DNA of 10,878 nucleotides from a virus (taxonomy: Duplodnaviria; Heunggongvirae; Uroviricota; Caudoviricetes): IMG/VR virus record IMGVR_UViG_2908567220_000005. One strand, written 5' to 3'. Below the pieces are notes generated by a model. That model did no database searches. It had not been told where the DNA came from and saw nothing but the letters and a program-made list of their open reading frames with translations. The position numbers and the translations under genes are program-made. Below are positions 1 to 10,878 of the stretch, in pieces (the stretch's first letter is position 1; the number at the start of each line of letters is the position of its first letter).

Positions 1-378
1 CTAACATGCGCCGCTTTTTTTAACCCTTCGCAGATCCCGCCTTGCTTGCATTGAAACGGCTCTCGCTAATCTCAGCTCAAGCCATGCGATTCTGTCGGCA
101 TGTAGCCCCATGAGTCCGTTAATCAATGTCATCTCGCGCCATTCTTCTGTTCCCGGCGTCGGATTATTCGCCAGTAATAGCCCGTATCTCTCAGCCAGCA
201 TGAGGTTTCTTGCACGATTTCGCACCAGCGGAGAAAGCGCCTCTCCCCCCTCAAATGGGAAGAATGCCCGCCGACTGCGTTCGCCATGTTTGACGGCATT
301 AGTATTGCCCAATGGTGCGCCTGCGCCTTTCCGCTTGCCACCCCATCCCGATCTTGATTGTTGGCTATTTTTTTTCAT
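1..378 (-). CDS. Hypothetical small basic protein (125 aa) with a Gly/Lys/Arg-rich N-terminus; possibly DNA-binding or packaging-associated
   Basis: Complete minus-strand ORF: ATG at 376..378, TAG stop at 1..3. N-terminus MKKNSQQSRSGWGGKRKGAGAPLGNTNAVKHG is AT-hook-like and resembles motifs I associate with some phage small terminase or DNA-binding proteins, but I cannot verify this. Only a weak Shine-Dalgarno. Confidence 0.45.
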   Translation of the reverse strand: MKKNSQQSRSGWGGKRKGAGAPLGNTNAVKHGERSRRAFFPFEGGEALSPLVRNRARNLMLAERYGLLLANNPTPGTEEWREMTLINGLMGLHADRIAWLELRLARAVSMQARRDLRRVKKSGAC

Positions 379-776
379 TTAACGGCTCACTGTGCGCATT
401 TTTGTGCGCAAAAACCTTAACAAACCCTAACAATACCTTAATAAAACTGTATATCTAACTTCCGCCATCTACTGCGAACGGATAGCGCCCAAGCCAGCAA
501 TAACAGGCATCTCCGCTATTTTTCGAATGAGCAATTCGCGCTTAGAAATTACTGCGAATTCGCAATTTCTGTACGCAATACCACCGTTAGCATTCGTCAG
601 GTAGTACGCACGTTGAATGCGCAGTTTTGCTGCGCACCTGACTGCGTACCAGTGGAACGAACCAGATATTTAGGACGTCCTGAATCAGGATTTGGCTTCC
701 AGCCCGCTACTGGCGCGGCTAGGGTTTTAAATCCGTACTAAACAGTACTAAATTTTCCGCCGTTTGGGTGCGAACG
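379..776. promoter_or_regulatory. Large non-coding region dense in TGCG-core palindromes and repeats; probable promoter/operator hub
   Basis: Direct repeat TGTGCGCA at 391..398 and 404..411. Perfect 12-bp palindrome TGCGAATTCGCA at 554..565. Inverted repeat TGCGCAG-N5-CTGCGCA at 618..636. Three copies of ACTGCG(A/T)A at 471..478, 551..558 and 641..648, with a fourth at 779..786 just inside the neighbouring ORF's 3' end. Direct repeat GTACTAAA x2 at about 734..751. No ORF of 60 aa or more on the minus strand. Confidence 0.4.
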
Positions 777-1088
777 TTACTGCGAACCATCGCCCCCGCT
801 GGTGGTCTGCCGTTGCCTCTTGCCGCCATTTAACCGGAAGGCGTTACCGTTCGGTTGCGCTATCCCCATGCGGTGTTGCGTTTCGGTGACAGCTTTATGC
901 AGGTCGCCAAAGTCCTCAACCTTCACGGGCGGGCGCTTCACGTTCTCCAGACACGTTTCACGGCGGCGCTTTATCCATTCCCGATCATCGTCCTCGGTGC
1001 ATAACAGCATGACTTCCATCCATCGCGCTGCGGCGCGTCGGTACAGCCCTTTTGCTTCTAGATCCTCGGCTTTACTGTCGTTTACCAT
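777..1088 (-). CDS. PerC-family-like transcriptional regulator (103 aa)
   Basis: ATG at 1086..1088 preceded by a strong SD (GGGGGAGATAAAC then ATG on the minus strand); TAA stop at 777..779. N-terminal motif AEDLEAKGLYRRAAARWMEVM matches my recollection of the PerC-family signature; not verified by search. Confidence 0.55.
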   Translation of the reverse strand: MVNDSKAEDLEAKGLYRRAAARWMEVMLLCTEDDDREWIKRRRETCLENVKRPPVKVEDFGDLHKAVTETQHRMGIAQPNGNAFRLNGGKRQRQTTSGGDGSQ

Positions 1089-1301
1089 GTTTATCTCCCC
1101 CAGAATGGCGTTTCATCGTCGAATGGTGGGCGTTGGTCAAAATCATCAGGGGTATTATATAACTCCCATCCCGGCGCGGATTGTGTTGCGTGGCCTCCTG
1201 TGTGCCTGTAGCCTGGCTGATTCCGGTAATACTGCGGAGTTAGGTCTACCGGCATAGCTTACCCGTGGAGAAATGAATCATCGAATGAGTTTGGTCGGGA
1301 G

Positions 1302-1973
1302 TTATTCCACCAGCAAAAATGGCGTTGCCCGGTCTATGACGTTGATGCCAATTAACGAGCCAACATTTCGACCATTCACAATGCTATCCCGTTCAAGCAA
1401 ATGCGCTATTTTTTCTACTTCATACCAGTATTGAGCCATGAGGGCTTTGGTCTTTTCAACGAGTTTAGAAAGCATTAACTCCCTGTTAATTCGCTTATCT
1501 GTAGCGCAGATTAAATCGAGCATGTCATTTACGTTAGCCATGTCATAGCGATGAGGTAGCGAATACTTTTTGTTGAAAATATCGTTGTTTTCGTAAAGGG
1601 CTTCGCTTACTGGTCCGGCGAGGGATACAAAAGCGGCCTTTTTTGCATCGCGCTTTATACCATCCGCATAGTAACGTATGAAAGGGATAACTTTACCATT
1701 CTGCCCAACTACACCAGATTTACTATCCCGCAAACGCCCGAGATCGTGGCTGTGAATTATGCTGTGTTTAACAACGCCCAAACACTTGGCCTCATGTACA
1801 TGTTCGCCAGCAACGTAACCGTATTCATCCATAACGGCGATAACCTGTATATCTAAGCGAATAAGCCATGCAGCTACTGCATGTCCCGCTTCGTGGAATG
1901 CTACACATCGTTTACCATCACCTATCCAGTTATAGAACATTTCATGCTCATATATCTGGTGAATGGCGCCCAT
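1302..1973 (-). CDS. Stand-alone FtsH-like (peptidase M41-type) zinc metalloprotease domain protein, 223 aa, no AAA+ ATPase module
   Basis: ATG at 1971..1973 overlaps the upstream gene's TAA stop (TAATG coupling). Intact HEXXH motif in VAFHEAGHAVAAW, as in FtsH (HEAGHA). Downstream segments (FVSLAGPVSEALYENND and the helical C-terminus ANVNDMLDLICATDKRINRELMLSKLVEKTKALMAQYWYEVEKIAHLL) parallel the FtsH protease domain. The ORF is too short to hold an ATPase domain, and no Walker A is present. Confidence 0.7.
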   Translation of the reverse strand: MGAIHQIYEHEMFYNWIGDGKRCVAFHEAGHAVAAWLIRLDIQVIAVMDEYGYVAGEHVHEAKCLGVVKHSIIHSHDLGRLRDSKSGVVGQNGKVIPFIRYYADGIKRDAKKAAFVSLAGPVSEALYENNDIFNKKYSLPHRYDMANVNDMLDLICATDKRINRELMLSKLVEKTKALMAQYWYEVEKIAHLLERDSIVNGRNVGSLIGINVIDRATPFLLVE

Positions 1974-2146
1974 TACGCGCCCTCGCTTGCCAGTGAGGCC
2001 AGCGCCTTATCCATTAATCCCCGAGCAATTTCGTGGATCGTTGGCGCAACTCCTACCTCTGATTTTTTACGCTGCTCCTCCTGAATTTTCTTTATCGCTT
2101 CCATTTGCTTCTCACTTATCAATACCGGCTTTACTGAAATAGCCAT
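1973..2146 (-). CDS. Small ribbon-helix-helix-like protein (57 aa), candidate DNA-binding partner/antitoxin/repressor for the downstream protease
   Basis: ATG at 2144..2146 with a strong SD (AAGGGG about 5 nt upstream). The ORF track's longer 66-aa version begins at a TTG with no SD. Sequence MAISVKPVLISEKQMEAIKKIQEEQRKKSEVGVAPTIHEIARGLMDKAL has a beta-strand/helix/helix pattern typical of RHH (CopG/Arc-like) proteins. Stop overlaps the start of the protease gene. Confidence 0.55.
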   Translation of the reverse strand: MAISVKPVLISEKQMEAIKKIQEEQRKKSEVGVAPTIHEIARGLMDKALASLASEGA

Positions 2147-2245
2147 AACGCCCCTTAGAACTGTATAAAACAACAGTTATTATAGTTTCACAAATAGCAA
2201 TATTTATCACCGTAATTGCAAAATATGAAACAAATAGCACAAAAA
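2147..2245 (-). promoter_or_regulatory. Candidate promoter/operator of the RHH-protease operon inside an AT-rich stretch
   Basis: Exact TATAAT on the minus strand at 2179..2184, about 30 nt upstream of the ATG. Direct 10-bp repeat ACAAATAGCA at 2190..2199 and 2230..2239 flanks the -35 area and is a plausible operator for the RHH protein. No convincing -35 hexamer found. The AT-rich stretch 2161..2260 may double as the origin's DNA-unwinding element. Confidence 0.3.
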
Positions 2246-2313
2246 AATGCCGCCGCTCAGTAGCTGGTGGCATCGTTCTGTGTGTCAAGTTTTGACAAGT
2301 TTCGTTTTAAGCT

Positions 2314-2343
2314 CACCCCCCCCATAGAATCTTTTTGGGGGTG
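2314..2343. other. G/C-stem hairpin (CACCCCC-N16-GGGGGTG) within the putative origin region
   Basis: Perfect 7-bp inverted repeat 2314..2320 / 2337..2343. Not followed by a U-run on either strand, so it is not a canonical intrinsic terminator. Confidence 0.3.
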
Positions 2344-2349
2344 TAATAT

Positions 2350-2591
2350 CCCTACCAATCCCTACTAACTGGCTCATGCCACGAATGGCAAGGCTTTCAG
2401 ACTGGTAGGCATTCAATTTTGTTGCCCTACATAACCCTACTTATCCCTACTAAATCACTTCAACGGCATTTTACTGCCTGTTTTATTTGGTAGGGATATG
2501 TAGGGATAAGTAGGGATAAAAATATATATCCCTACCTAGTTTAAAGCCTTGCTACGTCTGGCCTCGTTTCGTTTTTAGTAGGGCAGTAGGG
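2350..2591. repeat. Iteron array (CCCTAC / GTAGGG core, about 11 copies), putative replication origin (ori/crr-like) for the adjacent primase-helicase
   Basis: CCCTAC at 2350..2355 and 2360..2365. Three copies in 10-bp phase at 2425..2430, 2435..2440 and 2445..2450. Three inverted copies GTAGGGATA in 10-bp phase at 2490..2498, 2500..2508 and 2510..2518. CCCTAC at 2530..2535. GTAGGG at 2578..2583 and 2586..2591. The array sits immediately 3' of the primase stop (2613..2615). Confidence 0.6.
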
Positions 2592-2612
2592 ATAAGTGCC
2601 GCCGTAAAAGTT

Positions 2613-5054
2613 TCAATCATCACTCTGCCCGCTCTCCACACCGTAAGCGCGTGGCATGAACTCCTCAGCCTTCTCGTTATAGCCAACGTTGGTTTGCGCT
2701 CTGCCGTTAATGCTTCTCGTCAGGTAGCTGGCTCGGTACTCTTTTGCTGCTGATTTTATGGCGCGTGAAAACTTATTGACGGAAAGCGGTTTACCCAAAC
2801 CGTGATACTCCATAAACGCCAGATAAAGATGATAAAGATACGTCCTCGGCTCTGGCTGGCCTGCCCATGTACCTCCGCCCATCATCATGCCTTTGGGTTC
2901 GTTCATGAAAAAAAGCGTCGCACACATATCGACAACCGGATCCGTGCCGCGTTTAACCTCTAGCGCCTCCTGCGAATCGCGCTGCTCTAGTAATAGTGCC
3001 TTTGCTTTGTTCTGGTCGGCAAAGGTGGTTAGCAGGTGGCGGATAATCACCGGGATTTCTCGCCTGATTTTTGCGGTTAAATCCGGGTCTTTGTCTGCGT
3101 CTGATACCGGGTTATTAAACGGGAATATCACGCGGCGGCGGGCAATGCCCCCGTTTCGCTCCGTGAATGTCATCGGCTCGTTATTGGTTGCCATAACAAC
3201 GGCATTTATCACGGTTGTGAACTGCTTTTCATATTTCCCATCAATCTCTACCGGATCGCCGCCCGTAATGGCTTTAATCCCCGCACCCTCTCCAACATAG
3301 CGGGTCTGGTCAGGCATAATAATCAGGCTTTTTCCTACGAACTGCGCCCGTCCCCGTGCGGTGTCCAGCGTCATCATGCTACCGCTGGCGGTGTTGTGTT
3401 CACCTGCCAGCGTGGTTGCTATGCTGCTGAATACGGATTTCCCACTGCCGCCCTCGCCAGTTATCTCAATGAATAGCTGCCAGTCGTGACGCTTCGCCAG
3501 CACCATAAACAAGGCTGCTTTGATACGCTCGGCCTTATGATGGTCGCCAGCCGTTGCATGATTCAGCCAACGGGTAAAATTGGGGGCGCTGGTGGTAATA
3601 TTTTCCCCCGGCGCTGGCGGGGTGTAGGTGATCCCATTGTGGTTCATCAGCCAGTTACCCGGCGAATGGGCGGAAAACGTCTGCGTAGCGAGGTCATAAA
3701 CGCCGTTATCAAAACCAATCAGATCCCCGCTCCGCTCACCAATTACCGGTATTTGCAGCTTCATGGTTGCGACAACCGATTTAATCCCCTTTTCGGTGTA
3801 GTGGGCTTCGTGCTCGTCGAAAATTGCCACCATAACCCTTTCTAATTCGCTGCCTGGTAGCTTCACCCATACGCCAGATTCGTAGCAGTAAACAGTGCCA
3901 CTATCAGGGTTAACCGCCAACATATCCCATCGAGATGAAAGCAACCGCGCTTTCTGGCTGGCTGCCATTTGTGCAATATCTCCGACATCGGCTTTACGGC
4001 GGGATTTACCGCCGTCAATGGCTTGCAATCGCGGTTTCACGGCTTCCCCTTGAATCTGGTACATCGAATCGTTAAACGCAGCCGTAGCGACTTCCAGCCC
4101 GTTTTGCTGGCGGTAGTCGTCCCAGTCGGCTTTGTAGTCTGTCGGCGGCAGCGCCACCCAGCCAGCCACGGATAAGGCGGCTTTCTCTGCGGCATCTTTG
4201 CCCGTGTTCGCCTGTTCGTCCTGCTGGTGGTCGTTATCTGCGGCAATGATAATCTGCACGGCTGGATATATCCGGCGCATCACTTCGGCAACGGGTAGCA
4301 GGTTGCCCGCGTCAATTGCTGCCACTGCCAGCGCGTCCGGGCGCATCAGGTGAACTGAAAGGGCCGTCGCCAGCCCCTCGGCAATTAAAACGCTCTGCGG
4401 CGATTCTGGCGCGTTTACGGCGTGATATGCCCCGCGCTTTGCTGAACCTGTCAGGAGTCGTTTATCTCCCTGCGGCGTGATGGTCTGCGCCGCCACTACT
4501 GCGCCGGATTCATCCACCAGCGGCAGGAGTAGCGAACCATCAGACATAACCGGGTAATTAAACCCGGTCAGCCCTTTTGATTGCAGGTAATCAGATTCGC
4601 CCTGTGTGACACTCTGGCGCATTCCGGCATACAGACGGGCAAACGTAGCCCTTCGCTGCTCTGCGTCCTCTGCTGCCTGTTTCTGGCGCTCCTGCTCACG
4701 CTGCTGGCGGTCAGCTTCCAGTTGCTCTCTTCTATGGCTCGCTGCCACCGGGTCGGTTTGCGCTGCCCGGTAATCAATACCCAGCACGTCAGCGGCAAGC
4801 TGTGCCGCCTCCGTAGTGTCGCAGTTGTTAACCCGCTTGATTAAATCCAGCCCGTCACCAGCGCCACACTGGTTGCAGATAAAGCTACCGCGCCCGTTGT
4901 CGTCGAATCTGAAACGGTCTTTTCCACCACATGCAGGGCATGGAGAATGGCGGCGCGATGAATCAGGAACGTCGATAGACAGGCCAGCCAGCACATAAGG
5001 CCATTTACCAGCGGCGGCGGTGGTCACTTCGCGGATAAGGTCGATATTACGCAT
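2613..5054 (-). CDS. P4 alpha-type bifunctional DNA primase / helicase (813 aa)
   Basis: ATG at 5052..5054 with SD GAGGGAG; TGA stop at 2613..2615. N-terminal Cys4 zinc-finger (CPACGGKDRFRFDDNGRGSFICNQCG), a central Toprim-like acidic region (VLIAEGLATA ... IIIAADNDH), and a C-terminal P-loop NTPase with Walker A (EITGEGGSGKSV). Size and layout match P4 alpha-like primases, followed by iterons. Confidence 0.9.
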   Translation of the reverse strand: MRNIDLIREVTTAAAGKWPYVLAGLSIDVPDSSRRHSPCPACGGKDRFRFDDNGRGSFICNQCGAGDGLDLIKRVNNCDTTEAAQLAADVLGIDYRAAQTDPVAASHRREQLEADRQQREQERQKQAAEDAEQRRATFARLYAGMRQSVTQGESDYLQSKGLTGFNYPVMSDGSLLLPLVDESGAVVAAQTITPQGDKRLLTGSAKRGAYHAVNAPESPQSVLIAEGLATALSVHLMRPDALAVAAIDAGNLLPVAEVMRRIYPAVQIIIAADNDHQQDEQANTGKDAAEKAALSVAGWVALPPTDYKADWDDYRQQNGLEVATAAFNDSMYQIQGEAVKPRLQAIDGGKSRRKADVGDIAQMAASQKARLLSSRWDMLAVNPDSGTVYCYESGVWVKLPGSELERVMVAIFDEHEAHYTEKGIKSVVATMKLQIPVIGERSGDLIGFDNGVYDLATQTFSAHSPGNWLMNHNGITYTPPAPGENITTSAPNFTRWLNHATAGDHHKAERIKAALFMVLAKRHDWQLFIEITGEGGSGKSVFSSIATTLAGEHNTASGSMMTLDTARGRAQFVGKSLIIMPDQTRYVGEGAGIKAITGGDPVEIDGKYEKQFTTVINAVVMATNNEPMTFTERNGGIARRRVIFPFNNPVSDADKDPDLTAKIRREIPVIIRHLLTTFADQNKAKALLLEQRDSQEALEVKRGTDPVVDMCATLFFMNEPKGMMMGGGTWAGQPEPRTYLYHLYLAFMEYHGLGKPLSVNKFSRAIKSAAKEYRASYLTRSINGRAQTNVGYNEKAEEFMPRAYGVESGQSDD

Positions 5055-5066
5055 TGTGTCGCTCCC

Positions 5067-5693
5067 TCAGTGCGCCGCTGGCATTTCAGGCAAGCCGTTT
5101 TCATTCAGATCAGCAATGAATCCATCATGCAGCTCTGCCAGCGTTTCACGTCCGAACGGGGTCAGCTCGCCGCGCTCCGTGTCGATCATGGCCTGATAAA
5201 AAACAATGGCGTTCGCCGTTCCCTGCTCAATGCCGTAGCGCTCAATCATTGCGCCTTCCATGTTGTTAGCCATCGCCAGACGTTCCGCGAACGGGTAAAC
5301 CACAATCCCCGCCGTGCCATTGGAGTAAATCGCTACTTTTGACGTTGTGCCGTCAGCCTCCGTGACGGTGGTTGTGCCGTTTTCGCGCTTCATCTCAGAA
5401 ATGAACGTCGCAGCAATCAGCCAGCGCCACATAGTGACGTTATGCTGCGCGGTGAAGTCGAACCAGCCACGCGCCCCGCCATCAGCAACGGCAAAATGGA
5501 TGGCGTATCCGATATCTGGCTTATCGTCGTACTCTCCGGCATCAAGTCGGTTTACTGCGCTCAGATAGTCGATAATGGCAACCTGCTCATATCCCCCGGC
5601 ATCATTGCGGGTCATGATATTGACGCCGTGCGGTGTGGCTTCGGCGTGTAATAAGTCGGCATTTCCCGATTTAATGGTCGGTGCGTTGCTCAT
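5067..5693 (-). CDS. Hypothetical protein (208 aa), co-transcribed immediately upstream of the primase
   Basis: ATG at 5691..5693 with SD GGAGGG; start overlaps the upstream ORF's stop (ATGA). No motif I recognise. Confidence 0.6.
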   Translation of the reverse strand: MSNAPTIKSGNADLLHAEATPHGVNIMTRNDAGGYEQVAIIDYLSAVNRLDAGEYDDKPDIGYAIHFAVADGGARGWFDFTAQHNVTMWRWLIAATFISEMKRENGTTTVTEADGTTSKVAIYSNGTAGIVVYPFAERLAMANNMEGAMIERYGIEQGTANAIVFYQAMIDTERGELTPFGRETLAELHDGFIADLNENGLPEMPAAH

Positions 5694-5953
5694 GCGCTGC
5701 CCTCCGCATCAATTCTGGCTATATCGACAATCGTCAGGACTTTACTCAGCCAGCAATACGCGATGGCTGCTTGCTCAACTTCGAGGAGTGGTAATAAATC
5801 GGTCATAACGTGAGCCAGCCCATTGCGGGCGCGGGTCATGCGTTCTGCTGTTCGGTCTGCCAGCGTAAAATCATCCGGGTATGATTCTTTGCGAGATAGC
5901 ATCGCTTCGGCTTCCAGCTCTGCCGGGTGGCGGTAGATGGTATTTATGTTCAT
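5690..5953 (-). CDS. Hypothetical protein (87 aa)
   Basis: ATG at 5951..5953 with SD GAGGTGG; ATGA overlap with both neighbours. No recognisable motif. Confidence 0.5.
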   Translation of the reverse strand: MNINTIYRHPAELEAEAMLSRKESYPDDFTLADRTAERMTRARNGLAHVMTDLLPLLEVEQAAIAYCWLSKVLTIVDIARIDAEGSA

Positions 5954-6129
5954 GCTGCCACCTCACGAATGCGGGTAATCTGGATGTGGGAAAGGCGTTC
6001 ATTTCTGGCCTGATTTAGCGCCTCAGCTTTGGCGCTGATCGCGCTGCGGGCGTCAACGATATAAACGAACTCGACTAATTCGCCGCTCCGGGCGGTGGCG
6101 CATCCTGCAACACGGAAGTAATTAAGCAT
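5950..6129 (-). CDS. Hypothetical protein (59 aa from the ATG at 6127..6129; the 69-aa track ORF starts at a TTG at 6159)
   Basis: The ATG at 6127..6129 overlaps the last codons of the upstream Icd-like ORF (ATGCTTAA), suggesting translational coupling. Stop overlaps the next start. No recognisable motif. Confidence 0.4.
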   Translation of the reverse strand: MLNYFRVAGCATARSGELVEFVYIVDARSAISAKAEALNQARNERLSHIQITRIREVAA

Positions 6130-6313
6130 GTGCGCCCCCTGTGCGAATACGTCCGGCAAAAAAGCAAACGTGATCCCGCGCCAGAATGCGGCGGGCTTCC
6201 TGCTCAGTTTCTGCGGCGATATGGTGAATTTTGGCGGTAATTGTCGGCATGTCGCGGCGAACGGCTGCGATTAACCAGATAAATTGTGGATTTTGGGTAG
6301 GGGTAGTAGCCAT
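6122..6313 (-). CDS. Icd-like small protein (host cell division inhibitor Icd family-like), 63 aa
   Basis: ATG at 6311..6313 preceded by SD AGAGG with an 8-nt spacer; TAA stop at 6122..6124. Sequence MATTPTQNPQFIWLIAAVRRDMPTITAKIHHIAAETEQEARRILARDHVCFFAGRIRTGGAHA resembles my recollection of Icd-like proteins in P4-like prophages. It forms the C-terminal part of the 257-aa track ORF, which I consider spurious upstream of this start. Confidence 0.5.
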   Translation of the reverse strand: MATTPTQNPQFIWLIAAVRRDMPTITAKIHHIAAETEQEARRILARDHVCFFAGRIRTGGAHA

Positions 6314-6319
6314 GATGGC

Positions 6320-6525
6320 AGCCTCTATACAGTGAATTTTGAATTCACCACCAAGAGACGCCAATCTCAGACTGGTGGTGAGCTGAACAAGGTTGGCGTA
6401 ACCGGCCTGTATAGACACCGGCCTTCCTTTCGGAAGCCTCATCCAGCCCACCATAATTTGGGTGCGCAGGAATTTTGCCGACAAAAAAACACGCTTAGTG
6501 CGTGTCGGCACTATACAGGTTATCG
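6320..6525 (-). ncRNA. Structured leader / candidate antisense immunity RNA (phage P4 CI-like or P1 C4-like)
   Basis: Plus-strand CTATACAG at 6325..6332 and 6511..6518, with its reverse complement CTGTATAG at 6407..6414. On the minus-strand transcript the order is CUGUAUAG ... CUAUACAG ... CUGUAUAG. The middle copy sits in the loop of a CCGG-stem hairpin (6401..6423). The last copy abuts the SD of the Icd-like gene. Other hairpins: GTGAATT-N3-AATTCAC at 6332..6348, CACCACCA-N19-TGGTGGTG at 6346..6380, CTTCC-TTTC-GGAAG near 6424..6437. Boundaries and strand are inferred. Confidence 0.4.
6481..6505 (-). terminator. Candidate intrinsic terminator inside the leader (6-bp stem, 5-nt loop, U7 tract on the minus strand)
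   Basis: Plus-strand ACACGC (6489..6494) / GCGTGT (6500..6505) inverted repeat preceded by A7 (6482..6488). On the minus strand this reads hairpin then UUUUUUU. It lies between the first and second 8-mer elements. Confidence 0.4.
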
Positions 6526-6833
6526 GGACGCCAATCCCGGCACCTGATTTTGCAGGTGCGCTATAACCATAAACCGGGTTGGCGATAGTCGGCAAGCCCT
6601 TTTTTATGGACTCGCAAAACTCACCTTCGCGCGTGCGCGTACTGGTCGCAAAACTCGAAAAAAACTTAGGATTTATTAGGATTCGCAGCCCAATTCTCAG
6701 CCCAGAAAACGCCTCTAAAATGTCGTCATTTGTCGCAACGGCGCGGCGATGAATGTCAGGTTTTGACAGGTTGTAAGGGTTAACATTTGTTAACAGGCTA
6801 GCCAGATTAAAGGCTTCTTTCTGGGCGGCAGGT

Positions 6834-7016
6834 TCATTCAGTATCACGGCGCACCTCCACGAACTCCTTAACGAATCTCTCCAAAGGCTGAACACATGGC
6901 GACTGATAGCCCTCGCGGTAAAAGGTCACTCGGTTATGCTCGACGCGCTGTACGGTCACTACAGCCCCGTGCGAATCCTTGTAACGGCTTCCCGGCATCG
7001 GATTATGGTTACGCAT
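6834..7016 (-). CDS. DUF4222-like small protein (60 aa)
   Basis: ATG at 7014..7016. Sequence MRNHNPMPGSRYKDSHGAVVTVQRVEHNRVTFYREGYQSPCVQPLERFVKEFVEV follows the pattern I recall for DUF4222 prophage proteins (YRD..G..VTV..V...RV.F.R.GY). Overlaps the 3' end of the antirepressor gene by 8 nt. Confidence 0.6.
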   Translation of the reverse strand: MRNHNPMPGSRYKDSHGAVVTVQRVEHNRVTFYREGYQSPCVQPLERFVKEFVEVRRDTE

Positions 7017-7842
7017 GGTTTACCTCCAGACGTTTAGCGAGCCAGCGTTGCGACAGGCGGGTGAGTTCTCCTTTGCGCTGCTCATATTCCATGCCCATAT
7101 CAATTAACGTGATATTGGTGCTTTCGAGATATGAGAGGTGCTCAAGCTGTTCTGCGTTCATATGGTCGCGAGGTTCGCCAGAATAGCCATTTATCCGCGC
7201 CCACTGCTTAGCAGTTAGCCCACCAAGAACGATACGAGAAATCATATTGCTCTCGTTTGTGTAGTGGTGTTGCTGCGTCGTTTTACCCATCTCGGCACGG
7301 GCCATATTCAGCGCATCGCACATCGGCTTAAAGTTGTTTGCGGCACTGATACGGGCTTTTAGCTGGCGACGATAGCGGGCGGCGATTTCAGGCACGCTAC
7401 GCTGTAATTCTTCCTCGCACTGGATGAAATAACGGCGGATAGCGCGGCCCTGTTCGGTGCGTTCGATCATTGCCAGTTCTTTCGCCATTCCGACACTTAA
7501 CAGATAGTCTTTGCCGGGTCTGCCAGAGTGCTTAATCTTGCTGTAAGCCGCGCCATTCGGGCTTTTCCCCAAATTTGGGGAAATAGTTTTATGGACTGAG
7601 TAATCGTGCCCAATGGTGAAGTCATATTCAGAGATGCGATCAGTGATCCATGTAGAGAAGTCTTTTCCCACGCCCAACGCTTTGTGTAACGCTTTTGCGC
7701 TAACAATATTGGTTTCACGCCCACCGATATGACCAGGAATAACCGGGACAATTGCGGCAAATTCATTACCGTTAATTGTGCCCTGATAGGCGTTCAGATG
7801 AGGGGCGGCCTCAGAAATTAATCTGCTTTTTTCGATGTTCAT
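7009..7842 (-). CDS. Phage antirepressor, AntA/AntB-domain protein (277 aa)
   Basis: ATG at 7840..7842 with SD GGAGA. N-terminal region (SAKALHKALGVGKDFSTWITDRISEYDFTIGHDY) matches the AntA antirepressor domain signature as I remember it. Confidence 0.75.
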   Translation of the reverse strand: MNIEKSRLISEAAPHLNAYQGTINGNEFAAIVPVIPGHIGGRETNIVSAKALHKALGVGKDFSTWITDRISEYDFTIGHDYSVHKTISPNLGKSPNGAAYSKIKHSGRPGKDYLLSVGMAKELAMIERTEQGRAIRRYFIQCEEELQRSVPEIAARYRRQLKARISAANNFKPMCDALNMARAEMGKTTQQHHYTNESNMISRIVLGGLTAKQWARINGYSGEPRDHMNAEQLEHLSYLESTNITLIDMGMEYEQRKGELTRLSQRWLAKRLEVNHA

Positions 7843-7854
7843 TTTCAGTCTCCG

Positions 7855-8286
7855 TTAGGCGGCGGTGAGATTGTCCGGGTATAGATTGAGAATGTCGGCA
7901 ATTTCAGGCTGAGAAAGTCCCTGATAGCCGCCAGCGTCGGCGTTATGGTTCACAAGCCGAATAACTTTTAGAACGTCACCGCGCCCGGTAAAGCGATAGC
8001 GTAAATGTGACCCTATCCCGTCGGGGTTCTTTTCGTCTATACGCTCAAGCTGAATATCAAGCCTGCGCTCTAACTCGCTGGCGTAGTTCCTTCCAGACGA
8101 AAGGCGGCAATAACGCAGAATATCGTTTTCTGTCCATCCCTCTATACCAGTACGCAGCATATAGACGCGGGCGCGGTGTTTCTTTGGGGTACGCTTAGGT
8201 ACTTGTACAGGGCTGGTGGGCGGGGTAATATCAGTACCGCGAATATCTGAATTAGCCGCCTGTAATGGGCGGTTTTTCTTTTCCAT
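7855..8286 (-). CDS. Hypothetical protein (143 aa), translationally coupled to alpA
   Basis: ATG at 8284..8286 overlaps the alpA stop (TAATG). Pro/Thr-rich basic N-terminus followed by a predicted helical domain. No confident family assignment. Confidence 0.55.
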   Translation of the reverse strand: MEKKNRPLQAANSDIRGTDITPPTSPVQVPKRTPKKHRARVYMLRTGIEGWTENDILRYCRLSSGRNYASELERRLDIQLERIDEKNPDGIGSHLRYRFTGRGDVLKVIRLVNHNADAGGYQGLSQPEIADILNLYPDNLTAA

Positions 8287-8489
8287 TACGCCACCTTTCC
8301 CCGGCGCTCCGCCAGCCAGTTGTGAATATCAGCCGCATCAAACGCAGTTATTTTTTCTCCCAGCTTTACCGGACGTGGTAGTGAACCGTTTCTTACTTTA
8401 CGGTCGATGGTGGATACACTAACGCCCAGCAATTCAGCCAGGCGAAAGCGTCTGATATAGCCTTTTGTAGGGATAGTGTCGATGTTCAT
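8286..8489 (-). CDS. alpA: AlpA/Vis-family phage transcriptional regulator / excisionase-like HTH protein (67 aa)
   Basis: ATG at 8487..8489. Sequence RFRLAELLGVSVSTIDRKVRNGSLPRPVKLGEKITAFDAADIHNWL is the AlpA-type HTH signature. Its position downstream of a P4-type integrase matches the int-alpA arrangement of CP4-57/P4-like elements. Confidence 0.8.
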   Translation of the reverse strand: MNIDTIPTKGYIRRFRLAELLGVSVSTIDRKVRNGSLPRPVKLGEKITAFDAADIHNWLAERRGKVA

Positions 8490-8552
8490 GATTCCCGTAA
8501 CCTCTTAGCGATAGTTGTTGCTTCGTTACGAGAAATCTAGCTGTATAGATAT

Positions 8553-8586
8553 ACAATGAAAAGGTACTGTAATTTTGCAGTACCTC
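8553..8586 (-). terminator. Candidate intrinsic terminator downstream of the 316-aa ORF
   Basis: Perfect 8-bp inverted repeat AGGTACTG (8562..8569) / CAGTACCT (8578..8585) with an 8-nt loop. On the minus strand it is followed by UUUCAUUGUAUAU. It sits between the stop of the 316-aa gene (8596) and the alpA start. Confidence 0.35.
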
Positions 8587-8595
8587 TATAGCAAG

Positions 8596-9546
8596 TTAAC
8601 TATCCACTTTGCCATTTGCCGCAGATCGTAGATGTTTAAGAATTACATCTTCATTAGTTATCATAAGTGGTGGAACTTCGTCTAAATGACGAACAAGACA
8701 GTCACGCCACTTCTCAGGGCTTATTTCTTTCCTTTCTCCCCTGCATTCATTTGGATACTTACTAAGTATATAAATTGCAGATTTTAATAGTTTCTCCCTA
8801 TTGACTGCGTACCGTTCGGCACGTTTATTAACTTTTAGCGTATTTATATCATTGGATAACTTGTTTGCGGATGGTTTGTGCATGGGGCTGTCATAAATAT
8901 ATTTTCCTCCATTTATAAGAAGATTGTATTCATAGTCAGTTATATACATTTTATTTCGGCTTATTTCATACCAGCCGTCAATATAAAAAGCTCCGATTTC
9001 ATAATTATTCGATTTGCTAAACTCGTCACATCTCGGAGGCATCAGTTCGCATACAGAGATCTCCCAATCATCCCATTCTGATAGCTCCCGCTCATCGTTA
9101 TCTATGAACGCAGACGGAATTGCTAATAGACCGTTCCATCTTTCGATATCTCTTTCATCCTTCCCAACATTGTATCGCTCTATAACTGAGAAATGTTCTG
9201 ATTTGTATGAAAACCTCATAAAATACATATGGTTATCGCTATTTTTATAATCAAGCGGTGATAAGCCATATGATTCGAGATTATCTGCCTCATTGCTCAG
9301 ATCAAGAAGATAATTCTCATGTACTGCTTTTGTATCTATATGAAAAATACTATCTGTTTCAACTTTAAGTAATTCTGGATCGGCATCTTCATTTTTGGGG
9401 TAATGGTAAAACAATTCAATAGGTGGAATTTTTATACATATTTCTAAAACCCCAATTGCTGCATAGTGTATTAAATCGGATACTTCACATCCGGCCAGTT
9501 TGGCTGCTTTATCCAAAGAATAATATTTATGCGCAGGTAATTTCAT
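8596..9546 (-). CDS. Hypothetical AT-rich cargo protein (316 aa) between integrase and alpA; possible N-terminal HTH-like region
   Basis: ATG at 9544..9546 with SD GAGAGGAAAG, only 18 bp after the integrase stop. Clearly lower GC than flanking genes (by eye roughly one-third GC versus about one-half). N-terminus YYSLDKAAKLAGCEVSDLIHYAAIGVLE looks HTH-like; the remainder is acidic and aromatic-rich with no motif I recognise. Confidence 0.65.
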   Translation of the reverse strand: MKLPAHKYYSLDKAAKLAGCEVSDLIHYAAIGVLEICIKIPPIELFYHYPKNEDADPELLKVETDSIFHIDTKAVHENYLLDLSNEADNLESYGLSPLDYKNSDNHMYFMRFSYKSEHFSVIERYNVGKDERDIERWNGLLAIPSAFIDNDERELSEWDDWEISVCELMPPRCDEFSKSNNYEIGAFYIDGWYEISRNKMYITDYEYNLLINGGKYIYDSPMHKPSANKLSNDINTLKVNKRAERYAVNREKLLKSAIYILSKYPNECRGERKEISPEKWRDCLVRHLDEVPPLMITNEDVILKHLRSAANGKVDS

Positions 9547-9564
9547 TATGAATCTTTCCTCTCA

Positions 9565-10818
9565 TCATGCTCTGATTGGCGTTACGTTGTAGTCTTTTCC
9601 GCTTTCCAGTGCCACCAGCAAATCACACCACTGCGCCAGCGCCGCTTTACGCTCATCAAAATACTGGTGACGGTTATAGATACCCTCCACACCTTTAATT
9701 TTGTGATTAAGGCATCTTTCTGCGACTACCGGATCAACGCCCAGCGCTGCTAAATGAGTACGTGCGGTGCGTCGGAAGTCGTGAATCGTGAAATTAGGCA
9801 CATCCGGCATTTCGGCGCGAACCTTAGCCAGTGCTACGGGCAGGGTGCTTTCCTGAATATGGGGGATCATGCGGTTTTGCATCTTTCTGGCTGGCAGTAC
9901 CCATGCGCTGTTGCATGAGAACGTTTTAAGCTCTCTCAGCCATTCGACGGCTGGCGGTGCTAATGGGATGTCTATAGCGTCGCCGTTTTTGCTGCGTTCC
10001 TCTGGCAAGCGCCATACGGCTTTATCAAAATCGAACTCCTCCCAGCGGGCGGCGCATAACTCCATTTTGCGGACGCATAACGCTAACAGTAATTTGAACG
10101 TGATTTCGTTCTGGCGACTGAATCCCTTAGCCGTGCGCATGGCTTTGAATAGCTGGATTAACTCATCGCGGGTTAACCAGCGGTCACGGGCAACTTCTTT
10201 CCCTCCGGCGTCTGCCACCTCAAAGGCTGAACAGGGGTTAATCTCTAGCGCGTGCCGTTTGATTCCGTAGTCGAATATGCGGCGCGTCCATCTCAGCACG
10301 TCCGTTGCTATGGTCGGCGCTCCACGGTCAACAATACCTTTCAGCATGTCATCGATATGGCGCGGTTTCACGTCCTCTACCTTCATGCTGCCAATGCAGG
10401 GGTTTATATCTTTGTCGATACGGCGGCGGAGTATATCGGGGTGCTTCCAGCGCGGGAGGATCTGACGCTCAAAGTATTCAGCGGCAAGCTCTGAAACGCG
10501 CATAGCGTTCTTCTCTGCTTCCATCTTCGCTAGTGCTTCGGTTTTGCGCTTCTGCTTCTCTCCTGCAACGTCATAGCCCAGCGCAACGCGAGCCGATAGC
10601 TCTTTGGCTGTCTCTCTGGCCTTTGATAGTGATAGCTCGCTATACGAACCAATTAGCATGGCGCGGGACTTCCCTGCGAGTTTATAGCGGAATCTCCATG
10701 TGGGGGTTTTGTCGGCTTCACGGTAACGTAGGTATAAACCGTTACCGTCTGCCCGCCCCTCGAATCGCTCTCCGCTCTTAATCCATGCGCGGATCTGCAT
10801 GTCTGTTAGTTTTGGCAT
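9565..10818 (-). CDS. int: P4-family tyrosine integrase (site-specific recombinase)
   Basis: Preferred start is the ATG at 10816..10818 (MPKLTDMQIRAW...), giving the typical P4-type N-terminal arm-binding region (GNGLYLRYR ... WRFRYK). The track ORF extends in frame to an ATG at the window edge (10876..10878). C-terminal catalytic domain has HDFRRT (HxxR) and a conserved Tyr near the C-terminus (GIYNRHQY). TGA stop at 9565..9567. Confidence 0.9.
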   Translation of the reverse strand: MPKLTDMQIRAWIKSGERFEGRADGNGLYLRYREADKTPTWRFRYKLAGKSRAMLIGSYSELSLSKARETAKELSARVALGYDVAGEKQKRKTEALAKMEAEKNAMRVSELAAEYFERQILPRWKHPDILRRRIDKDINPCIGSMKVEDVKPRHIDDMLKGIVDRGAPTIATDVLRWTRRIFDYGIKRHALEINPCSAFEVADAGGKEVARDRWLTRDELIQLFKAMRTAKGFSRQNEITFKLLLALCVRKMELCAARWEEFDFDKAVWRLPEERSKNGDAIDIPLAPPAVEWLRELKTFSCNSAWVLPARKMQNRMIPHIQESTLPVALAKVRAEMPDVPNFTIHDFRRTARTHLAALGVDPVVAERCLNHKIKGVEGIYNRHQYFDERKAALAQWCDLLVALESGKDYNVTPIRA

Positions 10819-10848
10819 TTTGCGAATATCCAAACTTTGAATAGGGGG

Positions 10849-10872
10849 TGTACCCAAAGCAATGTACCCAAA
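10849..10872. repeat. Direct 10-bp repeat TGTACCCAAA x2 upstream of the integrase start; candidate arm-type or regulatory sites
   Basis: TGTACCCAAA at 10849..10858 and 10863..10872, separated by 4 bp, in the integrase 5' region at the window edge. Confidence 0.25.
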
Positions 10873-10878
10873 CCTCAT

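Follow-up and report, generated by a model that had tools for sequence, protein, structure and literature searches.

A candidate pac-like hexamer array beside a truncated small terminase gene in a PICI/P4-like satellite island

Packaging signals of headful phages and satellites

Satellites make a phage their vehicle by capturing its packaging site, and the lambda-type cos/Rpp route is so far the only one understood for Gram-negative PICI/P4-like islands. Headful phages carry their recognition signal in or at the start of the small terminase gene (terS), as in gene 3 of P22, the pacA hexamers of P1, and pacL/pacR of SPP1, and P1 pac has repeated hexamers on both sides of its cleavage region. 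The P22 pac site is located inside the terS reading frame (PMC11260489). The island array described here is comparable in placement to these signals, but it is non-coding, larger, composed of mixed hexamer subtypes, and different in sequence, and it lies upstream of a terS remnant without a DNA-binding domain.

The Vibrio cholerae satellite PLE mimics the pac site of its helper (Boyd and Seed 2024, bioRxiv 10.1101/2024.04.22.590561). As is proposed here, a satellite copy of the helper pac secures packaging, and proteins of the satellite additionally manipulate the terminase. In PLE, however, the mimicked sequence is one 14-bp stretch from a lytic phage, and the proteins involved are Gpi, GpsA, and GpsB, whereas the present locus is a 400-bp multi-site array beside a truncated TerS homolog in an enterobacterial PICI/P4-like island. 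SaPIs encode their own TerS or copy the helper packaging site, as in the cos mimicry of SaPIbov5 (PMC6092414). The SaPI TerS (TerS-SP) is complete with its own DNA-binding domain, in contrast to the truncated protein studied here (p125), whose island has a cis site matching a helper-type array.

PICIs of the EcCICFT073 type (Fillol-Salom et al. 2018, 2019) share int, alpA, pri-rep, and ori with the present island, and some also have PerC. They likewise pair a cis packaging site, for which the present locus offers a candidate, with a small TerS-related protein, and some of these islands have two sites. Rpp of EcCICFT073 redirects helper packaging; it has kept a TerS-like winged-helix domain, and at cos it builds a hybrid DNA-binding domain together with lambda TerS. 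Unlike Rpp, p125 lacks such a domain, has no similarity to Rpp, and is kin to a different TerS family, and there is no cosN in the region upstream of its gene.

The island and its genes

The window, meaning the whole stretch of 10,878 nucleotides that was analyzed (IMG/VR record IMGVR_UViG_2908567220_000005), is a PICI/P4-like satellite island (Table 1). It has the features of Gram-negative PICIs, namely int at one end, AlpA, pri-rep followed by an iteron origin, and co-oriented genes, all on the minus strand. Immediately downstream of the primase gene lies the origin, an AT-rich core flanked by inverted iteron blocks, and both its position and its layout match PICI origins as described (PMC6092414). 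P4-type traits are the alpha-type primase-helicase and a CI/C4-type immunity RNA, the latter with Rfam matches at 6371-6572 to C4 (72 bits), isrK (76 bits), and c4-a1b1 (48 bits). Family searches found no capsid or tail families among the window ORFs, and psu, delta, and sid are absent both from these ORFs and from annotated relatives. In one relative, L002, the island is inserted between yicC and dinD.

The gap under study lies downstream of the PerC gene and directly upstream of p125, the 125-aa ORF that the earlier note on this DNA had called a small basic protein. Because of this position, the gap must carry the p125 promoter unless PerC is co-transcribed with p125.

Table 1. Features of the intergenic array and of the island that carries it
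Feature	Coordinates	Strand	Description
p125, 125 aa	1..378	-	TerS homolog without HTH; conserved N-terminal GAPxGNTNAVKHG motif, C-terminal helical hairpin
Intergenic region, PerC gene/p125	379..776	-	Proposed pac-like array of putative TerS-binding hexamers; presumably also p125 promoter and 5′ UTR
Tandem TGTGCGCA-N4-TGTGCGCA	391..410 (copies 391-398, 403-410)	.	Two C-type hexamers 12 bp apart
AT-rich stretch	411..460	.	Three phased 10-11-bp repeats of AAAACCTTAACAAA type; GTTAAGG repeats on the sense strand
Isolated ACTGCGAA	471..478	+	A-type hexamer at 473-478
ACTGCGAA copies	starts 471, 551, 779		Sequence scan
Degenerate second dyad	522..533	.	TTCGAATGAGCA on + strand; 31 bp from first dyad
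Perfect 12-bp palindrome TGCGAATTCGCA	553-564	.	Two A-type hexamers back to back
Imperfect 54-bp palindrome	596..649	.	Four hexamers spaced 12-13 bp
Hexamers of 54-bp palindrome	605, 618, 631, 643		TACGCA, TGCGCA, TGCGCA, TGCGTA
7-bp inverted repeat TGCGCAG-N5-CTGCGCA	618-636		Center of 54-bp palindrome
ACTGCGTA copy	start 641		Sequence scan
78-bp segment ACTGCGTACCAGTGG...CCAGCCCGCTACTGGCGCGG	641..718	.	Nested palindromes AGGACGTCCT 672-681 and TCCTGAATCAGGA 678-690
Two A-type hexamers TGCGAA, 12 bp apart	769..786 (769, 781)	+	Straddle PerC stop codon; second one within PerC frame
PerC-family gene, 103 aa	777..1088	-	Pfam PF06069, E 2e-29
Replication origin	2340..2600 (about)	.	At least 10 ATCCCTAC/GTAGGGAT iterons, 10-bp spacing
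P4-family primase	2613-5054		Primase domains
AlpA	8286-8489		AlpA-type regulator
int	9565-10878		Integrase

Composition of the repeat array

The earlier note had described 379-790 as a 400-bp non-coding region, unusually long for the element. The 12-bp palindrome, 7-bp inverted repeat, tandem TGTGCGCA, and four ACTGCG(A/T)A copies it listed are all where it placed them, but the gap proper spans 379-776; the final ACTGCGAA copy (779-786) is inside the 3′ end of the PerC gene, whose stop codon occupies 777-779. Nor is it alone in its length in this element, as the 2174-2612 gap, which holds the replication origin, is also long. Within 379-776 there is no ORF of at least 40 aa on the gene-sense strand.

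TGCGNA hexamers on either strand number 12 in 379-790, compared with 1.3 ± 1.1 expected from first-order Markov simulations (0 of 5000 reached 12), and six of the 11 successive intervals between them are 12-13 bp. Hexamer enrichment was found in no other 412-bp stretch of the window. The longer motif ACTGCGWA occurs five times in the 10.9-kb window, four of these in 379-790, with 0.74 expected and none of 200 shuffles reaching five. On the sense strand, the tandem nearest p125 reads TGCGCAC-N5-TGCGCAC (391..410) and ends 12 nt ahead of the p125 ATG; it may serve as an operator, or as a TerS site that extends into the ribosome-binding region of p125.

The AT-rich stretch at 411..460 may be a bend or host-factor site. 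GC content is 34% across 351-450, and two overlapping one-mismatch matches to the IHF consensus lie at 428-443, no more than chance across the window. The RNA fold of the gap has a z-score of -3.6, as expected from the palindromes, and Rfam searches of the whole window, and of 300-900 with a permissive threshold, gave no match in the gap. A promoter/terminator scan found no sigma-70 promoter of consensus type; the same scan returned a single weak terminator-like site, on the plus strand. The P2/P4-type Ogr/Delta dyad TGT-N12-ACA, for which the earlier note had looked in vain, is indeed absent from 379-790, the only two in the whole window being at 874 and 3970.

p125, a truncated small terminase

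Profile comparisons identify p125 as a truncated small terminase without the N-terminal HTH. Aligned profile to profile (hhalign) with the TerS family of phages, the p125 family gave a probability of 94.8% (E 4.9e-8), with p125 residues 22-119 placed on TerS 107-215, the middle and C-terminal part; the p125 profile against a single TerS sequence gave 85%. The protein also has a weak match to the terminase-small-subunit family phrog_1889 (E 0.0047), and it shares a central GNxNAxKHG motif and a C-terminal helical region with the TerS family phrog_370/phrog_51. It starts just ahead of this motif, and the TerS HTH (MAKPDWxxLQ...G.NY.TA.RYIK) is absent. From the alignment with TerS, the order of hexamer array, GNxNAxKHG motif, and helices is the same at the island locus as within a phage terS gene. 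Searches of the gap in every frame (tblastn, blastn) detected no remnant of the HTH or of terS.

The AlphaFold model of p125 has helices at 50-71 and 77-123 and a low-confidence N-terminus. Being no more than a helical hairpin, the fold was too simple for an informative Foldseek search. At the sequence level, Pfam and the PDB gave nothing useful for p125, and tblastn against phages gave only non-significant matches to Streptococcus TerS. Homologs number 108 across Enterobacterales, none of them annotated.

The same repeats inside phage terS genes

Phages of this TerS family hold the same hexamers in terS just after the HTH-coding part, including TGCGAATTCGCA-N21-TGCGAATTCGCA. Klebsiella phage RothC itself has TGCGAATTCGCA twice, 33 bp apart, inside terS, plus TGCGAA. 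In five of five GenBank phages picked by HTH similarity and not by repeats, RothC among them, a repeat array comes right after the HTH-coding segment of terS; the arrays include TGCGCA six times in ST16-OXA48phi5.1 and four times in vB_EcoS-611R4, TGCGAA nine times in Pasteurella Pmp11, and GATCATGAAAT four times in Stx phage P13374. This TerS family comprises at least 253 GenBank phage records, Stx-converting phages among them. The pair of TGCGAATTCGCA dyads was found in 102 IMG/VR contigs, 97 of which have it in or beside a RothC-like terS, while four, all satellites, have it 120-190 bp ahead of a p125 gene. The gap holds 12 hexamers versus 4-10 in phage terS genes, and the phage terS genes with these hexamers have no PerC neighbor.

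The likeness is confined to the hexamers, as no alignment of the gap with any phage terS was detected outside them. Gap DNA had no meaningful match to GenBank phages, nor did the 20-mer CCAGTAGCGGGCTGGAAGCC (698-717) to IMG/VR. The hexamers in phages could also simply encode a flexible Lys/Ala/Asn/Gln linker, which would speak against a pac role. The large terminase of RothC is of the Terminase_6N type, the family of T4-type large terminases, which we take to mean headful packaging.

Hexamer type and the TerS recognition helix

Phage arrays differ at hexamer position 5, and the difference follows one residue of the TerS HTH. Among 91 distinct HTH sequences, those of the form '..AKRYIK' go with TGCGAA (A-type) arrays in 44 of 44 cases and those of the form '..ARR(Y/H)IK' with TGCGCA (C-type) arrays in 43 of 44, so that Lys/Arg and TGCGAA/TGCGCA covary in 87 of 88 distinct sequences, a sample partly ascertained by array pattern. 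The covariation spans backgrounds 2-3 residues apart as well as distant Pasteurellaceae-like ones. The Lys/Arg codon and the array are under 100 bp apart, so part of this covariation could stem from linkage. These sequence data suggest a one-residue code in which Lys would read A and Arg would read C at position 5. Among the 120 contigs listed, no phage terS with TGCGTA arrays was found, which leaves three of the 12 gap hexamers unexplained.

Conservation among related satellites

The array region is kept in satellites of E. coli, Atlantibacter, Shimwellia, Klebsiella, and Dickeya, although every reading frame in it is closed, and it is at least as conserved as p125. Over the proximal 222 bp of the gap, L023 has 99% identity versus 78% in the adjacent gene, and in L026 the gap is 83% identical versus 72.5%. 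The A-, C-, and T-type hexamer mix, without G-type, was present in nine of nine related satellite regions examined.

Individual elements are conserved to different degrees. The tandem at 391..410 is kept in eight of eight aligned relatives, in Dickeya in the form TGCGCATTTGCGTAC, and GTTAAGGTTTGTTAAGG in the AT-rich stretch is also conserved in the alignment. The TGCGAATTCGCA palindrome is kept in seven of eight aligned satellite regions, including Dickeya, and deleted in L014; it is among the best-conserved elements of the region. The second dyad is a perfect TGCGAATTCGCA in Klebsiella relatives and reads TTGCGAATTCGCAA in L026, L024, and L029, and the dyad-to-dyad distance is 31-32 bp in satellites versus 33 bp in phage terS genes. 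In L004, one change on both sides of the 54-bp palindrome preserves its symmetry (TACGCGG / CTGCGTA). The isolated ACTGCGAA at 471..478 is kept in L002, L004, L014, L023, and L026. Relatives have a second copy of the 78-bp segment, 86% identical and about 150 bp past the p125 stop, beside a second hexamer array (11801-12101 in L001, 11651-11951 in L002), a copy that lies outside the window.

Elements without p125 are also missing the array, as in L003. Serratia relatives have the same arrays beside terS remnants, which in L017 include an HTH ORF that is still intact and in L005/P0108 'TKPxRGLRTT'. Pectobacterium and Brenneria homologs of p125 are mostly without a nearby array. Many related islands have no such module at all, so the module is not essential to the island family. 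Relatives additionally encode DUF2280 in complete form, a protein found at the TerS position in phages; no hexamer array was found near the terminase genes of DUF2280-type phages, and the array is thus not tied to that protein.

A candidate packaging signal

Between the two roles in the earlier note's suggestion of a packaging or recombination site, packaging fits the evidence best. The gap abuts the TerS homolog p125 and has the motifs found in phage terS genes, as a pac site would. We regard it as reasonably probable that the gap is a pac-like packaging-recognition array that recruits helper phage TerS. From its sequence, it most likely mimics, in expanded and non-coding form, the terS-internal array of a headful-type phage family, and the island can probably be loaded into the heads of those phages. 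TerS binding of the hexamers, the pac role, and the function of p125 are what we infer from comparisons at the sequence level.

In the proposed mechanism, the island would be induced and replicate from the origin at about 2340-2600, after which the HTH domains of a helper TerS oligomer would bind the hexamers. A TerS with Lys in the '..AKRYIK' helix would be suited to A-type sites (TGCGAA, the TGCGAATTCGCA dyad among them) and one with Arg to C-type sites (TGCGCA). Bound TerS would then bring the phage large terminase to island DNA, and packaging would start. Having lost the DNA-binding domain, p125 might associate with helper TerS or TerL, or compete with them, so that packaging favors the island, and the promoter-proximal part of the gap would also have to drive p125 expression. 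A bolder version, which we put forward tentatively and consider rather doubtful, is that the mix of TGCGAA, TGCGCA, and TGCGTA makes the gap a multi-specificity 'master key' packaging signal for helpers of different TerS specificity, with p125 co-assembling with helper TerS/TerL to divert the motor. Among 5426 E. coli genomes, co-occurrence with RothC-like prophages was two shared versus 0.41 expected, which is not significant.

If the packaging reading is true, Gram-negative islands would have a second route, consisting of a pac-type signal and a truncated small terminase, and the array would point to the pac signal of this TerS family in temperate phages of Klebsiella and E. coli, relatives of Stx phages included. 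If the residue-base rule is true, the pac specificity of these phages would be predictable from sequence. Both bear on predicting which phages mobilize which islands, many of which have defense and virulence cargo, and on the design of transducing particles with chosen packaging specificity.

Alternative readings

The same region could be a promoter/operator in which TGCG dyads and tandems bind a regulator (PerC, AlpA, p125, or a host factor) that switches p125, and in relatives also DUF2280, according to the helper. This we consider unlikely, although the region is directly upstream of p125, the tandem close to the p125 start is kept in all relatives, dyad symmetry is typical of dimeric regulators, the missing consensus sigma-70 promoter would suit an activator-dependent one, and PerC adjoins the region in many relatives. 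The hexamers and dyad pair also lie within the phage terS reading frame, satellites L023, L024, and L029 keep the array with an upstream gene other than PerC, and hexamer type covaries with the phage TerS helix and not with any satellite regulator. Twelve sites over 400 bp are many for a single operator, and the window has no second hexamer cluster near alpA, int, or other promoter regions. The operators that the earlier note had proposed for regulators of late or helper-responsive genes gained no direct support, and a regulatory role is most plausible for the 391..410 tandem. A decaying 5′ part of a captured terS, with no present function, is improbable. It would agree with the truncation of p125, the frameshifted terS fragments beside similar arrays in Serratia relatives, and the degenerate second dyad in the window, but such a remnant would not be expected to match or exceed the adjacent gene in conservation, to keep more hexamers than phage terS despite closed frames, to recur with the same hexamer mix across satellites, or to be accompanied by a duplicated second array downstream of p125 in relatives.

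It is also very improbable that the gap is a cos site like those of lambda and EcCICFT073, with a cosN nicking site and island-specific cosB repeats read with an Rpp-like protein. EcCICFT073-type PICIs have cos with private cosB, some with two cos sites (PMC6739421, PMC6092414), relatives of the present island have two arrays flanking p125, and a TerS-like gene preceded by repeated sites is reminiscent of cosB-Nu1. Against this, no lambda cosN-like 12-mer (GGGCGGCGACCT type) with at most two mismatches occurs in the gap and the window-wide count is that of chance, searches of phage DNA in GenBank and IMG/VR gave nothing similar, p125 has neither a match to Rpp structures in the PDB (including RppC) nor a winged helix in its model, and the phages sharing the motifs have a Terminase_6N-type TerL. 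Least credible is a role in replication, as an origin or as a crr-like cis region whose iterons the P4-type primase would bind. Short repeated motifs and an AT-rich stretch would suit it, and in P4 a second set of iterons (crr) is found downstream of the primase gene. An origin at 379-790 was ruled out once the real origin was found at about 2340-2600, a PICI-type origin with the different iteron ATCCCTAC directly downstream of the primase gene. Moreover, close relatives with a 98.6% identical primase have no 379-790 region, and the region travels with p125 and not with primase type.

Gene content and setting of the repeats

The window belongs to the PICI-type islands of Gram-negative bacteria, with replication and immunity parts resembling those of P4; all of its genes lie on the minus strand (table). 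No psu, delta, sid or capsid genes were found in the island, in which a P4-type CI immunity RNA system sits without psu, delta and sid; the Rfam matches to C4 antisense RNA, isrK and c4-a1b1 each exceed the gathering score. E. coli relatives carry the same island beside tRNA-Thr or between yicC and dinD.

Features of the island and of the intergenic gap
Feature	Position	Strand	Remarks
p125 (125 aa)	1-378	-	follows the gap
Gap	379-776	-	between the PerC-family gene and p125
Nested palindromes	672-690		distal gap; perfect, AGGACGTCCT and TCCTGAATCAGGA; not hexamer-related
Direct repeat	735-752		distal gap; GTACTAAA twice, 10-bp spacing; not hexamer-related
PerC-family gene	777-1088	-	Pfam E 2e-29
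223-aa protein	1302-1973	-	HEAGH zinc-metalloprotease-like motif; weak Peptidase_M41 and M50B matches, under Pfam's cut-offs; one relative's annotation reads 'peptidase M41 family protein'
Few small genes		-	between the primase-helicase and PerC-family genes
Iterons	2340-2600		directly downstream of the primase gene
P4-family primase-helicase	2613-5054	-
P4-type C4/isrK immunity RNA	6371-6572	-	Rfam
AntA, DUF4222 and Ash-family genes		-	left of the AlpA-type regulator
AlpA-type regulator	8286-8489	-	left of the integrase
Tyrosine integrase	9565-10878	-	rightmost gene of the window

Every palindrome and repeat that the earlier note listed is present where it was placed, but the non-coding region is shorter than the 379-790 then proposed, as the last repeat falls inside the 3' end of the PerC gene. 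The window has five ACTGCGWA sites where 0.74 are expected, and four of the five fall within 379-790. The common core of the repeats is the hexamer TGCGNA, with 12 copies in 379-790, either strand counted, against 1.3 expected, a count reached in none of 5000 simulations; no enrichment was found elsewhere in the window. Sorted by fifth base, the hexamers comprise five A-type (TGCGAA), four C-type (TGCGCA), three T-type (TGCGTA) and zero G-type copies, and 6 of the 11 successive intervals measure 12-13 bp.

A truncated terminase homolog beside the gap

Direct searches placed p125 in no Pfam family and found no relative in the PDB; they gave a weak match to the terminase-small-subunit family phrog_1889. 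A Serratia relative has a comparable hexamer cluster with a small, intact ORF upstream of it, whose sequence is MARQDWGALQKQFLAEHAKTGISPEDWCKAQGIKYSTAKRHIK. This peptide matches TerS, the small terminase, at its N-terminus in 253 GenBank phage records; these include phages of Klebsiella, E. coli, and Pasteurella as well as Stx-converting phages. The p125-family profile matched the TerS profile with 94.8% probability (E 4.9e-8), aligning p125 residues 22-119 with TerS residues 107-215, across the GNxNAxKHG motif and the subsequent helices. By this alignment, p125 is a TerS homolog without the N-terminal helix-turn-helix (HTH). Its AlphaFold model contains a C-terminal helical hairpin only, and the N-terminal motif is unstructured and highly conserved.

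The same repeats within phage terS genes

Five phages picked by protein similarity, not by repeats, all have a repeat array in terS just past the HTH-coding part. Klebsiella phage RothC has two TGCGAATTCGCA palindromes 33 bp apart together with TGCGAA; of the 10 hexamers across 3.1 kb, 7 are packed into 107 bp. The arrays consist of six TGCGCA in ST16-OXA48phi5.1, four TGCGCA in vB_EcoS-611R4, nine TGCGAA in Pasteurella phage Pmp11, and four GATCATGAAAT in Stx phage P13374 (locus L035, 1620-1690). Each GATCATGAAAT repeat has a GATC Dam site and is reminiscent of the P1 pac site, whose TGATCA/G hexamers are Dam-regulated.

When IMG/VR was scanned for pairs of TGCGAATTCGCA palindromes separated by 10-30 bp, 102 contigs were recovered. 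In 97 of these, the pair falls within or beside a RothC-like terS gene, around codons 48-63; in four satellites it lies 120-190 bp upstream of p125; one contig is neither. Given the shared array and the match of p125 to TerS, the island unit of array and then p125 is colinear with a phage terS gene that has lost its HTH and whose array has ceased to code. Further terS fragments are still visible next to such arrays in Serratia relatives. No alignment between the gap and a phage terS gene was found beyond the motifs, so the gap is better said to mimic such a gene than to have been copied from it. Co-occurrence of RothC-like prophages and the island in E. coli genomes was not significant.

A helix residue that tracks repeat type

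Among 91 distinct TerS HTH sequences immediately upstream of arrays (viral loci L037-L375), the Lys helix '..AKRYIK' accompanies TGCGAA arrays in 44/44 cases (4-9 copies, TGCGCA almost absent), and the Arg helix '..ARR(Y/H)IK' accompanies TGCGCA arrays in 43/44 (4-10 copies, no TGCGAA). The Lys or Arg of A-K/R-R-Y-I-K thus agrees with the repeat type of the same gene in 87 of 88 distinct sequences, an association to which linkage may contribute, since most loci were picked up by their array pattern and fewer than 100 bp separate the codon from the array. Some Lys/Arg pairs differ at only 2-3 residues across the first 43. The rule also holds in distant Pasteurellaceae-like sequences, in the four GenBank phages with these helices, and in the Serratia remnant, where AKRHIK precedes A-type sites only.

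The residue-base correspondence, a position within terS like that of the P22 pac site (PMC11260489), and non-coding retention in satellites together point to a DNA-level function in which TerS would read the hexamers, which look like candidate TerS recognition sites. No TerS partner for the three T-type sites was found among the contigs listed. The large terminase (TerL) of RothC belongs to the Terminase_6N type, as do the T4-type enzymes, and we take this type to go with headful packaging.

Conservation of the gap with p125

The gap travels with p125. Compared with the window, the closest E. coli relatives lack exactly the gap, p125, and ~426 bp beyond through a 1219-bp indel, because of which the PerC C-terminus differs (103 aa vs 93 aa). 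The indel (window 1-793; 11725-12943 in related island L001; about 8000 in L003, a relative lacking p125) is bounded by short G/C-rich microhomologies, CCCCCTCCC and CGCCCCCGC. Islands without p125, such as L003, have no hexamer cluster, and islands of Klebsiella, Dickeya, and some Enterobacteriaceae with p125 homologs at 70-78% amino acid identity retain the array, including those in which a gene other than PerC lies upstream. The module of gap and p125 is missing from many islands of the family. Best preserved within the gap are the TGCGAATTCGCA palindrome and, 31 bp from it, another dyad that is degenerate in the window and perfect in Klebsiella and Dickeya. Equally among the best-preserved elements are a direct repeat of GTTAAGG and a tandem TGCGCAC-N5-TGCGCAC ending 12 nt before the p125 start codon.

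Possible function and alternatives

On sequence grounds, the gap is probably the island's pac-like signal, although with fair rather than high confidence. It would recruit the helper's TerS, and via TerS the TerL, to replicated island DNA, and by combining A-type with C-type sites it could suit helpers of either specificity. A probable partner of p125 is the helper's terminase, judging only by homology and by analogy to Rpp and the PLE proteins. The p125 promoter must presumably also lie in the proximal part of the gap, and the tandem adjoining the ribosome-binding site may serve as an operator. That the gap is purely a promoter/operator region is unlikely.

That the gap is merely left over from a captured terS gene, with no function, is improbable, as it is not decaying: over its proximal 222 bp, identity is 99% to satellite L023, against 78% for the gene, and 83% to satellite L026, against 72.5%. 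Slightly less credence still is given to a lambda-type cos site, as the gap resembles no phage DNA and contains no cosN-like sequence at ≤2 mismatches, and p125 has no relationship to Rpp. A replication origin in the gap was rejected as very improbable: at least 10 ATCCCTAC/GTAGGGAT iterons with 10-bp spacing form inverted blocks around an AT-rich core beside the primase gene, matching published PICI origins (PMC6092414) and making that region the PICI-type origin, and islands with a 98.6% identical primase wholly lack window 1-793.

Satellites that copy the helper's packaging site or carry TerS-related proteins are already known (SaPIbov5, EcCICFT073 with Rpp, and PLE). In the literature searched, no description was found of the array in the gap, of its counterpart inside phage terS genes, or of a TerS without its HTH.

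Other arrangements around p125 homologs

Homologs of p125 in Pectobacterium and Brenneria adjoin putative toxin-antitoxin genes and mostly lack the array. In L008-L013, L015, L018-L020, and L022 they directly follow apparent RelE/ParE-type toxin-antitoxin genes with no long gap upstream, and L013 has two p125-like segments in tandem.

Two related islands (L001 11801-12101; L002 11651-11951) have another TGCG hexamer array on the downstream side of p125, just past window position 1, accompanied by a 78-bp repeat of window 641-718 (86% identity). The place of this array is the site of a DUF2280 gene in relatives from Klebsiella and other genera, and many relatives have p125 followed by a DUF2280 (PF10045) gene, such as L023 (6436-6909) and L026 (6439-6849). 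This family is of unknown function in PHROGs; in phage loci L030 and L031, the DUF2280 gene is immediately upstream of and overlaps the large-terminase gene, which is the TerS position.

What the first reader, a model, noticed from the sequence alone, without database searches (positions are those of the whole stretch)
1302..2260. Two-gene cassette: small RHH-like protein plus an orphan FtsH-type zinc-metalloprotease domain lacking any AAA+ ATPase
The 223-aa protein keeps an intact HEAGH zinc-binding motif and downstream helices that parallel the FtsH (M41) protease domain, yet it is far too short to hold an ATPase module and has no Walker A. It is translationally coupled (TAATG overlap) to a 57-aa RHH-like protein. 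The promoter region carries a direct 10-bp repeat (ACAAATAGCA x2), which suggests autoregulation. The pair sits just past the replication origin, apparently at lower GC than the core, where cargo typically accumulates. I know of no described defence or regulatory system built from a stand-alone M41-like protease with an RHH partner. Plausible roles are an anti-phage or abortive-infection effector with an RHH antitoxin or sensor, an ImmR/ImmA-style repressor-protease induction switch, or a protease aimed at helper-phage or host proteins.
Basis: partly seen in the sequence, partly recalled or inferred. Interest (0 to 1): 0.78.

Follow-up and report, generated by a model that had tools for sequence, protein, structure and literature searches.

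The report
Stand-alone FtsH-like protease in phage satellite
A phage satellite integrated in an E. coli-type chromosome carries, as a swappable cargo gene, a small soluble zinc protease that looks like the protease half of FtsH without its ATP motor. The small gene in front of it is a generic leader gene of that cargo slot rather than a dedicated partner, and the protease's target is unknown.

Summary

The "two-gene system" reading fails. The small gene and its promoter occur in roughly 550 of 5,426 complete E. coli genomes without the protease. There, and in Serratia and Erwinia, it heads operons of P22-like ejection or tape-measure-like proteins. The protease occurs intact without the small gene in three independent arrangements.

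Window 1201-2300 is a replaceable module in the slot between ori and perC of an EcCIMP1-like PICI, and its insertion truncated ssb. No PADLOC model, phage record, plasmid record or paper matches it. Short stand-alone M41 proteins are abundant (at least 2,987 clusters) and uncharacterised.

Best reading: an ATP-independent M41-clan peptidase carried as satellite cargo, probably acting in satellite-phage-host conflict. Its function is untested. Interest is moderate.

The parts
1201..2300 (-). Replaceable cargo module of the satellite's post-ori slot: terminator, promoter region, small leader gene, M41-like peptidase gene and about 100 bp of 3' flank.
   Evidence: blastn against strain MB46, which has the same backbone with ssb cargo, shows homology only at 795-1200 and 2301-2800. 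PT62 has a 327-bp extra insertion exactly at 2301/2302.
1302..1973 (-). 223-aa soluble stand-alone M41-clan zinc metallopeptidase domain: HEAGH at aa 27-31, putative third zinc ligand D144, no AAA+ module.
1973..2146 (-). 57-aa small basic protein (pI 8.1), the conserved leader gene of the slot. Predicted extended N-terminus plus two helices; RHH-compatible but unproven.
   Evidence: RefSeq annotates the same 174-nt gene. Homologues occur in Enterobacterales only and all are 'hypothetical'. Alignment A2 shows invariant ARGL.DKAL. AF2 pLDDT is 74 with helices 12-28 and 37-56. dN/dS is 0.10-0.43. No Pfam, PDB or Foldseek support.
1971..1975 (-). TAATG stop/start overlap between the small gene and the peptidase gene.
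   Evidence: Read. In Erwinia the small gene's end coordinate is likewise the next gene's start coordinate, although the cargo is unrelated.
1998..2302 (-). Segment shared at 93-97% nucleotide identity with PICIs that carry ejection-protein operons: terminator, promoter and the first ~50 codons of the small gene.
   Evidence: L002, L003, L021. The proteins differ only in the last 3-8 residues.
2179..2184 (-). Perfect TATAAT, a candidate -10 element of the slot promoter. No good -35 at 16-18 bp.
   Evidence: Read. Conserved in E. coli relatives. Not called by the consensus scan.
2190..2199 (.). Proximal copy of the 10-bp direct repeat (ACAAATAGCA; TGCTATTTGT on the coding strand), just upstream of the -10.
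   Evidence: It reads TGCGATTTGT in most relatives.
2230..2239 (.). Distal copy of the 10-bp direct repeat, 40 bp upstream of the proximal copy and abutting the terminator's T-tract.
2241..2282 (-). Intrinsic terminator: strong hairpin followed by U7. It closes the primase/ori transcription unit and forms the upstream edge of the module.
   Evidence: RNA fold gives -21.7 kcal/mol, z = -5.9, with 0 of 200 shuffles as stable. Conserved in relatives.
1091..1255 (-). 54-aa ORF whose last 34 residues are the C-terminal tail of the satellite's SSB: a remnant left when the module replaced the 5' part of ssb.
   Evidence: 33 of 34 residues identical to MB46 SSB aa 123-156. Homology with MB46 resumes at window 1200.
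2346..2597 (.). Iteron field (GTAGGGATA-type repeats in both orientations): the satellite replication origin downstream of the primase gene.
   Evidence: repeat families D1-D3, inverted pairs I1-I21. Primase domains.
777..1088 (-). PerC-family gene, the conserved downstream flank of the slot.
   Evidence: Pfam PerC, E 2e-29. Homologous flank in MB46.

Best explanation
Window 1201-2300 is a roughly 1.1-kb exchangeable module in the accessory slot between the replication origin and perC of an EcCIMP1-like phage-inducible chromosomal island.

**Module parts.** It starts with an intrinsic terminator and a promoter region with a perfect -10 element. Next comes a 57-aa small basic protein. This small gene is the resident leader gene of the slot in hundreds of related satellites. 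It may be a DNA-binding regulator, possibly RHH.

**Cargo.** In this copy the cargo is a single gene for a 223-aa soluble zinc metallopeptidase. The protein is homologous to the protease domain of FtsH (MEROPS M41) but has no AAA+ unfoldase and no membrane anchor.

**How it likely works.**
- Shown: the catalytic HEXXH and the Asp ligand are intact, and the gene is under purifying selection. It is therefore most likely an active, ATP-independent peptidase.
- Inferred: lacking an unfoldase, it must cut exposed or disordered segments of a specific target, or borrow a host unfoldase.
- Inferred, weakly: the gene is confined to satellites, is swapped by recombination, and shares the slot with virion ejection-protein sets and ssb. 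Its target is therefore most likely a phage or host protein that matters during helper-phage infection (interference, defence or helper manipulation).

It does not work as an obligate pair with the small protein.
For: **Fold and family**
- phmmer aligns AFG3L2 over aa 20-209.
- All top Foldseek hits are FtsH, AFG3L2 or YME1.
- A profile of 70 stand-alone relatives including the window protein hits FtsH protease domains over their full length at E 1.8e-20.
- A distant relative, P0042, passes the Pfam PF01434 threshold at 59.8 bits.

**Active site and selection**
- H27, E28, H31 and D144 are invariant in 22 family members and at least 90% conserved in the 70-sequence set.
- The protein has no Walker A and no hydrophobic segment, and dN/dS is 0.18-0.24.

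**Module and context**
- Module boundaries and the ssb remnant.
- PICI context: int, AlpA, AntA, Ash, P4-type primase and PerC.
- Same family and attachment site as EcCIMP1, whose helper is the phage Kapi1 (PMC11773190).

**Independence of the two genes**
- The small gene occurs without the protease.
- The protease occurs without the small gene.
- dS of the 5' part of the small gene against the yicC-type copy is 1.8-2.8, while dS for the peptidase gene is 0.23-0.35. This places a recombination breakpoint inside the small gene near position 2053.

**Distribution**
- The peptidase gene is in 53 of 5,426 complete E. coli genomes, single copy and chromosomal.
- It is absent from the phage and plasmid collections.
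Against: - No activity, target or phenotype is known; the biological role is inferred from location only.
- The window protein itself is below the Pfam M41 threshold (20.7 vs 29.9 bits).
- The AF2 model is only moderate (pLDDT 64; residues 41-72 and both termini below 50).
- The slot mostly carries virion (ejection) genes or ssb rather than recognised defence genes. The prior for defence is therefore weaker than in the classical P4 or PICI hotspots.
- The small gene and the peptidase do travel together in two different satellite backbones. Some functional link, such as regulation or translational coupling, cannot be excluded.
- Distant stand-alone M41 proteins sit in heterogeneous contexts that are partly non-mobile. 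The family as a whole is not conflict-specific.
Confidence: 0.55

Rival explanations
1. Dedicated two-gene toxin-antitoxin or abortive-infection system. The protease is a toxin or effector and the RHH-like protein is its antitoxin, sensor or autorepressor.
For: - TAATG overlap and a shared promoter.
- The pair co-occurs in two unrelated satellite backbones, the window type and the yicC-type in E2348/69 and Salmonella.
- A direct repeat flanks the -10 region.
Against: - The small gene with the same promoter heads unrelated cargo in about 550 E. coli genomes and in Serratia, Raoultella and Erwinia.
- An intact 223-aa peptidase follows an 18-aa chimeric mini-ORF with no small gene in QDFD216.
- The small gene is deleted in Dickeya, where peptidase dN/dS is 0.18.
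- An unrelated 55-aa gene precedes the 49%-identical homologue.
- There is no PADLOC hit.
- The repeats are not conserved beyond the background level of the region.
Confidence: 0.08
2. ImmR/ImmA-style induction switch. The small protein is a repressor, and the metalloprotease cleaves it (or the helper prophage repressor) to trigger the satellite or helper cycle.
For: - There is a metalloprotease next to a small putative DNA-binding protein.
- In the yicC-type satellite the operon lies next to int.
- M78 (ImmA-like) proteases also occur as cargo in related satellites.
Against: - The fold is M41, not M78/COG2856.
- The peptidase is present in only about 1% of E. coli genomes, whereas the small gene is in about 10%. 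It therefore cannot be the family's master switch.
- The small gene sits at the head of a late or accessory operon, far from the int-alpA regulatory end.
- In EcCIMP1, alpA is the master regulator (PMC11773190).
Confidence: 0.07
3. Virion- or helper-directed role tied to the slot's usual content. The peptidase processes or degrades helper virion or ejection proteins, or is itself packaged and delivered with the DNA like the ejection proteins it replaces. Either would favour satellite transfer or counter recipient defences.
For: - The same promoter and leader gene normally drive P22-like ejection proteins or tape-measure-like proteins.
- The experimentally shown helper of this PICI family is the phage Kapi1 (PMC11773190); that Kapi1 is a P22-like podovirus is from my own knowledge.
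- The start of the cargo gene overlaps the end of the leader gene, as it does in Erwinia with unrelated cargo.
Against: - The argument is purely positional.
- ssb, a replication protein, also occupies the slot.
- There is no similarity to any phage protein and no packaging signal is known.
Confidence: 0.2
4. Non-functional remnant: the 3' fragment of a disrupted ftsH-like gene, or a decaying pseudo-protease.
For: - It is short relative to FtsH.
- It scores below the Pfam gathering threshold.
Against: - The same 223-aa length and N-terminus occur in E. coli, Salmonella, Citrobacter, Enterobacter, Shigella and Dickeya.
- dN/dS is 0.18-0.24.
- The catalytic residues are invariant.
- At least 2,987 clusters of similarly short stand-alone M41 proteins exist.
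- The upstream DNA is the small gene and ori, not AAA+ coding sequence.
Confidence: 0.02

Closest known systems
FtsH / m-AAA / i-AAA proteases (MEROPS M41), protease domain (e.g. PDB 2di4, 4ww0, 6nyy)
   Different: It has no transmembrane anchor and no AAA+ unfoldase, so it cannot be ATP-dependent in cis. It is 223 aa against more than 600 aa. The family carries a conserved His-rich insert (H58, H60, H70, H74, H76) in the beta region. The window protein is below the Pfam threshold.
Uncharacterised short 'peptidase M41 family protein' / 'ATP-dependent Zn protease' entries in RefSeq and JGI (stand-alone PF01434 proteins, 155-260 aa)
   Same: Same architecture and conserved HEAGHA, AG..AE, D and W motifs. 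RefSeq already names the window's protein 'peptidase M41 family protein'.
   Different: The window subfamily is only 19-28% identical to them. It is restricted to Enterobacterales satellites, whereas the others sit in heterogeneous contexts. I found no experimental description of any of them.
ImmA/IrrE (M78, COG2856) anti-repressor proteases with ImmR/Xre partners
   Same: A small stand-alone HEXXH metalloprotease on a mobile element next to a small putative DNA-binding protein.
   Different: A different fold and clan. The partner is not an HTH repressor and is not obligatorily linked. True M78 proteins occur elsewhere in related satellites.
Variable cargo hotspots of phage satellites (P4 and PICI hotspots carrying anti-phage systems; from my knowledge of Rousset 2022 and Fillol-Salom 2022, not re-read here)
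   Same: A discrete slot with conserved flanks in which unrelated cargo is exchanged by recombination; the cargo has lower GC.
   Different: Here the slot's commonest cargo is virion ejection proteins or ssb, not recognised defence systems. The cargo has no PADLOC match.
EcCIMP1, a PICI of E. coli MP1 mobilised by phage Kapi1 (PMC11773190)
   Same: Same gene set (int, AlpA, antirepressor, Ash, primase, PerC) and, in strain PSS-12, the same proA-yagU region.
   Different: That paper describes no M41 peptidase or small leader gene. It mentions only two hypothetical proteins shared with Kapi1 that may be involved in morphogenesis.
Ribbon-helix-helix regulators (Arc, Mnt, CopG)
   Same: Size (57 aa), a basic N-terminal extended segment (VKPVLIS) followed by two helices, and a position at the head of an operon next to repeats.
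   Different: No sequence, profile or fold-search support. The inter-helix loop (8 residues) is longer than usual.

Membership tests
Peptidase family M41 (FtsH-type protease domain) | HEXXH zinc-binding/catalytic motif on the first helix | tested here: met
   HEAGH at aa 27-31. It is invariant in 22 family members. H, G and H are invariant and E is at least 90% conserved in 70 distant relatives.
Peptidase family M41 (FtsH-type protease domain) | Third zinc ligand: an Asp on a downstream helix | tested here: met
   D144 is invariant and at least 90% conserved. Its profile column aligns with the Asp of FtsH 'GAENDL' in 2di4. Identifying that Asp as the metal ligand rests on my knowledge of FtsH structures.
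Peptidase family M41 (FtsH-type protease domain) | Fold of the FtsH protease domain | tested here: met
   [not shown]
Peptidase family M41 (FtsH-type protease domain) | Score above the Pfam PF01434 gathering threshold | tested here: not met
   20.7 bits against 29.9, covering aa 21-40 only. It is met by relatives (P0042 at 59.8 bits) and by precomputed hits for P0007 and many others.
FtsH proper (ATP-dependent membrane protease) | N-terminal transmembrane anchor plus AAA+ ATPase module (Walker A/B) fused to the protease | tested here: not met
   223 aa, no Walker A, maximum 19-residue hydropathy 1.41. No AAA+ Pfam hit. The upstream DNA is the small gene and ori.
FtsH proper (ATP-dependent membrane protease) | Hexameric assembly and processive degradation | not testable with these tools
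   Only monomer prediction was available.
Ribbon-helix-helix DNA-binding proteins | Beta-strand followed by two helices | tested here: inconclusive
   AF2 gives residues 1-11 extended, then helices 12-28 and 37-56, pLDDT 74. The strand would form only in a dimer.
Ribbon-helix-helix DNA-binding proteins | Detectable sequence, profile or fold similarity to RHH families | tested here: not met
   No Pfam hit at E up to 10. There is no RHH among PDB hits for the sequence or the profile. Foldseek returned 0 hits.
Ribbon-helix-helix DNA-binding proteins | Binding to repeated operator sites | not testable with these tools
   The repeats exist, but P is about 0.03, they are imperfect in relatives, and they are absent in the yicC-type context.
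Type II toxin-antitoxin / two-gene abortive-infection pair | Obligate co-occurrence of the two genes | tested here: not met
   The small gene occurs without the peptidase in about 550 genomes. The peptidase occurs without the small gene in QDFD216, Dickeya and L006/L007.
Type II toxin-antitoxin / two-gene abortive-infection pair | Toxicity of one partner neutralised by the other | not testable with these tools
   Needs expression experiments.
ImmR/ImmA-type repressor-protease switch | M78/COG2856 protease domain paired with an HTH repressor it cleaves | tested here: not met
   The fold is M41. The partner has no HTH hit.
Catalogued anti-phage defence systems (PADLOC-DB v2.0.0) | Match to a defence-system protein model | tested here: not met
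   There is no hit for the peptidase, 10 distant relatives, or neighbouring cargo proteins. The only small-gene hit is a chance-level Cas11a match at E 0.015.
Phage-inducible chromosomal island (Gram-negative PICI, EcCIMP1-like) | int, alpA, primase-ori module, perC, about 10-12 kb, no capsid or lysis genes, integrated in the chromosome | tested here: met
   Pfam hits for AlpA, AntA, Ash, primase and PerC. The integrase (437 aa, 9565-10878) is identified from its sequence and RefSeq annotation of the syntenic gene in relatives. Iterons. Chromosomal insertion next to tRNA-Thr/proA in PSS-12. Comparison with PMC11773190. Mobilisation itself was not tested.

The most novel reading that the evidence does not exclude
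The 223-aa protein founds a functionally new class: a satellite-borne, ATP-independent FtsH-type peptidase that acts as a conflict effector. It would either destroy a helper or competitor phage (or host defence) protein, or be delivered with the virion like the ejection proteins that normally occupy its slot. It would also be the first handle on the function of several thousand uncharacterised stand-alone M41 peptidases.
Probability: 0.25. Interest if true: 0.7.

Novelty: new variant of a known kind. Interest (0 to 1): 0.45.

Why it matters
M41 proteases are textbook ATP-dependent machines. A conserved, selected, motor-less version confined to phage satellites implies a different way of choosing substrates and a role in satellite-phage-host conflict.

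If a target were found, it would add a protease-based mechanism to satellite biology. It would also give a first functional anchor for at least 2,987 database clusters of short stand-alone M41 proteins.

The work also shows that the "partner" gene is the conserved leader of an exchangeable slot. In hundreds of E. coli PICIs that slot carries P22-like ejection proteins. The satellite survey read here states that PICIs typically lack phage structural genes (PMC10085698), so this is a lead in its own right.

Tried and rejected
**Direct family and database searches**
- The Pfam, NCBIfam and PHROGs scans of the peptidase gave only a 20-residue HEXXH-helix match. They were insufficient alone, and were superseded by the profile and fold evidence.
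- A profile of the close family (A1) against PDB remained weak at E 1e-3. The link became strong only after adding distant stand-alone relatives (A4).
- tblastn against phages and plasmids found no homologue of either gene.
- The IMG/VR scan found nothing.
- The genome-contig scan was wasted. The HEAGHA pattern saturated on true FtsH genes and returned only 3 distant loci.

**RHH tests on the small protein**
- Pfam at E up to 10, PDB with the sequence and with the profile, Foldseek of the AF2 model, and hhalign against CopG and Arc were all negative.

**Operator idea**
- The 10-mer motif was searched in all loci. It is present only where the whole promoter segment is homologous, it mutates like its surroundings, and it is absent upstream of the yicC-type operon.

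**Literature**
- Searches combining M41, peptidase M41, FtsH-like lacking AAA, PICI with metalloprotease, and PICI with ejection protein found nothing relevant.
- The Tai paper (PMC11364771) mentions no protease.

**Other leads dropped**
- PADLOC gave no hits on neighbouring cargo: the 183-aa, 62-aa, 102-aa and 352-aa lipoprotein genes and the window's 316-aa ORF.
Full report
**Observation**

The window is a compact satellite read on the minus strand. It carries:
- an integrase (9565-10878);
- a low-GC 316-aa ORF;
- an AlpA-like gene, an AntA antirepressor and an Ash-like gene;
- a P4-family primase (2613-5054);
- an iteron field (2346-2597);
- then the finding, followed by PerC (777-1088).

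- The 223-aa ORF lies at 1973..1302(-) with HEAGH at residues 27-31 and no Walker A.
- A small ORF ends at 1973. Its ATG at 2146 gives 57 aa, is preceded by AAGGGG, and matches the RefSeq call of a 174-nt gene.
- The two genes share a TAATG overlap.
- ACAAATAGCA occurs twice, 40 bp apart, at 2190-2199 and 2230-2239.
- GC is 0.42-0.48 here against 0.52-0.60 over 2601-6200, the primase and adjacent replication genes.

The repeat is only marginally non-random. P is about 0.03 for a region of this size, and 1.4 such pairs are expected per window. In relatives it degrades to 8-9 matches of 10.

A strong intrinsic terminator lies directly upstream at 2241-2282 (-21.7 kcal/mol, z = -5.9, followed by U7). 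A perfect TATAAT sits at 2179-2184, although the consensus scan called no promoter.

**What the 223-aa protein is**

Direct family scans see only the HEXXH helix. Pfam M41 scores 20.7 bits against a threshold of 29.9, and NCBIfam FtsH gives E 0.008. Four stronger lines converge on the M41 protease domain.
1. phmmer against PDB aligns residues 20-209 collinearly with the protease domain of AFG3L2.
3. An exhaustive profile search found 177 relatives, almost all 150-280 aa and stand-alone. One of these, P0042, passes Pfam M41 at 59.8 bits. A profile of 70 such proteins including the window protein matches FtsH protease domains over their full length at E 1.8e-20.
4. H27, E28, H31 and D144 are invariant in the close family and at least 90% conserved across the 70. 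The D144 column falls on the FtsH Asp in 'GAENDL'. By my knowledge of FtsH structures, that Asp is the third zinc ligand.

The protein has no hydrophobic segment (maximum 1.41). dN/dS is 0.18-0.24 against copies in E. coli E2348/69, Salmonella and Dickeya. The same 223-aa length and N-terminus recur in six genera. It is therefore a genuine, selected, motor-less M41-clan peptidase, not a broken ftsH. RefSeq already labels it 'peptidase M41 family protein'.

**What the small protein is**

Homologues are confined to Enterobacterales and all are 'hypothetical'. The alignment shows a conserved VKPVLIS segment, a helix, then GVAPTIHEIARGLMDKAL. AF2 predicts an extended N-terminus and helices 12-28 and 37-56 at pLDDT 74. 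dN/dS is 0.10-0.43.

This shape is compatible with a ribbon-helix-helix monomer, but nothing confirms it. Pfam at E up to 10, PDB by sequence and by profile, Foldseek, and hhalign against CopG and Arc were all negative. 'RHH-like' remains a reasonable guess, not a finding.

**The pairing test**

- A megablast of the region showed that most of about 575 matching E. coli genomes match only window 1992-2302. That segment holds the terminator, the promoter and the first ~50 codons of the small gene, at 90-97% identity. Only 26 genomes match across the peptidase.
- In all five such loci inspected, the small gene is followed by P22-like ejection or injection genes: DUF2824, a gp7-sized gene, 'phage DNA ejection protein', and a lytic-transglycosylase/gp16-like gene.
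- The small proteins are identical for about 50 residues and differ only in the last 3-8.
- In Serratia the same leader precedes Inj_translocase and SLT/gp16-like genes.
- In Erwinia it precedes a 108-aa gene and a 1,050-aa tape-measure-like protein. The leader's end coordinate is the next gene's start coordinate, so coupling is not specific to the peptidase.
- In Raoultella it precedes a 605-aa protein.

Conversely, the peptidase exists without the small gene in three arrangements.
- **E. coli QDFD216.** An intact ssb is followed by an 18-aa chimeric mini-ORF (MVNDSKAE from perC plus ALASLASEGA from the small-gene tail), then TAATG and an intact 223-aa peptidase.
- **Dickeya.** The small gene is deleted, leaving MDTGCKVKPV fused to the peptidase.
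- **The 49%-identical lineage L006/L007.** The gene in front is an unrelated 55-aa charged protein, preceded by a 184-aa protein.

The pair does co-occur in a second backbone, a yicC-integrated satellite of E2348/69, O157-type strains and Salmonella. The order there is int, 183 aa, 62 aa, small gene, peptidase. However, the synonymous divergence of the small gene (dS 1.8-2.8) is far higher than that of the peptidase (0.23-0.35). Nucleotide homology also stops inside the small gene near position 2053. The small gene is therefore a resident recombination anchor, and the peptidase, together with the last ~10 codons of the leader, is the thing that moves.

**Module anatomy**

- Against strain MB46, which has the same backbone, homology runs over 795-1200 and 2301-2800. 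MB46 carries ssb plus a 100-aa gene instead.
- The window's 54-aa ORF at 1091-1255 is the C-terminal tail of that SSB, with 33 of 34 residues identical. Acquisition of the module therefore truncated ssb.
- PT62 has a further 327-bp insertion exactly at 2301/2302.
- The satellite belongs to the EcCIMP1 family. The paper (PMC11773190) shows that EcCIMP1 is mobilised by phage Kapi1. That Kapi1 is a P22-like podovirus is my own knowledge.

**How it most likely works**

Shown:
- an intact M41-type active site in a soluble 223-aa protein without an unfoldase;
- expression context as the second gene of the post-ori operon, behind a terminator, a -10 element and the leader gene;
- satellite-only distribution, in 53 of 5,426 complete E. 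coli genomes, single copy and chromosomal, with no copy in the phage or plasmid collections.

Inferred:
- It is an ATP-independent peptidase that must act on exposed or disordered segments or use a host unfoldase.
- Because it is exchangeable satellite cargo, its target is probably a phage or host protein relevant during helper infection.

I rate the identity and architecture as high confidence and the biological role as low confidence. A role tied to virion or ejection proteins is a serious rival, because that is what the slot usually encodes. Toxin-antitoxin, ImmR/ImmA-like and pseudogene readings are disfavoured by the tests above.

**Comparison with what is known, and novelty**

The protein is a member of the M41 clan by motif, third ligand and fold. 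It is not an FtsH, because it has no anchor and no AAA+ module. It fails the Pfam threshold itself.

Stand-alone short M41 proteins are numerous, with at least 2,987 clusters. Their contexts are heterogeneous. I found no paper describing their function or any M41-based defence system, and no PADLOC model.

The finding is therefore a new variant of a known protease kind sitting in a known kind of place, a satellite cargo slot. It is not a new two-gene system.

**Side observation**

Hundreds of E. coli PICIs carry their own P22-like ejection-protein operon behind the same leader gene. This may be of at least equal interest. [quoted passage not shown]

Noticed in passing
L002:5407-9156, L003:3803-9149, L021, L022, L023 (homologous to window 1998-2302 at their upstream end); Serratia L024:6001-10357: About 550 of 5,426 complete E. 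coli genomes carry PICI-like satellites in which the same promoter and small leader gene head an operon of P22-like DNA-ejection proteins (DUF2824, a gp7-sized gene, Inj_translocase/gp20-like, SLT plus gp16-like). Serratia shows the same. The satellite survey PMC10085698 says PICIs typically lack phage structural genes, so these satellites may bring their own ejection proteins.
   Followed up: partly
L028:6001-9665 (Erwinia); L026/L027:6001-8064 (Raoultella): In other genera the same small leader gene precedes a 108-aa gene plus a 1,050-aa TMP_3 tape-measure-like protein, or a 605-aa protein with a faint TMP_3 signal. The leader seems generally associated with long virion-internal or DNA-delivery proteins, so it could be an escort or chaperone rather than a regulator.
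   Followed up: partly
window 1091-1255 (-): The 54-aa ORF is a remnant of the satellite's ssb gene. Its last 34 residues are 97% identical to the C-terminus of MB46 SSB, including the acidic tail. The peptidase module insertion deleted the rest of ssb and a 100-aa gene.
   Followed up: yes
L030:4173-4240 (E. coli QDFD216): An 18-aa chimeric mini-ORF, MVNDSKAEALASLASEGA, joins the perC start to the small-gene tail and is followed by TAATG and an intact peptidase directly after an intact ssb. It is a recombination scar showing that the peptidase moves with only the last ~10 codons of the leader.
   Followed up: yes
L017:8092-8844, L005:9817-10570, L006:6197-6923: In other satellites the peptidase is preceded by a conserved 183/184-aa protein (50% identity between lineages) and a 55-62-aa highly charged protein. 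Neither has a Pfam, PHROG or PADLOC match. They are absent from the window and may be older partners of the peptidase.
   Followed up: partly
L008:8795-9853 (Dickeya); L031:2366-3424 (E. coli 2011C-4251): A 352-aa predicted lipoprotein (signal peptide ending in an LTGC or FTGC lipobox) follows the peptidase in two different contexts, at 69% identity. It has no family match. It may be a surface-exclusion-type cargo.
   Followed up: partly
window 8596-9546 (-): A 316-aa ORF sits between int and alpA in the lowest-GC part of the window (0.34-0.40). It has no Pfam or PADLOC hit. A same-length 951-nt (316-aa) gene sits between alpA and int in L003; their homology was not tested. It is likely another accessory cargo gene.
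   Followed up: partly
window 1302-1973 (-), residues 58-76 of the protein: A conserved His-rich stretch (H58 invariant; H60, H70, H74 and H76 at least 90% conserved) lies in the low-confidence region between the HEXXH helix and the helical bundle. It may be a second metal site or a regulatory loop absent from FtsH.
   Followed up: no
window 2283-2302: A tandem 10-bp repeat, TGTCAAGTTT/TGACAAGTTT, lies exactly at the upstream boundary of the module (2301/2302). This is where MB46 homology resumes and where PT62 has a 327-bp insertion. It may be a recombination hotspot or a binding site.
   Followed up: no
window 1-378 (-): A 125-aa ORF begins MKKNSQQSRSGWGGKRKGAGAPLGNTNAVKHG. It has no Pfam hit at E 1e-3, but proteins at a similar downstream position in L006 and L028 carry DUF5681. 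It may be a packaging-redirection or small-terminase-like gene of the satellite.
   Followed up: no
[not shown]
   Followed up: partly

Follow-up and report, generated by a model that had tools for sequence, protein, structure and literature searches.

A symmetric 12-site iteron array behind a P4-alpha-like primase-helicase gene is the probable replication origin of a PICI-type satellite in Escherichia coli

The stretch of DNA analyzed here (10,878 nt; hereafter the window) contains, at positions 2350-2591, an array of short iterons that we interpret, probably together with a conserved box extending to about position 2316, as the replication origin of an integrated PICI-type satellite, assigning this reading a probability of roughly 80%. 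The interpretation draws on the enrichment of the iterons and their symmetry, on their position 3' of a homolog of the P4 alpha protein, on a site scaffold conserved among relatives, on the co-variation of iteron word and initiator DNA-binding domain, on the precedent of the EcCICFT073 origin and on the PICI-like genomic context. The array represents a known type of origin with a new iteron specificity, its GTAGGG word being absent from all six published E. coli PICIs checked (0/6).

A preliminary description of this region had counted about 11 CCCTAC/GTAGGG cores. An exact-word search located 13 copies in the window, 11 of them within 2350-2591, compared with a whole-window expectation of 3.0 copies on average and 8 at most in dinucleotide shuffles, and none of 2000 mononucleotide shuffles placed more than four copies in any 242-nt span. 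The two triplets of opposite orientation and exact 10-bp spacing that had been described were recovered (Table 1), as was the location of the array immediately 3' of the primase-helicase gene, which lies on the minus strand and terminates 22 nt before the first site. The array is more ordered than that description conveyed. A twelfth site that it had missed, the degenerate GTAGGC, is the mirror partner of the single site at 2530 and is intact (CCCTAC) in E. coli 873.10 and in Shimwellia. The resulting 12 sites are arranged 2-1-3 / 3-1-2 with two-fold symmetry about position ~2470 (window coordinates), every site having a mirror partner, each single iteron lying exactly 20 bp from its triplet and the phasing being 10/20 bp overall. 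The full iteron unit spans about 10 bp (TATCCCTACY). In the direction of the primase gene, the distances from the stop codon to the site starts are 22, 30, 78, 98, 108, 118, 163, 173, 183, 203, 248 and 258 nt, and the orientations are << > <<< / >>> < >>. The array constitutes an imperfect palindrome with 68-nt arms and no tandem duplication, and single-stranded DNA from 2380 to 2560 folds with z = -9.3, reflecting the dyad.

Table 1. Features of the array region and its surroundings, in window coordinates.
Feature	Position	Strand	Remarks
57-aa ORF	1973-2146	-	Downstream module; ribosome-binding site and ATG at 2146
Putative leader/regulatory region of the 57-aa ORF (re-assigned AT-rich stretch)	2161..2260	-	Linkage with the ORF
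Perfect -10 hexamer, TATAAT	2179-2184	-	Direct reading
17-nt inverted repeat	2185-2201 / 2215-2231		Within 2161..2260
Terminator-like hairpin followed by U7	2241..2274	-	RNA fold in primase sense; part of the downstream module, not of the origin cassette
Conserved non-iteron box, AAAAAGATTCTAT-GGGGGGGG (primase sense)	2316..2336	-	Distal edge of the origin; overlaps the hairpin at 2314-2343
Whole iteron array, probable replication origin	2350..2591	.	12 sites, 2-1-3 / 3-1-2
Primase-distal iteron pair	2350..2365	.	CCCTAC on + at 2350, 2360
Degenerate twelfth iteron, GTAGGC	2405..2410	.	Mirrors 2530
Iteron triplet	2425..2450	.	CCCTAC on + at 2425, 2435, 2445
Central spacer	2451..2489	.	39 nt, 33% G+C; holds the dyad center; candidate melting site
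Iteron triplet	2490..2515	.	GTAGGG on + at 2490, 2500, 2510
A/T-only tract, ATAAAAATATATAT	2516..2529	.	Between triplet and single iteron; candidate melting/bending site
Single iteron	2530..2535	.	CCCTAC on +; 20 bp from the adjacent triplet
Primase-proximal iteron pair	2578..2591	.	GTAGGG on + at 2578, 2586; 8-bp spacing
Pri-Rep gene, 813-aa P4-alpha-like primase-helicase	2613..5054	-	Zn-ribbon, Toprim, D5_N, SF3 helicase, C-terminal DNA-binding domain
Winged-helix origin-binding domain, putative iteron reader	2667..2945	-	Codons for residues 704-796

The 813-aa product of the adjacent gene, annotated in E. coli genomes as "phage/plasmid primase, P4 family", contains the Pfam domains Zn-ribbon, Toprim, D5_N, DUF5906 and Pox_D5, and is 38.8% identical to P4 alpha over residues 14-803. 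Its C-terminal residues 704-796 match PDB 1KA8, the origin-binding domain of P4 alpha (phmmer, E 4e-8), and it shares the domain order of that protein, in which the primase is followed by an SF3 helicase and a winged helix (PMC2777425). The C-terminal domain of the window protein is predicted to read GTAGGG.

In E. coli chromosomes the window has matches of 99.8% identity, which belong to an island of about 12 kb between yicC and dinD. All of the island genes lie on one strand, and they include an integrase, a small HTH protein resembling AlpA (phrog_66), an AntA-family protein, an Ash/Icd-like region, DUF4222 and the primase, followed by the array, the 57-aa ORF, a 223-aa ORF and PerC. Such an organization defines Gram-negative PICIs, for which PerC has been named as an accessory gene, and the yicC-dinD interval is the attachment locus of EcCIRM13514 (PMC6092414). 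With an integrase, an AlpA-type regulator, unidirectional genes and the yicC-dinD locus as PICI hallmarks, the element looks like a Gram-negative PICI-type phage satellite residing in the E. coli chromosome. Neither capsid genes nor sid, psu or delta genes were found in the window or in the complete element (L001). The possibility that the element is EcCIRM13514 was rejected: the flanking genes are the same, but EcCIRM13514 has a different primase (607 aa) and GGTGAACA iterons. The att core published for it, GAGCAGATTCAA, occurs neither in L001 nor in the window.

The preliminary description had proposed comparing iteron sequences across related elements, and this comparison revealed a shared 12-site scaffold carrying differing words. 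A scan of one genome per species yielded 79 loci with relatives of the primase, and iteron words were sought in the 600 nt past each primase stop. Most loci have a highly repeated short word after the stop, and the word varies by locus. CCCTAC (GTAGGG) is found in Kluyvera, Atlantibacter, Buttiauxella, Shimwellia, one contaminated assembly and Aeromonas allosaccharophila; GTAGAG, GGTAGA or GTAGAT in Rosenbergiella, Tolumonas, Aeromonas molluscorum and Yersinia pekkanenii; GGTGAACA, the P4 type I octamer, in Tatumella, Rahnella, Erwinia, Serratia and Zobellella; and other words in Xenorhabdus, Proteus and Yersinia pestis. The scaffold << > <<< spacer >>> < >> recurs behind primase relatives with differing words, and the sites can be overlaid by position and orientation, between word classes as well as onto published PICI origins, which carry GGTAGA (EcCICFT073, EcCIATCC25922 and EcCIIHE3034) or GGTGAACA (EcCIRM13514 and EcCI224). 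Relatives have a pair with 8-9 bp spacing in place of the proximal pair of the window, all aligned relatives keep the single iteron at 2530, and the length of the central spacer ranges from 32 to 80 nt. Among divergent relatives of the GTAGGG group, site cores are 89-90% identical, compared with 53-62% for the other array columns and spacers. In Rosenbergiella 12 of 12 sites read (C/T)TCTAC, that is, they have changed in concert. Six IMG/VR contigs likewise carry the primase (82-99% identity) followed by a GTAGGG cluster. Two results of the comparison count against the origin reading: no array was found behind the primase of Serratia fonticola (L007), and several Xenorhabdus loci display merely 3-4 clear repeats.

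Sequence comparison with the window protein, leaving out two loci with probable frameshifts (L008 and L053), indicates that the iteron word tracks the C-terminal winged-helix domain and not the helicase domain. The Tatumella protein, with GGTGAACA as its word, is 79% identical in the helicase and 35% in the binding domain, and the Rahnella protein, with GTGAACA, 68% and 33%, respectively. For Aeromonas (L038), which has GTAGGG, the corresponding values are 56% and 61%, and for Rosenbergiella, where GTAGAG differs by one base, 79% and 78%. The persistence of one scaffold with a word that co-varies with the binding domain is as would be expected if the sites were read by the initiator's own domain and swapped with it as a cassette. 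Literature searches with the iteron strings GTAGGGATA and TATCCCTAC returned unrelated matches alone, mostly primers, and a search on P4-like satellite origins retrieved nothing about iteron diversity; blastn of 2100-2700 against a phage collection gave no match.

The closest precedent is the origin of EcCICFT073, the Gram-negative PICI prototype (Fillol-Salom et al., 2018, ISME J; PMC6092414). This origin is likewise a single cluster directly 3' of pri-rep, with 12 sites arranged 2-1-3 / 3-1-2 and, as in the window, T/A tracts between single and triple sites. In an alignment every window site falls on an EcCICFT073 site, both origins share a CTGAAAGCC...GCCATT motif, and EcCICFT073 has a distal A4CTTTT...G-run box that we count as the same as that of the window. 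The helicase and binding domains of the two proteins are 55% identical over residues 360-800, and the two islands are of the same type in gene content. They differ in iteron word (GGTAGA, as opposed to GTAGGG) and in the N-terminal primase, which in the window is of the P4-alpha type (Zn-ribbon and Toprim) and about 20% identical to the EcCICFT073 N-terminus. Unlike in EcCICFT073, the stretch that separates the proximal pair from the single site lacks AT-richness in the window (43% G+C), and EcCICFT073 has capsid genes.

Comparison with P4 is based on record X51522, PDB 1KA8 and PMC2777425. In P4, too, the alpha gene is followed directly on its 3' side by an iteron cluster, whose sites point in both directions. 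The type I octamer of P4, TGTTCACC, which the preliminary description had given correctly in proposing a specificity distinct from that of P4, does differ from the (TAT)CCCTAC of the window, and it is found behind close relatives of the window primase. The "P4 ori/crr" arrangement invoked in the same description did not withstand a cluster search, which detected two clusters in the P4 control and one in the window, in L001 and in each of five published PICIs. In P4 the replication elements are bipartite, with crr (4291-4590) and ori (9086-9809) about 4.7 kb apart (record X51522). Instead of a 12-site dyad, crr consists of two direct 120-bp repeats of five sites each, and the annotated P4 origin holds six more sites (record X51522).

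This comparison bears on whether the array might be a crr-like enhancer that binds Pri-Rep in cis while synthesis starts elsewhere, for instance at an iteron-free site like P4 ori2 in or near the primase gene. In P4, crr is found at the same place and is annotated as a required cis element, not a start site (X51522), and the sub-pattern of its 120-bp unit (one site, two reversed sites, a gap of ~35 nt and two sites) resembles the center of the array. The window protein is, moreover, a full-length alpha homolog, and sequence alone does not separate a start site from an enhancer. We nevertheless consider a crr-like role unlikely, given the lack of a second iteron cluster in the window and L001, the single cluster of all PICI-type elements checked and the finding that EcCICFT073 pri-rep and its adjacent array are enough for plasmid maintenance: the pri-rep-ori cassette maintains a temperature-sensitive plasmid, and deletion of ori strongly reduces maintenance (PMC6092414). 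The single cluster and the EcCICFT073 experiment favor a self-contained origin.

No terminator call falls in the interval from the primase stop to the array, the first terminator-like hairpin lying beyond it at 2241-2274, so the primase operon transcript probably includes the array at its 3' end. This is compatible with a set of control sites, bound by Pri-Rep or another island protein and serving copy-number control or handcuffing, autoregulation or as operators of the downstream operon; the iterons of plasmids, too, double as control elements. Such a reading is very unlikely to account for the array, which lies 3' of a gene and not at a promoter, and whose word co-varies with the binding domain of the initiator. 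A fixed operator role is made improbable by the downstream genes, which differ among elements sharing the array, and a control role would add to origin function instead of replacing it. Centromere-like and terminase-binding sites, too, can contain short repeats arranged as dyads, and the array could on these grounds be a packaging (cos/pac), partition or recombination site with no tie to replication. We find this extremely improbable, as no partition or terminase genes adjoin the array, the integrase and attachment site are at the opposite end of the element, and the array remains linked to the primase across genera while neighboring modules vary. The core idea of the preliminary description, an iteron origin served by an alpha-type initiator, is the one that we retain, supported by the 1KA8 match, the scaffold shared by relatives whose words follow the domain and the EcCICFT073 layout.

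Under the origin reading, Pri-Rep (813 aa) would, after induction, bind the 12 TATCCCTACY sites through its C-terminal winged helix, and the two mirror sets of six sites, phased at 10/20 bp, would direct assembly of the SF3 helicase at both sides of the dyad center. Opening would take place at low-stability tracts within the array, either at 2451-2489 or at the A/T tracts 2516-2529 and 2411-2424, after which the N-terminal Toprim primase would prime and a host polymerase extend, without DnaA. In this scheme the stoichiometry, the place of melting, the direction in which replication runs and the independence from DnaA are inferred. A nearest-neighbor stability profile places the least stable 30-mer of 2100-2710 within the array, at 2516-2545, and a T/A-rich tract is present at the position of 2516-2529 in eight of eight aligned origins. 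By A/T content, the array offers the central spacer and the 14-nt pure A/T tract as candidates; the spacer is just moderately AT-rich (33% G+C), which counts against the origin reading, and the AT-richness of the array is weaker than at the EcCICFT073 and EcCIRM13514 origins. Neither a DnaA box (allowing one mismatch) nor an IHF consensus was found in 2100-2700, and no Rfam family or tRNA was detected in the focal region. Classical iteron plasmids of the RepA/pi/TrfA type have direct 17-22-bp iterons, DnaA box(es) and AT-rich 13-mers. This origin type was rejected for the array, with its inverted sets of ~10-bp units and no DnaA box or IHF consensus in 2100-2700.

Origins of SaPIs, the Gram-positive PICIs, have reportedly been treated by Ubeda et al. 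Those of SaPIbov1 and SaPI1 lie directly 3' of rep, with two sets of short iterons flanking an AT-rich segment and matched Rep/ori specificity (PMC6092414); in SaPIs the AT-rich center is larger, and the host and initiator sequence are unrelated to those of the window. Two iteron sets flanking an AT-rich region 3' of pri-rep have been given as the PICI origin (PMC6092414), and our results leave this picture of PICI replication, published in 2018, unchanged. What they would add is a function for a 320-bp non-coding gap in an island present in dozens of E. coli genomes, other Enterobacterales and Aeromonas. They also provide a natural swap series, in which a 12-site scaffold carries at least three families of words, each matched by a winged-helix domain of its own, and which could be used to learn how initiators read DNA and which satellites are able or unable to cross-replicate (replicon incompatibility or independence).

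SV40 large T and papillomavirus E1 are SF3 helicases with an origin-binding domain, and their origins have inverted short sites around a two-hexamer center. By extension, the 6 + 6 mirror scaffold, invariant while site word and binding domain are exchanged together, might be a template for the head-to-head assembly of two Pri-Rep hexamers, with an orientation-fixed A5GATT...G-run box at the distal edge as the helicase-loading or first-primer site common to all specificity classes. We regard this proposal as doubtful; the resemblance is a functional analogy alone, the sequences being unrelated, and P4-alpha-like proteins are not known to assemble as double hexamers at such origins. If true, it would make the array a bacterial counterpart of the SV40 and papillomavirus origins, and these satellites would supply a small origin-initiator cassette that could be reprogrammed and whose recognition code could be read.

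The box itself has counterparts across word classes: a similar A5GATT...G5-9 box is present in 36 of 55 loci, 230-370 nt past the primase stop. The next ORF lies at anything from 1 to more than 300 nt from the box, and on account of this variability the G-run was rejected as a ribosome-binding (Shine-Dalgarno) site. The box is not accounted for by the origin model and is counted against it. It overlaps the G/C hairpin that had been included in the origin by the preliminary description. The inverted repeat, CACCCCC (2314-2320) and GGGGGTG (2337-2343), is real and folds; its array-side arm is absent from Buttiauxella and Rosenbergiella, and the hairpin is kept solely in near-identical relatives.

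The composition of the AT-rich stretch at 2161-2260 was confirmed (31% G+C, compared with 50% for the window), and the proposed role of this stretch as an unwinding element was rejected on linkage, as it travels with the module of the 57-aa ORF and is absent where another gene adjoins the array. The segment 2100-2300 is carried by 485 E. coli genomes and the array by 78, about 19 having both, and the majority of E. coli islands bearing the GTAGGG array lose homology at ~2301, where the next gene begins. Elsewhere the segment follows an unrelated TOPRIM-DUF927 primase with its own origin, composed of GTTGGTTCA and TGAACCAAC sets around an AT-rich spacer and located 290-670 nt away; in one case a whole ORF lies between that origin and a 2100-2300-like segment. 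Including the AT-rich stretch and the hairpin in origin constructs is not warranted on the reasoning first given for them, and the conserved G-run box should probably be included. The stretch looks like the end of the primase transcript joined to the leader of the next module. A promoter and terminator consensus scan of 1900-2800 called no sites, the TATAAT and the hairpin at 2241-2274 included; the lone -10 hexamer and the U7 hairpin are direct readings, which are weaker evidence. The stem of the 2241-2274 hairpin is perfect in two further loci (L086 and L087).

Homology between the window and other array-bearing E. coli islands stops at ~2301, exactly where a direct repeat (TGTCAAGTTT/TGACAAGTTT) with an internal GTCAA...TTGAC palindrome is located. 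Beyond this boundary, the start of the 57-aa open reading frame and its AT-rich leader were found in 485 E. coli genomes, and this segment is also carried by the L086 and L087 loci. Elsewhere, the 57-aa ORF module is preceded by a TOPRIM-DUF927 primase and followed by phage DNA-ejection protein and transglycosylase genes. The ORF start together with its leader is a mosaic module. The leader contains a perfect TATAAT hexamer without a -35 partner and a 17-nt inverted repeat (see table below), and this region looks like an activator- or repressor-controlled promoter of the downstream module. The TOPRIM-DUF927 elements have a putative origin of their own directly 3' of the primase, ordered as three copies of GTTGGTTCA, an AT-rich spacer of ~43 nt and three or four copies of TGAACCAAC.

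Coordinates of features in the window and related loci (window unless stated)
Feature	Position	Strand	Remark
Promoter candidate	2179-2231	-	
TATAAT	2179-2184	-	-10 hexamer
17-nt inverted repeat	2185-2201 / 2215-2231		just upstream of TATAAT (-)
57-aa ORF start and leader	2100-2300		
Same segment, L086	3501-3702		
Same segment, L087	3501-3699		
Putative origin, L086	~3990-4125		
Putative origin, L087	~4280-4400		
Direct repeat	2283-2302		
A5GATT...G-run box	2316-2336	-	
Outer array spacers	2366-2404; 2536-2577		
Primase residues 704-796	2667-2945	-	
C4 antisense RNA	6371-6458	-	Rfam, gathering-level
isrK	6484-6559	-	Rfam, gathering-level
c4 a1/b1 target	6520-6572	-	Rfam, gathering-level

A conserved A5GATT...G-run box lies at the border of the origin farther from the primase gene, and is present in fixed orientation, whatever the iteron word, in 36 of the 55 related loci. 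Its reading as a ribosome-binding site was rejected. The outer array spacers contain non-iteron motifs: GCAAGGCTTT(A/C)A belongs to a large palindrome of the array, and CTGAAAGCC...GCCATT...TGGC is common to the window array and the origin of EcCICFT073, a published E. coli PICI. Certain positions in the primase binding domain set GTAGGG users (FMEYHG and (S/Q/A)Y(L/C)(T/S)R) apart from GTAGAG users (FMDYHG and EYKTR, respectively); the differing positions are candidate specificity residues. No repeat array was present downstream of the Serratia fonticola primase relative (L007, 6380-6900), an element that may be decayed or otherwise organized.

Upstream of the primase gene, the RNA family matches at 6371-6572 identify this region as a predicted P1/P4-type RNA immunity cassette. 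All three matches fall within an Ash/Icd-like ORF annotation.

Follow-up and report, generated by a model that had tools for sequence, protein, structure and literature searches.

A probable P4-type RNA immunity leader nested in an eta/kil-like gene pair of a phage-satellite island

The minus strand of positions 6320-6530 very probably encodes the RNA-based immunity leader of a phage-satellite island of the P4/PICI type. The window analysed here is a stretch of 10,878 nucleotides from a viral record, and all positions are counted from its first letter. Both the layout and the parts of the leader are homologous to those of the PLE leader in P4. The system is of an already well-known kind, in which a small antisense RNA silences replication genes as in P4 and P1, and it has a recognition sequence of its own. 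Profiles of C4 and isrK are reported to match Gram-negative PICIs and HE-PICIs (PMC10111431, which also summarises the mechanism of eta, kil, CI and seqA in P4). PICI-like islands with such systems are already published, the literature regards leaders of this kind as a single system, and what is new is a single uncharacterised immunity type.

The logic of P4 immunity and of the P1/P7 C4 RNA, which had been proposed for this region from its letters alone, is supported by covariance models. Three Rfam families, isrK, C4 and c4-a1b1, match the minus strand above their curated gathering scores, and P4 carries isrK and C4 in the same order. Along the minus strand the matches are arranged as a1b1/isrK, terminator and C4. 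The c4-a1b1 motif, i.e. the upstream targets of C4, was defined together with the C4 motif in PMC2864571, and its model (RF03163) matches 6520..6572 with 48.4 bits (gathering score 46.7). The IsrK or seqA-type leader RNA (RF01394) is found at 6484..6559 with 75.8 bits (gathering score 50, E=3.4e-15), and its elements follow in the order hairpin 1, hairpin 2 displaying the site a1, a single-stranded site b1 and an intrinsic terminator. The isrK family is a family of Hfq-binding small RNAs. The terminator (6483..6506) consists of a 7-bp stem and a 5-nt loop followed by U7 (6489..6483); it was found independently of the isrK model and lies also within the match to this model. A hairpin with a U7 tract had been described between the upstream 8-mer and its complement (see below), and it is indeed located there, at 6506..6483. 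The C4 or CI-type antisense RNA (RF01695) extends over 6371..6458 with 72.4 bits (gathering score 45, E=5.9e-13), and the match covers the full model, positions 1-87 of 87. It shows a 17-bp closing helix, a hairpin P2 and a hairpin P3 with a 12-nt loop carrying the site b'. When segment 6458..6371 is folded alone, the minimum-energy structure is the family consensus, at -42.5 kcal/mol. In P1 and P4, processing (RNase P) yields a stable C4 RNA about 77 nt long. The fold of the 281-nt leader has a z-score of -4.9 versus shuffled sequences. A putative constitutive leader promoter is located at 6566..6595, with a -35 box TTGCCG (6595..6590), an 18-nt spacer and a -10 box TATGGT (6571..6566), and the predicted transcription start is close to 6559. 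This promoter was assigned from its P4-like geometry, the P4 promoter being composed of TTGCCT, 18 nt and TATAGT located 6 nt before the first hairpin; with 8 of 12 matches it was not flagged by a consensus promoter scan.

The 8-mer CTGTATAG (site b, CUGUAUAG in RNA) is present on the minus strand at 6518..6511 and 6332..6325, and the complementary core CUAUACAG at 6414..6407, as stated in the original prediction. The window contains four copies of this 8-mer versus 0.17 expected, and none of 200 shuffles reaches four. The complementary core is displayed in the 12-nt b' loop UGUCUAUACAGG (6406..6417), and the hairpin with a CCGG stem that had been described around it is confirmed, the loop being closed by GCCGG/CCGGU (6422..6418 and 6405..6401). 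Pairing with this loop extends over 9 nt at both targets. The upstream target, b1, is CCUGUAUAG (6511..6519), a single-stranded site that corresponds to the first 8-mer plus one base. The downstream target, b2, is CUGUAUAGA (6324..6332), which overlaps the Shine-Dalgarno sequence AGAGG (6326..6322) of an Icd-like ORF, in line with the contact noticed earlier between the downstream 8-mer and this sequence. The predicted duplexes have energies of -16.5 kcal/mol for b':b2 and -13.4 kcal/mol for b':b1, versus about -4.7 kcal/mol for shuffled targets. The Icd-like or Kil-like ORF itself (6122..6313, 63 aa, ATG at 6313) matches the NCBIfam model phage_ICD_like with 73.1 bits. It is the first gene translated from the putative leader promoter, and its ATG is located 8 nt beyond the AGAGG sequence. 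The Kil protein of P4 (65 aa) matches the same model with 76.1 bits, and the window and P4 are identical over the 20 nt that surround the start codon (GAGGCUGCCAUCAUGGCUAC).

The single recognition set recognized from the 8-mers is real, but it is only one of two: the sites a and b coexist, and the set formed by UUGGCGU and ACGCCAA had been overlooked. UUGGCGU occurs twice on the minus strand, as a1 in the loop of hairpin 2 (6528..6534) and as a2 in a hairpin loop (6358..6364), and ACGCCAA occurs once, as a' in the single-stranded junction of C4 (6393..6399). The a' and b' sites of C4 are each complementary to an upstream and a downstream site of the same transcript, the downstream set being located at the ribosome-binding site of the next ORF. 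The hairpin that displays a2 (6346..6380) and the closing helix of C4 share one arm, CACCACC, which is 5' in the former and 3' in the latter. Because this arm is common to both, the a2 hairpin and the C4 closing helix are alternative structures. The predicted duplex a':a1 reaches -11.9 kcal/mol and a':a2 -10.3 kcal/mol, versus about -4.7 kcal/mol for shuffled targets. This two-site design is as in P1, and P4 likewise has two complementary sites on each side of its antisense RNA.

Both sites were compared among relatives of the leader. A phage set of 27 distinct family members was obtained from a scan of viral contigs with the conserved hairpin pattern, and an icd set from a protein-seeded scan with one genome per species, which gave 20 icd-type loci in 20 species, one of them without the leader. 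In 27/27 phage loci, in 23/23 icd-type loci and in P4, a1 and a2 are identical and fully complementary to a', the match being exactly 7 nt long; 14 distinct a sequences are found among the phage loci and 6 among the icd-type loci. The loops are more diverse, with 23 distinct loops in the phage set and 15 in the icd set, and they differ in almost every lineage. Complementarity to the loop is kept despite this divergence, over a mean of 7.2 nt for b1 and 8.4 nt for b2. Complementarity is greater within than between loci, 8.4 versus 4.9 nt for b' and 7.0 versus 4.3 nt for a', the cross-locus values covering 4.0-4.9 nt. An alignment of 35 sequences contains 55 double-change cells versus 22.6 in shuffles, and none of 500 shuffles gave a count as high. 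The alignment-based count for the a sites, 78% paired cells, reflects a shift of a' by one column in about one third of the rows of the MAFFT alignment; counted without alignment, 7/7 nt are paired in every locus. Since a and b both covary three ways across loci, they are, as judged by this comparison, the predicted specificity determinants of the system, with a taken from a small repertoire and b hypervariable.

These elements suggest how the island may be kept silent. In the quiescent state, transcription would begin near 6559 from a weak constitutive promoter (about 6595..6566), and most transcripts would stop at the U7 terminator, giving an IsrK/seqA-like RNA of about 77 nt that carries a1 and b1. 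Transcripts that read through would contain the C4/CI-like RNA (6458..6371), which is probably excised to give a stable species of about 80 nt. Its b' (CUAUACAG) and a' (ACGCCAA) sites could then pair in trans with b2 and a2 of other leader transcripts, and the Shine-Dalgarno sequence in front of the 63-aa icd/kil-like ORF would thereby be covered. The C-rich start of icd would be left exposed in the absence of ribosomes, and transcription would end, probably via Rho, before the replication operon and its primase. A candidate Rho loading region, C-rich and G-poor, is found at 6243..6320; this proposal is by composition only, the C/G ratio of 2.15 being the highest within 5700-6600. The position of this stretch is comparable to that of timm inside P4 kil. 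Pairing at the upstream a1/b1 sites would either strengthen early termination, as an autoregulation of C4, or titrate C4. A role can be assigned to the upstream copy with less certainty than to b2, since several relatives have a degenerate b1 (4-5 nt) and b1 is often weaker than b2 among relatives.

It is possible, though we hold this view tentatively, that the short RNA (6559..6484) acts as in the activation described for IsrK, i.e. that it remodels or unmasks the long transcript in trans or sponges C4 via a1/b1, so that translation of the icd-like ORF and of the genes following it is switched on. The isrK model is the best-scoring Rfam match at the leader, and the Gifsy-1 locus of Salmonella (IsrK/STnc1160/orf45/anrP) has several traits in common with the window: an RNA of the isrK family, a terminated short RNA, read-through into a small ORF and a processed C4-like RNA (PMC4825925). 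There, the short IsrK RNA supplied in trans was reported to activate, and not to repress, translation of the downstream ORF (orf45/anrP), the processed C4-like STnc1160 RNA being located downstream, and activation by the short RNA is the published model (PMC4825925). Unlike in the window, the gene downstream of the Gifsy-1 leader is an antirepressor. The a1/b1 sites are exact mimics of a2/b2 and could compete for C4, and in the minimum-energy structure computed for the whole leader they are paired in cis with a'/b', which fits a co-target or a decoy/activator role alike; the sequence as such does not tell a decoy from a co-target. Against activation, the seqA copy of P4 has been described as needed for immunity and termination and not for activation (PMC3632133; PMC10111431), and the frequent weakness of b1 relative to b2 in relatives points the same way. 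Activation of the IsrK type could also coexist with repression by C4 instead of replacing it.

The genes around the leader favour a satellite of the P4/PICI type. In the direction of transcription, all on the minus strand, they are an integrase, a 316-aa ORF, an AlpA-type regulator, a 143-aa ORF, an AntA-family gene (7009..7842), a DUF4222 gene and the leader with its eta/kil-like frames. A downstream operon (2613..6159) then comprises three small ORFs, a 208-aa ORF and a P4-family primase of 813 aa (2613..5054; Zn-ribbon, Toprim, D5_N and DUF5906, with 111 bits for TIGR01613), and a PerC-family regulator is located further downstream of the primase. In P4 (NC_001609), isrK (8692..8615) and C4 (8507..8420) are found in the same order as in the window, upstream of kil and of the same GAGGCUGCCAUCAUGGCUAC stretch. 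Other common traits are a first ORF of the Kil/Icd type (63-65 aa), a long eta-like ORF with its start upstream of the promoter, a P4-family primase downstream and a gene of the AlpA/Vis type upstream. P4 differs from the window in a leader that is longer by about 80 nt between the terminator and CI, and in the genes from kil to the primase, which are unrelated; P4 epsilon matches PF25738, whereas the window ORFs scanned do not. A further difference from P4 is that AntA and DUF4222 genes separate alpA from eta in the window. Among the ORFs of the window that were scanned, Pfam gave no match for psu, sid or delta, and the window may not hold the whole island. Gram-negative PICIs resemble the window in their integrase, AlpA, antirepressor, 'Ash family protein', P4-type primase and PerC, and EcCIMP1 (PMC11773190) has this same Gram-negative PICI gene set. 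The description of EcCIMP1 (PMC11773190) mentions no RNA immunity element, and the word 'antisense' is absent from it.

An arrangement closer to the immI region of P1/P7, in which C4 would mainly silence an antirepressor via coupling to icd and a protein repressor encoded elsewhere would decide, appears improbable. Homologs of C4 and Icd are present at the locus. The immI region of P1/P7 (c4, icd, ant) resembles the window in its C4 with a' and b', its a1/b1 sites upstream and a2/b2 sites downstream and the related N-terminus of Icd, and in a P1-like phage C4 precedes icd, b2 lies over the same ribosome-binding region, and the a/b layout and logic are the same. A Bro/Ant-type gene also directly follows the leader in most phage relatives. 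However, the window lacks an antirepressor downstream of icd: the AntA-family gene (7842..7009) sits upstream, icd is followed by the small ORFs and the P4-family primase, and a domain scan of the ORFs downstream of icd found no Ant or Bro domain. As the AntA-type antirepressor gene is upstream of the leader, the P1 order c4, icd, ant does not apply literally. In addition, an eta-like ORF crosses the leader in the window and in P4, whereas the P1-like phage has no ORF crossing it. P1 is moreover a plasmid prophage and not a satellite.

This eta-like ORF has 241 aa from a GTG start at 6847 (6122..6847), the CDS that PGAP annotates in an identical E. coli locus, and as a mechanical ORF it has 257 aa from a GTG at 6895. 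It starts upstream of the putative leader promoter, spans the whole leader and ends, in frame, as the icd/kil-like ORF. At the PGAP start (6845..6858), the sequence reads GGAGG (6858..6854), 6 nt and GTG (6847..6845), and the DUF4222 gene (stop at 6836..6834) overlaps this start with its last codons, as is typical of translational coupling. The window ORF matches the eta ORF of P4 by BLASTP with E=5e-12, and the equivalent ORF in P4 (8168..8812) ends in the 65-aa Kil sequence. From this homology, the long ORF corresponds to P4 eta and the Icd-like ORF to P4 kil nested at its end. The original prediction had set translation of the 257-aa ORF against the RNA reading; this opposition does not hold, the equivalent eta of P4 being translated and coexisting with RNA immunity (PMC10111431). 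The passages of PMC10111431 that relate Forti et al. (1999) place the constitutive promoter of P4 inside eta, with Kil as a truncated form made from it; according to the same passages, full-length Eta is made only from the upstream late promoter, and its translation prevents termination.

The frame is conserved open among the icd-type loci. Over 300 nt upstream of the ATG, the icd frame is free of stop codons in 17/20 species, the two other frames in 0/20 and 3/20; over 600 nt, the figures are 11/20 versus 0/20 and 2/20. In the three exceptions, it is another frame that crosses the leader. In 21/24 loci the distance from a1 to the ATG leaves a remainder of 2 on division by 3, whichever of its seven values between 215 and 302 nt it takes. 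The C4 loop always has 12 nt where the leader stays in the icd frame, and 11 nt in the frame-shifted locus L060. Phage relatives in which the leader is followed by an antirepressor have no consistently open frame, and their loops measure 9 to 15 nt. Openness of the icd frame thus distinguishes 17/20 icd-type loci from 5/24 phage relatives (Fisher p = 5e-5). That the long ORF is an annotation artefact was rejected in view of the open frame in 17/20 species, the frame-preserving leader lengths and the match to P4 eta. That it encodes an ordinary protein was rejected because the leader lacks codon periodicity: its nucleotide diversity at codon positions 1, 2 and 3 is 0.30, 0.33 and 0.30, and that of the stretch upstream of the promoter 0.34, 0.34 and 0.32, whereas the last 63 codons, which form the icd ORF, have values of 0.12, 0.11 and 0.34, a clear coding signature. 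That the region is a plain CDS of a 241-aa 'Ash/Icd-like' protein with incidental 8-mers, as its annotation by PGAP as one CDS, its conserved open frame and the Pfam Phage_ASH match to residues 110-202 of the long ORF could suggest, is most implausible, and as sole explanation already contradicted, by this even variation of the leader codon positions, the matches to three RNA covariance models, the covariation of the a and b sites as base pairs and the phage relatives without a consistently open frame.

An open frame that is not constrained at the protein level would fit a role for translation as such rather than for the peptide, and the comparative data support the 'translate-through' model of P4 eta well beyond P4. 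Upon induction, firing of the upstream promoter of the alpA, antA and DUF4222 operon would bring ribosomes into the eta-like ORF by coupling. These ribosomes would translate through the leader, and transcription would become insensitive to immunity. We give about even chances to a broader reading, in which the eta-like ORF of enterobacterial satellites, open in frame across genera but not conserved in its amino acids, is retained solely as a 'ribosome track' overriding RNA immunity, Phage_ASH is the translated IsrK-C4 RNA and a and b form a combinatorial code. The Pfam family Phage_ASH, whose model has been used as an epsilon marker to find P4-like satellites (PMC8628076), corresponds to the translated leader. 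If this broader reading is true, any transcript begun upstream gets translated through the leader, overriding RNA immunity, and a code of few a types and hypervariable b sorts satellites and phages into heteroimmunity groups. For annotation, the label of a single 241-aa 'Icd-like protein', which PGAP gives as one CDS in the identical E. coli locus, should be replaced by an RNA immunity leader (IsrK-like RNA, terminator and C4-like RNA) nested in an eta/kil pair. The known working of such systems is left unchanged, and the finding, useful for annotation, is unsurprising to the specialist.

The a and b sequences predict mutual exclusion or indifference among satellites and phages. The sites read UUGGCGU (a) and CUGUAUAG (b) in the element versus GUGAGAA (a) and UUCACAGG (b) in P4, and we infer that the element would be heteroimmune to P4. 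With leaders of the L026/L044 type it has the a sequence in common, with a different b. The proposed specificity of the 8-mer for this element is correct in so far as the sequence differs from that of P4 and of most relatives; it is not unique, however, since near-identical leaders occur in Enterobacter intestinihominis, in Lonsdalea britannica and in two viral contigs. Judging from these sequences, the element should be homoimmune to the near-identical Enterobacter and Lonsdalea islands. A search of the viral contigs for the exact loop 16-mer returned 11 loci, 9 of them unrelated chance matches, and no full-size phage with the same specificity. The fourth copy of CTGTATAG in the window (8541-8548, plus strand) was judged unrelated to the leader; it is within a palindrome upstream of the alpA-like gene. 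At the scale of the 311-nt leader, relatives with 66-75% identity are found in 272 phage records, including Stx phages, SfV and ST64B. Among complete E. coli genomes no exact match to the window was found, the best having 96% identity over 89% of the window's length. E. coli D5 carries an island with an identical 801-nt leader region, located between yicC and dinD, and E. coli PCN061 is another strain in which the leader is identical. The relative of the leader in SfV is annotated as 'immunity region'.

In the long ORF that crosses the leader, the match to PF10554 (Phage_ASH) in Pfam coincides exactly with the translated IsrK-C4 leader part (window 6290..6568, minus strand). Likewise, PF10554 covers exactly the translated IsrK-C4 stretch of the long ORF in phage P4 (L042, 8168..8812). 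Because codon periodicity is absent from the leader, it seems to be the RNA that drives conservation in this "protein family". PF10554 is given as the epsilon marker for detection of P4-like satellites in PMC8628076; the Pfam match of P4 epsilon is PF25738 instead of PF10554.

Within the leader, the sequence CACCACC takes part in two structures: it is the 3' strand of the closing helix of C4 (6371..6458), and also the 5' strand of the hairpin (6346..6380) with a2, a downstream target site of C4, in its loop. As this element is common to both structures, the precursor must choose between the closing helix and the a2 hairpin. Such dual use of CACCACC is kept throughout the family alignment.

In three icd-type loci, those of Klebsiella michiganensis (L053), Escherichia sp. 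(L060) and Buttiauxella izardii (L062), the ORF that spans the leader uses a frame other than that of icd and extends 364-1060 nt beyond the icd start codon. Gene fusion, or an eta-like gene arranged in another way, may account for these three cases. Many icd-type leaders (L046, L050, L053, L055, L058, L059, L063 and L052) carry an extra 24-42 nt after the terminator and ahead of C4, and the corresponding insert of P4 measures about 80 nt; the reading frame is always kept by these inserts. Several of them contain a -10-like TATAAT ("GGTATAATCC"), from which the C4 RNA might be transcribed as from a second promoter.

The eta-like frame contains, immediately upstream of the leader promoter, three groups of short direct repeats (window 6612..6704): TCGCAAAACTC, present at 6612-6622 and 6646-6656 (34 nt apart), two copies of TTAGGATT within 6666-6683 (10 nt apart), and a tandem 12-mer, ATTC(G/T)CAGCCCA, at 6681-6704. 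In related loci, translation of the same region gives a recurring "F-x-T-S-T-R", a sign that a DNA motif is repeated there. The direct repeats of the window may serve as protein-binding sites.

The gap preceding the alpA-like gene (8489..8286) contains a hairpin that resembles a terminator, AGGTACTG..CAGTACCT, with Ts after it (window 8562..8585) and, just downstream on the minus strand, the palindrome TGTATATCTATACA (8542..8555), which includes a fourth copy of CTGTATAG, the 8-mer motif of the original prediction. The palindrome may act as operator or promoter for the upstream operon, whose transcripts would run into the eta-like ORF.

Downstream of the primase, a 223-aa ORF (1302..1973, minus strand) presents a HEAGH zinc-metalloprotease motif and a weak, sub-threshold match with Peptidase_M41; it is cargo. 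The E. coli D5 island, whose leader is identical to that of the window, has a different cargo (SSB) at this place. The primase CDS annotated in that island exceeds the one in the window in length (2760 nt, about 919 aa, versus 813 aa).

Follow-up and report, generated by a model that had tools for sequence, protein, structure and literature searches.

ORF316, an allele of an exchangeable slot between the integrase and alpA genes of E. coli phage-satellite islands, belongs to an undescribed protein family

The interval between the integrase (int) and alpA genes of small E. coli phage-satellite islands is a fixed slot with interchangeable alleles, of which ORF316, the gene studied here, is one. 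ORF316 is a member of a protein family not described before, which has a new 75-aa domain, and a role in satellite control or phage conflict is most likely. Our preferred reading, to which we assign a probability of about 35%, makes it an allele-specific sensor-regulator that binds DNA and acts on the int-alpA switch; we regard a stand-alone anti-phage protein as a possible, if tentative, alternative.

The gene, its island and its family

The window (the whole stretch of viral DNA that was analysed, 10,878 nt, IMG/VR record IMGVR_UViG_2908567220_000005) comes from an island of approximately 10 kb at yicC-dinD that carries int, alpA, AntA, C4/isrK RNAs, a D5/DUF5906 primase and PerC, all co-oriented; no structural genes were found in it. 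The integrase (9565..10878, minus strand) belongs to the P4/CP4-57 type of tyrosine integrases, has yicC-dinD as its target site and matches Pfam Arm-DNA-bind_3, Phage_int_M and Phage_integrase. Its true start is probably the Met at 10818, giving a protein of 417 aa; annotated homologues have 417–419 aa. alpA (8286..8489, minus strand; Pfam Phage_AlpA and HTH_17) is the master activator of Gram-negative PICI-type satellites (PMC6092414, PMC11773190). ORF316 lies between int and this regulator gene, in an interval whose content varies among related islands.

The coding sequence of ORF316 (8596..9546 with its stop codon, minus strand) specifies 316 aa from an ATG start. Its GC content is 35.9% (GC3 29%) versus 53% for int, 50–51% for alpA and 51.6% for the rest of the window, of which it is the lowest-GC stretch. 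The integrase stop codon TGA (9565–9567) is followed by TGAGAGGAAAGATTCATA and then by the ATG of ORF316. This 18-nt spacer (9547..9564, minus strand) holds an AGGA Shine–Dalgarno sequence and has no room for a promoter, and a consensus promoter scan found no promoter-like site in it on the minus strand. Computing the GC content and counting the spacer thus bore out two statements of an earlier, sequence-only reading, namely that an AT-rich ORF of 316 aa has lower GC than its surroundings and that it starts 18 bp past the integrase stop. The interval 8553–9564 covers ORF316, a hairpin 3' of the gene and the 18-nt spacer.

ORF316 had been called an orphan, a description that no longer applies: its family comprises 61 close clusters and 634 representative clusters, and those sampled are all from Enterobacterales and all unnamed. 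Hosts extend from the plant-associated Pantoea and Pectobacterium through to E. coli and Salmonella, with intact full-length homologues at the same position in at least eight genera. The order is integrase, family member, alpA (or Bro) in 13 of 13 contexts. The sites are yicC, the usual target of the P4-type integrases of these satellites, a position beside asd and a late gene of a prophage. The family was absent from 50,697 phage records, and its sole match in a plasmid collection was a 4.9-Mb record, which its size marks as a chromosome. Across six genera the GC content of family members is 36–44% versus 48–54% for int, and the slowly evolving C-terminal module is still at 38%. Low GC is a long-kept property of the whole family. 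The compositional break had been taken to imply recent import, but because the whole family is AT-rich in six genera, low GC is not evidence for it.

ORF316 is a real gene under selection, with a dN/dS of 0.07–0.27 when compared with a relative that is 87% identical. Its low GC, the lack of annotation and the rarity of this allele, with 41 carriers such as X14-3 (CP084055) among 5,426 complete genomes of E. coli, might suggest a recently imported, functionless or decaying orphan that hitch-hikes beside the integrase. Such a reading is scarcely credible and is already contradicted by the selection analysis: besides the dN/dS values, the C-terminal module is conserved as protein while its synonymous sites are saturated, and the intact homologues at one position and the family-wide low GC point the same way.

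Protein modules

The N module (aa 1–44; 9415..9546, minus strand) is predicted to be a winged helix-turn-helix (wHTH) of the MerR/Xis/AlpA type, in agreement with the HTH-like N-terminus suspected previously. Its predicted fold is similar to those of MerR regulators, Xis, RdfS and one AlpA-family excisionase, and module HMMs identify it as the part of the superfamily found most widely. ORF316 has no match at the curated threshold to Pfam HTH_17 (PF12728), MerR (PF00376) or Phage_AlpA (PF05930); among 24 N modules, one matches HTH_17 (E 0.093) and one MerR (E 0.3), both below threshold. In contrast to the known families, ORF316 lacks a MerR-type coiled-coil dimerization helix straight after the wing and is much longer than Xis or AlpA. 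A 24-residue match of the N-module profile to complex I PSST in the PDB was dismissed as chance.

The central region (aa 45–189; 8980..9414, minus strand) is fast-evolving and consists of a long helix followed by a beta-rich domain; no fold match was found for it. Identity between genera is 19–54% here versus 72–80% in the C module, and dN in the closest pair is 0.12 versus 0.01–0.02. In that pair dS forms a mosaic along ORF316, from 0.07 to 0.75. The combination of rate heterogeneity and mosaic dS is consistent with a specificity domain placed between constant modules. A linker follows (aa 190–237; 8836..8979, minus strand), with a moderately conserved '...DLWIT...LL...G' motif leading into a disordered loop (aa 224–239).

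The C module (aa 238–313; 8608..8835, minus strand) is a very conserved helical domain of 75 aa with the consensus AERHAxNREKLxKSAIxLLSKYPxECRGERKEISPEKWRDC...ITNExVILKHLRxAxNGK, and 18 of the 20 invariant columns of the family alignment A1 fall within it. Between genera, pS is 0.72–0.92 (synonymous sites saturated) versus a pN of 0.14–0.18: the C module is under strong purifying selection. Constraint at the DNA level, for instance from an alpA promoter embedded in the gene, was rejected as the source of this conservation because it is the protein that is conserved while synonymous sites are saturated; moreover, islands with the same alpA and other alleles lack the sequence in which such a promoter would lie. 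The C-module profile has no PDB sequence match and no consistent Pfam family.

Searches of ORF316 against Pfam, PADLOC, PHROGs and NCBIfam gave nothing usable (PHROG matches at E 0.02–0.07 were disregarded), and neither the family libraries nor the fold search revealed a nuclease, NTPase, TIR, Sir2, protease or membrane domain. The remark that the protein has no recognizable catalytic motif agrees with these library searches, which turned up neither motif nor known family. The whole protein has a sole PDB sequence match, to NDUFB2, which we attribute to chance.

The allelic slot and its non-coding DNA

Comparison of the int-alpA interval across related elements, which the sequence-only reading had proposed, revealed a variable hotspot in which different genes lie between sharp boundaries. 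In every yicC-site island examined the slot is filled by one co-oriented gene of 216–321 aa (approx. 0.65–1 kb). Among 5,426 complete E. coli genomes, 314 carry an allele from a series of at least seven, all of them AT-rich. The N module is common to four of the seven, which account for 187 of the 314 genomes; the other three (DUF6387, a 293-aa type and a 216-aa type) have no detectable relation to the ORF316 family. Islands with int 80–96% identical and the alpA flank 74–94% identical differ in the slot gene. The span is constant and holds a single gene: it measures about 2.98–3.13 kb in the 27 listed records that match both flanks, which come from an evenly spaced sample of the match ranking. 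In islands that share the core genes but have other integrases, no gene is annotated in the int-alpA interval; it is the yicC-type integrase module that the slot gene accompanies, not alpA and the remaining island. The earlier picture of a gene inserted into a conserved int-alpA junction therefore holds as regards a variable hotspot but not as regards insertion, since the slot is a standing one, always filled in the yicC-site islands examined. That reading had also held that conservation in all related elements would mark a core gene rather than cargo. What we find is a family kept at its position across genera; related islands have different alleles or, with a different type of integrase, no slot gene.

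Another possibility is that the slot gene encodes an accessory of the integrase, expressed together with int and Xis-like in its N domain, that controls recombination directionality or acts as an architectural protein at att sites. Consistent with this, it is tightly coupled to int (18 nt here, 11 nt in locus L024 and a 4-nt overlap in the unrelated 216-aa allele), it moves with the integrase module and its predicted N fold resembles the Xis and RdfS excisionases. We nevertheless consider an integrase accessory quite improbable, given that integrases 90–96% identical at the DNA level pair with unrelated slot proteins, that family members are also found downstream of another integrase clade in a helper-embedded PICI, that a hypervariable 150-aa centre is unexpected in an architectural cofactor, and that the Xis-like role is already filled by AlpA in these elements (PMC11773190, PMC6092414).

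The boundaries of the variable cassette lie at about 8535–9577, and homology to islands with other alleles ends at 8530–8534. The cassette extends to 41–45 nt upstream of the alpA ATG and so takes in the likely alpA promoter. At this end it carries a non-coding block, TTGTATATCTATACAG-CTAGAT (8535..8558, minus strand), made up of a near-palindrome and a −10-like hexamer; a subset of the cassettes in this family retains the block (TGT..ATACAGTTAAAT). From these features it is likely to be the alpA promoter region; the scan found no consensus promoter there. As a LexA box, the TTGT-N8-ACAG block would have one mismatch, in the critical CTG, and the locus has a comparable site only in the SOS box of the host gene dinD; induction of alpA in PICIs is reported to be SOS-independent (PMC6092414). 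Outside the cassette, the alpA leader forms a conserved stem-loop, CUCGUAAC...GUUACGGG (8490..8534, minus strand), with the Shine–Dalgarno sequence in the 3' part of its loop; 90.9% of cells in this helix are paired and two pairs show compensatory changes.

An RNA hairpin follows ORF316 (8559..8587, minus strand), with a core stem GGUACUG/CAGUACC at 8563–8584 and then U4 at 8559–8562. Its minimum free energy is −15.1 kcal/mol (z = −2.3; 6 of 200 shuffles fold as well). The tail, UUUUCAUUG, has only four U, and the consensus terminator scan, which requires at least five T in eight, did not report it. Nine further cassettes of the family, drawn from six genera, keep the stem as an RNA structure: 92.5% of cells are paired, one pair shows A-U/U-A compensation and other changes give U.G wobbles. 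In several relatives the U-run is missing after the stem. We propose that the hairpin is a terminator-like insulator between the int-ORF316 transcript and alpA. Of the terminator assigned to the gene earlier, the conserved hairpin before alpA stands, whereas the U-rich tract is weak here and absent in several relatives. A DNA-palindrome operator is disfavoured for this stem, as the wobbles and the compensatory pair suit RNA and the motif is not repeated in the island.

The Rfam int-alpA RNA, RF02996, has no match in the window at E ≤ 1. It matches 12 related loci at 49–70 bits, among them those of the closest inter-genus homologues of ORF316, and ends there approximately 20–25 nt upstream of the slot-gene start codon. 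In our locus the 18-nt spacer stands in for the RF02996 leader of approximately 95 nt present in most relatives. This RNA shares the int-alpA interval with ORF316, though as an RNA element and not a protein, and should be reread: its behaviour in the 12 loci is that of a 5' leader to the slot gene, not that of an element of int or alpA.

Proposed role and comparison with known systems

The literature has yet to explain how Gram-negative PICI-type satellites sense the helper phage and activate alpA (PMC6092414, PMC11773190); according to PMC6092414, no repressor has been identified in Gram-negative PICIs and the way in which helpers induce alpA is unexplained. As a sensor-regulator, ORF316 would be translated from the integrase transcript during quiescence of the island, as the 18-nt spacer with its Shine–Dalgarno sequence leaves no room for a promoter, and the conserved RNA hairpin would set it apart from the master activator gene. 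The central domain would recognize a ligand that varies, for which a protein of a helper or competitor phage is the most plausible candidate, and the C domain would contact a partner that does not vary, from either the host or the satellite core. The wHTH would act on DNA in or beside the cassette, with its likely alpA promoter region, so that the timing of alpA release, or the phage that brings it about, might depend on the allele, as with an immunity cassette. DNA binding, ligand sensing and any effect on alpA are steps that we infer. Favouring them are the fixed position in 13 of 13 contexts, the absence from phage records, the predicted wHTH, the likely alpA promoter within the cassette, the constant-span single-gene slot, the N module in four of seven alleles, the rate heterogeneity, and the failure of our searches to find an enzymatic or membrane effector domain.

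Several observations weigh against this role. Slot proteins with no detectable relation to the family occur in islands with nearly the same alpA and leader, a pattern more readily expected of exchangeable cargo than of an essential regulator. Where the core genes are shared and the integrase is different, the int-alpA interval has no annotated gene, and in the model PICI EcCICFT073, which is helper-inducible, alpA apparently comes straight after int by ORF numbering (PMC6092414). The cassette palindromes have no second copy elsewhere in the island, and by eye, in 13 loci, N-module type did not co-vary with the downstream non-coding block or the alpA allele. A C4/isrK antisense-RNA immunity module is already present in the island.

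If the slot gene is instead stand-alone defence cargo directed at phages or other mobile elements, it would be a single-protein sensor-effector, expressed constitutively with int, in which detection of a phage component falls to the variable centre and the effector or toxic function to the conserved C domain. Section 6 of PMC11364771, citing earlier work from its own group, places immune systems at the 5' and 3' ends of PICIs, in keeping with the suggestion that the int-alpA site harbours accessory or immunity cargo. A hypervariable slot with at least seven alleles of unrelated families, sharp boundaries and uniformly AT-rich genes, together with a fast-evolving, recombining centre, would suit this role, and the absence of a slot gene from sister islands with other integrases would suit a gene that the satellite may not need, although every yicC-site island examined has one. 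A 321-aa relative also has a marginal match to the PADLOC candidate model PDC-S31 (E 0.002, 15.6 bits). Conversely, ORF316 itself has no match in PADLOC-DB v2 at E ≤ 1 and no known effector domain was found; unlike most defence genes, the family was not found in phages, plasmids or other hotspots, all 13 contexts being at one position; and the uniform single-gene size of the slot is atypical of defence hotspots, although a satellite of approximately 10 kb could limit its cargo.

A host-directed moron, that is, a transcription factor altering host physiology or virulence genes with no role between phage and satellite, is highly doubtful. The predicted DNA-binding domain and the expression expected in the integrated state would suit it, and the same island carries a homologue of PerC, which in PICIs (the EcCIMP1 homologue) represses the LEE island (PMC11773190). 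Nonetheless, it leaves the allelic hypervariability, the recombining centre and the strict int-alpA linkage unexplained, and a host range from Pantoea and Pectobacterium to E. coli and Salmonella sits poorly with one shared host regulon.

Returning to the sensor-regulator, its most specific form, which we think fairly unlikely, is that the slot proteins are the missing helper sensors, akin to Stl: the wHTH would restrain the alpA promoter of the cassette, the centre would bind a helper protein, the allele would decide which phages induce, and the C domain would dock on a conserved host or satellite partner. If this were true, the Rfam int-alpA RNA would be a leader tuning sensor expression. 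Whichever role applies, the analysis newly defines an unannotated family confined to the int-alpA position, with a strongly conserved 75-aa domain and at least seven alleles in its slot, and near-identical islands with different alleles offer an experimental handle on helper specificity or phage resistance. PMC11364771 describes the int-proximal end of PICIs as a reservoir of new immune systems. Should ORF316 turn out to be ordinary cargo, it would still be a candidate for a new defence gene.

Among known genes, YfjH of K-12 CP4-57 (phrog_19089) resembles ORF316 in length (approx. 318 aa), AT-richness (36.8% GC), lack of characterization and location between intA and alpA. Unlike ORF316, which has the orientation of int and alpA, yfjH runs against intA and alpA, and its protein forms a separate family of 19 clusters. 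Homology was rejected, with a BLASTP E-value of 0.76, no match by the N- and C-module HMMs and a profile–profile probability of 0.09% (hhalign, A1 and A3 profiles). As a counterpart, which the sequence-only reading had raised, yfjH therefore agrees in interval but not in strand or descent. Gene _002 of EcCIMP1 was likewise discarded, being a different small ORF in another island type (tRNA-Thr).

ORF316 shares with the accessory and immune region at the PICI 5' end an int-proximal location in a PICI-type satellite, variability between similar islands and AT-richness. It differs in matching no known or candidate defence model, in always being a single gene at one position, in its absence from phages, and in having a predicted DNA-binding module without a recognizable effector. 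Like ORF316, the gene for Stl, the master repressor of the SaPIs (Gram-positive PICIs), adjoins int and has alleles that differ between related islands. Stl is divergent from its operon, whereas ORF316 is co-oriented with the operon that it would control; ORF316 also carries a very conserved C domain in addition, its position is empty in many Gram-negative PICIs, and Pfam, PHROG, PDB-sequence and fold searches gave no match to Stl or Rpr repressors. In the immunity regions of lambdoid phages, cassettes of repressor and operators are swapped between conserved flanks. Some slot alleles depart from that arrangement in having no recognizable DNA-binding module; the likeness is one of analogy only, in that the slot is sharp-edged as well, with a putative DNA-binding gene and the adjoining, probably promoter-proximal DNA exchanged together and many alleles in one species.

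The island and the immediate surroundings of ORF316

The island is about 10 kb long, reads along the minus strand and is mostly covered by the window. Its genes run in the order integrase (int, 9565-10878), ORF316 (8596-9546, 316 aa), alpA (8286-8489), a 143-aa gene, an AntA-type antirepressor, a D5/DUF5906 primase (2613-5054) and lastly a PerC homologue (777-1088; PerC-family transcriptional activator, Pfam E = 2e-29). A PICI-borne PerC homologue in E. coli has been reported as a repressor of the LEE pathogenicity island (PMC11773190). E. coli X14-3 carries a copy of the island at 99.5% identity, flanked by yicC and dinD.

ORF316 has a GC content of 35.9% (GC3 29%), whereas int has 53%, alpA 50-51% and the remaining window 51.6%. 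The int stop is separated from its start by an 18-nt spacer, TGAGAGGAAAGATTCATA, with a Shine-Dalgarno sequence inside it, and downstream lies a hairpin with the core stem GGUACUG/CAGUACC (8563-8584; -15.1 kcal/mol, z = -2.3). Composition, spacer and fold thus bear out the sequence-only reading of an AT-rich ORF 18 nt after the int stop with a hairpin before alpA. The U-rich tract and terminator also proposed there fared less well: just four U follow the stem, so the hairpin misses consensus terminator criteria. A consensus scan yielded no promoter on the ORF316 strand.

Several neighbouring features were recorded. Annotated homologues (417-419 aa) use the start that corresponds to the Met at 10818; the int ORF as mechanically listed begins 20 codons upstream of it and has 437 aa. 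Two direct repeats, TGTACCCAAA, lie in the added segment (10819-10878) and may serve as integrase arm or promoter sites instead of coding for protein. In locus L002, the region upstream of int contains GTACACCTAG repeats together with an inverted repeat of 16 nt (16358-16411). A second AT-rich gene (1302-1973, minus; 223 aa, in a region of 42-45% GC) carries an HExxH motif (AFHEAGHAV) and matches Peptidase_M41/FtsH weakly (E = 4e-4 in Pfam, 0.008 in NCBIfam), with no match in a PADLOC search; placed towards the opposite end of the island, it is a candidate accessory gene of metalloprotease-like type. Downstream of antA, positions 6371-6572 (minus) are a P1/P4-type antisense-RNA immunity module (Rfam isrK 75.8 bits, C4 antisense RNA 72.4 bits, c4 a1/b1 target sites 48.4 bits), also present in the related islands L003, L011, L015, L022, L024, L026 and L027. 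The 257-aa ORF listed at 6122-6895 overlaps this module and, in its listed form, is unlikely to be a gene.

An exchangeable slot between int and alpA

With a 3-kb query spanning the interval from the 143-aa gene to int, matches were obtained in 703 E. coli genomes, and in the 27 records among those listed that matched at both flanks the span was approximately 2.98-3.13 kb, whether or not the middle matched. Each of the seven islands inspected held one co-oriented slot gene of 216-321 aa. A 321-aa allele belongs to the same family as ORF316, with a C module 78% identical; a 307-aa allele has only the N module in common with it, and a 281-aa allele is weakly alike at both ends. A DUF6387 protein, a 293-aa type and a 216-aa type (in two of the seven) have no detectable relation to ORF316. 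Homology to the window DNA ends 6-13 nt inside the int 3' end (9571-9578) and restarts 41-45 nt upstream of the alpA ATG (8530-8534), which defines an exchangeable cassette at about 8535-9577 that takes in the likely alpA promoter region. Across 5,426 complete genomes, the ORF316 allele was found in 41 and the others in 76, 111, 37, 33, 13 and 3, almost every carrier having a single chromosomal copy of its allele. Where islands have the same core genes but other integrases (at tRNA-Thr or a different site), no gene is annotated between int and alpA, so the slot moves with the integrase module. Rather than an insertion into a conserved junction, as first proposed, the interval is a standing multi-allelic slot with one gene in every yicC-site island examined; its suspected status as a variable hotspot is confirmed by at least seven alleles and sharp homology breaks.

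The commonest allele in E. coli, present in 111 genomes, is the 216-aa one (phrog_30524), which has a 4-nt overlap with the int stop. In the loci L018 (region 1133-2254) and L019, 471 nt of AT-rich DNA devoid of annotated genes separate it from alpA; L028 and L029 have similar gaps, the L029 protein having a different accession.

The position of the family is fixed. In every retrieved context, from E. coli, Salmonella, Serratia, Pantoea (two), Kosakonia, Rosenbergiella and Enterobacter, a P4-type tyrosine integrase is followed on the same strand by the family gene and then alpA (once a Bro-N gene), in a primase-bearing satellite. The site is mostly yicC; a site adjoining asd also occurs, and one island lies within prophage late genes. 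A search of 50,697 phage records returned no family member, and the one match in the plasmid collection was a chromosome-sized record of 4.9 Mb. The island within late genes (Enterobacter, L011-L013) matches the 'helper-embedded PICI' type (PMC10111431): it sits directly behind prophage terminase, portal and MuF-like genes, encodes a family member 45% identical to ORF316 (L011 6001-6963), and has an AT-rich integrase (39% GC) and the Bro-N gene in place of alpA.

K-12 yfjH, suggested earlier as the counterpart, lies between intA and alpA like ORF316, but on the opposite strand. No homology was detected by BLASTP (E = 0.76), module HMMs or profile-profile comparison (probability 0.09%), and the likeness is one of position only.

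RNA elements in and around the cassette

Most related islands have a conserved spacer of approximately 95-115 nt between int and the slot gene, matching Rfam RF02996, 'int-alpA RNA' (49-70 bits; gathering score 35.8). In 12 loci (L015 2119-2185, L020 2236-2302, L014 5915-5980, L009 5914-5979 and eight others) it ends approximately 20-25 nt upstream of the slot gene start codon, for related and unrelated slot genes alike. The RNA was not found in K-12 CP4-57, in L011-L013, in islands that lack a slot gene or have one overlapping int, or in this window and two relatives with spacers of 11-18 nt. Since it tracks the presence and start of the slot gene, it acts like a slot-gene leader. Its placement suggests a 5' leader common to the slot genes, or else the left recombination boundary of the cassette, and not an element belonging to int or alpA themselves. 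The ORF316 allele has lost this leader.

The hairpin behind ORF316 is kept in ten family cassettes, with 92.5% of cells paired, one compensated A-U/U-A pair and frequent U.G wobbles; sliding the partners reduced pairing of the whole structure from 91.6% to 33-43%. On the simplest reading, the int-ORF316 transcript would end, or gain stability, there, and alpA would thereby be insulated. Immediately 5' of the alpA ATG is another conserved stem-loop (8490-8534, minus; CUCGUAAC-N23-GUUACGGG), with a Shine-Dalgarno sequence in the 3' part of the loop and, in ten islands spanning six genera, two compensatory pairs. This element may regulate how alpA is translated or how stable its mRNA is. Just upstream, within cassette DNA, positions 8541-8556 (minus, TTGTATATCTATACAG) form a near-palindrome like a LexA box (CTGT-N8-ACAG), its critical CTG being mismatched at one position; relatives carry ATGT-N8-ACAG. 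Elsewhere in the locus, a similar site occurs only at the host dinD SOS box (L002 6216-6231).

The ORF316 family and its possible role

No matching family was found in Pfam, PADLOC, PHROGs or NCBIfam. The description of ORF316 as an orphan is nevertheless wrong: a search of 5.8 billion proteins gave 61 clusters, all Enterobacterales and all 'hypothetical', and an exhaustive profile search gave 634 representative clusters (E <= 1e-3). Ten distant ones looked up (Salmonella, Klebsiella, Enterobacter, Brenneria) were again hypothetical proteins. The alignment comprises an N module of approximately 44 aa, a poorly conserved centre and a C module of 75 aa that holds 18 of the 20 invariant columns. 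Against an 87%-identical relative, dN/dS was 0.07-0.27 in every segment. Across genera, the C module combines low pN (0.14-0.18) with high pS (0.72-0.92), so its conservation reflects selection on protein, not DNA. ORF316 is a real gene, and its family is unannotated; the selection analysis contradicts the idea of a functionless orphan. Between the closest alleles (ORF316 and L022 5001-5951), dS along the gene was 0.07 (N module), 0.44 (centre), 0.75 (linker) and 0.18 (C module), a ten-fold spread that indicates intragenic recombination.

Low GC had been taken as a sign of recent acquisition. However, in six genera family members have 36-44% GC and int 48-54%, other slot alleles have 37-43%, and the four modules of ORF316 have 33-38% each, including the slowly evolving C module. 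Low GC is thus a long-kept trait of slot genes and no proof of recent gain by this island.

AlphaFold on the family alignment (pLDDT 79.8) predicted a confidently modelled beta-alpha-alpha-beta N domain (aa 8-39) followed by a long helix, a beta-rich centre (109-203), a disordered loop (224-239) and a helical C domain (241-311). The HTH-like N-terminus noted earlier agrees with the predicted fold; the N- and C-module profiles reached no curated family or solved structure, so the putative HTH assignment derives from the model. No known relatives were found for the centre or C domain.

Our leading interpretation, at a probability of roughly one in three, is that ORF316 is a satellite sensor-regulator. 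Strict positional linkage, absence from phages, promoter-proximal DNA within the cassette, a uniform single-gene slot and the lack of any effector domain found all point this way, as would the predicted DNA-binding module. Stand-alone anti-phage defence cargo, which we rank only slightly behind it, draws on the unrelated slot co-occupants, the apparent dispensability of the slot gene in sister islands, AT-richness, the fast-evolving centre and the immune role reported for PICI ends (PMC11364771). That the protein instead assists the integrase as a cofactor seems improbable, and equally so that it regulates the host. A further point in favour of a satellite sensor-regulator is the gap in the literature on helper-phage induction of alpA (PMC6092414). 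An int-proximal variable PICI gene is a known kind of thing (PMC11364771); no description was found, in the curated libraries or literature searched, of this family or its conserved C domain, of its fixed position and series of alleles, or of the link to the int-alpA RNA.
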